A stretch of 53,922 nt of DNA from a virus (lineage: Duplodnaviria; Caudoviricetes). The stretch lies in the IMG/VR virus record IMGVR_UViG_3300010354_000116, positions 1-53,922 of that record; one strand, written 5' to 3'. Under the pieces are notes generated by a model. That model ran no database searches. It was not told the DNA's origin and saw only the letters and a list, made by a program, of their open reading frames with translations. Below, piece by piece: positions 1 to 53,922 of this stretch (positions are counted from its first letter, which is position 1; the number at the start of each line of letters is the position of its first letter). A program made the translations under genes and the position numbers.

Positions 1-1
1 C

Positions 2-436
2 GCCTTCGCCTTCGCCTTCTGCACCGTCTATAACGTCACCTGTTACCTTGGGGTTATCCAGTTCAAAGGCATAGTCGCGCACGCGCTTAAACTTTACAGA
101 TGGGTTGCTGTGCCCCTTGTGTGCCTCGAAGAACTCTCGACGCAACAACTCCAATACCTTCGCCAAGTATGACGTTTCTCTGTATTGCACCGTTGACCAA
201 TGCCTTCCGGCAATATGGCCGGCCTCACGCATGCGCAGATTAAACAGGGCCGCGATGGCCCTTTCTGTGGAGCCGGCCAGCTTCTCACCTGCAATGCCTA
301 CCGCGCAGAGCGAGGTTATTGACTGGTTCTTCACGACACCTTCCAGTTGCAATTGTGTCGCCTTGTCGCCTAGGGCAACGATCTCGCCTGCTAGTGAAGT
401 GTATGTGCCTACGTTCATAGTGTTTACGTTTTCCAT
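2..436 (-). CDS. hypothetical early protein, 3' end runs off the window
   Basis: Not in the ORF track. ATG at 436 with AGGA upstream; frame open to the window edge (MENVNTMNVGTY...HKGHSNPSVKFKRVRDYA...GEGEG); promoter-like element upstream. Confidence 0.7.
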   Translation of the reverse strand, partial: MENVNTMNVGTYTSLAGEIVALGDKATQLQLEGVVKNQSITSLCAVGIAGEKLAGSTERAIAALFNLRMREAGHIAGRHWSTVQYRETSYLAKVLELLRREFFEAHKGHSNPSVKFKRVRDYAFELDNPKVTGDVIDGAEGEGEG

Positions 437-491
437 GATGCTTTCCTTTTGTGGCCCGGCCAGCGCGGGCAATTGGTTAGCTGGCGAAGCC

Positions 492-519
492 ATAATAGCA
501 TAATGTGGTACATTCTGAA
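492..519 (-). promoter_or_regulatory. putative sigma70-type promoter
   Basis: Minus strand TTCAGA-16 nt-TATTAT with TG at the extended -10 position, about 55 nt upstream of the ATG at 436. Confidence 0.4.
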
Positions 520-541
520 AAAATCTGTCCGAGAATAATTC

Positions 542-559
542 ACCTAACAATTGTTAGGT
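542..559. promoter_or_regulatory. 18-bp perfect palindrome, putative operator (copy 1)
   Basis: ACCTAACAATTGTTAGGT; identical copy at 52912-52929, one-mismatch copy at 50987-51004. Confidence 0.6.
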
Positions 560-589
560 ACCGGCATCGAAAATGGGGTGGCGATACGT

Positions 590-806
590 TGACCCCACCT
601 ACCCGGCACCCCCCGATTGTGGCGCGAAGGGTGCCCGCCCCCTTTATTTACTATTCCACTCAAACAATCCTGCGTTTTAACAACGACCCCCATAACTTTG
701 TACCCCACCCCCTCTTGTTTTTACGGCACTCGCTACACCCCCACCCCTCTTGCTATGGGAACACCCTCCGTCATGGGACCCACGTATTTTTGCCCCCACC
801 CCCACT
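590..806. repeat. C-tract-rich non-coding region between divergent early and late genes
   Basis: Many C3-C6 runs almost all on the + strand; near-duplicates TACCCCACCCCCTCTTG (701-717) and CACCCCCACCCCTCTTG (736-752). Confidence 0.6.
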
Positions 807-880
807 ATGCGTGTATTGCGCACGCTAAGAAAACTCGGTAGGCTGCGCGTACTTCGGTATCTACTACCTGCGAATCTTCT

Positions 881-1519
881 ATGTCAGTTGTAAAAATTGA
901 GCCTACCAAGGAACACCCTGTTCCGTACGACACCCGCGAAGAACAACCAGCGACGTTGCTGGAAGAGATGGCTGTTGCTGCCAACACCATTGAGCTGCAG
1001 TTAGAGCTAGGTGCGCAGCTGGATATCTCCGAGGGCGACATTGAGCGAGAAAAAGAGCTTTTGCGCTCTGTTGCCGAGGCACGGCAGACCACTCCTTTAC
1101 GTGAACCCAACACTGCGTATGCGGCGGCAGCCTTTCTGCGTACTTACGGCGCACAGTTGGCCCTTGATGCGGCGCAGGCTCGGGCGGCTATTACCAACAA
1201 GTTGATGGAGTTGGCGAACTGCGGTGACCCCCGGCACGAGCTGAAGGCGCTTGAGTTGCTGGGTAAGCACAGTGATATTGGTATCTTCAGTGAGCGCAGT
1301 GAGATTTCCGTGAACTACAAGGACGCCGATGACTTGGAACGTGCCATTCGTGAGCGTGTGAAACGCTTGCTCAATGCAACCGTAGTGCATGAGGTGCCGC
1401 TGGGCGAAGCCTTGGATGAGGAGTTGGGCGTTGTGGCGCGAAAGTATGTACCCCAAACGGCCTTGGATGATGCCTTGGATACCCCGTACGAGTCGGTGGA
1501 GGACGAGGATGAGCGGTAA
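881..1519 (+). CDS. terS: putative terminase small subunit
   Basis: 212-aa ORF directly upstream of and overlapping the terL start; ELKALELLGKHSDIGIF segment resembles TerS C-termini. Confidence 0.6.
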   Translation: MSVVKIEPTKEHPVPYDTREEQPATLLEEMAVAANTIELQLELGAQLDISEGDIEREKELLRSVAEARQTTPLREPNTAYAAAAFLRTYGAQLALDAAQARAAITNKLMELANCGDPRHELKALELLGKHSDIGIFSERSEISVNYKDADDLERAIRERVKRLLNATVVHEVPLGEALDEELGVVARKYVPQTALDDALDTPYESVEDEDER

Positions 1520-3052
1520 AAAAGCCGACCCGTTCAGCAGTCTTAGTATTAAGGACATACCCACAGTGCTCCCGTTGCTTACTTCAGCGGAGCAAGAACG
1601 GCTTTTGGCTGAGTTGGAGCACTTGGAGAAGCTCAAAGAGCGTAAAAAGCGCAGACGCGCTTCAATGATTTCGTTAAACAGATGTGGCCGACGTTTATCA
1701 GTGGTCGACACCATGCCATTATGGCCGATGCCTTCGAGCGGGTGGCTAAGGGGGAGTGCAAACGGCTGATAATCAACATGCCGCCGCGTCATACCAAGTC
1801 AGAATTTGCCTCTTACCTGCTTCCGGCGTGGTTTTTGGGTAAATTTCCGCATAAAAAGGTGATCCAGACTGCCCACACTGCCGAGTTGGCGGTGGGTTTT
1901 GGTCGAAAAGTGCGAAATTTGGTCGACACGGAGGCTTATCGGGACGTTTTTCCCGGTTTGGTGCTCTCTGCCGACTCAAAAGCAGCGGGTAGATGGAATA
2001 CGAGCAAGGGGGGAGACTACTTTGCGATAGGTGTGGGGGGTGCGGTGACCGGTAAAGGTGCCGACCTGCTCATTATTGACGACCCGCACTCCGAACAAGA
2101 GGCCACACTGGCCGATGTGAACCCCGAAATCTACGACAAGGTGTACGAGTGGTATACATCCGGTCCCCGGCAGCGTTTGCAGCCCGGAGGGTCCATCGTC
2201 GTCGTTATGACACGGTGGGGTCTGCGTGATCTTACGGCGCAAGTACTCAAGTCCAGTGCGCAACGTGGGGCCGACGAGTGGGAAGTGATCGAGTTCCCCG
2301 CTATTTTGCCGTCAGGCAATGCGCTGTGGCCGCAGTTCTGGTCGTTGGATGACCTCAAGGCACTGCGTGAAGAACTCCCCCCGTCAAAGTGGATGGCGCA
2401 GTACCAACAGCAACCCACTTCGGACACCGCCGCTATCGTCAAACGGGACTGGTGGAAACGTTGGGAGCCGGATGAACCCCCTGAGTGTGATTTTGTGCTG
2501 CAGGCGTGGGATACGGCGTTCGAGGCCAACAACCGCTCAGACTACTCTGCGTGCACCACGTGGGGAGTGTTCTTCAACGAGAACACCGATAACTACAACA
2601 TCATCCTGCTTAATGCCTACAAAGATCGTATGGAGTTTCCCACCCTCAAACGCGTGGTGATGGAGCAGTATGACGAGTACCAACCCGACAGTTTGATCGT
2701 GGAGAAAAAAGCCTCTGGTGCGCCGCTGATTTACGAGCTTAGGGCTATGGGAGTACCTGTACAGGAATACACCCCGGTGCGGGGCACCGTGCTCAACCCA
2801 AACAACAAGACGGTACGCCTGAACTCCGTTTCGGATATGTTTGCTTCTGGTGTAGTATGGGCTCCGCAGCGCCGCTGGGCCGATGAGGTCATTGACGAGG
2901 TAGCAAGTTTTCCTTCTGGCGAACACGATGACTACGTGGACTCCACTATTATGGCGCTGATGCGCTTTCGACAAGGCGGCTTCCTGCGTCTGCCAAGTGA
3001 TGAGAAGGAACAGCGTCGAGAATTCCGGTACCGCAAAGGTGGCTACTATTAA
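1509..3052 (+). CDS. terL: terminase large subunit; N-terminal ~46 codons are in a different frame (shift near 1644-1649)
   Basis: RLIINMPPRHTKS (Walker A region), LLIIDDP (Walker B), RNase H-like nuclease motifs AWDTAF...SDYSA and HDDYVDS. The intact frame in the ORF track is 1682-3052. Confidence 0.93.
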
Positions 3053-3063
3053 AGGGGTCAACA

Positions 3064-5493
3064 ATGGCAATTGAAAAGAGCTTGTACACGCTGCCGCAAG
3101 GGATCAGCGATGAGGGCATGGGAGCTGAGATCGAGATTGAGATCGGGCTGCCCGGAGCGCCGGAAATCACCATGCTGGAGGATGGCGGGGTGGAAATAAC
3201 CCTTGAGCCCTCCGAAGACGATGAGCTGGAAGCGGCACCGTTCGACGCCAACCTTGCCGAGTACATGGACGACGGGGACATGTCGACTCTTGCCAAAGAG
3301 CTGCTGGGGTTTGTACAGGCAGACATCGACAGCCGCAAAGACTGGGCCGACACATTCGTCAAAGGTCTGGAAGTGCTGGGCTTCAAGTACGAGGAGCGCA
3401 CCGACCCGTGGGAAGGCGCGTGTGGGGTCTACTCTACCGTGCTGGCCGAAGCTGTCATTCGCTTCCAAGCAGAAGCTATGTCCGAGACGTTCCCTGCTGC
3501 TGGCCCCGTCAAGACAAAGATCATTGGTGAGATCACCAAGCAGAAAGAAGACGCTGCCTTGCGAGTCAAGGTGGATATGAATTACGAGCTGACCGACGTG
3601 ATGACCGAGTACCGCCCTGAGCACGAGCGGATGCTGTACACACTGGGGCTGGCCGGGTCTGCGTTCAAGAAGGTGTATTTCGACCCCAATATAGGTAGGC
3701 AAGTAGCCATATTTGTCCCCCCAGAAGATGTGATCGTGCCTTACGGCGCATCTAACATCGAGAGCGCGGAGCGCGTTACGCACGTCATGCGAAAGACCAA
3801 GAACGATCTGGTCAAGCTGCAGGCAGCGGGGTTCTACCGTGAGGTCGACCTTGGCGAGCCGTCGCCGTTTCGCACCGACATTGAGGAGAAAAAAGCGGAA
3901 GAAGGTGGGTTCTCAATCACCGACGACGACCGCTACGCTCTGTACGAGATTCACGCCGACCTCATTATTGACGGTATAGATGAGGAAGAAGGGGATGACG
4001 CGCAGCAGATTGCCAAGCCATACGTCGTGACCGTTGAGCGAGGATCGAACACGATCCTGTCAGTTCGACGCAATTGGAACCCAGACGACCCTCTGATGCT
4101 CAAGCGGCAGCACTTCGTGCACTACGTGTACGTGCCGGGGTTCGGGTTCTACGGCTTGGGGCTGATCCACATTATCGGCGGCTACGCTAAGGCCGGTACT
4201 TCAATCATTCGACAGCTGGTCGACTCAGGCACGCTGTCTAATTTGCCCGCAGGGTTGAAAACTCGTGGGTTGCGAATCAAGGGCGACGATACGCCCCTTA
4301 CCCCCGGTGAGTTCCGTGATGTAGATATCCCGTCGGGCGCGTTGCGCGACAACATCATGCCGCTGCCGTACAAGGAGCCAAGCCAGACCCTGCTGGCGTT
4401 GTTGAATCGTATTACTGAAGAGGGTCGCCGTCTGGGAGCAATCTCGGACATGAACATCAGTGACATGAGTGCCAACGCGCCAGTAGGGACCACCCTCGCC
4501 CTGCTTGAACGTACTCTCAAGCCAATGGCGGCGGTGCAGTCCCGCGTCCACTATACGATGAAGCAGGAGTTCAAGCTGCTCAAGGCGTTGATCGCTGAGT
4601 ACGCCCCTGAAGACTACACATACCTGCCTGATCGTGGAGCCCCACGGGCCAAGCGTGAAGACTACGCGGTGGTTGAGGTTATCCCAGTATCTGACCCCAA
4701 CAGCAGCACAATGGCCCAGCGCGTGGTGCAGTACCAAGCCGTGCTGCAGATGGCGCAGCAAGCTCCGCAGATATACGACCTGCCGCAGTTGCATCGTCAG
4801 ATGATTGAGGTGCTGGGGGTAAAGAACGCGGACAAGCTCGTTCCGACCAAGGACGACATCAAGCCTGCCGATCCCGTCAGCGAGAACATGAATGCGCTGG
4901 TGGGCAAGCCGGTCAAAGCGTTTATCTACCAAGACCACGACGCTCACATTGCGACGCACCAGTCCTTCATGCAAGACCCGCAGATCATGGCGTTTATTGG
5001 GCAGAACCCTGCGGCGCAGCAGATCGTGGGGGCTTTGAATGCCCACATAGCGGAGCACATTGCGTTTGCTTACCGTCAACAGATAGAAAATGCGCTGGGA
5101 GCCCCATTGCCAGCCCCCAACGCCGAGCTGTCCGAGGAGATGGAGGTCAAGTTGGCGAGCCTGATTGCCGAGGCTGCACAACAAAACACGCAGCAGAAGC
5201 AGGCCGCTGCAGCGCAGCAAGCAGCACAGCAACAAGCCCAAGACCCGATCATCCAGATGCAGATGCAAGAGCTGCAGCTCAAAGCCGCCGAGCAACAACG
5301 CAAGGCGCAAAAAGATCAGGCCGATACCGCTATCGAGGCAGCTCGCCTACAGCTGGACGCAAGAAAGGCGCGAAGCACGGAGGTACTGGAGGCTACTCGT
5401 ATCGCTGCGATGACCGATCAGGCAAACGCCAAGCAGGATTTGGATGAGGCGCAGGCAATTATTGGTCTGGCAAAAATACGACTAGAGGAATAA
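3064..5493 (+). CDS. portal protein (P22-like) with Q/A-rich coiled-coil tail
   Basis: 809 aa directly after terL; GSAFKKVYFDP and GFGFYGLG motifs; long helical C-terminus. Confidence 0.85.
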   Translation: MAIEKSLYTLPQGISDEGMGAEIEIEIGLPGAPEITMLEDGGVEITLEPSEDDELEAAPFDANLAEYMDDGDMSTLAKELLGFVQADIDSRKDWADTFVKGLEVLGFKYEERTDPWEGACGVYSTVLAEAVIRFQAEAMSETFPAAGPVKTKIIGEITKQKEDAALRVKVDMNYELTDVMTEYRPEHERMLYTLGLAGSAFKKVYFDPNIGRQVAIFVPPEDVIVPYGASNIESAERVTHVMRKTKNDLVKLQAAGFYREVDLGEPSPFRTDIEEKKAEEGGFSITDDDRYALYEIHADLIIDGIDEEEGDDAQQIAKPYVVTVERGSNTILSVRRNWNPDDPLMLKRQHFVHYVYVPGFGFYGLGLIHIIGGYAKAGTSIIRQLVDSGTLSNLPAGLKTRGLRIKGDDTPLTPGEFRDVDIPSGALRDNIMPLPYKEPSQTLLALLNRITEEGRRLGAISDMNISDMSANAPVGTTLALLERTLKPMAAVQSRVHYTMKQEFKLLKALIAEYAPEDYTYLPDRGAPRAKREDYAVVEVIPVSDPNSSTMAQRVVQYQAVLQMAQQAPQIYDLPQLHRQMIEVLGVKNADKLVPTKDDIKPADPVSENMNALVGKPVKAFIYQDHDAHIATHQSFMQDPQIMAFIGQNPAAQQIVGALNAHIAEHIAFAYRQQIENALGAPLPAPNAELSEEMEVKLASLIAEAAQQNTQQKQAAAAQQAAQQQAQDPIIQMQMQELQLKAAEQQRKAQKDQADTAIEAARLQLDARKARSTEVLEATRIAAMTDQANAKQDLDEAQAIIGLAKIRLEE

Positions 5494-5497
5494 CGCC

Positions 5498-5695
5498 GTG
5501 GCTAAAACCGTCTTTGACGTGCTGGACATGAAACTCGCTGAGTCTCAGCGAAGCCAAGAAGAGTTTGTTACATCGGGTGGGGCTAAAGACCATGCGGCGT
5601 ATCGAGAAGCGTGCGGGGTGATCCGGGGTCTAGCCATCGCACGGCAAGAAATACGCGACCTTGCGAAAAACTATATGGAAGACAACGATGATTGA
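5498..5695 (+). CDS. hypothetical protein
   Basis: 65-aa ORF (GTG start) packed between portal and the GroES-like gene. Confidence 0.75.
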   Translation: MAKTVFDVLDMKLAESQRSQEEFVTSGGAKDHAAYREACGVIRGLAIARQEIRDLAKNYMEDNDD

Positions 5696-6110
5696 AAAAA
5701 CTGCAGCAATGCTGGAGCTGGAACAACAACGTAAAGAGAAGATAGAGCAGGAGGAAAAAGCCCGAGAGGCGCTTGAGCAAGCCATTCCGAAACCGACCGG
5801 GTATCACATACTGATTGCGCTACCCAATGTTGAAGAGACGTTTGGCGAGTCCATGCTGTTGAAGGCAGAAAAAACCGTTCGTGACGAGTACATCCTGTCC
5901 ACTATCGGGTTGGTTCTGGATATGGGCGAACAGGCGTACAACGACAAAGACCGTTTCCCCGCTGGTGCGTGGTGCAAGCCGGGGGATTACGTGATGTTCC
6001 GCGCCAATACTGGTACGCGGTTCAAGATAGGCAAGCAGGAATACCGTCTGATGAACGACGATTCCATCCAAGCAATTGTACCTAACCCGAGAGCCATCTC
6101 TCGTGCATAA
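5688..6110 (+). CDS. GroES/Cpn10-like co-chaperonin
   Basis: PTGYHILI...GLVLDMG...CKPGDYVMF...GTRFKIGKQEYRLMNDDSIQAIV follows the Cpn10 pattern; ATG at 5688 overlaps the previous gene. Confidence 0.8.
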   Translation: MIEKTAAMLELEQQRKEKIEQEEKAREALEQAIPKPTGYHILIALPNVEETFGESMLLKAEKTVRDEYILSTIGLVLDMGEQAYNDKDRFPAGAWCKPGDYVMFRANTGTRFKIGKQEYRLMNDDSIQAIVPNPRAISRA

Positions 6111-6120
6111 GGAGTGACCC

Positions 6121-7164
6121 ATGCCGATGCAACAAGTAGAGTTCGATTTTCCGGACCCGGACGCCAAAGGCGGCGTAGAAATAGACGTCGAGGTTCCTGA
6201 AAAGGAGTACAACCTCGAAATTGAAGGGGCTGTAGGGCGCGAGACCGTTAAAAAGCCCAAAAAAGTTGCCGAAGACGACGTAGAAATTGAAGTGGTGGAC
6301 GACACTCCCGAGAAAGACAGGGGGAAAAAGGCGTCTGAGCCACCCGAAGAAGTCACCGACGAGGAGCTGCAGAGCTACTCTGATAAGGTGAAAAAACGAA
6401 TTCAGCACTTCAGCAAGGGGTTCCATGATGAGCGTCGTGCCAAAGAACAGGCACTTCGTGAGCGAGAAGCCCTTGAGCAGTACGCCAAGCAACTGCTGGA
6501 AGAGAACCGCAACCTCAAAGGCTCTGTAGACAAGGGGCATAACGCCCTGATCGAGTCTGCAAAGAAGCAAGTCCAAGTTGAGTTGCAGGCCGCCAAGCAG
6601 AAGTACAAAGAGGCATACGAGTCTGGCAATACCGACGCTATCTTGGAAGCACAAGAGGGACTCAATGCGGTGCAAATCCGCATGGATAAGGTAGCTGGAC
6701 TGAAACCAAGAACTGCTACTGACGACGCGGCTTTACAAACCGTTGATAAAGCTGTACAACAGCGCCAAACAGCTCCCGCTACGACTCAAGTGGCAAGAGA
6801 TGAAAAAGCCGAGTCATGGCGAGCTGAGAATACGTGGTTTGGCAGCGACGACGAGATGACTGCGTACGCGCTGGGTTACCACAGCAAACTGATAAAAGAC
6901 GGGGTAGACCCCCGATCCGACGATTACTACGAGAAAATAAACGCTCGTATGCGAAGAATGTTCCCTGAGAGCTTCGACGAAGACGGGGAAGAGCCAGAAA
7001 CGCCCAAGGCGAAGAAAACTGCCAGTGTAGTCGCACCCGCATCGCGGAGCACAGCGCCTAGAAAGATAAGACTGACAGAATCACAGATAGCGATAGCAAA
7101 ACGATTGGGTGTTCCACTGGCTGAATACGCCAAACAACAGGCTGCGTTAATGAGGAAATCATAA
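6121..7164 (+). CDS. putative capsid scaffolding protein
   Basis: Acidic N-terminus, long coiled coil, C-terminal IAIAKRLGVPLAEYAKQ; located between portal and capsid; AGGAG SD. Confidence 0.7.
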   Translation: MPMQQVEFDFPDPDAKGGVEIDVEVPEKEYNLEIEGAVGRETVKKPKKVAEDDVEIEVVDDTPEKDRGKKASEPPEEVTDEELQSYSDKVKKRIQHFSKGFHDERRAKEQALREREALEQYAKQLLEENRNLKGSVDKGHNALIESAKKQVQVELQAAKQKYKEAYESGNTDAILEAQEGLNAVQIRMDKVAGLKPRTATDDAALQTVDKAVQQRQTAPATTQVARDEKAESWRAENTWFGSDDEMTAYALGYHSKLIKDGVDPRSDDYYEKINARMRRMFPESFDEDGEEPETPKAKKTASVVAPASRSTAPRKIRLTESQIAIAKRLGVPLAEYAKQQAALMRKS

Positions 7165-7610
7165 TGGCTGAGAATAGACTTGATAGAGATTTGGAAAAGC
7201 GTGAGCGTACCCACCGCAAGCAAGCATGGAGACGCCCCGAAGTCCTGCCGACTCCTAACCCGGAGCCGGGATATGTCCACCACTGGGTGCGTATTGCTAC
7301 CCAAGGGCAAGCCGACCCAACCAATGTTTCCTCTAAATTGCGCGAAGGATGGGAACCCGTAAGAGCTGCAGACCACCCCGAAATTTTCTTGGCCGCCATC
7401 GAAAATGAGCGATTCAAGGACAATGTTGTGATTGGTGGCTTGTTGCTGTGCAAAGCGCCAGAAGAGCTGGTGGAGGAGCGTACTGCGTTCCATTCCGACC
7501 AGACCAAAGGGCAGATGCTAGCGGTAGACCAAAACCTGATGCGTGAAAATGACCCGAGAATGCCGATTTTCAATCAGCGCAAAACCTCGGTAACTTTTGG
7601 CAAAGGCTAA
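7164..7610 (+). CDS. conserved head-region hypothetical protein
   Basis: 148 aa, coupled to the scaffold gene by TAATG overlap. Confidence 0.75.
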   Translation: MAENRLDRDLEKRERTHRKQAWRRPEVLPTPNPEPGYVHHWVRIATQGQADPTNVSSKLREGWEPVRAADHPEIFLAAIENERFKDNVVIGGLLLCKAPEELVEERTAFHSDQTKGQMLAVDQNLMRENDPRMPIFNQRKTSVTFGKG

Positions 7611-7626
7611 TTTCTAGGAGTTCATC

Positions 7627-8238
7627 ATGGCTACAACTGCCGCACCCTACGGGCTTCGTCCCGTCAAGCGTGTAGATGGTATGCCCTACGCAGGCGCATA
7701 CTCCACGTACCTGATTAACCCGTCTGGCTATAACACCAACATCTTCTACGGAAGCGTGGTGTACATTAACGCCAACGGCTACATCAATATCGTCACCGGC
7801 ACCGGTGCAGACGCAACCACCAATGACTGGCCCACTGGTTCTACCAGCGCGACTGGTGCTATCGGTGTGTTTGTTGGCTGCAGCTATGTCAATGGACAAG
7901 GGCAGCTGATTTTCAGTCAGTACTACCCAGCCAACACCACTGGCGTGGTGCAGGCGTTTGTCGTAGACGACCCGATGGTTCTGTTCGCCGGTCAGCTTGA
8001 CGGTACAGCCACTCAGGCCGCTGTTGGCGCAAACACTTTCTTCGCTGCTGCTCAGAGCACATCCACTGGTAACACTACCACTGGTAACTCTACTAGCGCG
8101 TTGGATGCAACGGTCGTTACTGTTTCTGCGGCCCTGCGTATTGTGGCGTTCGCCTCCCCGGTATCAGATGCGTTCCCGGACGTGCTGGTTAAAATCAACC
8201 CCGGTTTCCACAGCATGTCTGTGAACACTGGTATTTAA
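7627..8238 (+). CDS. putative capsid decoration/minor capsid protein
   Basis: 203 aa, T/G/A-rich, AGGAG SD, immediately before the major capsid gene. Confidence 0.6.
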   Translation: MATTAAPYGLRPVKRVDGMPYAGAYSTYLINPSGYNTNIFYGSVVYINANGYINIVTGTGADATTNDWPTGSTSATGAIGVFVGCSYVNGQGQLIFSQYYPANTTGVVQAFVVDDPMVLFAGQLDGTATQAAVGANTFFAAAQSTSTGNTTTGNSTSALDATVVTVSAALRIVAFASPVSDAFPDVLVKINPGFHSMSVNTGI

Positions 8239-8251
8239 GGAGTAGGCGACT

Positions 8252-9163
8252 ATGGCTATTTCACGCGCCCAACTACTCAAAGAACTGCTTCCGGGGCTTA
8301 ATGCTCTGTTCGGTCTTGAGTACGCACGTTACGGTGAACAGCACGCTGAGATTTTCGAGACCGAAAGCTCAGACCGTTCGTTTGAAGAAGAAACCAAGCT
8401 GTCTGGCTTTGGTGCAGCCCCGGTTAAAAACGAAGGCGCATCCATTGCGTACGATAACGCGCAGGAAGCATTCACTGCCCGTTACGAGCACCAGACAATT
8501 GCTATGGGCTTCTCCATCACCGAAGAAGCGATGGAAGACAACCTGTACGACAGTCTGTCTACTCGCTACACCAAAGCTCTGGCTCGCGCTATGGCGTACA
8601 CCAAGCAGGTTAAAGCTGCTTCTGTACTGAACAACGCGTTCTCAGGCTCCGGTGTGACCTACGGCGATGGTAAGACTCTGTGCGCCACGGATCACCCGCT
8701 GGTGTCTGGCGGTACAAACAGCAACACGCCCGCAACTCCTGCCGACCTGAACGAGACTTCTCTGGAAGCCGCCGTTATTCAGATCGCTGCGTGGACTGAC
8801 GAACGTGGCCTGCTGATTGCTGCTAAGCCCCGCAAGCTGGTAGTTCCGCCCGCGCTGCAGTTCGTTGCTACTCGTTTGCTCGAAACTGAGCTGCGTCCGG
8901 CAACTGCTGACAACGACATCAACGCTCTGCGCTCTATGGGCAGTGTTCCCGAAGGCTACACAGTCAACAACTACCTGACTGATAGCAATGCGTGGTTCCT
9001 GCTCACTGACGTGCCGAACGGCCTCAAGCACTTTGTTCGTGTTCCGATGCAGACGTCAATGGACGCCGACTTTGACACGGGCAACGCTCGTTACAAAGCG
9101 CGGGAACGTTACAGCTTCGGAGTGAGCGATGCATTGGGTATCTTCGGTTCACCCGGCGCATAA
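8252..9163 (+). CDS. major capsid protein (Mu gpT-like, HK97 fold)
   Basis: MAISRAQLLKELLPGLNALFGLEY N-terminus, KPRKLVVPPAL and YKARERYSFG motifs; TAAGGAG SD; terminator follows. Confidence 0.88.
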   Translation: MAISRAQLLKELLPGLNALFGLEYARYGEQHAEIFETESSDRSFEEETKLSGFGAAPVKNEGASIAYDNAQEAFTARYEHQTIAMGFSITEEAMEDNLYDSLSTRYTKALARAMAYTKQVKAASVLNNAFSGSGVTYGDGKTLCATDHPLVSGGTNSNTPATPADLNETSLEAAVIQIAAWTDERGLLIAAKPRKLVVPPALQFVATRLLETELRPATADNDINALRSMGSVPEGYTVNNYLTDSNAWFLLTDVPNGLKHFVRVPMQTSMDADFDTGNARYKARERYSFGVSDALGIFGSPGA

Positions 9164-9193
9164 GCAGTAAAATCAACAACTTAGGTTGTTACG

Positions 9194-9220
9194 AAAGGGC
9201 TCTTCGGAGCCCTTTTTGTT
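9194..9220 (+). terminator. Rho-independent terminator
   Basis: AAAGGGCTC-TTCG-GAGCCCTTT hairpin followed by TTGTT; UUCG tetraloop. Confidence 0.9.
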
Positions 9221-9226
9221 GTGCGT

Positions 9227-9255
9227 TTGACACCTAAGAGCGTACCTGTTACAAA
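9227..9255 (+). promoter_or_regulatory. putative sigma70-type promoter
   Basis: TTGACA-17 nt-TACAAA with TG at the extended -10; predicted start about 9261. Confidence 0.55.
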
Positions 9256-9261
9256 GGGCTA

Positions 9262-9340
9262 TCCCCGGAACACATTACGCGCTGCAGACCGACCGGGCGG
9301 ACGACATGCAGACTGAAGCGCAACACTCGCATGTGAGGCT
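9262..9340 (+). ncRNA. candidate structured RNA downstream of capsid gene (possibly Mu-gpT-DE motif)
   Basis: Three crossing helices: CCCGG/CCGGG, GCGCTGCAG/CTGAAGCGC, ACATGC/GCATGT. Family assignment rests on location only. Confidence 0.55.
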
Positions 9341-9345
9341 CTAAA

Positions 9346-10065
9346 ATGGCGAATACGCATTTCTCCGGTCCCGTACTCTATTCTGGCGCAAACACAAACC
9401 CTTACTTTGCCGGTATGGCTGAAATGCCGATTGGCGTTAACTTGGGTGTGTTTTCAATCATCGACGACTTTACTGGCGTGGCGTTTGACTCCACAAACGA
9501 CTGGACCGTAGTCAAAGACTCCGGCGCTTCTGTAGGTATCGTAGCCGATACCGTTGGTGGCGAGCTGGCTCTGACTTCCGCTGCTACTACTGACGACGAC
9601 GGCGGTTCTATTCAGGGTAACGAGATTTTTGCAGTAGCATCCAACACCGGCATTTTCTTCTCCACACGTATCAAGTGCAGCGACGCTGATCAGACTGACA
9701 TTTGTGTGGGGTTGACTGTGAACTTTGCGACTAACCCGGAAGCTATGCTGACTGCAGCTGATCGCATTGTGTTCCAAGTGGACGACGGTAATGCGTCTAT
9801 TCTCTGCAAGACAGAGAAGAATGGTACTGAGACGTCTACAGACTCCGGCGTTGATCTGGCGGACGACACCTACGTGGTGCTTTCCTTCAACGTGCTGAAC
9901 ACAGGCAGCGTGACGTTCTACGTCAACGGCAAGCAAGTTGCCCAGCACACTACCAATATTCCGGACGATGAAAACCTCACCATTGGTGCCATGAGCCTCT
10001 CAGGTTCTGCCAGCGGTACTCGCGTGACTACTCTGGACTACATTATGGCGGCCCAGACCCGCTAA
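9346..10065 (+). CDS. putative virion structural protein (beta-rich)
   Basis: 239 aa, MANTHFSGPV start, GAGG SD; lectin-like C-terminal pattern VTFYVNGKQVA. Confidence 0.7.
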   Translation: MANTHFSGPVLYSGANTNPYFAGMAEMPIGVNLGVFSIIDDFTGVAFDSTNDWTVVKDSGASVGIVADTVGGELALTSAATTDDDGGSIQGNEIFAVASNTGIFFSTRIKCSDADQTDICVGLTVNFATNPEAMLTAADRIVFQVDDGNASILCKTEKNGTETSTDSGVDLADDTYVVLSFNVLNTGSVTFYVNGKQVAQHTTNIPDDENLTIGAMSLSGSASGTRVTTLDYIMAAQTR

Positions 10066-10075
10066 GAGGTGAGCC

Positions 10076-10210
10076 ATGAGCGACGCTGAAAAGGCTAAGA
10101 AACCGGCCAAGAAGGCCGTGAAAGAACAGGCACCCGCACCGGTGGAACTCCCACCGGTCGGCTCCGCCGCACGAAAGGCAATGATCCTGCAGGGTCTTAT
10201 TAAGGAGTAA
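10076..10210 (+). CDS. small K/P/A-rich hypothetical protein (44 aa)
   Basis: Below track cutoff. GAGGT SD; MSDAEKAKKPAKKAVK...QGLIKE fills the gap between neighbours. Confidence 0.7.
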   Translation: MSDAEKAKKPAKKAVKEQAPAPVELPPVGSAARKAMILQGLIKE

Positions 10211-10213
10211 GTC

Positions 10214-10807
10214 ATGCAATATGATATTTGGGCGATAAACCCAGCTCCAGACGACGACATTCTGCGTGCGAATGCTTCTATTGCTGGTGCTGGCGCACTG
10301 ACCCTGCTTACTACGAGTGTTTCTCCGTACGGGACGGGCTACAAAATAGCCATTACATCCGCCGGAAACGACACGGGTATTACGTTTACCATCGTAGGTA
10401 TTAAAGTAGGCGATCTCACCGGGGCTAACACAACCGAAGTGGTGACTGGCGCAAGCGGTGCCGCCGCTACTTCTGCAAACTTCTACACAGTGGTGAGCAG
10501 TGTTACGGCTAGCGGGGCATCTGCTGGTAACGTCAAGATTGGTTCTACCGGGTCTTTGGCGTTCCCCCGCACTCGCATCAAGAGTTTGTATTTCGTAAGC
10601 GCGGCTAATGCAGGGTCTGTGAGCTTCAACCTCAACAGCTCTACCGGTGCTACGCTACTTAAACTTGAAACCCCCGGCGGGGCGACAGCGTTCTCAGATA
10701 GTGTGACTATACCGGGTGAGGGTATTCTGACCACTCGTAGCAACCGCACTGACTTTGCTGTTATGACGCTAGCCGAAGTAACTAATGTGACGGTGTTCTG
10801 TGGCTAA
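10214..10807 (+). CDS. putative virion structural protein
   Basis: 197 aa, G/A/S/T-rich; TAAGGAG SD. Confidence 0.7.
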   Translation: MQYDIWAINPAPDDDILRANASIAGAGALTLLTTSVSPYGTGYKIAITSAGNDTGITFTIVGIKVGDLTGANTTEVVTGASGAAATSANFYTVVSSVTASGASAGNVKIGSTGSLAFPRTRIKSLYFVSAANAGSVSFNLNSSTGATLLKLETPGGATAFSDSVTIPGEGILTTRSNRTDFAVMTLAEVTNVTVFCG

Positions 10808-11060
10808 ATCACCTGCTTGGACTCGTAAAGAAGGGAAAGACCCGAAGGGCGGCCTGAATGCTAAGGGCCGCGCTTCTGCCAAAGCGCAGGGTATGAACCT
10901 GAAACCTCCTGCGCCGAACCCAAAAACGGATAAAGACGCTGCTCGACGCAAGTCGTTCTGCGCTCGGATGAAGGGTATGAAGGCCAAGAACACAAGTTCA
11001 AAGACAGCGAACGACCCCAACAGCCGAATCAACAAAAGCCTGCGGGCGTGGAATTGTTGA
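10800..11060 (+). CDS. small basic protein
   Basis: MAKSPAWTRKEGKDPKGGLNAKGRAS...RRKSFCARM...SLRAWNC; strongly K/R-rich. Confidence 0.8.
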   Translation: MAKSPAWTRKEGKDPKGGLNAKGRASAKAQGMNLKPPAPNPKTDKDAARRKSFCARMKGMKAKNTSSKTANDPNSRINKSLRAWNC

Positions 11061-11061
11061 A

Positions 11062-11208
11062 ATGCCATCTACATCAAAACGAATGCGTAAGTTTATGGCC
11101 GCAGCCGCGCACAACCCCAAGTTTGCAGCGAAAGCTGGTATTCCGGTTGATGTTGCAAAAGAGTTCAATCGCGCCGATCAGCGCAAATCCAAGAGGGCGA
11201 AGAAATGA
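11062..11208 (+). CDS. small basic protein (48 aa)
   Basis: Below track cutoff. MPSTSKRMRKFMAAAAHNPKFAAKAGIPVDVAKEFNRAD...; ATGA overlap with the next gene. Confidence 0.75.
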   Translation: MPSTSKRMRKFMAAAAHNPKFAAKAGIPVDVAKEFNRADQRKSKRAKK

Positions 11209-11408
11209 AAAAGATGGATATGAAGATGATGTCTCCCCGTAAGCGTATGGACATGGAAGGCTCTGGCCCCATGAAGATGGCAAAGGGCGGCTCTTGTGGC
11301 ACCAAGCGCATGATGGGCGGCGGCATGACCAAGGGCTACGCCAAAGGTGGCGTAACTCGTGCAGATGGTTGCTGCATGAAGGGGCATACCAAAGGTCGTA
11401 TGGTGTAA
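11205..11408 (+). CDS. small M/K/G-rich protein
   Basis: 67 aa with MAKGG, MMGGG and YAKGG motifs. Confidence 0.75.
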   Translation: MKKMDMKMMSPRKRMDMEGSGPMKMAKGGSCGTKRMMGGGMTKGYAKGGVTRADGCCMKGHTKGRMV

Positions 11409-11411
11409 GCC

Positions 11412-11588
11412 ATGATGCCTTGTCGCGGGATGGGCGCAGTAGACCCCGGCAAATTGCCGGGTAACGGCTTCAAAAGTGGTGGCACAGTGAAGGACGCTTG
11501 CTACCGCAAAGTGAAGGCGCAATACCGCGTATTTCCCTCCGCCTACGCATCGGGTGCTATAGCCAAGTGCCGTAAACGAGGTGGGTGA
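11412..11588 (+). CDS. small basic protein (58 aa)
   Basis: Below track cutoff. MMPCRGMGAVDPGKLPGNGFKSGGTVKDACYRKVKAQYRVFPSAYASGAIAKCRKRGG. Confidence 0.75.
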   Translation: MMPCRGMGAVDPGKLPGNGFKSGGTVKDACYRKVKAQYRVFPSAYASGAIAKCRKRGG

Positions 11589-11863
11589 TGGCCGTACGCA
11601 AGACTGAAAAAGGGGCGTCACTTCGTCGCTGGTTCAAAGAGGACTGGAAAGACGTACGCACCGGCAAGGCTTGTGGCAGGCAGGAAGGGGAAAAACGCGG
11701 CACGCCGTATTGCAGACCGACTAAGCGGGTATCCGAGAAAACGCCAAAGACGTCCTCTGAGATGACCGCAGCTGAAAAACGATCTAGGATTGCCCAGAAA
11801 AAGAGTTTAGGTCAGCCAGCAGGTGCGCCAAAGCGCGTGCAGCCGCTGAAGAGGAATAAGTGA
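11588..11863 (+). CDS. small basic protein
   Basis: LRRWFKEDWKDVRTGKACGR...PYCRP; TGATG overlap with the previous gene. Confidence 0.75.
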   Translation: MAVRKTEKGASLRRWFKEDWKDVRTGKACGRQEGEKRGTPYCRPTKRVSEKTPKTSSEMTAAEKRSRIAQKKSLGQPAGAPKRVQPLKRNK

Positions 11864-12567
11864 TGGCGACGTCCGGCACTACCGCGTTCAACTTGGACTT
11901 TACCGAGATCGCTGAAGAAGCGTGGGAACGTGCTGGGCGTGAGATGCGTTCGGGGTACGACCTTCGTACTGCGCGTCGCTCGATGAATTTGCTCACTATT
12001 GAGTGGCAGAATCGCGGCATCAACATGTGGACTATTGAAGAAGGGACGCTTAACTTGGAGCAAGGTGTAGCCAGCTACGCTCTTCCAGACGACACGATTG
12101 ACTTGCTAGAACACGTAGTTCGCACGGGGGCAGGAAATGTTAGTACTCAGTCTGATCTTAACATTAGCCGCATCAGTGTCTCTACATACTCTTCTATCCC
12201 TAATAAACTTACTCAAGGAAGACCGATCCAGCTTTACATTGACCGAGGGCAAGAACACCCAACGGTAACTGTGTGGCCGGTGCCGGATCAAGGCACGCAG
12301 GCGCAGCCATACTACGTAATGAAGTACTGGCGTATGCGCCGCATTCAGGATGCTGGTAGCGGGGTACAGACCCCGGACATCAACTTCCGTTTTCTGCCGT
12401 GTCTGGTTGCGGGTTTGGGGTACTACATTGCCCAGAAAGACCCTGATTTGATGCCGCGCATCCCAATGTTGCAGGCAGAATACGAGCGCCAGTTTGAACT
12501 TGCTGCGGGCGAAGATAGAGAAAAAGCCCCTGTTAAATTCGTGCCACGTATGTTTTATACGAGGTAA
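11863..12567 (+). CDS. putative head completion/head-tail adaptor protein
   Basis: About 234 aa; ARRSMNLLTIEWQNRGINMWT...VWPVPD pattern; function inferred from position. Confidence 0.6.
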   Translation: MATSGTTAFNLDFTEIAEEAWERAGREMRSGYDLRTARRSMNLLTIEWQNRGINMWTIEEGTLNLEQGVASYALPDDTIDLLEHVVRTGAGNVSTQSDLNISRISVSTYSSIPNKLTQGRPIQLYIDRGQEHPTVTVWPVPDQGTQAQPYYVMKYWRMRRIQDAGSGVQTPDINFRFLPCLVAGLGYYIAQKDPDLMPRIPMLQAEYERQFELAAGEDREKAPVKFVPRMFYTR

Positions 12568-12569
12568 CC

Positions 12570-12881
12570 ATGAGCAACCGGTTTGCTTCTGGGCAAAAAG
12601 CTCTTGCGCTGTGCGACGTATGTGGGTTTCCTTACAAGCTGCGCGAGCTGCGTAATTTGATCGTCAAGGGTAAGGATACGCACGTCAAAGCCTGCCCCGA
12701 GTGCTGGGACCCAGACCAACCGCAACTGCATCTGGGGGAGTTCCCGATAGATGACCCACAAGCGTTGCGCGACCCAAGACCTGATTTCAACGAGTTCCCC
12801 CAAGAACGTGCACGGCTGCAGCCTAGTGGCTCAGTTCATGCCGGGGGTACAATAGGTTACGTAAAGATCGTCATATCTTGA
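12570..12881 (+). CDS. zinc-ribbon hypothetical protein
   Basis: CDVCG and CPEC Cys pairs; GAGG SD. Confidence 0.75.
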   Translation: MSNRFASGQKALALCDVCGFPYKLRELRNLIVKGKDTHVKACPECWDPDQPQLHLGEFPIDDPQALRDPRPDFNEFPQERARLQPSGSVHAGGTIGYVKIVIS

Positions 12882-12892
12882 GAGGCACGAAC

Positions 12893-13057
12893 ATGAAGAC
12901 TGCAAAAGGACCGAAAGTGGTTGTGATGCCGGCGACTCCCACGGTGTACAAAGTAGATACCGTAAATAAGTCCACGGATGTCAAAACCAGCGGCGTGAAG
13001 ACCCGTGGTAATGGCGCGGCTACCAAGGGCACTATGGCCCGTGGACCGATGGCGTAA
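12893..13057 (+). CDS. small basic protein (54 aa)
   Basis: Below track cutoff. GAGG SD; MKTAKGPKVVV...GVKTRGNGAATKGTMARGPMA. Confidence 0.75.
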   Translation: MKTAKGPKVVVMPATPTVYKVDTVNKSTDVKTSGVKTRGNGAATKGTMARGPMA

Positions 13058-13072
13058 AAGATTTGGGAGCCC

Positions 13073-13240
13073 ATGATGAAAAAACTGGAAATGGTTACTA
13101 AAGGCGGGAAGAAAGTCCCAGCGTTTGCTGCAGACGGCGTTGGCAAAATGAAAAAAGGCGGTAAGGTGAAGAAAGGCGAGCACCGTATGCCTGATGGGCG
13201 GATTATGAAAGATTCCGCGCACAAAAAGCCCAAGAAGTAA
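13073..13240 (+). CDS. small basic protein (55 aa)
   Basis: Below track cutoff. GGGAG SD; MMKKLEMVTKGGKKVPAFAADGVGKMKKGG...HRMPDGRIMKDSAH. Confidence 0.75.
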   Translation: MMKKLEMVTKGGKKVPAFAADGVGKMKKGGKVKKGEHRMPDGRIMKDSAHKKPKK

Positions 13241-13255
13241 GTCGAGGGAAGTCCT

Positions 13256-14035
13256 GTGAACTACGAGAACTGCGGGTATGTGTATGCCATAACTAATACC
13301 GTAAATGGCGGTAGCTACATTGGCAGTACCACAAACCTAGCTAGTCGGTGGAAAACGCACAGATACCTTTTACGCAAGGGTGAGCATCACTCCTTTATTT
13401 TACAAAAAGCGTGGGACAAATATGGAGAGGCTTCGTTTTCTTTCGCTCCGATTTTAGTTTGCGCCAAACACATGAGAGGTTTTTACGAAAACGCTCTTAT
13501 TAAACTGGCGCGTTACAACGTGGTAAAGACTGATGTATTTAAAGAAGTATGCGGGGCGAAAATATCCGCAGCGTTGCGTGGGCGAAAAAAGACTGAATCG
13601 CACAGAAAAGCCATTTCTGCCGGTAAAACTGGAGTTGCGATGGGGGACAGTTTTAAGCAAAAAGCTAGACTGCGCCAGTTAGGGGTTAGTATTTCTAGTG
13701 CTACTCGTAGTAGGTTATCGGATAGCCTTAAACAAGCTAGGCACGACGAAAAAGAAGCTAATAGACAGCTGTCGATTCTTGTGTACTCTAAGTTTAAACT
13801 TGGCGACAGTGTGGAGGGTTTATGCAAACTGCACGGAATAACAAGTGCTACTTTCTATAACCATTGCGTCGCCATGAATCTGCCATCGGTCAAACACAAA
13901 GCTATAGAACTTGCCGTGAGTAAAGTTAAATCGTTACTAGAATGTGGAAGTACCTTAACTTCTGCATGTCGAGAGCTTGGTTTAAACCCAAAAACTATGT
14001 CCGCTGTCTTGTTGAGAAGAGCTAAACATGGCTGA
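13256..14035 (+). mobile_element. free-standing GIY-YIG homing endonuclease gene
   Basis: YVYAITN...SYIGST...RWKTH, LQKAWDKYG, NUMOD3-like repeats (KISAALRGRKKTESHRKAIS), C-terminal HTH-like segments; visibly more AT-rich than flanks. Confidence 0.88.
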
Positions 14036-14663
14036 TTACGCAACGCTCTGTAACCAATTGCAAGACATCTGCGAACAGACGTTTACGTCAGATCAGCTGT
14101 CGATGTTTTTTAAGAACGCAGAGCAGAAAATCTACACAACTGTGGATTTACCTGCGTTTCGCAAGAACCAAACTGGGTCGCTGACATCTGGCAACAAGTA
14201 TTTGGCAATGCCGACCGGGATGCTCTACGTCTATTCCTTGGCGGTTATAGGGGCTGACGGCGACTACGAATATCTGCTGAACAAAGACGTCAACTTCATC
14301 CGTGAAGCGTATCCGGGGCCAAACGACACAGGAAAGCCAAAGCACTACGCGGTGTTTGATCAAAATACGTTCATTCTTGGACCTACACCCAATTCCAACT
14401 ACTCGGCAGAGATACACTTCTCTTACTACCCTGAGTCTATTGTTACTGCAGGTACAACGTGGCTGGGTGATGAGTTTGATTCTGCGTTGCTCAACGGCGC
14501 TCTGGTTGAAGCGATTCGATTCCAGCAAGGTGAAGCAGGACTGATAGCCTTCTATGAAAAACTCTACGTACAGTCGCTCACGCTGCTGATCAATGTGGGT
14601 GATGGTAAACTGCGCGGCGACGCGTACCGCGACGGGCAAGTGAAAAGGAAAGTAGCAGGATGA
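14028..14663 (+). CDS. putative tail tubular protein A / adaptor
   Basis: 211 aa with GKPKHYA...ILGPTP...YYPESI...LLNGALVEA; position in the neck/tail region. Confidence 0.6.
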   Translation: MADYATLCNQLQDICEQTFTSDQLSMFFKNAEQKIYTTVDLPAFRKNQTGSLTSGNKYLAMPTGMLYVYSLAVIGADGDYEYLLNKDVNFIREAYPGPNDTGKPKHYAVFDQNTFILGPTPNSNYSAEIHFSYYPESIVTAGTTWLGDEFDSALLNGALVEAIRFQQGEAGLIAFYEKLYVQSLTLLINVGDGKLRGDAYRDGQVKRKVAG

Positions 14664-14947
14664 TCAGTACTATTGGCGGTGCGGAGCTGGGGGAAGTCAA
14701 AGCCATGTTGGTCTCTGGCCGTGGTTTTACCCCGGAAGAAGTGGCCGAGCAGGCGCTTAACAAGATCATCTCAGTTGGCGGTAACAGTCACCCTGTCATC
14801 CGTGATCAGGCTGAGGCGTTCAAAAATGAGATTCGTGGGGTGCTAGTTCATTACATGCAGCAGGCCGTGAGGTCTAACCACACTACGTTGGCAAACCGTT
14901 TCCGTGCCGCTGGGCACCCGGAACTTGTAAAACTACTGGAGATTTAA
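14660..14947 (+). CDS. hypothetical protein
   Basis: 95 aa, ATGA overlap with the previous gene. Confidence 0.75.
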   Translation: MISTIGGAELGEVKAMLVSGRGFTPEEVAEQALNKIISVGGNSHPVIRDQAEAFKNEIRGVLVHYMQQAVRSNHTTLANRFRAAGHPELVKLLEI

Positions 14948-14948
14948 C

Positions 14949-15407
14949 ATGGCTATTACCGTCACTACCGCAATGCCTACCAGCTTCAAAGTTGAGTTGC
15001 TCAAGGGTTTGCACGACTTTACGGCGTCTACTGGCGATACATTTAAGATCGCTTTGCTGAAATCTGCTTCTGCAGGTAGCGGCACTTATGGCGCTGCGAG
15101 CACCAACTATTCCAACATCACCGGCAACAGCGACGAGGCCAGCGGCACCGGCTACACGGCTGGTGGTAACACGCTTACCAACGTCACTCCGACTTCTGAC
15201 GGCACCACTGCGATCACTGACTTTGCTGATACTACGTGGTCCAGCGCGTCGTTCACTACTTGTGGGGCGATGATCTATAACACCAACAACTCAAACTCTG
15301 CGTGTGCGGTGTTGAGCTTTGGTGGAGATCAGACCGTAAGTTCCGGTGACCTGCAGATACAGTTCCCTGCAGCGGCTGCAGCTACGGCGATCATTCGTAT
15401 TGCGTGA
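14949..15407 (+). CDS. putative virion structural protein
   Basis: 152 aa, S/T/G/A-rich; GGAG SD. Confidence 0.7.
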   Translation: MAITVTTAMPTSFKVELLKGLHDFTASTGDTFKIALLKSASAGSGTYGAASTNYSNITGNSDEASGTGYTAGGNTLTNVTPTSDGTTAITDFADTTWSSASFTTCGAMIYNTNNSNSACAVLSFGGDQTVSSGDLQIQFPAAAAATAIIRIA

Positions 15408-15415
15408 GGTAAGTT

Positions 15416-16084
15416 ATGGCGCTGGTTCTTAAAGACAGAGTAAAAGAGACCTCGACTACGGCGGGTACAGGCACGCTTACGCTGGCCGGAGCCGTAGCGG
15501 GGTATCAGTCTTTTTCCGTAATCGGCGACAGTAACACTACCTATTATGCAATTGTTGATGGGACGGCCAATACGTGGGAAATAGGTATTGGTACCTATAC
15601 GGCTAGCGGTACGACCCTTTCTAGGGATACGGTCCTTGAGTCTAGTAGCGGTGGAAGTGCGGTTTCTTTTTCCTCTAACTCCAAAGATGTTTTTGTAACT
15701 TATCCGGCGGAACGCGCTGTCGCTACTGACGCCACGCAAACTCTTTCGGGTAAAACAATTACAAACCTAGTGTTTGACGGTAATTACACTGAAGACGTAT
15801 TTACTATTTCTGACGGTGCTTCGGTTGATTTAAATCCAGCTAACGGAACTATCCAATTATGGACGTTGGGGGCAAACCGATCACCTACGGCATCTTCGTT
15901 TGCTTCTGGGCAATCCATGTCATTGATGATTGACGATGGTAGTGCGTACACCATTACGTGGCCTAGCGTAACTTGGAAGACAGACGGGGGAGTCGCCCCC
16001 ACTTTACAAACTACAGGGTATACGATAGTCCAACTTTGGAAAGTAAGCACCACGCTTTACGGCGCTAGGGTCGGTGATGCGTAA
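15416..16084 (+). CDS. putative tail fibre/adaptor protein (cassette 1)
   Basis: MALVLKDRVKETSTTAGTG N-terminus; C-terminal WPSVTWKTDGGVAPT resembles the end of 19099-20148. Confidence 0.6.
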   Translation: MALVLKDRVKETSTTAGTGTLTLAGAVAGYQSFSVIGDSNTTYYAIVDGTANTWEIGIGTYTASGTTLSRDTVLESSSGGSAVSFSSNSKDVFVTYPAERAVATDATQTLSGKTITNLVFDGNYTEDVFTISDGASVDLNPANGTIQLWTLGANRSPTASSFASGQSMSLMIDDGSAYTITWPSVTWKTDGGVAPTLQTTGYTIVQLWKVSTTLYGARVGDA

Positions 16085-17655
16085 TGCTTACCGGGAAACT
16101 ACTTAGCGTTACGCAGCAGCCAGCTACTTGGAGTTTAGCTTCCTACTCAGATTTATATGTACAGCAGTTTTCTGTTACTTCGCAAGAGGGTATTCCCCAA
16201 GGGTTATTTTTTAAGCCTGACGGTACAAAAATGTACATAGTAGGAAGTGGGGGGGACGAAGTTAATGAGTACACTCTTTCTTCTGCGTGGGATATACAGA
16301 CAGCTAGTTTCGTTCAATTATTTTCAGTAGCTTCACAAGATACTACTCCGCAAGGATTGTTTTTTACATCCGATGGGTTGGGTATGTATGTGGTCGGGCA
16401 AACTAACGACAATGTGTACCAGTATTCTCTAGGTACCGCATGGAATATAAGTACTGCAAGTTATGTAAGAAGTTTTTCTGTAGCAACACAAGACACTGCC
16501 CCGACTGACGTTTTCTTCAAACCCGACGGTACAAAGATGTATGTTTTGGGGAACTCAGGGAACGACGTTAATGAGTACACATTATCTACCGCATGGGATA
16601 TAAGCACAGCTAGTTACGTGCAAGTGTTTTCGGTATCTGCGCAAGATGCCAGTCCGGAGGGGTTGTTTTTTACTTCTGATGGGCTAGGGATGTATGTAGT
16701 TGGTGCGACTAACCTTGGTGTGTATCAGTACTCTCTGGGTACTGCATGGAATATAAGTACGGCCAGTTATATCAGGACTCTTTCTATAGCTTCAGCTGAA
16801 GGGTCGCCTAGCGGACTTTCGTTTTCTGCTGACGGTACTCAGTTATATGTAGTGGGAGTTGAGTTTGATACCGTATCTAGGTTTTTGCTTACCACTGCGT
16901 GGAACATAGGTTCAGGCAAAGTTCCTACCTCAATGTCTACTGGTTCGCAGTCCAGTGGGGGGCGAGCAATTTCGTTCAAGCCAGATGGAACAGTTTTGTA
17001 TCGCGTGGCAACCGGCAATGACGCAGTGTACGAATACAGCCTATCAACACCGTGGGATATAACTACGTCTACCTATGTACGTAGTGTTTCTGTGGCTTCA
17101 CAGGATACTGTCCCCACCGGGTTGTTTTTCAAGCCGGACGGACTAAAGATGTACATGGTGGGGCAAACAAATGACACTGTACGGGAATACACATTAGCTA
17201 CTGCATGGAATGTAAGCACTGCTACGTACAGCCAAGGTTTTTCTGTGGCAACACAAGAGGGCGCACCAACTGCGCTTCAGTTCAAAGCTGACGGCACAAA
17301 AATGTACGTTATGGGTTCTGTAGGAGATGATGTCAACGAATATAATCTCTCTACGGCGTGGGACATAAGTACAGCCAGTTATGTGCAAGTGTTTTCAGTG
17401 GCAACTCAGGAAACACTCCCGACTTCGCTGTTTTTTAAACCGGACGGCACCGTGATGTACGTTGGGGGGGATACGCTTAAACTGTATCAATACGGACTCG
17501 CCACACCGTGGGATGTTAGTACAGCAAGTTATTCGGGTCAGAGTTTTGCGTTTGAGCCTTCTGGTCCTGCTTCAGCAGCGGGGATTGCGTTTAATGACAT
17601 AGGGTCTAGGCTGTTTATAGCTGCGGCCACGTTGGTGTATCAATTTTCGCTGTAA
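16084..17655 (+). CDS. beta-propeller-like repeat protein, putative receptor-binding protein
   Basis: About ten ~52-aa repeats FSVATQ..P.GLFFKPDGTKMYV.G...D.VNEY.LSTAWDISTASY. Confidence 0.75.
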   Translation: MLTGKLLSVTQQPATWSLASYSDLYVQQFSVTSQEGIPQGLFFKPDGTKMYIVGSGGDEVNEYTLSSAWDIQTASFVQLFSVASQDTTPQGLFFTSDGLGMYVVGQTNDNVYQYSLGTAWNISTASYVRSFSVATQDTAPTDVFFKPDGTKMYVLGNSGNDVNEYTLSTAWDISTASYVQVFSVSAQDASPEGLFFTSDGLGMYVVGATNLGVYQYSLGTAWNISTASYIRTLSIASAEGSPSGLSFSADGTQLYVVGVEFDTVSRFLLTTAWNIGSGKVPTSMSTGSQSSGGRAISFKPDGTVLYRVATGNDAVYEYSLSTPWDITTSTYVRSVSVASQDTVPTGLFFKPDGLKMYMVGQTNDTVREYTLATAWNVSTATYSQGFSVATQEGAPTALQFKADGTKMYVMGSVGDDVNEYNLSTAWDISTASYVQVFSVATQETLPTSLFFKPDGTVMYVGGDTLKLYQYGLATPWDVSTASYSGQSFAFEPSGPASAAGIAFNDIGSRLFIAAATLVYQFSL

Positions 17656-17666
17656 GGGTTTTTATT

Positions 17667-18104
17667 ATGTACGCAAAGCTATTGGCAGATGGGTCTATCA
17701 AAGCTCCTTACTACTTAGTTGATCTACAACGAGATTACCCCCACACTTCGTTCCCTTCGACTATTACCCAAGCCGTGCTAGATGAGTTTGGTGTAGCGGT
17801 AGTTTCAGAAACGCCGCCTCCCGAAGTAGATTTGGCAACAAGTCGGGCAACGTATACTGTAGTTCGTAACGAAGGTAAGTACCAACAGGTATGGGAAGTA
17901 ACACACCTACCAGTGGAAACTGCCTCTCAGAATGTAAGAGAGCGGCGCGACGATAAATTACGAGCATCAGACTGGACGCAGATACCGGACGCTACCGTCA
18001 ATCAAACTTCTTGGGCTTCGTATAGGCAGGCGTTGAGAGATGTTCCCCAGCAAGCGGGGTTTCCTTTTTCTGTAGTGTGGCCTAACCCCCCAACAGGACT
18101 TTAA
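17667..18104 (+). CDS. tail fibre assembly chaperone (Tfa-like)
   Basis: RDDKLRASDWTQIPD...WASYRQALRDVPQQAGFPFSVVWP. Confidence 0.85.
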   Translation: MYAKLLADGSIKAPYYLVDLQRDYPHTSFPSTITQAVLDEFGVAVVSETPPPEVDLATSRATYTVVRNEGKYQQVWEVTHLPVETASQNVRERRDDKLRASDWTQIPDATVNQTSWASYRQALRDVPQQAGFPFSVVWPNPPTGL

Positions 18105-19088
18105 ATGTTCGGGTTCAGTAGCTTTTCAGAGGTACCTTTTGCATCCCTACCTACCTCTGGGGGCGCTGTTACGGTCGCAGTTACTGGAGTTTCCGGTACC
18201 GGTGCGGCAGGCGATGTATCTATCCAAGTAACTGGAGCTGTTGTAGTTCCTTTGGGTGGGTGGGGACGCGCCGGATGGGGGGAACTTCCTTTTGGTACCG
18301 GCTCTGTTTCCGTTGCGGGACAGGGCCAAGTTGGCATTGTTACAACAGCCGTAAATCGTTCGATTGCCGTTACTGGGGTTGAAGGCACTGGTGCAGTTGG
18401 TAGTGTTACGTTTGACGTGACGTTTGCTGTCCAAGGAGTTTTTGGGACTGGCGCAGTATCTACTCCGCTACCTTTGATTGCGCTGACTCCTACAGGGGTT
18501 CAAGGCACTGGCGGGGTTGGTGCTGTTTCTATAGTAGACACTGTTATCCCTATCGGCGTAAGTGGACAAGGTGCAGTTGGTAACGTTACTGTTCGTGCGG
18601 GGCTCTTGGTTGAAGTCACTGGCGTTTCTGGTACTGGCGCTGTAGGGGACGTAGCTCTTTCTTTTGGTAAAACTATAGTTCCAGTAGGGGTATCCGGTAC
18701 CGGAGAGGTCGGCACTCCAACGCTGTCTATAAACTCCAGCGTTGTTCCTGTAGGGGTAAGTGGGCAAGGTGCAATAGGGGACGTAGCTCTCGTATACGAC
18801 GCGTTTGTCCAAGTTACTGGGGTGCAAGGCACTGGGGCAGTAGACAACGTAAGCACAGGTATAGGTAAGACTGTAATACCTACAGGAGTTTTTTGTAGCG
18901 GGGCTGTTGGTACTGTATCATTTAAGATAAGTGATTTAGTAATCCCCGTAGGCGTGCAGGGTGTTGGTGCAGTAGGAACGGTGCGTATAGCAGGGTGGAC
19001 GACCATTAACGACGCCCAGACCCCAAATTGGGTTAACATAAATGACACTCAAACCCCCACATGGGTGGACGTGAACAAAGCGGCTTAG
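18105..19088 (+). CDS. G/V/T-rich repeat virion protein
   Basis: About 13 ~20-aa repeats with core GV(S/Q)G(T/Q)GAVG.V; C-terminal W..IND.QTP repeats. Confidence 0.75.
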   Translation: MFGFSSFSEVPFASLPTSGGAVTVAVTGVSGTGAAGDVSIQVTGAVVVPLGGWGRAGWGELPFGTGSVSVAGQGQVGIVTTAVNRSIAVTGVEGTGAVGSVTFDVTFAVQGVFGTGAVSTPLPLIALTPTGVQGTGGVGAVSIVDTVIPIGVSGQGAVGNVTVRAGLLVEVTGVSGTGAVGDVALSFGKTIVPVGVSGTGEVGTPTLSINSSVVPVGVSGQGAIGDVALVYDAFVQVTGVQGTGAVDNVSTGIGKTVIPTGVFCSGAVGTVSFKISDLVIPVGVQGVGAVGTVRIAGWTTINDAQTPNWVNINDTQTPTWVDVNKAA

Positions 19089-19098
19089 GAGCTGAAAC

Positions 19099-20148
19099 AT
19101 GGCGACGTACGTTAACAATCTCCGCCTTAAAGAAATCACTACCGGTGACGAGGATGGCACTTGGGGCACGAGCACCAACACCAACCTTGAGCTGATTGCC
19201 GATGCGTTTGGCTACAGCACCGAGCAGCTGGCCGCCAATGCGGACGAGACGTTCACCATGACCGACGGCACCGCCGACGGCGTGCGGGCTCTGTACCTCA
19301 AGCTCACCTCCGCTGTCTCGCTGTCTGCTACGCGCACGGTGACTCTGGCTCCCAACACGGTCAGCAAGGTCTGGATCATCGAGAACGCCACCACTGGCGG
19401 TCAGTCGATTACGATTTCTCAGGGTTCCGGCAGCACGGTAACCATCGCCAACGGCACCAAGGCTATGGTGTACACCGACGGCGCAGGCGCTACCGCTGCA
19501 GTGGTTCTGGCGATTCCTAATATCCCCGTAGCCAACGGAGGTACCGGAGCAACGACTCTCACCGCCAACAACGTGATCCTCGGTAACGGCGGTTCTGCCG
19601 TTCAGTTTGTAGCACCCGGCACCAGCGGCAACGTCCTGACATCAAATGGTACAACGTGGCAGTCAACAACCCCGGCAGCAGGCATCTCCCTTAGCGCCGA
19701 CAATACGTGGACTGGCACACAGACATTTTCGGGGACATCTGCCAAGTTTGGTGTTGTGCTTTCTGATGCCGCTGAAGTCGCTACTGTTTCGGCAACTGCG
19801 GCTACTGGCACAATCAACTACGACATCACTACGCAGTCAGTCCTGTACTACACCAGCAACGCATCAGCCAACTGGACTGTTAACTTTAGGGCATCTAGCG
19901 GAACCAGTCTGGACACGGCAATGACTACAGGCCAGTCGGTTACTGCGGCTTTCCTAGTCACTCAAGGCGCTACGGCTTACTACAACAGCGCAGTTCAGGT
20001 GGATGGCTCTAGCGTAACTCCCAAGTGGCAGGGCGGCACTGCTCCGACTGCGGGCAATGCTTCCGGTATTGACGCTTACGTTTATACGATCATCAAGACA
20101 GGTTCCGCAGCATTTACTGTGTTGGCTTCGCTGACGAGGTTTGCATAA
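19099..20148 (+). CDS. putative tail fibre protein (cassette 2)
   Basis: WGTSTNTNLELI N-terminal domain; PVANGGTGAT and GTSGNVLTSNG fibre motifs; C-terminal KWQGGTAPT. Confidence 0.7.
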   Translation: MATYVNNLRLKEITTGDEDGTWGTSTNTNLELIADAFGYSTEQLAANADETFTMTDGTADGVRALYLKLTSAVSLSATRTVTLAPNTVSKVWIIENATTGGQSITISQGSGSTVTIANGTKAMVYTDGAGATAAVVLAIPNIPVANGGTGATTLTANNVILGNGGSAVQFVAPGTSGNVLTSNGTTWQSTTPAAGISLSADNTWTGTQTFSGTSAKFGVVLSDAAEVATVSATAATGTINYDITTQSVLYYTSNASANWTVNFRASSGTSLDTAMTTGQSVTAAFLVTQGATAYYNSAVQVDGSSVTPKWQGGTAPTAGNASGIDAYVYTIIKTGSAAFTVLASLTRFA

Positions 20149-22070
20149 TGCCGTTGCTTGAGACTAAGGGCGCTGCATCTGCTCAAGGGTTCGGAGAGTT
20201 CTCTAGCTCTGCTGCGGTTAATTACATCGAGGATGTGTTCTCCACCTACCTCTACACCGGCAACGGTTCTACGCAGACCATAACCAACGGGATTGATCTG
20301 TCTACGAAGGGTGGATTAGTTTGGATGAAGGGCCGATCAGGCGCAACAAACCATGCCTTGTACGACACTGTTCGCGGGGCTACAAAAGACCTTGTAAGCA
20401 ACAGCACAGCCGCAGAAACCACGCAAGCTACTGGATTGACCGCATTCAGCGGGACAGGCTTTAGCATTGGCGCACTTGCAAAACTAAACACCAACGCTGC
20501 TACCTACGCTTCATGGACATTCCGCGAGCAGGCGAAGTTCTTTGATATTGTGACGTATACGGGGAATTCCACAGCGAGGACTATTGCCCACAATTTGGGT
20601 TCAGTACCGGGCTGCATAATAATTAAGTGGGTTAATACTGCTGGGGATTGGACTGTCTATCATAGAGGGATAGGTAATCAGACAATTTTGCGGCTTAACT
20701 CTACTTCGGACACTTCATCTTTCGGAAATTCAGCTACTTATTGGAATAATACTGACCCGACTAGCACTCATTTTAGTCTTGGCAATGGCTCGGACGCAAA
20801 TCTAAATGGTTACAATTACATAGCATACCTCTTCGCCCATGACGCTGGCGGCTTTGGTCTGAATGGTACAGACAATGTGATTTCGTGTGGCTCGTTTACG
20901 ACTGACGGTAGTGGTAATGCCACAGTTACTCTTGGATATGAGCCGCAGTGGGCAATGGTGAAAAATAGCAGCGCCGCAGAGAATTGGCTCCTTAAAGACA
21001 ACATGAGGGGAACCCCAGTTGGAACCGCTGGGCCTGTTCTTTATCCAAATAGCTCTAGCGCAGAGGGAAACTTCCAAACGCTTTCTCCTACCGCTACTGG
21101 ATTTTCAATTAGTGGTTTAGGTGGATCAGCAACCTACATCTACATCGCCATACGCCGTGGCCCGATGAAAGCGCCGACTATCGGGACGCAGATAGCTAAT
21201 CCGAAAGGGCTTGTCACATTAACGTCAGGGCAGACCGTAACGACTGGGTTCGTCACCGATATGTCGATTGCCAAGTTCAACGGCACACAGGAATGGCTGC
21301 TTAGTGACAGGTTGAGGAACGCTGTTCTTTATCCCAACACGACTGACAGCGAAGGTGCCTTGTATGGCACTGCTGGGCCTAGGCCGTTTGACGTTCAGGA
21401 CGGGTTCAAGACTTCAGGCATAAGTGGCAGCTACGCGCTCTGGGGATTCCGTCGCGCCCCCGGCTTCATGGATGTGGTTTGCTATACGGGGACGGGTTCT
21501 GCCACAACATTCAGCCACAACTTGGGCGTAGTGCCTGAGATGATGATTGTGAAGAGGCGCAACACTGCTGCCGATTGGTGGGTGTATGACGCTACCACGG
21601 GCAACACCAAGTATCAGGTGCTGAACAGCACGGCTACGCCGACCACTTCGTCAACAGCGTGGAACAACACCACGCCAACCAGCAGTGTGTTCAGTGTGGG
21701 CACAGGAACGCCCGTAAACGCATCGGCGGGCACATACGTCGCCTACCTTTTCGCCACCGTAGCAGGCGTGAGCAAAGTCGGCAGCTACACCGGCACAGGC
21801 ACAACAAACCAGATCAACTGCGGCTTTACAACTGGCGCAAGGTTTGTACTCATCAAGCGTACCGACACTACTGGTAATTGGCATTTGTACGACAGTGGGC
21901 AAGGTATCGTAGCGGGCAATGATCCATATTTCTTGGTGAATACCGATAGTGGGCAGTTCACAGGGACGGACTATGTGGACACCTACAGCGCAGGATTTGA
22001 ACTAAGCAGCACAGCACCAGCTGGGTTAAATGCTAACGGCGGCACATATATCTTCTTGGCTATCGCGTAG
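20148..22070 (+). CDS. YTG(N/T)G-repeat virion protein, putative receptor-binding protein
   Basis: Repeated ~100-aa domains starting YTGNG/YTGTG, with HNLG.VP..IIVK and YxAYLFA. Confidence 0.7.
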   Translation: MPLLETKGAASAQGFGEFSSSAAVNYIEDVFSTYLYTGNGSTQTITNGIDLSTKGGLVWMKGRSGATNHALYDTVRGATKDLVSNSTAAETTQATGLTAFSGTGFSIGALAKLNTNAATYASWTFREQAKFFDIVTYTGNSTARTIAHNLGSVPGCIIIKWVNTAGDWTVYHRGIGNQTILRLNSTSDTSSFGNSATYWNNTDPTSTHFSLGNGSDANLNGYNYIAYLFAHDAGGFGLNGTDNVISCGSFTTDGSGNATVTLGYEPQWAMVKNSSAAENWLLKDNMRGTPVGTAGPVLYPNSSSAEGNFQTLSPTATGFSISGLGGSATYIYIAIRRGPMKAPTIGTQIANPKGLVTLTSGQTVTTGFVTDMSIAKFNGTQEWLLSDRLRNAVLYPNTTDSEGALYGTAGPRPFDVQDGFKTSGISGSYALWGFRRAPGFMDVVCYTGTGSATTFSHNLGVVPEMMIVKRRNTAADWWVYDATTGNTKYQVLNSTATPTTSSTAWNNTTPTSSVFSVGTGTPVNASAGTYVAYLFATVAGVSKVGSYTGTGTTNQINCGFTTGARFVLIKRTDTTGNWHLYDSGQGIVAGNDPYFLVNTDSGQFTGTDYVDTYSAGFELSSTAPAGLNANGGTYIFLAIA

Positions 22071-22078
22071 AGGTAAAC

Positions 22079-22570
22079 ATGGGTTACAGAATCAGAAGCA
22101 ATGGCGCAGTTATGCTTGAAAGCGAGCTACGTCAGTGGGCCAAGGATAACAACGGCCCATCATGGGGTGTCACTACGCCCGAAGTCTTGGAGGCGCTTGG
22201 AGCTGATCCAGTATTTGAAGGCCAGCAAGCTAGTGGTGGCACGGTGTATCAGTACAGCCAAAGATCAGGCGTAGAGCAGATCGAGGGCAAGTGGTATACG
22301 AAATATATCCTTGGCCCTGTGTTCACTGACGGCGAGACAACAGCAGCAGAACAGGAAGCAGCTTATAAAGCTCAGAAGGATTTAGAGTTTGCCAAGTCTG
22401 CCCGCGATACACGAGACCGCTTGCTGTCAGAATGCGACTGGGTGGTGGTGAAGGCGCTGGAGTCTAGTCAGGCTATTCCTACCGAGTGGGCCACCTACCG
22501 CCAAGCACTTCGTGATCTACCACAACAGGCGGGCTTCCCTGTTACGATTGTTTGGCCTGTGAAGCCGTAA
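22079..22570 (+). CDS. tail fibre assembly chaperone (Tfa-like)
   Basis: RDRLLSECDW...WATYRQALRDLPQQAGFPVTIVWPVKP; paralogous to 17667-18104. Confidence 0.85.
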   Translation: MGYRIRSNGAVMLESELRQWAKDNNGPSWGVTTPEVLEALGADPVFEGQQASGGTVYQYSQRSGVEQIEGKWYTKYILGPVFTDGETTAAEQEAAYKAQKDLEFAKSARDTRDRLLSECDWVVVKALESSQAIPTEWATYRQALRDLPQQAGFPVTIVWPVKP

Positions 22571-22576
22571 GGAGCA

Positions 22577-22822
22577 GTGATGAATATCGACGAAATAGCT
22601 TTACGTCAAATCGTCCGCGAGGAAATGAAGTCGGCTTTGAAAGAGGTCGGGCTGCACGATGATGACGCTGGGACGGATGTTCGTGACCTTCGCTCACTGA
22701 TTACCGACTGGCGCGGCATTAAAAAGACTATCTGGCAGACCATTGCTAGGGCAGGGACTATTTTCGTTCTCGGCCTGCTTATGCTCGGTGGGTGGAACAA
22801 GATCAACGGCAATGGTGAGTAA
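22577..22822 (+). CDS. small membrane protein, lysis region
   Basis: C-terminal hydrophobic helix; TAAGGAG SD. Confidence 0.65.
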   Translation: MMNIDEIALRQIVREEMKSALKEVGLHDDDAGTDVRDLRSLITDWRGIKKTIWQTIARAGTIFVLGLLMLGGWNKINGNGE

Positions 22823-22824
22823 CC

Positions 22825-23295
22825 ATGCTCGATCCTGTCTCGGCCATGGCGATTGCCACCTCGGCATACAATGTCCTTAAAAAAGGCATCGAGGTAGGCC
22901 GTGAGCTGGAGGACATGGGCGGGCAACTGGGAACGTGGTTCGGTGCGATTGCTGACGTAAAAGCGGCTGACGAAGAAGCTGCTGATCCACCTCTCTTTAA
23001 GAAGATGTTTGCTAGGTCTTCGGTTGAGCAGGAAGCGATTGAGAACCTGATGCGTCGCAAGAAAATTGAGCAGCAAGAGCGTGAGCTAAGAGAGATGATT
23101 GTTTACCGATTCGGGGTAGATGCGTATCGGGACATGATTAAAGACCGCAACAGCATCAGAGACGCCCGCAAAAGAGCAGTTGATGCCCGCGCCAGACGAA
23201 TCAAGAAACTTGTTTTAAATGCCGTCGCCATTGCGCTCATTGCGCTGATAGTGGCGATACCGATTGTGGCTGCAATAGTGATTATGAGGATGTAA
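22825..23295 (+). CDS. membrane-anchored hypothetical protein
   Basis: Coiled coil followed by a long C-terminal hydrophobic segment. Confidence 0.7.
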   Translation: MLDPVSAMAIATSAYNVLKKGIEVGRELEDMGGQLGTWFGAIADVKAADEEAADPPLFKKMFARSSVEQEAIENLMRRKKIEQQERELREMIVYRFGVDAYRDMIKDRNSIRDARKRAVDARARRIKKLVLNAVAIALIALIVAIPIVAAIVIMRM

Positions 23296-23297
23296 GT

Positions 23298-23783
23298 ATG
23301 ATGACCCTACTTTCCACGCTGCTGGGCTTCGCTTCCGGCGGTCTGCCAAAGGTTCTCGACTTTTTCCAAGACCGTGGCGACAAGAAACACGAGCTGGCAT
23401 TGATGGCTATGCAGCGTGAGCGCGAGATTGCTCTGGCGAAAGAGGGTTATATTGCACAGGCCAAAGTCGAAGAAATTAAGACCGAGCAGATTGCCATGCA
23501 GACACAAGCCCAAGAGAAGTTGGCGATGTGGAAGCACGACATGAAGATTGGCGAAGGGGCCAGCACTTGGGTGATCAACCTTCGCGCCAGTGTGAGACCC
23601 GTGGTCACATATCTGTTTGTTGGCCTTTTGATTACCGTTGATGTTGCGGGAATCTGGTACGCATATTCAACCGGAGTGGCATTTGCAGATGCGATGGATC
23701 AGGTTTTTTCGGACGATGAGATGAGCATATTGGCCGCAATTATCGCGTTTTGGTTCGGGTCGCAGGCTTTCTCCAAGAAATGA
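23298..23783 (+). CDS. putative holin
   Basis: SVRPVVTY and IIAFWFGSQ motifs, 2-3 hydrophobic segments, directly upstream of lysozyme. Confidence 0.6.
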   Translation: MMTLLSTLLGFASGGLPKVLDFFQDRGDKKHELALMAMQREREIALAKEGYIAQAKVEEIKTEQIAMQTQAQEKLAMWKHDMKIGEGASTWVINLRASVRPVVTYLFVGLLITVDVAGIWYAYSTGVAFADAMDQVFSDDEMSILAAIIAFWFGSQAFSKK

Positions 23784-24247
23784 GCGATTTGATAAAAGCG
23801 TTTGAGGGGTGCCATAACACCCCCTATTTATGCCCAGCGACGCTGTGGACGGTCGGCTATGGTCATGTTCTTTACCCGGATCAAGCTAGACTCAAAGCCG
23901 ACGAAAGACCTGCGTATCCACTTAAACCAGAACACAACAGGGTCTGGGATGCTGACGAAATTGATGCGCTTCTTGCGGAGGATTTACATCGCTTTGAGGC
24001 TGGGATATTACGATTATGTCCTGCTGCTGCTGATAATGACCGCCATTTTGCAGCGTTGGTCAGCTTTGCGTTCAATGTGGGGCTAGGAAATCTTCAGGCG
24101 TCAACCCTGCGGATGAAGTACAATCGCGGGGACTACTCTGGCGCGGCAGACGAGTTTCTCAAGTGGCGCAAGTCAAATGGCGTTGTTTTAAGAGGACTTG
24201 AAAGGCGCAGAGAAGCGGAACGGGCGCTGTTCTTATCTGGGGGTTAA
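23780..24247 (+). CDS. endolysin, GH24 phage lysozyme
   Basis: IKAFEG...PYLCPATLWTVGYGH, ALVSFAFNVG, GLERRREAERALF; ATG at 23780 overlaps the holin stop. Confidence 0.92.
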   Translation: MSDLIKAFEGCHNTPYLCPATLWTVGYGHVLYPDQARLKADERPAYPLKPEHNRVWDADEIDALLAEDLHRFEAGILRLCPAAADNDRHFAALVSFAFNVGLGNLQASTLRMKYNRGDYSGAADEFLKWRKSNGVVLRGLERRREAERALFLSGG

Positions 24248-24252
24248 TCCCA

Positions 24253-26121
24253 ATGCTCAAGAAAATTAAATTCGCTCCGGGAGTAAACCGTGAAAACACG
24301 CGGTACGCTGCCGAGGGTACATGGTACGAGACCAACAAAGTACGGTTTCGCCTTGGGCTGCCCCAGAAAATTGGTGGGTGGCAGCGCCTCTCTGCAAATA
24401 CCTTCTTAGGCATATGCCGCGCTATGACAAACTGGGCCACACTGGCGGGGCAGAACCTCGTGTCGGTGGGCACGAACCTCAAGTATTACATTGAGCGTGG
24501 CGGTAGCTACTTTGACGTGACCCCTATCCGTCTGACTACGGCTGCGGGGGATGTGACTTTTGCGGCAACTAATGGGTCCGCCGTTCTCACGGTTACCGAC
24601 ATAGACCACGGGGCGCAGCAGGGCGACTACGTAACTTTCTCTGGTGCGGTAAGCCTTGGCGGTAACATCACTGCTGCGGTACTGAACCAAGAGTACAGCA
24701 TTGCCTCCATCATCGACGACGACAACTACACCATTGTAGCTACAGCCACGGCAAACTCTTCAGACAGCGGAGACGGCGGAGCTGCCGTCGTGGCGGCGTA
24801 CCAGATACCTGTAGGTAACGAGCTGGAAGTGCCATTTACCGGGTGGGGTGCAGGGCGCTGGGGGTTTGGTACGTGGGGCTTTGGCGGTACGACAATCGCT
24901 CCCATGCGGTTGTGGAGCCAGAACAACTTCGGTGAGGACTTGTTCTTTACGTACCGTGGCGGCAAGCCGTTTTACTGGGACGCATCCGGCGGGGTGACTA
25001 CTCGGGCGGTGTACGTATCGTCTTTGGGCGGCGCGTCCGACGTTCCTACTGTCGCTAATATTGCGTTCGTGTCTGACATTTTCCGGTTTGCTTTCTGTTT
25101 TGGGGCTAACGAGATAGGCAGTGCCGTCATAGACCCCATGCTGATCCGTTGGTCGGACCAAGAGGACGTAGCTAATTGGACGCCTTCTACGACCAACCAA
25201 GCCGGTAGTTTGCGGGTGTCAAAAGGCACGCAGATTATTACAGTCAAACAAGCCCGCCAAGAAGTACTCGTATTCACCGACTCGGCAGTTTACGGCCTGC
25301 AGTACCTTGGTGCGCCGGAAGTGTGGGGTGCCCAGCTGTTGGGGGACAACATTACTGTCATCAGTCCAAACGCGGTTACCTACGCCAACAACGTGGCGTA
25401 CTGGATGGGCAAGGACAAGTTCTACTACTACGACGGTACGGTTAAAACCCTGACGTGTACGGTGCGTAGCTACGTGTTCGACGACATCAACAAGCAGCAG
25501 TTCAACCAAGTTGTCTGTGGTACTAACGAGCAGTTCGATGAAATCTGGTGGTTCTACCCGTCTGCGGGGTCTAACGAGAACGACCGCTACGTAATCTACA
25601 ATTACGTCGAGAACGCATGGTATTACGGTACGCTTAGCCGCTCTGCGTGGCTGGACTCCGACTTGCGGGATTACCCCATTGCTGCCACGTACAGCAACAA
25701 CTTGGTTTACCATGAAAACGGAGTGGACTCCAACGAGTCAGGAACCCCCACTGCGATCACGGCGACGATTGTATCCGCCGAGTTTGACGTCGATGACGGC
25801 GACCGCTTCATGCTGATTAACCGGGTACTGCCTGACATCACATTCCAAGGCTCTACTGCAGACGCGCCCTCAGTCTCCATGACGTTGCTGCCGTTGGAGA
25901 ACTCCGGTTCGGGTTACTACAATCCGGCTTCAGTGGGGGGTAACAGCGCCAACACTATCTCCCGTATTACCACGGTGCCTATCGAGGAGTTTACCGGGCA
26001 GGTTTACGTGCGGATAAGAGGCAGGCAAATGGCGTTCAAAATAGAGTCTACGGCCTTGGGTGTTACGTGGAAGCTGGGTGCTCCGCGCTTTGACATGATT
26101 CCGGCGGGGCGTAGAGGCTGA
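24253..26121 (+). CDS. tail hub/stabilisation protein (P22 gp10 / tubular B-like)
   Basis: 622 aa beta-rich; IRWSDQED...AGSLR and EIWWFYPS motifs; precedes the internal virion genes. Confidence 0.65.
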   Translation: MLKKIKFAPGVNRENTRYAAEGTWYETNKVRFRLGLPQKIGGWQRLSANTFLGICRAMTNWATLAGQNLVSVGTNLKYYIERGGSYFDVTPIRLTTAAGDVTFAATNGSAVLTVTDIDHGAQQGDYVTFSGAVSLGGNITAAVLNQEYSIASIIDDDNYTIVATATANSSDSGDGGAAVVAAYQIPVGNELEVPFTGWGAGRWGFGTWGFGGTTIAPMRLWSQNNFGEDLFFTYRGGKPFYWDASGGVTTRAVYVSSLGGASDVPTVANIAFVSDIFRFAFCFGANEIGSAVIDPMLIRWSDQEDVANWTPSTTNQAGSLRVSKGTQIITVKQARQEVLVFTDSAVYGLQYLGAPEVWGAQLLGDNITVISPNAVTYANNVAYWMGKDKFYYYDGTVKTLTCTVRSYVFDDINKQQFNQVVCGTNEQFDEIWWFYPSAGSNENDRYVIYNYVENAWYYGTLSRSAWLDSDLRDYPIAATYSNNLVYHENGVDSNESGTPTAITATIVSAEFDVDDGDRFMLINRVLPDITFQGSTADAPSVSMTLLPLENSGSGYYNPASVGGNSANTISRITTVPIEEFTGQVYVRIRGRQMAFKIESTALGVTWKLGAPRFDMIPAGRRG

Positions 26122-26777
26122 TGTCCATCGAACGGTACCTCGTTAACAAGATACAACCTCCGGCACTCCCAGTGGCACAAGCTGGCCCGCTGCGTACGTA
26201 CTTGGACGACCTGAACAACATCCTACGCTTGTTTTTTGCTCGGGTATCTAACAACGTCAACCTGCTTACAGGCAGCGACGGCGGGCGGTTTATAGACTCG
26301 CCCAACGGGTTGTTTTGGGACAATGCAGACCAGACGCTGACAACGATCAACGTGGGGAAGCCCGTACGGTTTAACCAAACATATCTCAATAATGGTATGA
26401 CAATTAACGGGCCGTCGACGTCACAGATCACACTGACGTACTCAGGGATTTACAATTTCCAGTTCAACGCCATGCTGCGTAGCACGAACGCCAGCAGTAA
26501 AAACTCGTACATTTGGATAAGACGTAACGGTACGGACATAGGGTATTCTGCACGGGACTACGTAATCTCCGGCTCCAACGCCGTTCTGGAGATCAACTGG
26601 AACTTCAACATTGACGTGCAGGCAGGGCAGTATATCGAGATCATGTGGTCCGGAAGCGATACGAACCTGATTTTAGACGCTATAGTCCCTACGTCGCCCC
26701 ACCCCGGCGTGCCCTCTGCAGTGATTGCGGTGATGTTTGTCTCCGTGCTGCCTGATGTAATACCGACACCCCCTTGA
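26121..26777 (+). CDS. putative tail protein
   Basis: 218 aa; C1q/TNF-like pattern SGIYNFQF...WIRRNG...GQYIEIMW. Confidence 0.6.
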   Translation: MSIERYLVNKIQPPALPVAQAGPLRTYLDDLNNILRLFFARVSNNVNLLTGSDGGRFIDSPNGLFWDNADQTLTTINVGKPVRFNQTYLNNGMTINGPSTSQITLTYSGIYNFQFNAMLRSTNASSKNSYIWIRRNGTDIGYSARDYVISGSNAVLEINWNFNIDVQAGQYIEIMWSGSDTNLILDAIVPTSPHPGVPSAVIAVMFVSVLPDVIPTPP

Positions 26778-26782
26778 GGTGA

Positions 26783-28291
26783 ATGATGCCTACTAACATA
26801 GACCCAACCTACGGTGGTGCGGTAAACGCACAGGGGCTTACAAGCCTTCAAAACATTGGAAACGTAGCCAAGGCAGCAGACGTAGCCAGAACAGCAAGTG
26901 CCGGCACCAAGTTTATGGGCGTAGACCCGGCGAGTATTATTTTTTCCTCCTTCGTTAATTGGATGCTTGGGCGAGGCAACGACGGCCCTGCTGCTGTAGA
27001 GACAACCCCAGAAATGGCAACGCAGCAGCTTTACGATTACTTACAGAGTAGTGAAGGCCAGCTTCCTGAAGGCGCAACTGAAGGACGCGACGTCCAGTAT
27101 CAAGGGTTGTATGACCGCGCTTCAGAACTTGGCATGACTGATCTTGCGGGAATGGCAGCGCAGAGCCCCTATGTAACAAGCTACGCGTCGCCTATTGAAG
27201 CCATACAAGGCGGAGTGAAAGACGCAACAACCGCAGTGGGTGGAGTAATTGATACGGGCCTGCAGCAGTTGGGCGCATTGATGGGTATGGGCGATCCCAG
27301 CCTTGTTGTGTTGAACCCGGTAAACCCTACCGCGTCCGTCGTTTACGGTACTCCGCAAGGCAGCGCCACGCCTACCATCATTGGCAATATGCCGAGAAGC
27401 GGAGCCCCTGTAGGAGTGGTTACCGGCATCCCTGCGCTGGATGATATTCTTGCTGGGGTGTTTAATCAGCGGGGGCAAGGCGGGAAAAGCCTTGAAGAAA
27501 TTATCCGGGGGGTTGTGCTGGATAAGGTTGGAGAAGAGTCGGGGGTTCCTGTTGCCGGTGTGGCAGGGGCTATCGAAGGCGGCTTGGGCGGAGACTTTGA
27601 CAAAGTAGTTGATAGCGTAAGAAACGTCGTCTTGCAGGTAGATAAAAAACTGGAAGAGGAAGCTCGCGTCGACCCGTTCTCTATTATTAAAGGCCCAGCG
27701 GCATCTGAGCAGATTGGTCCTGTGCAGACCGTCGATTCTACTACCCAAATAAAAGGCCCAGCGGCATCTGAGCAGATTGGCCCTGTGCAGACCGTCGATT
27801 CTACTACCCAAATAAAAGGCCCAGCGGCATCTGAGCAGATTGGTCCTGTGCAGACGGTTGATCCGTTCTCTATTATTAAAGGCCCAGCGGCATCTGAGCA
27901 GATTGGTCCTGTAAACACCACAACCACTGACACCACGGGCGATACCAAAACCACAACCACCGACACAACGGGCGATACAGATGCCGACGTTGTTGACGAC
28001 GTTAGAACCATCCTCGGGGAAACCTCAGACAACAAAATTGTCACGGCAACACCGAGCGTTCCGGTTCCTACCGTCACTACCCCCCTGTACGGTCAAGGCA
28101 TTCGTGGGATGAAAACGGAAAAAGCCGGGGTAACCCCGATAGAAGATGTCTTTGATATTAGTGACTTGTCCCTCGCCAACGTGCTGAGTTTGCTGGCCGG
28201 TGAAGGTGACAATACCCAACGCGCCCCGTATTATGGCGGCGGTACTGTGGATAGCAGCGTAGACGAAATACTGCGTCTACTTAGAGGGTGA
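26783..28291 (+). CDS. putative internal virion protein with tandem repeats
   Basis: 502 aa low complexity; GAGGT SD. Confidence 0.65.
   Translation: MMPTNIDPTYGGAVNAQGLTSLQNIGNVAKAADVARTASAGTKFMGVDPASIIFSSFVNWMLGRGNDGPAAVETTPEMATQQLYDYLQSSEGQLPEGATEGRDVQYQGLYDRASELGMTDLAGMAAQSPYVTSYASPIEAIQGGVKDATTAVGGVIDTGLQQLGALMGMGDPSLVVLNPVNPTASVVYGTPQGSATPTIIGNMPRSGAPVGVVTGIPALDDILAGVFNQRGQGGKSLEEIIRGVVLDKVGEESGVPVAGVAGAIEGGLGGDFDKVVDSVRNVVLQVDKKLEEEARVDPFSIIKGPAASEQIGPVQTVDSTTQIKGPAASEQIGPVQTVDSTTQIKGPAASEQIGPVQTVDPFSIIKGPAASEQIGPVNTTTTDTTGDTKTTTTDTTGDTDADVVDDVRTILGETSDNKIVTATPSVPVPTVTTPLYGQGIRGMKTEKAGVTPIEDVFDISDLSLANVLSLLAGEGDNTQRAPYYGGGTVDSSVDEILRLLRG
27668..27980 (+). repeat. in-frame 63-bp tandem repeat (about 4 copies) plus a 33-bp duplication
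   Basis: Core AAAGGCCCAGCGGCATCTGAGCAGATTGG four times at 63-nt spacing; then TTTTDTTGDT twice. Confidence 0.92.
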
Positions 28292-28295
28292 TGAT

Positions 28296-28919
28296 ATGGA
28301 TGGAATTGCCGATTTTTTGAAAGGGTTTATTTTTAAAGACGACGGCAGCGTTGACCCGGTAAAAGCCGCCACCACAGCTGCAGGGTTAGCTGCACTGTAC
28401 GGGTCTTTAAAGCCAGAAAGCAGCATAGGCCAGTTTATTGGCGCGGGTAGCCGCCAACAGCCCATTGGTTATACTGGGGGAATTCCTCAGTATAGAGCAG
28501 AACGCAATGTCCTCCCCACTGCGTTCGCTACTACGACCCCGACTGGGGAACCCCGCCGTCCGGGCAGCGGCGGGCGTCGCTATTTTACAGATATAGTTTA
28601 CACCCCCACAGGTGAGGTTATGCCTCGGTTCGCTCAAGGTGGTATTGCCTCTCTGGCCCCCTCTCGCGGGTACTACTTGGGCGGGGCAACCGATGGTATG
28701 GCAGATGAGATTCCTGCTACTATTGAAGCCACAGAGCCCGTTACGCTTAGCGACGGTGAGTTCGTGATCCCCGCAGATGTTGTCAGCCACCTCGGCAATG
28801 GCAATTCCGATGCCGGTGCGAAGATGCTTTACTCCATGATGGACCGCATACGCCAAGCCCGCACAGGGCGCAAAGAGCAAGGGCGTAGAATCAATCCGAA
28901 CAAGTATCTCCCCGCGTGA
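28296..28919 (+). CDS. putative internal virion protein
   Basis: FAQGG and GATDGMADEIPA...LSDGEFVIPADVVSHLGNGNSDAGA. Confidence 0.7.
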   Translation: MDGIADFLKGFIFKDDGSVDPVKAATTAAGLAALYGSLKPESSIGQFIGAGSRQQPIGYTGGIPQYRAERNVLPTAFATTTPTGEPRRPGSGGRRYFTDIVYTPTGEVMPRFAQGGIASLAPSRGYYLGGATDGMADEIPATIEATEPVTLSDGEFVIPADVVSHLGNGNSDAGAKMLYSMMDRIRQARTGRKEQGRRINPNKYLPA

Positions 28920-28929
28920 GGTAGAGAAC

Positions 28930-29772
28930 ATGGCTGAAAACAATATGGTTGCCGAAGAGTCCTCCCTTTCCAGTTGGGTGGGGCCGTACGTTACTCAGAT
29001 GCTTGGGCGCGGCGCGGCGGTGGCTGATATGCCCTACACGGCGTACCAAGGACCCCTGACTGCGGGACCGTCTGCACTGCAAACACAAGCCTTCCAAGGA
29101 CTGGGTGCACTGCAGACACCGACTACTTCCGGGTCTTTCACAGGTGCTGCGTACGCCCTCCCCACTGCGGAACAAATGGCTGCAGGGCAGCCCGGTACTT
29201 ATACCTCCGCTTCAGGCAATGTGGCGCAGCAGTACATGACTCCGTACTTGCAAGCGGTGTTGGACCCTCAAGTAGCCGCAGCCCGTCGACAGGCAGAGAT
29301 AAGTCAGCAGAACCTGCAGAGCCAGTATGGCAAAGCCGGTGCGTACGGTGGGTCACGTCAAGGTGTAGCGGAAGCGGAGCTGCAGCGTGGATTGCTCGAC
29401 CGTCTGTCTGGCATCTACGGCACCGGGTATCAGAATGCGTTCCAGCAGGCGCAGGATCAGTTTAATAGAGAGCAGCGGTATGGCTTGGATGTGCTGGCAG
29501 CGCAGCGTGCCGGGGGTACGGAGCAGCGCAACATCGAGCAACAAGGCATCCTCGCGGACATCGCTCAGTTTGAACAGGAACGGGACTACCCGATGCAGCA
29601 ACTCAAGTTTATGCAGTCACTGCTTGGCGGGGCGCTGCCGCTGGAGACGCAGACGTATTCTTACTACGAGCCGTCGGGGTTGCAGTCGTTGACGGGCGGT
29701 CTGGGTGCAGCATCCAGCATATATGACGTGCTAAATCAGTATTTGAACCCGATCAAGAAGACCGCTGGCTAA
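28930..29772 (+). CDS. putative DNA ejection/pilot protein
   Basis: Q/A/G-rich with YMTPY and AGAYGGSRQGVAE. Confidence 0.65.
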   Translation: MAENNMVAEESSLSSWVGPYVTQMLGRGAAVADMPYTAYQGPLTAGPSALQTQAFQGLGALQTPTTSGSFTGAAYALPTAEQMAAGQPGTYTSASGNVAQQYMTPYLQAVLDPQVAAARRQAEISQQNLQSQYGKAGAYGGSRQGVAEAELQRGLLDRLSGIYGTGYQNAFQQAQDQFNREQRYGLDVLAAQRAGGTEQRNIEQQGILADIAQFEQERDYPMQQLKFMQSLLGGALPLETQTYSYYEPSGLQSLTGGLGAASSIYDVLNQYLNPIKKTAG

Positions 29773-29790
29773 AAACAGGAGCGCTACACC

Positions 29791-31791
29791 ATGATGCAAC
29801 AAGGTCTAGGCGCACTGACGCCGCAACTGCCCGCAGGGCAAGCTCCTGCCAACCCAACACGAATGGCAGCGGCGATGGACGTGGTAACAAGCGATGCGGA
29901 AGAGCAGATTCTCGACCCGCGCACACTTGCATTGATCAAGTACAAAGACGCCGTGCAGGCCATGCAGTCGGCGGATCAACTTATGGCCGCGTCACGTCCG
30001 GCCCCCACACCCCCTACTGTAGCAGAGCGCACCAAGCTCGCAGCCGAGCAGGGCATCATGGGTCTTGCTTCACGTTTGGCCCCGGGACTCCAACAACAAG
30101 GTAACCGTATGGGTGCCGCTCAAATGCAGCAAGCGATGACTGGTGGGCTGCCACAGCTTCCGTCGCCAAATATGGCACGTATGGCCGGTGGTGGTATTGT
30201 GGGTTACGCCGACGGTGGCGGTGTGGATACGGACGTACAGAGATACATCGAGCAATACCGCACTATTATGGCTGCAATTCAGAGTGCGGGTACTCCAGAA
30301 CAAAAGGCTGTGCTGCAACAGCGCCTGCGTGAGATTCAAAGCACATTTGACCCTGAAACAGTGGCCCGCGCTCACATGCAGATGAGCGGCCAAGGTATGG
30401 CTGATGGCGGGCGGGTAACGGGTTACGCCCCCGGAGGGGACGTCAGAGTAGAAGGAGCGCAGCCTGTAGATTTTATTCCTACCCTCCCGCGTGAGGGGCA
30501 ACCTACATCGGTTGAAGAATTAGTTGCTGCAGCCGAAAGATACAATCGGATTGAGGCGCAAGCTGAACGCGCTAGAGAGCAGCGGCGTAGACAGTTGGAA
30601 GAAAACTATGGCCTACCTACTTCAGAGGGGGGTAAGGGAGCTGTAGGTTCCGCGTACATAGACCCGGAAACCGGCAAACCTATGTCTTTGGGGGAGCGGT
30701 TACGCCCACTTCTCAAGTTTTTTTACGACCCCAGTGGCCGGGAGGGGCAGTACGGTGGCGCGTCGTCGCGTGAGGTCTCTACCCCTCCTGAATCTGCACG
30801 CACCCCAAATTTTAACGTTGGTATTGCTACTCCTAGAGACGATAGCTTCCGCATGCAGGGAGTTTCGGGGAGAGCCGCAGCGCAACCACGTCGTTCTATT
30901 ACCGGTAACCCAGACCTCGACGCTGCGCTTGCATCTATGACCGAAGAAGGTAATGCCTCCATCCCTAGAGTAGAAAGTGAAACAGGTAGTGGGCTTGAAG
31001 CGTTGTTGAAGCGTCGCCTCGAAGATGGGTTTGTAGATACTGCCCGGACCGATGCTGAAACCCGTGCCCGGGAAGCCTACGCAGTACCTGAAGAATTGCG
31101 AGAGCTTTACCGTAAGCGTTTGGAGGCGTTGGATCGTCCGATGTATACCCCGGAAGAAGAGCGTAGACGCTCCCTGCAAGGACTCTTATCTGGGTTGGCA
31201 AGTTCAAGCTACATTGCCGAAAGTGGTCCAGCGGCTATGCAGGGTGTGAATGAAGTGCGAGACGCCGTTCGCCAAGATGAGCTGGCTCGTGCGGAACAGC
31301 AGTTCAACCTCTCCGACCAACTTATGGGTATGGATAGAACTGCAAGTATCGAAGCCTTTGGTGCTGGCCTTGAAGCCTCTAACGCAGCAATGACACAACA
31401 AAATGCTGCCATGTCGGCTACAGCCTCTATGCTTAATGCCGCTGGACAACGTGAACAAGCCGCTCTTATTCAGGAAAGTCAGAACCGTATGTCGGCGCTG
31501 CAAGTGCAAGCCGATGCCATCAGCAAAGCCGCGCAAATGGGGCAGGATGTTACCAACTCACTGGTCAACTATGCTGAAACGTTGCGTCGTAGCCTGCAGG
31601 ATACGGACTCAGCTATGGCTAATATATTGGAAGCAAGCGGGCCCGGTATGGCGTTGCCTCCGGAATCACAGGCTGCGCTTCAAACCCTGCGAGATCAGCG
31701 AAACATTCTCAACAGCCAGTACAGCGCGGTAACAGGCCGAGTAGGATCAAGGCTGGGTGTGCCTGAAGTAATAGATTACACTAGCTTGTAA
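29791..31791 (+). CDS. putative internal virion/ejection protein
   Basis: 666 aa, A/Q/M-rich, with MAGGG, YADGG, MADGG and YAPGG. Confidence 0.65.
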   Translation: MMQQGLGALTPQLPAGQAPANPTRMAAAMDVVTSDAEEQILDPRTLALIKYKDAVQAMQSADQLMAASRPAPTPPTVAERTKLAAEQGIMGLASRLAPGLQQQGNRMGAAQMQQAMTGGLPQLPSPNMARMAGGGIVGYADGGGVDTDVQRYIEQYRTIMAAIQSAGTPEQKAVLQQRLREIQSTFDPETVARAHMQMSGQGMADGGRVTGYAPGGDVRVEGAQPVDFIPTLPREGQPTSVEELVAAAERYNRIEAQAERAREQRRRQLEENYGLPTSEGGKGAVGSAYIDPETGKPMSLGERLRPLLKFFYDPSGREGQYGGASSREVSTPPESARTPNFNVGIATPRDDSFRMQGVSGRAAAQPRRSITGNPDLDAALASMTEEGNASIPRVESETGSGLEALLKRRLEDGFVDTARTDAETRAREAYAVPEELRELYRKRLEALDRPMYTPEEERRRSLQGLLSGLASSSYIAESGPAAMQGVNEVRDAVRQDELARAEQQFNLSDQLMGMDRTASIEAFGAGLEASNAAMTQQNAAMSATASMLNAAGQREQAALIQESQNRMSALQVQADAISKAAQMGQDVTNSLVNYAETLRRSLQDTDSAMANILEASGPGMALPPESQAALQTLRDQRNILNSQYSAVTGRVGSRLGVPEVIDYTSL

Positions 31792-31814
31792 AACGGCTGA
31801 CTAAGGGGGTCCCC

Positions 31815-34800
31815 ATGCCTGTAGTACGCGTGCCAGACGGCAGGCTTGTAAATTTCCCGGATGATATGCCGAGAGAACAGATACGGGCCATAATTGCCTC
31901 TAAGTTCCCTGACGCATACAAAGAACAGGAAATACCCCCGCCTACCCCCATTGAGCGTACTTTCTCCGGGCAGGTGGGTGAGTTATTCCGGGGGATTCCT
32001 CGCGGGGCGGTTAACCTGTTGGAAAGCGCAGGTATCGGCGCTAGCGCACTTTTGCCTGAAGGCGCAGAAGAGTCTGTACGTGGTGTTGTTGAGCGTCTTG
32101 GTGAAAGTGCAGCAGCGCCATTTCAACGTAAAGCTGGCTATGAAGACAGCATGGCGGGTACGTTCGGGGAGGCTGTTGGCAGCTTCGTGCCGTTTTTGGC
32201 GGCGGGTCCGCTCGGCGTTGCTGGTAGAGTTGGGGCTACGGGATTAGCTGGTGCAGCGGGTGCTGGGCAAGCTCGCACGAGAGCAGAAGCAGGTGAAGCT
32301 ACGCCTGAAGAGCGGGCGCAGGCGACAGCACTGGGTAGCGTAGTTGGGCTGTCCGAAGTCCTTATTCCGTTTCGCATCCTAGATAATGCCATCGGTGCGG
32401 TGCCTGCCTCGGGGGTAGTCAACCGTCTCAAGCGTGCTGCACAAGCCGGGGGCGAGGAAGGAGCGCAGGAAGTCGCTGCAGAAGTAGCGCAAAACCTAAT
32501 AGCAAGAGGGATATACGACCCCGAGCAGGGTGCGTTCACTGGCACTGGCGAGTCTTTTGGCTACGGCGCTGGGGTTGGCGGTCTTGTGCAAGGTCTTATG
32601 GACCTGTTCGTCAAGGATAGAGGAGGTGCCCCAGCTCCTCAACCTGCCCCAGAAGAAGAGGGGGACGAAACTACCTTAGTTGGTACAGAGCAGGGGCCGT
32701 CTATTTTTGAAGGGGAAGATTTGTTCCCTGCCGAACTCGAAACTGCGTTAGCGCAAGCTCCGCGTCCTGAGCGTCCTTTAGCAGCTGAACCCTCCGTAGA
32801 AGAAGCTAGACCCACATCGGACATGATGGGGGATTTGGTAGATATCGCGGAAACTGAAGAAATACAAGACCTTCTGGACGAAGAAGAACTTGCTCGCATG
32901 CAGGAGCAGGAAGACCTTGAGCTAGCAAAGGCACAAGCCACTCGTGCCGGGGCTCAGAACATAGTAGACGACATAGAGCGCCAACTGGAAGCAAACCGGG
33001 CGCAAGCCGCGATGCTCGCTCGCAGACGCGAAGAGTCAAAGCAAAAACGCCAAGAAATCCTCGCTCCTGTATTAGCGCGAGAAGATATTACTGACGTAGA
33101 AAATATAGGGCGTGCGTTTTCTGCAGAACTGCGACGTCAGGGTTTTGCAAATACGGAACCCACAAAAGACGAACTTGCGCAAATTACTTCTCGATCTTAT
33201 CAATTAGAGGAAGCAGCACTTACAGGTATAGAGCAAGAAAACGCGAGGCGTGCAGGGGTTAGCGAGTTAGAAGCGTTAATCCCAGAAAAGAAGCCAAAAC
33301 CTCAAGCGGTTAGCACAACAACAACCCCAGTCGATACAAGCAACCGGGACAGGCTGGACAGAACTGGTCGGGGGGCGTCTGGGCAGCTTGAAATTCCCGC
33401 CGTGGAAAGAGCGAGTAAAGCCGAACGTCGCGTCGCAGCTATTACAAAAGAAGAACTCGATGCCGCCGGGGTACCTGCAAATGCGCCTATCCGTCGCCGA
33501 GTGCAAGGCGTACCCCTGACAACTACAGAAACAGCTGCCCAAGTTCAGCAGGATTTACTTTCTTTTGCCGCTAACCCCGTCGTACAGGAACGCACCCCAG
33601 AAGTCGCTGCGCAAGTAGAAACCTTGGCGCAGACCGTAACTGAAACCGTTGCCCCTGCGCCTGTTACCGAGACCGTAGAAGAAACCGTCGCCCCCGCAGC
33701 TCAAAAAACTAGGGGAAGAAAGCCGGGGGTGCCCCTTACTCCAGAACAAATCGCCGAAAGAGCTGAAAGAAACAAATCCGTTAACGCCAAACAAACAGCA
33801 CAAGCCCGTGCCACCGAAAGACTTTTGGCTGATCTTGAGGCGGACAACATAAGCAAGGTTTTATCGCAAAAAGCCTATTCTCCGTATTTCCCTACAGTTG
33901 AAGACTTTGAGAGCTACAAGAAAAGCGCCACAGATGAAAAAGCGTCTCGGGAGCAGTTCGACACGGAGACTAAAGCTAAATTTATAGAATTGCGCCTGTC
34001 AGGCATGGATACACGTAGAGCTGAAAAAACAGCCGCTTTGTATGCACGAGATAAGCAAGTAGCGTTTAACAACGCTTCAAATGCGATCAAAAATCTAGAA
34101 GCGAAACGCGTTGGTAACATAGCCAATGTTATGCAGGTTGCAAATGATCGCAGAGCCAGCGAAGCAAAAAGAGCCGCCGCAAGCAAAGTTTTGTCCGATC
34201 CGCGTATAAACCCGGCAGACATTGAGGCAGCTACACGACTTTTGCGCTCAACCGTATCCAAGAGCCTACTACCAAGACAGCAGTCGCCAGTCGACGTGGA
34301 AGGTGATCTCGGGCTTATCACCCGTGCTCCGTTATCCTCCGAGGAAACAACAGACTCCGCAGCGGACACAGCAACGGCGATCCAAAACAATAAAGGTAGA
34401 ACCGAGTTTGAGCGCAGACTCGCAAAAGTGCTACACCCGGTACTGCAGAAACTAGGTACAAAGTTCGTTGTTGTGCGAGGCCCAGCGGCCTTACCAGAAA
34501 ATCTTAGGGGCCAGCCCGTATTTGCAGGGCTGTACGACTCTGTAGGAAACACCGTATACCTAGACGCCGAGCAAGGGACAGACGTTGGTACCGCATTGCA
34601 CGAGTTCGTGCACGTCGCCTCGGTCGATGTGATCGACACATATTACGAAAACCCAGAAAGTTTGTCCGTAGAAGCGCAGCAGGCTGTTAAAGAAATGCAG
34701 GAGCTGATGGTACGCGCAGGGGGCAGATATGCGCAGCTTAAACAATCTGGTAGGGCAACCCCTGATCTGGACCTCGTCGCTGAGGCCACAGATGGCTTTA

Positions 34801-37800
34801 TGGATGTGAAAGAGTTCGTAGCGTACGGACTTACGAGCAACGACATGCAAGAAATGCTGCTCAGCATGCCCCCTACAAAGCAAGCCAACATAGGCGGGGT
34901 GAGGCTCAGCACTGCGTTTTCCAGCTTCGTAAACGCCATCCGCAAGATGTTGGGTATTCCCGGTCGAGACCTCAGTGCGTTCGAGCAGCTGCTTGATCTG
35001 ACTGGCCGCGTGGCTCAAGAAACTATGAGCGGAAGAGCGACGCTTTCTGCGAACCTCGTATTTTCAAAGGAAACCAAATCTGCGGCGGATGCGGTTAACC
35101 AAAACACCCCAGCGGCCAACGCTCGTTTCCTGCAGTCACAAGGTGACCAACTTAACAAAGCGTCGAAGCCCCCGAAAAACCCAGCCGTGCGGCGCACAGT
35201 AAACACCGTGATGGGGCAAGGCAAAGAGGCGGTTCGCAAGGTCCTGACGTGGGGTCTGCCCTTGCCTGCGCTCAATGACTACGTGCAGTCCTACTTGAGC
35301 AAAGGAGCGTACGAACCGTTTGCCGCCTCTATGCAGCGGTTCACTGACATTGCCATTCGTTCTGAAGGCGAGATGCGCCGTTTCATTGACTCAATTACTG
35401 TGCAGTTAGCCCGTATGGGGGATTGGAAGCGCGACAACGCCGACAAGTATCAAGCATTCACAGACCTGTATTTCGGTGGGTCCCACGCCAAGGTGGACCT
35501 TACTAAGCTAAGAAGTGCATACACAGGCAACACTAAGAAATTGGCGGAGTATGACCGGCTCAAGAAGTTCTACGACAGCATAGGCCCAAGTGGGCAGGCC
35601 ATTTACAAGCAGATGCGGGCGATCCACAACCGCCAGTTCGACCAGATTCTCGACCAAGTGTACAACCGTGTGTACTCGGAAACGCAAAACGTTGAGCTGG
35701 CTACTCGGTTACGTAATGAGTTCGCTCAACGAATGGCGGATAAAGGCCCGTTGGAAGGGTATGCCCCCATGTTGCGCCCAAGCGGGAAGTACTTGTTGCA
35801 ATACCCAGTAGAAGGCGAAGAGCAGCTGGCGTTTGAGGTGTTCTCCAATGGCATGGATCGTGAAGCGCGTATCCAACAGCTTATGACGGAAAACAACCTT
35901 TCCCGAGAGGACATTAGATCGTTCCTTAGTAGCGACAAAGGTGCATTCGATGGTGTGGTTCCTACGAGCTTTTTGGGTGATGTGCTGGCGGAGTTGAAGA
36001 AAGGGAATGTTTCTGATGCCGTGATTGAATCAGTTATGACAATGGGCGTAGCCGTATCACCTGCAAACCTCGTGATGGAGCGTCTTGCTTCCCGTAAAGA
36101 AACTCCGGGTTATGTCCGTGACCCGTTCTGGGCGTTTCAAGAAGGCACTTTGGGGCTGGGTCGTAAACTCATCAACATCAAGTACGCCGCGCAAACGTCA
36201 ACCGAACTGCGCAATATGGAGGCCGCTCGAAGAAACGTAGAGAACGACCCCAACGCAGCGGCAATTATGGAAGACGTAAGAAAGCGTGCTGCATACGCAG
36301 CCAACCCGAGTCAAAGCTGGTGGTCAAACATTGCAACTACGGGCACATACGGATGGACTCTTGGCTTTAACGCGTCTTCTGCCATCGTGGATATGTCGTC
36401 TCTCGCACTTATCGTGGCACCTTACTTGTCTCGCACTTATGGCATGGGGAAGACTTACGGGGCGATGCTACGTGCGACAAAAGACATCATGGGTATGGGC
36501 TCGTCTGCCGACGTGGAAACCTTGGCGACCGAAGGGTTGGAAGGGCCGGAACTGCAGAAAGCTCTCGACACCCTTGGTGTAAAAGAGCGTGATATGGTGC
36601 GTCGTAAGACAACCCCCTCTATGCTGAACATCAACTTCAACGACCCCGTTCAAGCCGCGAAGTATGCTTACTTGAAGCCCTTGGTGGACAAAGTGCGAGA
36701 GACCGGCCACTCGGAACGATACTCTGAGCTAAGCGAATTAAGCGAGTTTGGTGAGGGTAACTTCCTGTCCAAATTGGCGGCGCGTATGGGCTTTATGATG
36801 AGCACCAGCGAACGACTTAAACGCGAGATAGGACTGAAGGCTGCGTATGATCTGCAGCTAAGTAAAGTCGCCCCCAACGGCAACCCAACGCAGGAGCAGA
36901 TGGTCGATGCAGCTAACAAAGCGATGGAGATGAGCCTGCTGCTTAACGGTGGCTCTACTGCAGTGACAGGTGCTCGGTTCCAACAAGGCGACATATCACG
37001 AATAGCGTTCATGTATCGGCGTTTTGCTGCACTGCAGTTGTATATACAGACTAAAACCATTTACGACGCCACCAGTAACGACGACCCTGCTGTTAGAGAA
37101 GCAGCACGTGGGTTCGCCGCACAATCTATGCTCACTAGCGTGGCCTTTGTGGGGGTAAAAGGCGCGCCTATGATGGGGGCGGTAGCTACGCTTTGGGCCA
37201 TGATGGCGGCGGTGTTTGACGACGAGGACGAGGACAACTCTTTGGAGGCGTTCCTACGCACAAACCTCAACCCCGTGCTTGTTGAAGGGGTGCCTAACAT
37301 ACTGTTCAACGCTAACGTAGGCGAACGTATGGAGCTGACTAACCTATTGGTGCGGGAAACCAACCTGCCCGACGATGCTACGGCTGCCGATATTCTTCTC
37401 GCCCATTTTGGTGGGCCTGCTTACGGGTCTATCCAAAGGGTAATTCGAGGTAAGCAGTTAATCGAGCAGGGTGAGATACAGCGAGGCATCGAAAGTATGC
37501 TGCCTGTCTCTGTAAGCAACATTTTCAAGTCCGGGCGGTTCTTGACCGAAGGGGCTGTTGAAACAATGCGTGGCGATGAAGTTGTGGAAGTTACTCCGCA
37601 GGGAGCATTGGCGCAGCTCATGGGTTTTGCCCCAGCAGACTACGCACGGGCTATGCAGTTTAAGACCAACCAAGCGGAGGTCGACCGCCGCATGAACCAA
37701 CGCAGGTCATCTTTGTTGGATGCGTATTACACAGCGTATCGTGTAGGAGACGCTTCAGGTATGGTACAAGCGGTAGAAGCCATAGGAAAATTCAACCAGC

Positions 37801-37949
37801 GGTACCCAAATTTTGGGATTACCAACAGCCAGCTGAAACAGTCGGTGTCCACTAGGAACCGTAACACTGAAGAGATGGTGATGGGCACGCTACCTACCGT
37901 GCGCCGCCGTATGGACTGGCTGGAATCTGCGGAAGACTGGGGGTTCTAA
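31815..37949 (+). CDS. large internal virion/ejection protein with zincin-like motif
   Basis: 2044 aa, last late gene; AGLYD...VYLD...ALHEFVH...EFVAYG. Confidence 0.7.
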   Translation: MPVVRVPDGRLVNFPDDMPREQIRAIIASKFPDAYKEQEIPPPTPIERTFSGQVGELFRGIPRGAVNLLESAGIGASALLPEGAEESVRGVVERLGESAAAPFQRKAGYEDSMAGTFGEAVGSFVPFLAAGPLGVAGRVGATGLAGAAGAGQARTRAEAGEATPEERAQATALGSVVGLSEVLIPFRILDNAIGAVPASGVVNRLKRAAQAGGEEGAQEVAAEVAQNLIARGIYDPEQGAFTGTGESFGYGAGVGGLVQGLMDLFVKDRGGAPAPQPAPEEEGDETTLVGTEQGPSIFEGEDLFPAELETALAQAPRPERPLAAEPSVEEARPTSDMMGDLVDIAETEEIQDLLDEEELARMQEQEDLELAKAQATRAGAQNIVDDIERQLEANRAQAAMLARRREESKQKRQEILAPVLAREDITDVENIGRAFSAELRRQGFANTEPTKDELAQITSRSYQLEEAALTGIEQENARRAGVSELEALIPEKKPKPQAVSTTTTPVDTSNRDRLDRTGRGASGQLEIPAVERASKAERRVAAITKEELDAAGVPANAPIRRRVQGVPLTTTETAAQVQQDLLSFAANPVVQERTPEVAAQVETLAQTVTETVAPAPVTETVEETVAPAAQKTRGRKPGVPLTPEQIAERAERNKSVNAKQTAQARATERLLADLEADNISKVLSQKAYSPYFPTVEDFESYKKSATDEKASREQFDTETKAKFIELRLSGMDTRRAEKTAALYARDKQVAFNNASNAIKNLEAKRVGNIANVMQVANDRRASEAKRAAASKVLSDPRINPADIEAATRLLRSTVSKSLLPRQQSPVDVEGDLGLITRAPLSSEETTDSAADTATAIQNNKGRTEFERRLAKVLHPVLQKLGTKFVVVRGPAALPENLRGQPVFAGLYDSVGNTVYLDAEQGTDVGTALHEFVHVASVDVIDTYYENPESLSVEAQQAVKEMQELMVRAGGRYAQLKQSGRATPDLDLVAEATDGFMDVKEFVAYGLTSNDMQEMLLSMPPTKQANIGGVRLSTAFSSFVNAIRKMLGIPGRDLSAFEQLLDLTGRVAQETMSGRATLSANLVFSKETKSAADAVNQNTPAANARFLQSQGDQLNKASKPPKNPAVRRTVNTVMGQGKEAVRKVLTWGLPLPALNDYVQSYLSKGAYEPFAASMQRFTDIAIRSEGEMRRFIDSITVQLARMGDWKRDNADKYQAFTDLYFGGSHAKVDLTKLRSAYTGNTKKLAEYDRLKKFYDSIGPSGQAIYKQMRAIHNRQFDQILDQVYNRVYSETQNVELATRLRNEFAQRMADKGPLEGYAPMLRPSGKYLLQYPVEGEEQLAFEVFSNGMDREARIQQLMTENNLSREDIRSFLSSDKGAFDGVVPTSFLGDVLAELKKGNVSDAVIESVMTMGVAVSPANLVMERLASRKETPGYVRDPFWAFQEGTLGLGRKLINIKYAAQTSTELRNMEAARRNVENDPNAAAIMEDVRKRAAYAANPSQSWWSNIATTGTYGWTLGFNASSAIVDMSSLALIVAPYLSRTYGMGKTYGAMLRATKDIMGMGSSADVETLATEGLEGPELQKALDTLGVKERDMVRRKTTPSMLNINFNDPVQAAKYAYLKPLVDKVRETGHSERYSELSELSEFGEGNFLSKLAARMGFMMSTSERLKREIGLKAAYDLQLSKVAPNGNPTQEQMVDAANKAMEMSLLLNGGSTAVTGARFQQGDISRIAFMYRRFAALQLYIQTKTIYDATSNDDPAVREAARGFAAQSMLTSVAFVGVKGAPMMGAVATLWAMMAAVFDDEDEDNSLEAFLRTNLNPVLVEGVPNILFNANVGERMELTNLLVRETNLPDDATAADILLAHFGGPAYGSIQRVIRGKQLIEQGEIQRGIESMLPVSVSNIFKSGRFLTEGAVETMRGDEVVEVTPQGALAQLMGFAPADYARAMQFKTNQAEVDRRMNQRRSSLLDAYYTAYRVGDASGMVQAVEAIGKFNQRYPNFGITNSQLKQSVSTRNRNTEEMVMGTLPTVRRRMDWLESAEDWGF

Positions 37950-38140
37950 ACGCGCCACACCCGCACACCGCGTACACCGTCTTCTATGACTACTTTGGTA
38001 ACTACTTTGTAGCGAAGGCGGTGTACGACTTGTAGTATGTCTCTGCGGGACTTCTTGGGGTTCAGGCAGGGTATAAAAAACGAGCACCCCACGCCGAACC
38101 CCTTCCAGTTAATTTCGTACGCTACTTTCTCCACCCGCAT
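37946..38140 (-). CDS. hypothetical protein
   Basis: 64 aa; SFFIPCL...GVRVWRV. Confidence 0.75.
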   Translation of the reverse strand: MRVEKVAYEINWKGFGVGCSFFIPCLNPKKSRRDILQVVHRLRYKVVTKVVIEDGVRGVRVWRV

Positions 38141-40994
38141 TCTCTGGCTCCGTCGGCAGCAAGTTGCTGACGTCTATAAACTCCGGGTTGTCGCAGTTAA
38201 GCACCAAGCACCGCACTCCCGCTGCTACCACACTCATGCCCTTGGACAATCGCTTGTTGTGAGTGTCCACCAGAATGCCTTTTTTCTTCAGCTCTTTCAG
38301 CGTCTCAGTGTAGTCCACTTGGTAAGTCACGCAGTCTTTGCGGAATGCCGAGACCGCTATGTACATCATCTTGGTGTCTGGCTCAAACCGCAGCAACAAC
38401 TCGCCTCGTGGTTCTACATAGGGGGCTTTTGGTAAATGACTGCGCTTGTCCACAAGCTCGTCAACGACGAGCACATTGTTGATATGGCGGTACACGTAGT
38501 CTGCAATTACTGCGCTGGCGTCGTTGACCGGGGCTTTGGTAGCGACGCGCAGTTCCTGAATCTTGTCCATGACCTTTGCGTAGATACGCGCCATATCCCA
38601 ATCCACAAGCAGACCCAGACGAGATGCGATAAGCCCTGCAGTGATGTTGACCGCTGCAATTGCAGACCAGTTACGCTCGCGGGACGTCAGTGCCAGTTCC
38701 TTGTCTATCTTTGCCTGCACGCGGATCAGTGTGGCTTTTACTTCTTCCATATTAGACAGCACGTACTGAACGAACGGCACGATGGCGTGACCGTGATTGT
38801 TGATCAGCTGGTGGTCGAACATAAACTTGCCGTGCTCGGTAGAGATGACGTCTTGGTCCGTGTAATCAACCTTGAACTCCAACAACCGCATGATTTCGCC
38901 GTCCGCCACCGCCTTGAGTGCGCCTACTTTGTCGTAGAAGGATGCGTTGGAAGATGTCAGGGTTAGCGTGCGCCATGTGGTGTTGTTAATGCGTAGCTTG
39001 TTCTCGTGGGCGTCGCCTTTGTCTTTGCCTTTACCCTGCGAGTACGCATACACAAGGTCTGAAAAAACTTTTGGTTCCAAGTTGGTTATCTCGTCGACGG
39101 TGTTGACGATGTTGTTCAGGATGCCAACCTTTGTGATCCGCGCTACCTTTGTATCTTCTACGTTACCCAGTAGGTCTTCGGGGTGTCCGCAGATGCTGTT
39201 TGCCATGCGTAACACAGTGGTCTTGCCTGTACCTGCGTGGCGGTGGATCAAGTTGATGATCGCCCCTTTCTGCCCAGTGAACTTGAGCAGGACGGAGCCA
39301 AACCCAGTCAACGCAGCAAATGCTTGTATCTCCATACCTTGTTTGCCATAGAGGGAGAACACTTCCTTCCACGCGTCCAACGTACCGGCGGTCTCGAAAT
39401 AGGGCACCAATGACTCCGTGATGGATGAGGGGGGGCTGTGGTAAACACCGTCCTTGGTAATTTCCCGACTGCCTACAATGAATTTAGTATCGTTGTCTGC
39501 CCAACCAAACTGTCTGCGCATAATCTCTGCCTTCCTCTTAAACTGCAGCTCTTTCAGAGCGTGTATTACGTAACCGTTTATTAGTTTGAACTGGGCGTCC
39601 GACACCATGATGCCGTACTTAGCCAGCTCCTTACGCAGCTCTACTGCCTGCGAAATCTTGGTGTTTGGGATGCTGAACTCCCGTACTCCATCTCGTGGCG
39701 TGTGCACACGGAACAACACAACATCGCCCATCAGAGGGTCGTTGAGTCTTTTGATCAGGTAGAAGTCGTGCTCGTACACAAGTCTCGGGTCATCCTCGCC
39801 AAGCTGGATGTACAAGCCACCGTTCTTCCCACGAAAGTACGGCTCTGTGTAGTGGGGTGATGGGGCGAGCTCTTCAACGTCGTCTTCTGGCTCCTCGACT
39901 TCTTCTGGTTCTTGAGGCGCTTCTGCAGTTGGGATCGGGTCACCTTGCTCGTGTCGACGTATTTCTTTCCCGAGCAGGATGGGGCTTTTGATCTTGCCCA
40001 GATGGGGGCATCCTTTGCATGTTCCGGGGTTGTTGCGTTCAAACACGTCACACGTATGTGGCCCTACGATGTGCTCTATCTTCTTCTCTACGCTTGCGGG
40101 GTCGTAATCAGGGTGCCCTTCAGACATGCGCTGGATAGACTCATCTGCGTCGCTGCAGAACTTCGCCACTGACAACGCATCAAACCAACGGGGTTCGGCC
40201 AATGTCTCCCGTTCCATGTAGCAACTAAGCAGTTGTGCGCAACCATCACCCTTGGCACTGCGTACCATTATCTTGGAGAAACTGCTTTCTATGTTCTCTT
40301 GCAGCATCTTGCCCAACGACGACACGCGGCGGGCACCTCTGAGTACAGGCTGCACCTCGGGGTCTACACCCAACACCTTGCAGAACGACTCGAAGCTTAC
40401 TGGCTCAGAGACCTTGAGCACTTTGACTATCTTGGGAGGGTTGTCTTTGAAATTCGGCGTGCCCGGTATACGTAGTACGCGAGCGGTCTCAAACACATTG
40501 GCGTCTACATACAGTTGTTGCGTGGCGCATACGTCACGAAGCCGTGCTGCTACCACGGTCCACTTATCTGGTGATATGGGCGCATCCAGCACCCAGTACA
40601 CGTGCAACCCACGCCCGGAGTTGACAACGGTGGGTATAGGAAGACCGACGGTATCGCAGAATTGCAGTAGTGTTTTTAGCCCTGCCCCTTGGTCTATGTA
40701 ACCAAAAGGTTTGCCTGTTTCGGGGTTTATTTCCGCTTTGGTGGGGCCGCAGTCAATATCTAACCAGAACGCCTTGAGAGTGGCGACGTTCTCTTGTTTG
40801 CGATTGTCCGGCGTTTTGAACCGAGCAATAGCGAAGAATGCGTTGCGTCCAGCTTTTACGAAGCTATCTGCAACGGAGTAAGCCTCCTCGTACGTAGCAA
40901 CGAGGCGTTGTTTTGGGTAATCGTCTGAAAGCCCTAGTACGCATATGTACCCTTCCTCGGGCTGCACGTAACGAAGCAGGTCAAAGTTTTCCAT
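38109..40994 (-). CDS. primase fused to DUF927/P-loop helicase-like domain
   Basis: WLDID, SGRGLHVYW and RVLRIPGTPNFK primase motifs; Cys cluster; FGWAD and Walker A AGTGKTT followed by DE. Confidence 0.85.
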   Translation of the reverse strand: MENFDLLRYVQPEEGYICVLGLSDDYPKQRLVATYEEAYSVADSFVKAGRNAFFAIARFKTPDNRKQENVATLKAFWLDIDCGPTKAEINPETGKPFGYIDQGAGLKTLLQFCDTVGLPIPTVVNSGRGLHVYWVLDAPISPDKWTVVAARLRDVCATQQLYVDANVFETARVLRIPGTPNFKDNPPKIVKVLKVSEPVSFESFCKVLGVDPEVQPVLRGARRVSSLGKMLQENIESSFSKIMVRSAKGDGCAQLLSCYMERETLAEPRWFDALSVAKFCSDADESIQRMSEGHPDYDPASVEKKIEHIVGPHTCDVFERNNPGTCKGCPHLGKIKSPILLGKEIRRHEQGDPIPTAEAPQEPEEVEEPEDDVEELAPSPHYTEPYFRGKNGGLYIQLGEDDPRLVYEHDFYLIKRLNDPLMGDVVLFRVHTPRDGVREFSIPNTKISQAVELRKELAKYGIMVSDAQFKLINGYVIHALKELQFKRKAEIMRRQFGWADNDTKFIVGSREITKDGVYHSPPSSITESLVPYFETAGTLDAWKEVFSLYGKQGMEIQAFAALTGFGSVLLKFTGQKGAIINLIHRHAGTGKTTVLRMANSICGHPEDLLGNVEDTKVARITKVGILNNIVNTVDEITNLEPKVFSDLVYAYSQGKGKDKGDAHENKLRINNTTWRTLTLTSSNASFYDKVGALKAVADGEIMRLLEFKVDYTDQDVISTEHGKFMFDHQLINNHGHAIVPFVQYVLSNMEEVKATLIRVQAKIDKELALTSRERNWSAIAAVNITAGLIASRLGLLVDWDMARIYAKVMDKIQELRVATKAPVNDASAVIADYVYRHINNVLVVDELVDKRSHLPKAPYVEPRGELLLRFEPDTKMMYIAVSAFRKDCVTYQVDYTETLKELKKKGILVDTHNKRLSKGMSVVAAGVRCLVLNCDNPEFIDVSNLLPTEPENAGGESSVRN

Positions 40995-40998
40995 AGGG

Positions 40999-41229
40999 TT
41001 ACCGCTGCAGACTGGCGATTAGCGCCTTTATACTTTCTTCCGTGCCTCTACGTGGCCTCGCCGCCCCAATGAACCAGCTATAGACAGTTTGTCTGCTAAC
41101 GCCGAGATGTTCGGCCACGGCTGCTACGGGCACATTGTTTTCAATGCACGTGCGGCCAAGCCGAACACCCAGCGAATCGCCAGCTGCTTTATTGAGATTC
41201 ACCAACCTCAACGAGTAACCGACGCTCAT
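40999..41229 (-). CDS. HTH transcriptional regulator (XRE/Cro-like)
   Basis: VAAVAEHLGVSRQTVYSWFIG. Confidence 0.85.
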   Translation of the reverse strand: MSVGYSLRLVNLNKAAGDSLGVRLGRTCIENNVPVAAVAEHLGVSRQTVYSWFIGAARPRRGTEESIKALIASLQR

Positions 41230-42164
41230 CAGCTTTTACGTCCCCATTCGCTAATGACTGACGCCAGTTGATCCTCTTCAGAATCGACGTCCTGCGGTTC
41301 TTCCTCGCGCTTACGCGTGCTGCGTTTAACCGGCTCGGCAATGACTTCTTCCTCGTCGTCCGGTTCTTCAGTGCGTTGCACGCGTGGCTTGGGTGCCGGA
41401 GCTTCTGCCTTCTTTGCAGCTGGCTTGGCAGTGACACCATCGACCTGCGCGACGGTGATACGCGTGTACAACTCAGTTTCCGGGCGGCCTTGTGCCGAAG
41501 CAACAAGATCGTATTCGGCGTCGCTGAGTTGCCGAGCTGGGGTAAAGGTTAGCTCCATACCTTCAGCGTCCAAGTCGTAGCTGATCTGCGTAACTACCGT
41601 GTCAGGAGCTTCTCGGTTGAGCAGTAGGTACTTCACATAGCTCTCGAACGGATGCACATTGCCTACACCCTTGCCGAACAGTGACTTTGCAGGGATGCTG
41701 AACTGGTACACGTCCCCTGAGTTGTCGCCTTCAAGCAGGATGGCAACTCGACGTTGGAAGCGGCATGCACGACCACCGTTGTCGCCGGAGCCTTTGATGT
41801 TTTGCGGGCACTCGGCACAGTTGCTGTGCTGTCTGTCAGGGACATCCGCATCGGGTACGTCTGCGTTGTTAGACCAGCAGTTCGGCAGTGTAGGCTCTGC
41901 TTCCGGGTCATACTTTTCGCGGTAGTAGATGCGGGACACACTGGGCAGCATGCCAACAATGATCGCGTTGAATGAATCACGGATCGGGTCTCCCACTTGC
42001 TCGCCGTTGATGATCTTGCGGAAGAAACCTTTGTTGTTGGTTTGTATGCGCCTGCTGTACATCTTGATGCTGTCAGCCAACTTCTGGCCCAACGCACTGG
42101 AACGTCGGCCATCGGAGGCAATGACTTGGCTTTGGTTTTTGAATATAGAAACGTCTTTACTCAT
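41229..42164 (-). CDS. putative ssDNA-binding protein
   Basis: CWS...CAECPQNIKGSG...RAC motif, acidic tail ending in EW, replication cluster. Confidence 0.6.
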   Translation of the reverse strand: MSKDVSIFKNQSQVIASDGRRSSALGQKLADSIKMYSRRIQTNNKGFFRKIINGEQVGDPIRDSFNAIIVGMLPSVSRIYYREKYDPEAEPTLPNCWSNNADVPDADVPDRQHSNCAECPQNIKGSGDNGGRACRFQRRVAILLEGDNSGDVYQFSIPAKSLFGKGVGNVHPFESYVKYLLLNREAPDTVVTQISYDLDAEGMELTFTPARQLSDAEYDLVASAQGRPETELYTRITVAQVDGVTAKPAAKKAEAPAPKPRVQRTEEPDDEEEVIAEPVKRSTRKREEEPQDVDSEEDQLASVISEWGRKS

Positions 42165-42172
42165 GGTATCTC

Positions 42173-42574
42173 CTATTTACCTGTTGGTTTTCGCACAGTG
42201 ATAACGTACTTCTGGTTTGCTTGCAGGCCCGGAGGGACGTCCTCGGGGTTTTCTGTCAGGAACTCTTTCATGTTGCCGTTGTGAATCCGTTTCTCCAGCA
42301 AGTGCATCGCGTCGTGTTTGCGTACAAACGAGTAAAAGCTGTCCCAGTCGCTCGTCCAGAAATGTTGCTGTAGACGGCGGCTGATGGTGCCATCGGGGGT
42401 GCTGATGGTGTTGGCGTCTTCCTCGTTGCACAAGGCAAGCAGGCGTTCAGACACAAGTTCCTTCTTGGCTTCGATCTCCTTGATCTTGTCTTCTAACTCT
42501 TGGATGGCGGTGCGCATCTGTATGTAGATACGCGCCAGTGTTGCTGCGTTAAGGTCACTTATTGCTTCGCTCAC
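42173..42574 (-). CDS. conserved phage replication-region protein
   Basis: WTSDWDSFYSFV...LLEKRI...PPGL; GTG start with AGGAG SD. Confidence 0.75.
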   Translation of the reverse strand: MSEAISDLNAATLARIYIQMRTAIQELEDKIKEIEAKKELVSERLLALCNEEDANTISTPDGTISRRLQQHFWTSDWDSFYSFVRKHDAMHLLEKRIHNGNMKEFLTENPEDVPPGLQANQKYVITVRKPTGK

Positions 42575-42604
42575 AGATGTCTCCTTTGTGTATCTGGGAG
42601 GATC

Positions 42605-42632
42605 AGTGTAGCAAGTAACTTAACAATGTCAA
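42605..42632 (-). promoter_or_regulatory. putative sigma70-type promoter
   Basis: TTGACA-16 nt-TACACT with extended -10 TG, about 30 nt upstream of the 42574 start. Confidence 0.65.
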
Positions 42633-44182
42633 GAAGTTATTTCTTGTTTGTACAGGTCAACTATTTTCTCGTGACTGCTGATGTTAGAGCGCAGTAAAGT
42701 GTAGAGCTTGGCTTCCATCTCACTGCCTCTGATGTGCACAATGGTCATCGGGTTGTGCTGTCCCGGTCGGTCGATGCGAGCATTTGCTTGCAAGTAGGTT
42801 TCTACGCTTGGCACTGGCGAGTACCAAACGATAGTGTTGGCCGCAGTTAGAGTCAACCCGTGCGATGCGGCTTGTGGTTGGATAATGAGCACATGGGGGT
42901 CTGGAACTGTTTGGAACCTGTGGATTATGTCTGCTCGCTTATTCACAGATACTTTGCCAGAAATTATGTCGCACGATATTTTGTGTTTGGTGAGGTATTC
43001 GTACAACAAGTCTATGGTGTGCGTGAAAGGCACGAAGACGAGTACTTTGTGCGAGGACTCCTCAATGACTTCCAACACTACCTGCAGTCTGTTACTTACG
43101 TCGAACTCGATCACTTCCCTTTCGTCGGTGTACACCGCACCACCGGATATTTGCAGTAGCTTGTTGAGGTTGGTCGCAGCGTTGACCGAGGTTACCTGCT
43201 CCCCGTCGGCATGGATGATCATCTGCTTCTTCAGCATCGTGTAGTACTTTTGTTGTTGTGCGGTAAGCGGTGCCTCTCTGTCTACGTGTGTAACTGGTGG
43301 TAGGTCTAGGCACTGGCTTTTTTCAAACCGAATCGCGGGCTGCAGTACTTGGTGGACTATCTTGTCTGCGTTGAGTGTTGGCCGCCAAATATACTGGCTG
43401 ATTTTACGCATTACTTTGTCGCGGAACTGTCCGAAGTATTTCGGGCATTGAGTGGGGTTTACCAGCCTAGCCAAACCAAACGCATCCAGTGGGGATTGTG
43501 CCGCAGGAGTACCTGTAAGCATCCAAAGCCATTTGGCCTGTGCAACTATTTCGTTGAGTACTTTCCACCGAGTTGTGCTTACATTCTTATAAGCAGACGC
43601 TTCGTCAACCACGATCATGTCGAAGCCGCCTTTTAAGATTTCTTCTTTGACGACACCCACCCCGTCGAAGTTGATTATGAGAAACTCCGTACCCGCATTG
43701 ATTATTTTCTTGCGTTGCGCAGACGTACCATAAGCCACCGCGCATCCACGGTGCATAGCAAACGTGAACAAGTCTTGCTGCCATGCGGACTTCATAATCG
43801 ACAACGGGCATATGACAAGCACGCGTTTGATCGCGCCGATACTTAGCAGGTAGTCCGCTGCCCATATGACGGATGCCGTCTTGCCGGTGCCTTGCTCGTT
43901 GAAGCAAAACGCCTTCTTGTGGAGAGTCAGGAACCCAGCGGTTTCTTTCTGGTGTGCGAACGGTTTGTATCTACCAGTCCAGTTGTAATCACGCTGTATC
44001 GTGGAGGGGACTTTTTTTAACCCCATCCCAGCAAGAATCTGAGCGTCCTCAAGCGTCCATTTCACGGCGAGGGTGAACATCCCGTCGTCTTCTTTTACTA
44101 CTTTGAATGTCGCAGACTTTTCTGCCAACAGGTGCGGTTTGCGTGTGCGCAGCACCAAGGCAACGTCGTTTACAATTTCCAT
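42629..44182 (-). CDS. SNF2-family helicase
   Basis: EQGTGKT, VVDEAS, LTGTP, HGLTLTAA and QANARIDRPGQ helicase motifs. Confidence 0.92.
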   Translation of the reverse strand: MEIVNDVALVLRTRKPHLLAEKSATFKVVKEDDGMFTLAVKWTLEDAQILAGMGLKKVPSTIQRDYNWTGRYKPFAHQKETAGFLTLHKKAFCFNEQGTGKTASVIWAADYLLSIGAIKRVLVICPLSIMKSAWQQDLFTFAMHRGCAVAYGTSAQRKKIINAGTEFLIINFDGVGVVKEEILKGGFDMIVVDEASAYKNVSTTRWKVLNEIVAQAKWLWMLTGTPAAQSPLDAFGLARLVNPTQCPKYFGQFRDKVMRKISQYIWRPTLNADKIVHQVLQPAIRFEKSQCLDLPPVTHVDREAPLTAQQQKYYTMLKKQMIIHADGEQVTSVNAATNLNKLLQISGGAVYTDEREVIEFDVSNRLQVVLEVIEESSHKVLVFVPFTHTIDLLYEYLTKHKISCDIISGKVSVNKRADIIHRFQTVPDPHVLIIQPQAASHGLTLTAANTIVWYSPVPSVETYLQANARIDRPGQHNPMTIVHIRGSEMEAKLYTLLRSNISSHEKIVDLYKQEITS

Positions 44183-44451
44183 TAAGAGCGTTTCCCTTTC
44201 ATAGCCCCTGTGCGCGTGCGTGGGTAGGAGTAGTTGTCCTTACCTTCCTTCACTGACAGGTTGTTTCTATCGTTACTGCCGCCTTTTGACAGCGGAGTTT
44301 TGTGGTTTGCATGTTTGCCGTCACCTTTGCGTAGCTTGCCCTCTTCCATCAACTGGCGACGGGCTGCGTTACGCTTGGCACGGTTTTTCTTTTGCTCTTG
44401 CGTACCTTGGTAGTTGTCGTACTCGGAGCGGTAGTTGCGGGTTTTAGCCAT
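44182..44451 (-). CDS. small HNH-like protein
   Basis: GDGKHANHKTPLSKGGSNDRNNL. Confidence 0.65.
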   Translation of the reverse strand: MAKTRNYRSEYDNYQGTQEQKKNRAKRNAARRQLMEEGKLRKGDGKHANHKTPLSKGGSNDRNNLSVKEGKDNYSYPRTRTGAMKGKRS

Positions 44452-44453
44452 GC

Positions 44454-45119
44454 TTAATCACCTCGATAATGTTCACACTTTTTGACGGGGCAATATGCGC
44501 ACAGGGGACCACTGACCGCATTCCACACGTTGTGCTGCTGTGCTACGGCAAGTCTTTCCAGCTGAGTATCAAACGTTGCGTAGTACGCTTTGTGGAACCG
44601 TCTCTCGTGGGTCTTTTGCACGAACTCTTTGCTCACCACAAACACCAACGCAGACTTGATGGTTTGTACTTGTGGGTAGTAAGTGAACAGCGCAGCGGCG
44701 CATATGTCCAGCTGTGTAGTGTCCGCATACTTCGCATTTTTGCTCGTTTTGTAGTCCACCAGATACGCAGTATCGCCATCTATGATAAGCAGGTCCGCGA
44801 TGCCGCGCCACCACACGTTCTTGGCGAAGAAAGTGGTCGGGGTGTATTCCTTGCCGTCGTAGGCGATTGCCAGACGTAGTTCGCAGTGTTTTTCCCCCGG
44901 TATGTCTCGTAGCGCATCCAGTATCGCCGTTATGTACGAGAAACGCTTGGGTAGGGGGGTAGCTTGTTTTACGTATTCTTCCGCAGCTTTATGTAGTTGG
45001 TTACCGTAGAGCGTTGCTTCACTACCTTCGTCGACAACATCTTTTGCGACTTTGAGGTGGTAGTATTTTTTTGCACACTGCTCGAATGTTTTTATGCTGC
45101 TGTAAGACCAAGCTGTCAT
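44454..45119 (-). CDS. Cas4/RecB-like PD-(D/E)xK exonuclease
   Basis: WSYSSIKTFEQC, GIADLL...VDYKT, QL, C-terminal CAYCPVKKC. Confidence 0.88.
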   Translation of the reverse strand: MTAWSYSSIKTFEQCAKKYYHLKVAKDVVDEGSEATLYGNQLHKAAEEYVKQATPLPKRFSYITAILDALRDIPGEKHCELRLAIAYDGKEYTPTTFFAKNVWWRGIADLLIIDGDTAYLVDYKTSKNAKYADTTQLDICAAALFTYYPQVQTIKSALVFVVSKEFVQKTHERRFHKAYYATFDTQLERLAVAQQHNVWNAVSGPLCAYCPVKKCEHYRGD

Positions 45120-45343
45120 TTAGGGGGCTTCCTTATGTCGTCTCCGAAGTTGTTGTGCTTCTCGATGCGCCTTCTGATTACAGACGCCGGTTGCACGTCT
45201 TCAGAGCATACACCCTGCGGTATCGTACGTATACTACCGCCGTTCTTCAGGAACTCGGCTACCTTTTCTTCCAACCACTCCCGTGTGTATTGGGGTTCTT
45301 CGTGCTTCTGATCTGAGTAAATTTTGTCGTCAATCCGACCCAT
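45116..45343 (-). CDS. hypothetical protein
   Basis: 75 aa; VAEFLKNGGSIRTIPQG; coupled to neighbours. Confidence 0.65.
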   Translation of the reverse strand: MGRIDDKIYSDQKHEEPQYTREWLEEKVAEFLKNGGSIRTIPQGVCSEDVQPASVIRRRIEKHNNFGDDIRKPPK

Positions 45344-45515
45344 GATCCGCCTCGTATTGTTGTTCTAAGACGTAAAGTTTGGCTACTTCAAAAAGCCCAA
45401 TCATCTGGATTACAGAAAGTTTCCCAGCATTGGCATCTATTAGTTTTTTGATATCCTCCATTGCTTCTGCTTCGCAGCGCAAAAGAACCGGATGTGGCAC
45501 TATATCTCCCATCAC
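45330..45515 (-). CDS. hypothetical protein
   Basis: 61 aa overlapping both neighbours. Confidence 0.6.
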   Translation of the reverse strand: MMGDIVPHPVLLRCEAEAMEDIKKLIDANAGKLSVIQMIGLFEVAKLYVLEQQYEADHGSD

Positions 45516-45916
45516 TCACCTCTGTAAAAAACGTGATTATCTATTCTCTTCGTGCGTTGTAGCTCTGCCGCCCACCACGGCTTTACTCTAGTTGCATGGT
45601 AGTGCGTAGCTCCCCCTGTTGGATCAGGCATAAAGCCAGCAGCGGTCAGCATCGTAATAGCAAGAGCTTTGGTGTAAGCCCAGTCATCGTATACGTCCTC
45701 TCTTTTGCCGTCACACATATACGAAAACTGGCACTGGTGACGGCGGTGTTCGTCTTGGTTTACAACACCGCACGCTGTGTCTGGATAGCGCCAACTGTTT
45801 ACCCTGTTATGCACTACCCAAGCGACAGCAACTTGACCTTCCAGCGGTTCGCCACGGGCCTCGAAGTAAATCGCGCTCGCAACGCAGAACAGGGCTGAAA
45901 TCAGGGCTGAAATCAT
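45512..45916 (-). CDS. cell wall hydrolase, SleB-like (Hydrolase_2)
   Basis: AIYFEARGEP..GQVAVA.VV.NRV, CQFS, DPTGGATHYHA, IDNHVFY. Confidence 0.9.
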   Translation of the reverse strand: MISALISALFCVASAIYFEARGEPLEGQVAVAWVVHNRVNSWRYPDTACGVVNQDEHRRHQCQFSYMCDGKREDVYDDWAYTKALAITMLTAAGFMPDPTGGATHYHATRVKPWWAAELQRTKRIDNHVFYRGE

Positions 45917-46092
45917 CGCTTGTCCTTCTTGGCTGCGCGGAAAATAAAATCAAACAGGCCCGGAGACATTTTCAGCGTTACGGGCATATCTGGGTCAGCG
46001 CATTCGCACGCTTGCACTTTTTCAAACGTATTTTCCTGCGGCTTGTACGGGACAAGGCACTTTTTGCATCTTACTGCGGTAGTGTTCGGCAT
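45913..46092 (-). CDS. small Cys-containing hypothetical protein
   Basis: CKKC...CEC; ATG at 46092 has a GGAG SD (track start 46119 is an alternative). Confidence 0.55.
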   Translation of the reverse strand: MPNTTAVRCKKCLVPYKPQENTFEKVQACECADPDMPVTLKMSPGLFDFIFRAAKKDKR

Positions 46093-46179
46093 TATGTGTT
46101 CTCCTTCAACCCAATCCATATTTTCTTCTCTGGGATGTTCTCCTTTTTGATCTCTCCGCTCATCTCATCAACCCAAACT

Positions 46180-46416
46180 TTAGTTATTTCCAAGCTCACT
46201 TTGTGCCTCCCATGCGCCGACAACCTCGGCAATTTTTGTTCTTGAATTGACCCCGACCCTGAACCCACGCACATAGGCCTCATTGACTAATTTCTCAAAG
46301 TACCGACGATCCGTCTCCGCGTCTACGCTTTTCGATTCGTCCCACCACCAGCCAGCGGCAAGCACGATCTCTTTGACCTGCTTCCTGTCCAGCTTTGTTA
46401 TGTCGATGAACATCAT
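46180..46416 (-). CDS. hypothetical protein
   Basis: 78 aa, GGAG SD, ATGA overlap. Confidence 0.6.
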   Translation of the reverse strand: MMFIDITKLDRKQVKEIVLAAGWWWDESKSVDAETDRRYFEKLVNEAYVRGFRVGVNSRTKIAEVVGAWEAQSELGNN

Positions 46417-46667
46417 CGCGGCTCCTTGTTGTCTTGCAATGCCACTGGAACGTAATACTCTCTGTCATGCCGCACTCTGTTAATTGGGCCGACCACCTTG
46501 CCGTCCGCGTGTGAGTGCGTGAGCATATCTTCCAGCAGTGCTGATACAGTCGTCAGTTGATACCGCATTTGCATCACTTCGTTATAAAGCGCGTAGACTT
46601 TCTCATCTGTGTTGCGCTCGCTCCAGTATTTTTCTCTTTGTGATAAACCTAGTTTTTCGATACTCAT
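46413..46667 (-). CDS. hypothetical protein
   Basis: 84 aa, ATGA overlaps at both ends. Confidence 0.6.
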   Translation of the reverse strand: MSIEKLGLSQREKYWSERNTDEKVYALYNEVMQMRYQLTTVSALLEDMLTHSHADGKVVGPINRVRHDREYYVPVALQDNKEPR

Positions 46668-46888
46668 TCTTCAACCCTCTCGTATGTTTGTTCAAAAATA
46701 TCCGGCTTGCATGGATAGTGTTCACCCTTAATCCCAGTGATGATCCAGTCGCCGGGGATGACGCGCATCAATCCTTCAAGGGTCGGCACAAATCCTTCTC
46801 TGGGGTCGTGCCACTCAACGGCGGGGTGGTCGCCGTGTTTAAACCACTGCGTTGCCTCAATGACCACGGGCTTCTTTCGATATTTCAT
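46664..46888 (-). CDS. PGDYG-like phage protein
   Basis: MKYRKKPVVIEATQW...TLEG...PGDWIITGIKGEHYPCKPDIFEQTYE; AGGAGG SD before ATG 46888. Confidence 0.85.
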   Translation of the reverse strand: MKYRKKPVVIEATQWFKHGDHPAVEWHDPREGFVPTLEGLMRVIPGDWIITGIKGEHYPCKPDIFEQTYERVEE

Positions 46889-47076
46889 TTGCTCGCCTCC
46901 TCTGGAATGGCCGTTACAACACACTGCTTATTGCGCGGCAGCGTTTTCTCGCACTCTGCTATGGCTGTCACCGCCAGTGATCTGTACGACCCGGGCATCA
47001 AATTCAGTAACATAAAGACGACTAGTGTAAGGATTACACCTAGACAGAACGCCAAATATATATCTCTATTGTTCAT
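46885..47076 (-). CDS. small membrane protein
   Basis: N-terminal hydrophobic helix; ECEKTLPRNKQC. Confidence 0.65.
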   Translation of the reverse strand: MNNRDIYLAFCLGVILTLVVFMLLNLMPGSYRSLAVTAIAECEKTLPRNKQCVVTAIPEEASK

Positions 47077-47079
47077 ATC

Positions 47080-47460
47080 TCACCTTGCCTTACTGCTATG
47101 TCGGCCACGGTGACCAGCTTTTCCAGTGCATCGATTGCCTGACGAGTCAACGTGGGGGCACCGACGAATAGCCTTCGGCACACCGGGTTTATGGCGTTCT
47201 TGCTCCTTCAAAACAGCCATTGCGATATACACAATCGCCCCCAGTGCTTCTTGCACGAACGCATCTCCCTCACGGGTGCTGGCCGCTTCTTCTAACTTCT
47301 TAGCTGCCTGCCCGGTCAAGAACCCCCGACCGTGCATCTTGCCGTAGTGTACCCACGGCTGCTCTAGGAACGGCGTGGTGTCGCCGCCATGTCTTTCGCC
47401 TTTGCCCTTGGTGGCCTGCTGTATCGCTTGGTCAAACACTTGTTGCAGTGGGTGTGTCAT
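47080..47460 (-). CDS. hypothetical phage protein
   Basis: QATKGKGERHG...FLEQP...GQAAKKLEEA...LGAIVY; AGGAG SD before ATG 47460. Confidence 0.75.
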   Translation of the reverse strand: MTHPLQQVFDQAIQQATKGKGERHGGDTTPFLEQPWVHYGKMHGRGFLTGQAAKKLEEAASTREGDAFVQEALGAIVYIAMAVLKEQERHKPGVPKAIRRCPHVDSSGNRCTGKAGHRGRHSSKAR

Positions 47461-47614
47461 CGTAGCTCCTTGGTTCTTGTTGGTTGCACAGTTCACATCC
47501 CGGATGATCAGGGTCTCGGCAGTCAGGGAACTGGTTTAATTTCTGCCTGTACCTTCTTCCGTGCCTCCATGCGGCGGCCTCGTCTTCTTCGTCTTGCTCA
47601 GTGTAAAAACTCAC
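47432..47614 (-). CDS. hypothetical protein
   Basis: 60 aa; PDCRDPDHPGCELC. Confidence 0.6.
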   Translation of the reverse strand: MSFYTEQDEEDEAAAWRHGRRYRQKLNQFPDCRDPDHPGCELCNQQEPRSYDDTPTATSV

Positions 47615-47801
47615 GATCCAGCTCCTCTACTTCCAATACAGCTATTGTGAATACCGTAATTGCGTCGGCCAGCACATACGTTGACGCTTCCGGGCAGTGA
47701 GCGCCGTACAAGTAGTAGTCATCTTCAGAGGTTTTCAATTCCTGCGCCGCAACCATAGCGGCGTCTTTTGTGTCGAATATCAACGGTGTCAGTCGTTTCA
47801 T
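47598..47801 (-). CDS. hypothetical protein
   Basis: 67 aa overlapping the next gene. Confidence 0.55.
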   Translation of the reverse strand: MKRLTPLIFDTKDAAMVAAQELKTSEDDYYLYGAHCPEASTYVLADAITVFTIAVLEVEELDREFLH

Positions 47802-47835
47802 GTCGGTTCCCGTATAAGTGTGCGTGATGGTGTCA

Positions 47836-48032
47836 TGCAGTTACTCCCCCCATTCAGAGCACTTGCACTAACCACCACGGCTAACCGTAGCGTGGCTTAC
47901 CCGACGTGCGCCCAAGTGTGGAAGGACTACCATGTAGACCGAGACTCGTAGCACGTTGCGGACGTTATTTGGCCGTACCGGGCCTGCCCACCATCCGCTG
48001 GGGCATCGGGGGAGGCACCACCCCCCACTGCA
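47836..48032 (-). ncRNA. candidate structured RNA downstream of polA
   Basis: Intergenic gap closed by TGCAGT/ACTGCA with several internal hairpins, judged by eye. Confidence 0.35.
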
Positions 48033-48033
48033 A

Positions 48034-50331
48034 TCACTCACCACCGTAGCTTTTTGCCACTTTACCTTCGCAGTTCAAAGGAAGCGTAAGCGCCCATTGC
48101 GGACGTATCCGCATACAGTTCTCTACGTACTGCAGCCCTTCCTCGGCTTCGTTCTCCGGCACCACGCAGCCAATCGCGTCATGCACCGTCATCACTACCT
48201 TATACTTCTTAGCCACAAGCAACATGTGTTCACCGACTACAATACGCGCCAAGGCTTGGCAGATATTTTCTATATTCTTACCGCCGTATATCTTGTTGGG
48301 TATGGTCGCTCGTCCCTTCTTCATGTCGTAAACAAGCTCTGCGTGCCCCTCGTCGTTCTTAACTTTACGCAAGTTGGGGTACTGGATGTAAAGGCCGTTT
48401 GGCAACCGTATACCTGCCCCACCTTCTACTGATAGCACGCCGTCCAACCCAAGCGGTGCTGTTTTACTTTGCATGAGGGCGAGCAGCGCATCATTTGCTT
48501 GCTTCCATAATTGCGGGATGTTGGGGTAAGTAGCACGGTACACGTGGATAACCCGCTCGCATTCCTCTAACGGCATATCCACACCAAAGTTTTTAAGTTG
48601 TGCTTGGAACTTGGCCGCACCCATCCCATAGCCACAGTTATGGACTATAAGCGGCCCTGCATCCGTCGCAATTGTGTATCTGTTCCTCGGCCCTGCGTAA
48701 GCGATGTCGTAGGTCATCAAGTTCTGTTTGCATAATTTTGACCTTTCGTCTGTTCTTCGCGTTTTCAGAGCGAGTAGCGAACCTGAGATTGCCGGGTTCA
48801 TACCCCCGGTTGTTGTCCCCCTTAACATAGCCTGTGACGGTAAGTTTTCCGCTCCGGTAGCCAGTGCCCGGGAGCGCGTATTTTCGTCGGTTACCAGATA
48901 TTGCCACTCCGTCCACCGGGTCCCGCACAATACGCGGTGATCTGGAGTCAACCAGACGCCGCAACTCTTCCACGTTTCTTTGAAGCCTTTCCTCAGTAAT
49001 CCGCGATGGCATACCCATTCCTCCCCATCCCAAAGTTTGTCGTGTAGGGTCACCGTTTCAATCGGTTTCCACCCCGACTCGCATAGTGTGAGAGTTCCCT
49101 CGGCAATACAACCTAGTATGGTCGTCTTTCCCACAAAGCGTTCGCCTTTGCTAATCTCCTCCTGCGGCTTGCCGTAGATAGCTGAGGCCATGATTTTGTA
49201 CACGTCGTCACCACGAGCAAACGCGTCGACCAGATCATCCTGCTGCGCCAACCATGCCAACACACGCGCTTCAATCTGAGACAAGTCGCAGTCCACAAAC
49301 ATATACCCAGCAGGAGCACGGATGGCATGCTTGAGCGTAGACCCACGTGGTAGGTTCTGCATGTTTATGAGTTCATCCCCGCCCCAGCGACCGGTTCGCG
49401 CAGCGTAGTAACGCAGTGGTATCGGGAGTGCTCCCCGCTGAGCGATCTGTATGAATCGCTCCGTTCTTGTTTCTTCCAGCGTAGACTTAACACCCAACCG
49501 AGCAGCCGCCAGTGCTTGCACGTATTCGTTCTCATGCTCCAACAAGGCGCGGAACCCTTCGTCTGTCTTAGCCAGTGCATAAGTTTGCTTGCCAGTAGTC
49601 AGACTGGTTTTCATCGGCGGCTCTACTGCGTATTGCCGTAGTAGTTGTGCGAACTGCGGGTTACTGCGCAGCATCTTGGGGTCTTGCGTCACTTTTTGTG
49701 TGAGTTCTTCCCGTCTGGTGCGAACAGCCTGCAAGTGTTGCTGCAGCATCGGTATATCCAGCTCAAGCACAGGCTCTGTAAACATGCGGATAGTGAGGTC
49801 GATCAAGCTCAACTCAAACGCAGGGAAACGGTGCAGCAACCGTGCGAACAACTTGGAGGTCAGCACCACGTCGTTGCAGCAATATTCCCCGTATGCCTGT
49901 AGCTGTTGTGGGGTGAAGTCCAGTCGGCGTTTGCCCAACGCATCGAGCACCTCAGTGCCTTTGACGCCCAAGCCGTAGTGCTCGCTCAACGCAGCCAGTG
50001 ACCCACCCACTTCCGTTGCGTGTTTTGCACGTGCCATAGACAGGGTGTCTGCGATCTTGTGCGGGCGTATACCAAAACACCAAGACAGAATTGCCATATC
50101 AAACTTGGCATTGTGAGCCACTGCAATGCTGTCTTCCCAGTCAAATGTGCGTAGGAACGCAGCCGTCGCATCGTGCGTCCCGCTAAACCACACCGGGGTT
50201 TCCTTGTTGCGTTGCACCGCTACGCCTATCACTTCAAAGCGCGGGTCTCGTATGTACTCCTCGGTGGTCAGTTTGCTGAACCCAAACTCTTTGGAGTAGT
50301 ACGTCTCAAAGTCTACGTACAGAATGTTCAC
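48034..50331 (-). CDS. polA: DNA polymerase family A with 3'-5' exonuclease and intein
   Basis: DFETYY and AHNAKFD (exonuclease); TGRWGG, NMQNLPR, DLSQIEARV (motif A); R.VGKTTILG/CGYG (motif B, split); TVHDAI (motif C). Confidence 0.93.
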   Translation of the reverse strand: MNILYVDFETYYSKEFGFSKLTTEEYIRDPRFEVIGVAVQRNKETPVWFSGTHDATAAFLRTFDWEDSIAVAHNAKFDMAILSWCFGIRPHKIADTLSMARAKHATEVGGSLAALSEHYGLGVKGTEVLDALGKRRLDFTPQQLQAYGEYCCNDVVLTSKLFARLLHRFPAFELSLIDLTIRMFTEPVLELDIPMLQQHLQAVRTRREELTQKVTQDPKMLRSNPQFAQLLRQYAVEPPMKTSLTTGKQTYALAKTDEGFRALLEHENEYVQALAAARLGVKSTLEETRTERFIQIAQRGALPIPLRYYAARTGRWGGDELINMQNLPRGSTLKHAIRAPAGYMFVDCDLSQIEARVLAWLAQQDDLVDAFARGDDVYKIMASAIYGKPQEEISKGERFVGKTTILGCIAEGTLTLCESGWKPIETVTLHDKLWDGEEWVCHRGLLRKGFKETWKSCGVWLTPDHRVLCGTRWTEWQYLVTDENTRSRALATGAENLPSQAMLRGTTTGGMNPAISGSLLALKTRRTDERSKLCKQNLMTYDIAYAGPRNRYTIATDAGPLIVHNCGYGMGAAKFQAQLKNFGVDMPLEECERVIHVYRATYPNIPQLWKQANDALLALMQSKTAPLGLDGVLSVEGGAGIRLPNGLYIQYPNLRKVKNDEGHAELVYDMKKGRATIPNKIYGGKNIENICQALARIVVGEHMLLVAKKYKVVMTVHDAIGCVVPENEAEEGLQYVENCMRIRPQWALTLPLNCEGKVAKSYGGE
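48637..49110 (-). mobile_element. intein (158 aa) in PolA motif B
   Basis: Block A CIAEGT, block B LTPDHRV, block F TYDI...RYTI, block G IVHN, +1 Cys; removal restores KTTILG-CGYGMG. Confidence 0.92.
48638..49012 (-). CDS. nested out-of-frame HNH-type endonuclease, internally truncated, within the intein
   Basis: GGAGGA SD 6 nt before ATG 49012; 124 codons with GYRSGKLTV and DNNRGYEPGNLRFATRSENAKNRR; TAA overlaps the intein His-Asn codons. Confidence 0.7.
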   Translation of the reverse strand: MPSRITEERLQRNVEELRRLVDSRSPRIVRDPVDGVAISGNRRKYALPGTGYRSGKLTVTGYVKGDNNRGYEPGNLRFATRSENAKNRRKVKIMQTELDDLRHRLRRAEEQIHNCDGCRAAYSP

Positions 50332-50615
50332 GCATTGCCCCCTGTTGTGGAGGTACTATCATCACCAGTAGTGAGCACCTGAAGGACATGTTTGGTAAAC
50401 ACCGTAGCTTGTACGTTTGCCAGCGAAGCATTCAACTGCTTTCTTTCCTCGTCAGAGAAGAAGCCGCCCGAGCGGCTCGGGTCAAGCAGGATGTCTACCA
50501 AGGCACGCCACTTCGATATGTTTTTTGGTGTGCGCAATGAGGGAATACCCAGCCGGTCAAACTCCTCCGGGTGGCTCTCCATACGTTTCAAAAGTATCTC
50601 AACTCCCTTGTTCAT
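50328..50615 (-). CDS. hypothetical protein
   Basis: MNKGVEILLKRMESHPEEF; coupled to polA by GTGA overlap. Confidence 0.75.
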   Translation of the reverse strand: MNKGVEILLKRMESHPEEFDRLGIPSLRTPKNISKWRALVDILLDPSRSGGFFSDEERKQLNASLANVQATVFTKHVLQVLTTGDDSTSTTGGNA

Positions 50616-50895
50616 TCAGCAGCGCCTCCAGTACGTCAATGTTGTTCTCGTTAATCACGAGAGAAATACCTCCAGCTTCTTGGATAGCCGCAAGCTCTCT
50701 GAGTTGCAGGGGTGTCGGTTTGTTTGCGCCTGCCTTGCATTCAATCCCAAGAAAGCGTCCACGCACACAACACACCACATCAGGTACTCCAGAACGGCCA
50801 AGGCCGTATGTTGCAGGGAAGAAGTAATACACACTGTGCGCCTTGAGTAAGGCGACAACTTTATTTTTGACTTTGCGTTCGGGAGTAAGTGCCAT
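50599..50895 (-). CDS. VRR-NUC domain nuclease
   Basis: TPERKVK...SGVPD...FLGIECKAG..KPTPLQ...AGG. Confidence 0.88.
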   Translation of the reverse strand: MALTPERKVKNKVVALLKAHSVYYFFPATYGLGRSGVPDVVCCVRGRFLGIECKAGANKPTPLQLRELAAIQEAGGISLVINENNIDVLEALLNEQGS

Positions 50896-50932
50896 ACGTT
50901 GCCTTCCGTTAAAGTAATAAACCCACAGACAA

Positions 50933-50960
50933 ACTATAACATACAACTAGACAATGTAAA
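50933..50960 (-). promoter_or_regulatory. putative sigma70-type promoter
   Basis: TTTACA-16 nt-TATAGT with extended -10 TG, upstream of the VRR-NUC/polA unit. Confidence 0.6.
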
Positions 50961-50986
50961 CAAGCACTACTCCCGTGCTGCGCACA

Positions 50987-51004
50987 ACCTAACAAATGTT
51001 AGGT
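50987..51004. promoter_or_regulatory. 18-bp palindrome (copy 2, one mismatch)
   Basis: ACCTAACAAATGTTAGGT. Confidence 0.6.
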
Positions 51005-51169
51005 ACTGGATTCTGGCGTATCCGTAGTTGCTTCTTGGACGTGTTGTTCAAGCGCATCCCGTATGGCCTTGGTGTAGTTAGGGAACTGTTTGAAATAATC
51101 CAACACATACCCCGGCAAACGCACATTCACATGCACCATTGCACCTGCTTCTTTGTCATACATCTCCAT
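50999..51169 (-). CDS. small ribbon-helix-helix protein, BrnA-antitoxin-like (56 aa)
   Basis: Below track cutoff. AGGAG SD; VHVNVRLPGYVLDYFKQFPNYTKAIRDALEQHV matches the RHH/BrnA C-terminal pattern. Confidence 0.7.
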   Translation of the reverse strand: MEMYDKEAGAMVHVNVRLPGYVLDYFKQFPNYTKAIRDALEQHVQEATTDTPESST

Positions 51170-52019
51170 ACTCTCCTATCACTAAGAAATGATCTTCGTT
51201 AAGTTTAATACCTGTGTCGTATATGAATGTTTCGGCATCCGCTAATTTTAGCTTGCCGAGTTTTTCCGCTAACTTACGGGGTATCTCGCTGCACGGATAT
51301 TGCGCGATCAATGTGTCTGCCATGCACACCACGTAGGTGCCTTTGTGTTGGTGTACGTACACAGCGTCCTTGTCCAACTCGGAAAACAAACGAAGCTCTT
51401 GCACGGACTCCCACATTTTCTCCAGTACCTGCTCGGTAATTCCATGTGCTTTGAACAAGTCATTGAAAAACTCGTAGCTGTTACGGAACATGGGCGCAAG
51501 ATACTGGTTTGCAAACCCCCCAAACTCGTTGCGCCTACCCATTTGTTGCCTACGCAATTTACCTATCAACCGCCCTAACTGCTCTCGTTGATCGCTATAC
51601 CTGCTCACGGGTGTATGCGGAACAAAATACTCCTGCATTATCTTTACCGCCGAGCCGTACTGTTTGGTTATTTTGGCCCCTCTAGGAACGCGTGCTGCTA
51701 TTAAGGGCGAGGAGAACTCCAACGCATCAACCGTTTCGTAGAGCGTTTTTATACTCCCCACCCACGTTCCGTCGTGCATTACGCGTATCTCACGTGCAGC
51801 CCTGACCCCTTCGTTATTCGCATAGGTGCCGGACACCGTGTACAAAAACTGCGGGTGCAGTTGGTGTTGCAAGCGCAGTAGTTTCGCCATCATCGTAGTC
51901 AGCCGCAACGACGATAAGTCAGTTATTGAGGGTACGGTACATGTAACGCACGAGCCTAGTTCCGCTGCCAGCTCAGAAAAAGGCACGTTGAATTTATCGT
52001 GTATGAAGTGCAGTGGCAT
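51156..52019 (-). CDS. hypothetical protein
   Basis: About 287 aa; GAGGT SD before ATG 52019. Confidence 0.7.
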   Translation of the reverse strand: MPLHFIHDKFNVPFSELAAELGSCVTCTVPSITDLSSLRLTTMMAKLLRLQHQLHPQFLYTVSGTYANNEGVRAAREIRVMHDGTWVGSIKTLYETVDALEFSSPLIAARVPRGAKITKQYGSAVKIMQEYFVPHTPVSRYSDQREQLGRLIGKLRRQQMGRRNEFGGFANQYLAPMFRNSYEFFNDLFKAHGITEQVLEKMWESVQELRLFSELDKDAVYVHQHKGTYVVCMADTLIAQYPCSEIPRKLAEKLGKLKLADAETFIYDTGIKLNEDHFLVIGEYGDV

Positions 52020-52026
52020 AGTTACC

Positions 52027-52884
52027 TCACCAGTCAAATTGTCCAAGGATTGAGTCAAGTTTGTTCTTCACGTGGGTGCGCATCGCGGGGGATTCTTTGA
52101 TGTCCTCAACATCCACCCCAGTCAATGCCCGCTCCAGTTGCACGCGAGCACGATCCAGTTGTTGGTCTGCTGTTACGTTCATATGTCCAAGAAGTTTGCA
52201 CAAGTCCAATGCGTTGGAGACAAACGTGTCGTGGAAGCGTTTCTGTTTCTCGTCCTCACTCTCACGCTCTCGGAGTTTGTCACTCATACCGACCAGCATC
52301 TTATGCAAGTCATCCCACGGCTTACGCATGGCATCAGCCAAACGTCGTTCTACTTCCTCCTCACATGAACGTTGCATTTGCAGTAGTTCACTGGCTGGTA
52401 CGTCCACGCAGAAATGGCCTGACTGTGGCACCGGGCTTATCGTTAGCGACCATTTGTACTTCCCCACAATCTCGTGCGCATCTGGGTAGTCTGCCTCGTT
52501 GTACATACCTGCCAAGTAGTTACGCGCAGTCTGTTTCGCGGCTTCGTAATTGGGGATGAACTTCCCCACTAGCGCGTTGAACTTCTGCTCCAGTCGGTTC
52601 ATCTCTGCTTTGTACTCAAGGAACAAACTGGTGGGCAGTAACCGCGCACCTCGGTCTTGCCACGGCATCGTCTGCTCGTTATTAAACAGTCGGCAGCGAG
52701 CGGCATGTAGTTCAATGTCCTTTGCCAAAGACGTACCGCACATCAAGTCTTTGTGTACCTTGCCTGCTTTTGCATCGGCTTGGTTGAGGTTGTTAAGCCT
52801 TGTGGTTTGGTGTTTATCCAGACGCTCGGTGCCCCATGTAGAGATGTTCAGTTGTACCAATACAGCGCGATCAGCAATACTCAT
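52027..52884 (-). CDS. conserved phage early protein (DUF3150-like, tentative)
   Basis: AVLVQLNISTW...TMPWQDRGARLLP...YNEADYP; AAGGAG SD. Confidence 0.7.
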   Translation of the reverse strand: MSIADRAVLVQLNISTWGTERLDKHQTTRLNNLNQADAKAGKVHKDLMCGTSLAKDIELHAARCRLFNNEQTMPWQDRGARLLPTSLFLEYKAEMNRLEQKFNALVGKFIPNYEAAKQTARNYLAGMYNEADYPDAHEIVGKYKWSLTISPVPQSGHFCVDVPASELLQMQRSCEEEVERRLADAMRKPWDDLHKMLVGMSDKLRERESEDEKQKRFHDTFVSNALDLCKLLGHMNVTADQQLDRARVQLERALTGVDVEDIKESPAMRTHVKNKLDSILGQFDW

Positions 52885-52911
52885 GGTGTTTCTCCTTGGT
52901 TATGGTGGTTT

Positions 52912-52929
52912 ACCTAACAATTGTTAGGT
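52912..52929. promoter_or_regulatory. 18-bp perfect palindrome (copy 3)
   Basis: ACCTAACAATTGTTAGGT in the 46-nt intergenic gap. Confidence 0.6.
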
Positions 52930-52930
52930 G

Positions 52931-53173
52931 TTACTCAGGTTTGCCTTTTAGCTTGCCCATGCCGTAAAGCGCATCGGACAAAAACTTCAACTCCCCACCC
53001 CCCATTTCTGCGGGGGTGAGTTCGTACACGTGGTGCGAGTTTTGTTTAGTGCTCCAGTTGTGCTTGATTTCATACACTTCTTTGCCATATCGGTGAATAA
53101 GCGCGATCACTTCATCGGCTTGTTCAGGAGTCAATAGGTGCTTACGGTCTTGCAGTTCAAATATGATTCTCAT
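52931..53173 (-). CDS. hypothetical protein
   Basis: 80 aa; GAGGAG SD. Confidence 0.7.
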   Translation of the reverse strand: MRIIFELQDRKHLLTPEQADEVIALIHRYGKEVYEIKHNWSTKQNSHHVYELTPAEMGGGELKFLSDALYGMGKLKGKPE

Positions 53174-53468
53174 GCGTTTCTCCTCTGGTTAGTTTCTTTG
53201 TTGCAAGTAAGCAGATCACATGCTCGGGCGTGAGTGGGTCGGTGTTGCCGTGGCCCTTGCCCTTGCCGTTGCCTTTGCCGTTGAAGTAGCCGTAGCCTTT
53301 GCCGTAGCCGTCGCCGTTGCCGTAGCCGTAGCCGTAGCCTTTGCCGTAGCCGTCGCCGTTGCCGTAGCCGGTGCGGTAGCCGTAGCCGTTGCCGTAGCCG
53401 TCGCCGTAGCCGTCGCCGTGGCCGTGGCCGTGGCCGTAGCCGTTGCCGTTGGGTTTCAACAGGTACAT
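53157..53468 (-). CDS. Gly-X repeat protein (last unit of array)
   Basis: MYLL-(GX)n-DPLTPEHVICLLA; GGAGG SD. Confidence 0.7.
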   Translation of the reverse strand: MYLLKPNGNGYGHGHGHGDGYGDGYGNGYGYRTGYGNGDGYGKGYGYGYGNGDGYGKGYGYFNGKGNGKGKGHGNTDPLTPEHVICLLATKKLTRGETHENHI

Positions 53469-53794
53469 GTCAACCTCCGGGCTGCAAGTAGGCAGATCAC
53501 ATGCTCGGGTGTGATTGGGTCGCCGTAGCCGTCGCCGTCGCCGTTGCCGTAGCCGTAGCCGTAGCCGTAGCCGTCGCCGTAGCCGTCGCCGTAGCCGTCG
53601 CCGTCGCCGTTGCCGTAGCCGTAGCCGTAGCCGTAGCCGTAGCCGTAGCCGTTGCCGTTGCCGTGGCCGCCGTTGCCGTCGCCGCCGTAGCCTTTGCCGT
53701 CGCCGCCGTAGCCTTTGCCGTAGCCGTAGCCGTAGCCGTTGCCGTTGCCGTAGCCGTAGCCGTGGCCGTAGCCGTCTTTGTTCAACAAGTACAT
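53456..53794 (-). CDS. Gly-X repeat protein (middle unit of array)
   Basis: MYLL-(GX)n-DPITPEHVICLLAARRLTCTC; GGAGG SD. Confidence 0.7.
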   Translation of the reverse strand: MYLLNKDGYGHGYGYGNGNGYGYGYGKGYGGDGKGYGGDGNGGHGNGNGYGYGYGYGYGYGNGDGDGYGDGYGDGYGYGYGYGNGDGDGYGDPITPEHVICLLAARRLTCTC

Positions 53795-53922
53795 GTCAAC
53801 CTCCGGGCTGCAAGTAGGCAGATCACATGCTCGGGCGTGAGTGGGTCGGTGTTGCCTCTGCCGTAGCCGTAGCCGTTGCCGTAGCCTTTGCCGTTGCCGT
53901 AGCCGTGGCCGTAGCCGTAGCC
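53782..53922 (-). CDS. Gly-X repeat protein (5' end outside the window)
   Basis: GYGYGHGYGNGKGYGNGYGYGRGNTDPLTPEHVICLLAARRLTCTC then stop. Confidence 0.7.
   Translation of the reverse strand, partial: GYGYGHGYGNGKGYGNGYGYGRGNTDPLTPEHVICLLAARRLTCTC

Follow-up and report, generated by a model that had tools for sequence, protein, structure and literature searches.

Homing endonucleases encoded out of frame within inteins were described in preprints of 2025 and 2026 (10.1101/2025.01.02.630785; 10.64898/2026.09.14.751524). Gosselin, Arsenault and Gogarten report actinobacteriophage inteins with an endonuclease VII-like open reading frame (ORF) in frame 3 (10.1101/2025.01.02.630785), and Phillips, DeSimone and Gogarten, whose preprint cites Gorbalenya 1998, report that a +2 ORF within a cyanobacterial dnaX intein encodes a LAGLIDADG homing endonuclease (10.64898/2026.09.14.751524). 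The ShiLan insertion in mycobacteriophage methylase genes likewise conceals an HNH endonuclease in another frame (Arsenault et al., Genes 2025, PMC11855218). In the homing cycle as presented by Gogarten and Hilario (2006, PMC1654191), the endonuclease decays after fixation.

Here we analyze an intein in the family-A DNA polymerase (PolA) gene of a tailed phage, IMG/VR record IMGVR_UViG_3300010354_000116. The window, by which we mean the whole stretch of 53,922 nucleotides that was analyzed, is an 86%-complete genome from a freshwater-type metagenome. A preliminary description of the locus had proposed a dual-coding mobile element, in which the intein protects the host gene while a separately translated nuclease drives homing. 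Our literature search found no paper on this PolA intein family; the novelty is lower than had been assumed, since the preprints cited above already describe such out-of-frame endonucleases.

Results

The intein lies in polymerase motif B, in a gene on the minus strand, and comprises the following parts (evidence in brackets).

48034..50331, minus strand: gene for a 765-aa family-A DNA polymerase precursor that includes a 3'-5' exonuclease domain (Pfam and PHROG)
48637..49110, minus strand: intein, 158 aa, in polymerase motif B, flanked by GKTTILG and CGYGMG (relatives without the insert, AF2 model, invariant residues)
48817..49110, minus strand: N-terminal splicing region, intein residues 1-98, with Cys1, LWDGEEWV and block B LTPDH (pLDDT, frame-0 conservation)
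48742..48816, minus strand: linker, intein residues 99-123, the apparent leftover of the nuclease core read in frame 0 (pLDDT)
48637..48741, minus strand: C-terminal splicing region, intein residues 124-158, YDIAYAGPRNRYTIATDAGPLIVHN (pLDDT, frame-0 conservation)
48634..48636, minus strand: Cys+1 codon of the C-extein (sequence)

The polA product matches DNA_pol_A (1.6e-29) and DNA_pol_A_exo1 (3e-9) in Pfam and phrog_17 (2e-89) among the PHROGs; a distant-mode blastn search of the gene against GenBank phages returned no match. The insert follows the pattern CIAEGT...LTPDH...IVHN, then Cys, with Cys1, the block B T-x-x-H, the C-terminal His-Asn and Cys+1 all in place, and C1, T55, H58, H157 and N158 are invariant across 32 aligned inteins. 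Among 80 related PolA genes, 51 lack the intein and run GKTTILG straight into [A/S/C]GYGMG (Ala in 24, Ser in 18 and Cys in 9 at the +1 position), which marks the insertion as in frame. A further 24 carry a full intein and two a mini-intein, and three are ended by a contig edge; the element is thus sporadic among host-gene alleles, as a homing element should be.

No Pfam family matched the 158-aa insert in frame 0 at E<=1, leaving no endonuclease there, and phmmer of the intein against PDB sequences gave chance matches only; because neither sequence search was productive, the Hint domain was recognized by its fold. The AF2 model (pLDDT 86.9, pTM 0.78) found inteins or Hint-type domains in all Foldseek rows against the PDB to rank 47, including one Vint domain and one bacterial intein-like domain, with a best E of 1.9e-4 and TM 0.58/0.65 for Npu DnaE. 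Predicted confidence is high in the N-terminal splicing region (pLDDT ~97-98 for residues 1-90, 67 for the block 91-100) and in the C-terminal one (97-98 for residues 131-158, 71 for the block 121-130), and both are conserved in frame 0. The linker, residues 99-123, falls below 50, is predicted to be disordered and is unconserved in frame 0 among relatives, so that the window intein is modelled as a Hint fold whose linker is disordered. We infer that it should still splice, since its catalytic residues are intact and the polymerase is presumably essential. The complete-looking motif B intein without an in-frame endonuclease, as first described, is therefore what the searches found.

The second frame of the same strand contains these features.

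48638..49012, minus strand: +2-frame ORF, 124 codons and TAA, a putative nuclease-gene relic (sequence, family profile)
49019..49024, minus strand: GGAGGA made by Gly-Glu-Glu codons, with a 6-nt spacing to the downstream ATG at 49012 (sequence)
49016..49018, minus strand: a further in-frame ATG, upstream and within the Glu-Trp codons, where the start lies family-wide (54-intein comparison)
48638..48640, minus strand: TAA stop of the +2 ORF, made by the terminal His-Asn codons of the intein, caT AAc (sequence)
48818..49018, minus strand: retained N-terminal part of the putative nuclease, a leader overlapping the splicing domain, then G.R.G.LTV (profile positions 1-67, E 4e-14)
48665..48817, minus strand: retained C-terminal part of the putative nuclease, DNNRGYEPGN...N..N.RR and a coiled-coil tail (profile positions 193-243, E 1e-19)
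48817..48818, no strand: junction of a 375-bp deletion (alignment with the relative L007, contigs of runs X4-X6)

The +2 frame is open for 139 codons in total, 124 of them from the ATG at 49012, and carries GYRSGKLTV and DNNRGYEPGNLRFATRSENAKNRR. Everything that the preliminary description read from the letters here, namely the open frame, GGAGGA, ATG, motifs and His-Asn stop, proved correct. Since the ORF is longer than the next longest open stretches listed on the same strand within polA (77 and 71 codons) and lies in the frame that is a conserved gene in relatives, we do not take it for a chance opening. Only its residues 73-106 match nuclease profiles (phrog_374 at 4e-6, phrog_3377 at 2e-5), and the phrog_374 match spans 26 residues (73-98) of a 617-position profile; judged by these matches, the ORF is a fragment of a phrog_374-type member, with the length of the core unmatched.

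The family to which this ORF belongs is itself nested in inteins. Among the best 80 IMG/VR relatives of the +2 protein, 31 lie one frame off inside an ORF of 442-1308 codons, three are nested at the opposite offset and the remaining 46 show no nesting; none shares the frame of its host, a result that speaks against the compensating frameshifts that had been named as an alternative. The nested +2 ORFs are 235-260 codons long, and the hosts that were read are PolA genes with inserts at motif B that begin with Cys and end in His-Asn before Cys. A SNF2 helicase gene (L026) is a second host with intein and ORF together. In GenBank, tblastn matches of the window ORF fall in the +2 frame of the polymerase CDS of EBPR siphovirus 2, Salmonella phage Ent2 and Pseudomonas phage MR14, where that frame is open for 248-264 codons; frames were verified in three records (L001-L003) and the remaining matches were judged by the names of the features beneath them, with 20 of the 24 near-full-length matches listed sitting under a feature named solely polymerase. 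All 24 full-length inteins of PolA relatives (family length 277-299 aa) keep 235-251 open +2 codons. The family ORF begins at intein residue 31-33 and extends into the C-terminal splicing region, where it stops either internally or right at the end. A contiguous intein that contains, on the same strand but in a different frame, an endonuclease-like ORF is thus found in the window, in 31 IMG/VR loci and in three GenBank phages, which bears out the expected conservation of the open frame. The stop at His-Asn, also expected to be conserved, is no family feature: 7 of 32 relatives have it, and the rest stop 22-67 nt earlier.

Codon-position diversity over 28 aligned +2 ORFs indicates which frame is constrained along the overlap. 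In columns 1-30, within the N-terminal splicing region, the host third position is the most variable (0.59-0.63). In segments starting at columns 41-241 it is the +2 third position that varies most (0.53-0.70, against 0.17-0.52 for its second position), and at the alignment end the pattern returns to the host frame. Over its first ~50 codons the +2 ORF lacks conservation at the protein level. This pattern shows that the +2 frame of the family is under purifying selection and, with the conserved open frames, that the family intein and its +2 gene are dual-coding, as opposed to a chance open frame or a sequencing frameshift.

The start codon lies within a splicing motif. An ATG is found at the Glu-Trp codons or two codons later in 48 of 54 distinct inteins, in agreement with the proposed conservation of the start. 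Where the motif reads W-V-C, the Val codon is GTA, which creates the second ATG, in 24 of 27 inteins, while adjacent synonymous positions show free variation; of the 26 with Glu at the first Glu position, 24 use GAG, which gives GAGGA. The Glu codon before Trp is GAA in 16/16 inteins without the second ATG and in 8/25 with it (Fisher 9e-6, phylogeny ignored). A stop precedes the ATG by 0-1 codon in 10 of the 37 loci listed. From these codon choices, the ATG is evidently kept at synonymous sites of the intein motif LWDGEEWV (LWDG(E/V)EWV in the family).

Full-length +2 ORFs match phrog_374 ('HNH endonuclease') at 2.5e-31 to 9e-47 over ~200 residues. Four PHROGs named HNH or restriction endonuclease match strongly, and phrog_1035 ('endonuclease VII') only at 4e-6 to 7e-5. 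In BFVD, Foldseek of the L007 nuclease model (pLDDT 83.9) found 89 matches, several of which have HNH (in some cases HNH homing endonuclease), AP2 or DNA-binding in their names; against the PDB there were none at E<=0.001. The nearest named ESM Atlas clusters are viral hypothetical proteins (0.87-0.90), with NUMOD/AP2 only below 0.85. Pfam HNH models matched none of 26 full-length members at E<=1, no NCBIfam model matched, and the Pfam, NCBIfam and PDB-sequence hits of the +2 ORF, whether in its short or its full-length form, were coiled-coil and zinc-ribbon noise. In the HNH motif the first strand ends with the catalytic His, an Asn follows, and the helix carries a metal-binding His/Asn. The L007 model has strands at 185-189 and 201-205 and a C-terminal helix at 206-246, with N200, N209 and N212 invariant, and the pair at residues 188-189 is invariant Asp-Arg, not Asp/His-His. 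The HNH-type assignment made earlier is accordingly upheld by PHROG and BFVD names and not by Pfam models, PDB folds or the residue at the His position; the full-length +2 protein may well be a nuclease, with the canonical HNH histidine absent.

In the window, this gene is incomplete. L007 and the window are 81% identical over 474 nt, with 375 extra nt in L007; the gap follows window base 48818, and the missing segment corresponds to residues 66-190 of the L007 ORF. When a profile built from 26 full-length relatives is run against the window, only its positions 1-67 and 193-243 of 243 find a match (118 positions), and no further copy of the nuclease profile was found elsewhere in the record. 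The deletion is defined by the L007 DNA alignment and the profile match; a MAFFT alignment of the short ORF with three long ones misplaced window residues. With 125 of about 249 codons, the window has lost 18 of 26 invariant columns, including all four Cys. The H-R-x-R-L-L-N-R helix and the Y-G-x-R-G-I motif are gone too, as is strand one of the beta-beta-alpha unit with its Asp-Arg pair. The remaining 8 invariant residues, GGAGGA and both ATGs are retained. The window ORF would then be a nuclease-gene relic, very unlikely to be a homing driver, inside an element that, as annotation would call it, is effectively a mini-intein. Such a call had been predicted to miss the nuclease; with the core gone, it fits. 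The dual-coding element with a separate nuclease thus describes the family, where the second frame is conserved and under purifying selection, and is not supported for this copy.

The intact allele persists alongside the deleted one. We took read evidence from assembled contigs of the sequencing runs. A 443-nt contig in run X3 spans the junction with 0 differences, and in runs X4, X5 and X6 (freshwater metagenomes from three other studies) contigs with 0-13 differences leave the window at 48818, on both sides. One 632-nt contig (X4 record 12) has 371 letters between both flanks, with only 30 letters on one side. Because contigs with near-identical flanks diverge exactly at 48818, and one has ~371 extra bases, we conclude that full and deleted alleles co-circulate. 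The mini-inteins L086 (137 aa) and L087 (144 aa) have other breakpoints, each being sister to a different full-length intein, and therefore arose by deletions distinct from that of the window. L086 has a stop at the junction and has lost the GTA codon that makes the ATG; in L087 the +2 frame is still open for 105 codons. Over 33 codons compared with L007, the window branch carries 4 synonymous and 3 non-synonymous changes and the L007 branch 7 and 3, so that no excess of amino-acid change is seen on the window branch in this small sample.

Discussion

We propose, with a probability of roughly 0.8, that the window carries an intein from a dual-coding family whose nuclease core was removed by deletion, and that the nuclease there should be dead. 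In the family, frame 0 would form two Hint halves joined by an unconserved, probably disordered linker, and the +2 frame would encode a separate protein of ~235-260 residues of phrog_374 type, starting at the ATG in LWDG(E/V)EWV and running through the linker. Ribosomes from the polA start would yield the precursor, from which the intein splices out, and ribosomes starting internally would yield the nuclease. The nuclease might then cut the intein-free polA of co-infecting phages, and repair would copy intein and nuclease gene together. In the window lineage, the length of the deletion, a multiple of three, would have preserved both frames, leaving 65 N-terminal and 59 C-terminal codons. With the nuclease dead, the window allele could only be inherited vertically or be copied via a nuclease supplied in trans.

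Several other readings of the second frame must be weighed. The +2 protein could be a DNA-binding or accessory protein and no nuclease, the inteins spreading by recombination or by a nuclease encoded elsewhere; the Asp-Arg at the His position, the failure of 26 members to match Pfam HNH and of the model to match a PDB fold, the AP2 and DNA-binding names among BFVD neighbours and the NUMOD/AP2 clusters of the ESM Atlas (below 0.9) all fit such a protein. We nevertheless consider this rather unlikely, given the strong matches to four HNH or restriction-endonuclease PHROGs, the HNH homing endonuclease names in BFVD, the free-standing relatives and the tie to an intein that is polymorphic in presence and has a second host gene. 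Programmed -1 ribosomal frameshifting, producing the +2 protein as a fusion to the N-extein and intein N-domain, would suit the +2 frame, which is the -1 frame, and its unconserved first ~50 codons. It is made very improbable by the ATG kept through synonymous-site choice, by the stops just before that ATG in 10 of 37 loci and by the lack of a conserved slippery heptamer, none being shared by more than 3 of 54 inteins at any of the first 100 codons. An ordinary in-frame endonuclease disguised by compensating frameshifts or sequencing errors finds a single echo in L022, where the intein N-domain reads straight into the nuclease frame and the polA frame is broken. The same offset with both frames open in 31 IMG/VR contigs and three GenBank phages, the absence of any in-frame case among 80, the intact +2 frame in 24/24 full-length inteins and a codon-position diversity that fits a +2 core between frame-0 ends leave this reading practically no room.

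For the window itself, the 124-codon ORF might be read as a working HNH-type nuclease that drives homing, as its intact SD and ATG, the match of residues 73-106 to HNH-named PHROGs and the 8 kept invariant residues would allow. With half the codons and every invariant Cys missing, 118 of 243 profile positions covered and full-length alleles with near-identical flanks elsewhere, we regard it as highly unlikely. The relic could instead still be translated and have a residual or new role, binding target DNA or pairing through its C-terminal helix with a full-length nuclease, and so favour the deleted allele. Its start signals, C-terminal helix (206-246) and second strand are retained, decay is not apparent, full and deleted alleles are found together across samples, and L087 keeps an open +2 frame. 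Yet any 3n-base deletion in a doubly open stretch keeps both frames open, so no selection is needed to explain the open window ORF, and L086 has lost both the open junction and its GTA codon; we think a residual role improbable. An even bolder composite holds that the translated relic, in which the Asn-rich helix and the long C-terminal coiled coil are still present, shields the deleted allele by binding DNA or pairing with the nuclease, and that in this family two obligately overlapping genes make up one homing element, with the nuclease start set in a conserved splicing-domain motif; the element would be almost never annotated, though present in well over a hundred sequenced phages. If true, such shielding would explain the co-circulation, in several freshwater samples, of full and deleted alleles whose flanks are near-identical; we give this composite a slender chance.

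Our preferred reading, a dual-coding family with a deleted copy in the window, has consequences for annotation and for the origin of inteins. The overlapping gene usually goes uncalled. Jerseyvirus-type Salmonella and Escherichia phages are frequently sequenced as candidates for biocontrol, and there (HG934469) the polymerase intein is annotated as 'encoding splicing domains' only. That an intein and its homing nuclease can be two overlapping genes bears on the origin view of splicing first and nuclease invasion later, as set out in the actinobacteriophage preprint (10.1101/2025.01.02.630785). With intein-free, full and three independently deleted alleles, the window lineage offers a natural test case for the homing cycle, the full and deleted forms being carried by near-identical phages from different freshwater samples. 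A start codon that lies in a splicing motif and is held by synonymous-site choice could also provide a mutable handle on translation of the hidden gene, a question that the ShiLan report leaves open (PMC11855218).

The actinobacteriophage inteins are similar in having a same-strand third-frame ORF in a contiguous, presumably splicing intein, with DNA polymerase among the hosts; their nuclease relatives are free-standing, and the preprint proposes an origin via intein invasion by a free-standing gene (10.1101/2025.01.02.630785). They differ in their phage hosts and probably in nuclease family, phrog_374 being the best match here, and their second ORFs typically lie outside the splicing domain, as described there, whereas the ORF of the PolA family runs from residue 31-33 to the C-terminal region. 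The five Mycobacterium-phage matches listed to the PolA family are free-standing and partial, and none lies beneath a polymerase. The dnaX intein shares a +2 ORF that is under purifying selection, a host frame whose selection is relaxed across the overlap, and co-existing full, mini and free alleles; it differs from the PolA family in its bacterial chromosomal gene, LAGLIDADG nuclease and extein (10.64898/2026.09.14.751524).

ShiLan resembles our locus in its third-frame nuclease ORF within a host-frame-open insertion and in a TAA stop within its last four bases, TAAC, which the caT AAc of the window recalls. Unlike the window, it is described as having no splicing domain, remaining in the host protein and using a GTG start without an SD (PMC11855218), whereas the PolA family has a Hint-fold intein and the window clade an ATG with an SD. 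Fractured genes (Dassa et al. 2009, PMC2677866) similarly have an endonuclease translated apart from the splicing domain with which it travels; there the host gene and intein are split into two genes, whereas here the intein is in one piece and the nuclease gene overlaps it in another frame. The window intein also resembles mini-inteins and solved splicing domains such as Npu DnaE, the Ssp DnaB mini-intein and Mtu RecA. It is modelled as a Hint domain in which the linker is short and disordered, and, as in homing-cycle decay (PMC1654191), it lost its nuclease by deletion, as did two relatives independently. What sets it apart is that the lost nuclease would have been a separate overlapping gene rather than a domain of the intein, which leaves behind a remnant ORF that has a start of its own and could be translated.

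Results

The window comprises an entire IMG/VR virus record (53,922 bases; completeness rating 86%). Genes for terminase, portal, tail and structural proteins lie on its plus strand, and those for primase/helicase, helicase and polymerase on its minus strand. The polymerase gene, polA, contains an insert at a site that we take to be polymerase motif B, where this strand also has an open +2 frame of 139 codons. The relevant features are:

48034..50331, minus strand: polA ORF, 765 aa; family-A DNA polymerase with a 3'-5' exonuclease domain
48637..49110, minus strand: polA insert of 158 extra residues at the GKTTILG / CGYGMG boundary; starts CIAEGT, contains LTPDH and ends IVHN, followed by Cys
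49012, minus strand: ATG of the +2 ORF as delimited in the preliminary description, 124 codons
49019..49024, minus strand: GGAGGA, six bases upstream of the ATG at 49012
49018, minus strand: additional in-frame ATG of the +2 ORF, read from the sequence
48640..48638, minus strand: TAA stop of the +2 ORF, formed by the His and Asn codons of the insert

When the sequence was re-read, everything that the preliminary description had reported directly from it (intein, +2 ORF, GGAGGA, ATG and stop) was correct. Upstream of polA lies a 115-aa ORF (50599-50946, minus strand) which, by eye, we take to resemble a small nuclease of the VRR-NUC type.

A Pfam search with the polA insert returned no match, and phmmer against PDB sequences returned chance matches only. 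Despite these null results we regard the insert as an intein, because it is absent from close relatives, its key residues are invariant and its predicted fold matches known inteins. The 80 closest IMG/VR PolA genes comprise 51 that lack the insert at the same point, 24 with a full-size intein, two with a mini-intein and three that are cut by a contig end. In the 51 insert-free genes, the residue in place of the window's +1 Cys is Ala (24), Ser (18) or Cys (9). An alignment of 32 inserts shows C1, T55, H58, H157 and N158 to be invariant. Modelled with AlphaFold2, the window's insert reaches a pLDDT of 86.9, with residues 99-123 below 50, and every Foldseek match listed down to rank 47 was a solved intein or a Hint-type domain, including Npu DnaE (TM 0.58/0.65). 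We infer that the window's intein undergoes protein splicing.

The second frame belongs to a family of overlapping genes. A tblastn search of GenBank phages with the window's +2 ORF matched the polymerase genes of EBPR siphovirus 2, Salmonella Jerseyviruses and Pseudomonas phage MR14. In all three records in which the reading frame was established, the matched stretch falls within an insert of 289-299 aa and reads in the +2 frame relative to the annotated polymerase CDS; this frame is open for 248-264 codons, and frame 0 is also open but reads unconserved. An alignment of the long +2 ORFs was used to scan IMG/VR, which yielded 552 relatives, and the best 80 of these were kept. Nesting at the same offset, within a host ORF of 442-1308 codons, occurs in 31 of the best 80; three are nested at the other offset, including one on the GC-rich contig L041, whose long host frame we judge spurious, and 46 are un-nested (among them L022 and L031). 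None of the best 80 encodes the +2-type protein in frame with its host. Those hosts of nested ORFs that were read are PolA genes with motif-B C...HN/C inserts, except for one SNF2-family helicase gene. All 24 full-size inserts among the 80 closest PolA genes keep the +2 frame open for 235-251 codons.

With the longer ORF of L007, the window's closest relative, 415 GenBank records were matched at E<=1e-8, and 140 of these cover at least 80% of its length. Among the 24 listed rows at 78-90% coverage, 20 fall under a feature named polymerase only. The overlapping ORF is annotated, as an uncharacterised or hypothetical protein, in Salmonella phage LPSE1 (BFVD A0A1L7DRS1) and in UPWr_S phages (rows H12, H21-H23 and H33 of the GenBank matches); most other GenBank records that contain it annotate the polymerase alone. 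Partial matches, covering 37-69% of the nuclease-like protein under DNA polymerase features, were found in Caulobacter phage KcrB and the aphid-symbiont phages APSE-2 and APSE-3 (rows H57, H73 and H74), and, to judge by sequence, they may mark additional polymerase inteins that retain pieces of the +2 gene.

Codon-position nucleotide diversity was computed over an alignment of 28 +2 ORFs, from which L015 (cut by the contig), L023 and L034 (interrupted by a stop immediately downstream of the usual start) and L032 and L035 (fewer than 220 codons) were excluded. Over the first 30 columns, which overlap the N-terminal splicing region, diversity peaks at host third positions (0.59-0.63). In windows starting at columns 41-241 it peaks at +2 third positions (0.53-0.70), which are the second positions of host codons, against 0.17-0.52 at +2 second positions; at the end of the alignment the pattern reverts to the host frame. 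At the sequence level, this pattern indicates that purifying selection acts on the +2 protein across the core and on the intein towards each end.

Conservation extends to the start of the +2 frame. An ATG stands either at the junction between the codon preceding Trp32 and the Trp codon, being formed by the last base of the former and the first two bases of the latter, or two codons later, in 48 of 54 distinct inteins. Of the 27 inteins in which Val-Cys follows Trp, 24 use GTA for Val and thereby create the second ATG, and adjoining synonymous sites differ freely among inteins; the remaining three are L030 (in which the first ATG is present), L097 (GTG) and the decayed mini-intein L086. A Glu preceding Trp is encoded by GAA in 16/16 inteins without the second ATG vs 8/25 in the Val-Cys group (Fisher 9e-6, phylogeny ignored). 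A stop lies zero or one codon ahead of the +2 ATG in 10 of the 37 loci listed. Since no slippery heptamer is common to more than three of the 54 inteins, internal initiation appears the better reading of these sequences than frameshifting. The proposed dual-coding arrangement, an open frame with its own ATG, is conserved in relatives. Its stop within the His-Asn codons is not a family feature: it recurs in 7 of 32 relatives, and the rest terminate 22-67 nt earlier.

The window's copy has lost the middle of the gene. The L007 insert is 81% identical over 474 nt and contains 375 further bases, which encode residues 66-190 of its 249-residue ORF. Eighteen of the 26 family-invariant columns lie in the deleted stretch, including all four Cys, the H-R-x-R-L-L-N-R helix, Y-G-x-R-G-I and an Asp-Arg pair. 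The family profile matches the window only at profile positions 1-67 (4e-14) and 193-243 (1e-19) and finds no second copy of the +2 gene in the record. The deletion junction follows window base 48818. A 443-nt contig from another public sequencing run, X3, spans it without a difference from the window. Contigs from three other freshwater metagenome studies (runs X4, X5 and X6) differ from the window at 0-13 positions, and their fit ends exactly at 48818 from either side. In a 632-nt X4 contig, letters 1-231 align to 48818-49048 and letters 603-632 to 48789-48818, with 371 letters between; by eye, the unplaced letters adjoining the junction continue, in the nuclease frame, with the family's Asp-Arg motif. 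These assembled contigs, as distinct from raw reads, indicate that near-identical phages with the undeleted gene exist and that the deletion is a young polymorphism.

Two further mini-inteins in related PolA genes, L086 (1311-1721, 137 aa) and L087 (2143-2574, 144 aa), arose by deletions whose breakpoints differ from the window's, and a tree of the common 345 nt places each as sister to a different full-length intein. The +2 frame is still open in L087; L086 has a stop at the junction in that frame and has lost its ATG-making GTA. Because the polymerase survives only a deletion of a multiple of three bases, the +2 frame stays in register too, and selection need not be invoked to account for its 124 open codons. 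Over 33 nuclease-only codons, the few changes comprise four synonymous and three non-synonymous on the window branch, and seven and three on the L007 branch.

Discussion

The preliminary description had proposed an HNH-type homing nuclease within the intein. Its architecture holds, with the +2 gene present in relatives, but a working nuclease in the window does not, residues 66-190 being deleted. The HNH assignment itself has evidence on both sides. The long +2 ORFs of relatives match phrog_374, named 'HNH endonuclease', at 2.5e-31 to 9e-47 across about 200 residues, and the AlphaFold2 model of the L007 ORF (pLDDT 83.9) has BFVD neighbours with names such as HNH homing endonuclease, AP2 or DNA-binding. 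This model consists, in order, of a beta hairpin, a Cys4 zinc-ribbon-like unit, helices, strands at 185-189 and 201-205, and a 40-residue C-terminal helix. Its top BFVD neighbour is the uncharacterised 247-aa protein of phage LPSE1, an entry which means that some annotators have already called the overlapping ORF. Against a canonical HNH enzyme stand the Pfam HNH models, which match none of 26 full-length members, the lack of any solved structure matching the L007 model at E<=0.001, and the invariant Asp-Arg found where HNH enzymes have their catalytic His. From the family names and the genetic behaviour of the element we infer that the +2 protein is a nuclease, and we consider a non-nuclease role improbable.

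We propose that a single transcript gives rise to two products in this intein family. The polymerase precursor would be freed of the intein by splicing, and a second protein, roughly 235-260 residues long and with its own translation start, would cut intein-free polA alleles in mixed infections, with repair of the cut polA copying both intein and nuclease genes. The window's allele, with its splicing part intact and its nuclease gene gutted, would stand at the decay stage of such a homing cycle, and its propagation would depend on vertical descent or on a nuclease provided in trans.

A mobile element fits both the distribution of full, mini and absent inteins among PolA relatives and an apparent change of host gene in L026, where the intein (2864-3733), with a +2 ORF of 242 codons, lies in an SNF2-family helicase ORF (2027-4576; Pfam SNF2-rel_dom 1.2e-13). 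A second insertion point, four codons upstream within motif B, is used by homologous inteins in L025, L027, L028, L068, L113, L114, L118, L125, L129, L132, L134 and L151; these hosts read RFVGKT, intein, CILGLG or CQLSLI, vs GKTTILG, intein, CGYGMG, and the +1 Cys stands in for the second Thr. On this sequence comparison, the two points suggest that the target site has shifted within motif B. The PolA inteins of L040 (2833-3636) and L042 (2878-3453) carry a related ORF in the +1 frame relative to the host, which in L042 has its ATG immediately before a G-K-Q-Y-G-W motif, past the N-terminal splicing region; frame and extent of overlap therefore vary across the wider family. On the Jerseyvirus-like contig L022 (40,793 nt), the intein N-domain runs directly into the nuclease frame (2815-3621) and the polA frame is broken, which reflects either a frameshift introduced by sequencing or a naturally occurring in-frame fusion that inactivates the polymerase. 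The 1308-codon PolA gene of L029 (323-4246) has an apparent second, upstream insert besides its motif-B intein, with a weak LAGLIDADG_3 match (2.8e-6).

Our search of the main texts of openly accessible papers found none naming the gene that overlaps the PolA motif-B intein; passages of a study of five Jerseyviruses refer to inteins and to homing endonucleases, with no mention of an overlap. Out-of-frame nuclease genes in inteins are already known. A 2025 preprint reports that actinobacteriophage inteins contain endonuclease VII-like genes 'in reading frame 3', called unreported until then (10.1101/2025.01.02.630785), a 2026 preprint reports a +2 LAGLIDADG gene in a cyanobacterial dnaX intein together with an analysis of frame-specific selection (10.64898/2026.09.14.751524), and a 2025 paper reports an out-of-frame HNH gene within a non-splicing insertion ending TAAC (PMC11855218). 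What is of interest here is not a new principle but the PolA motif-B family itself and its natural polymorphism of full and deleted forms.
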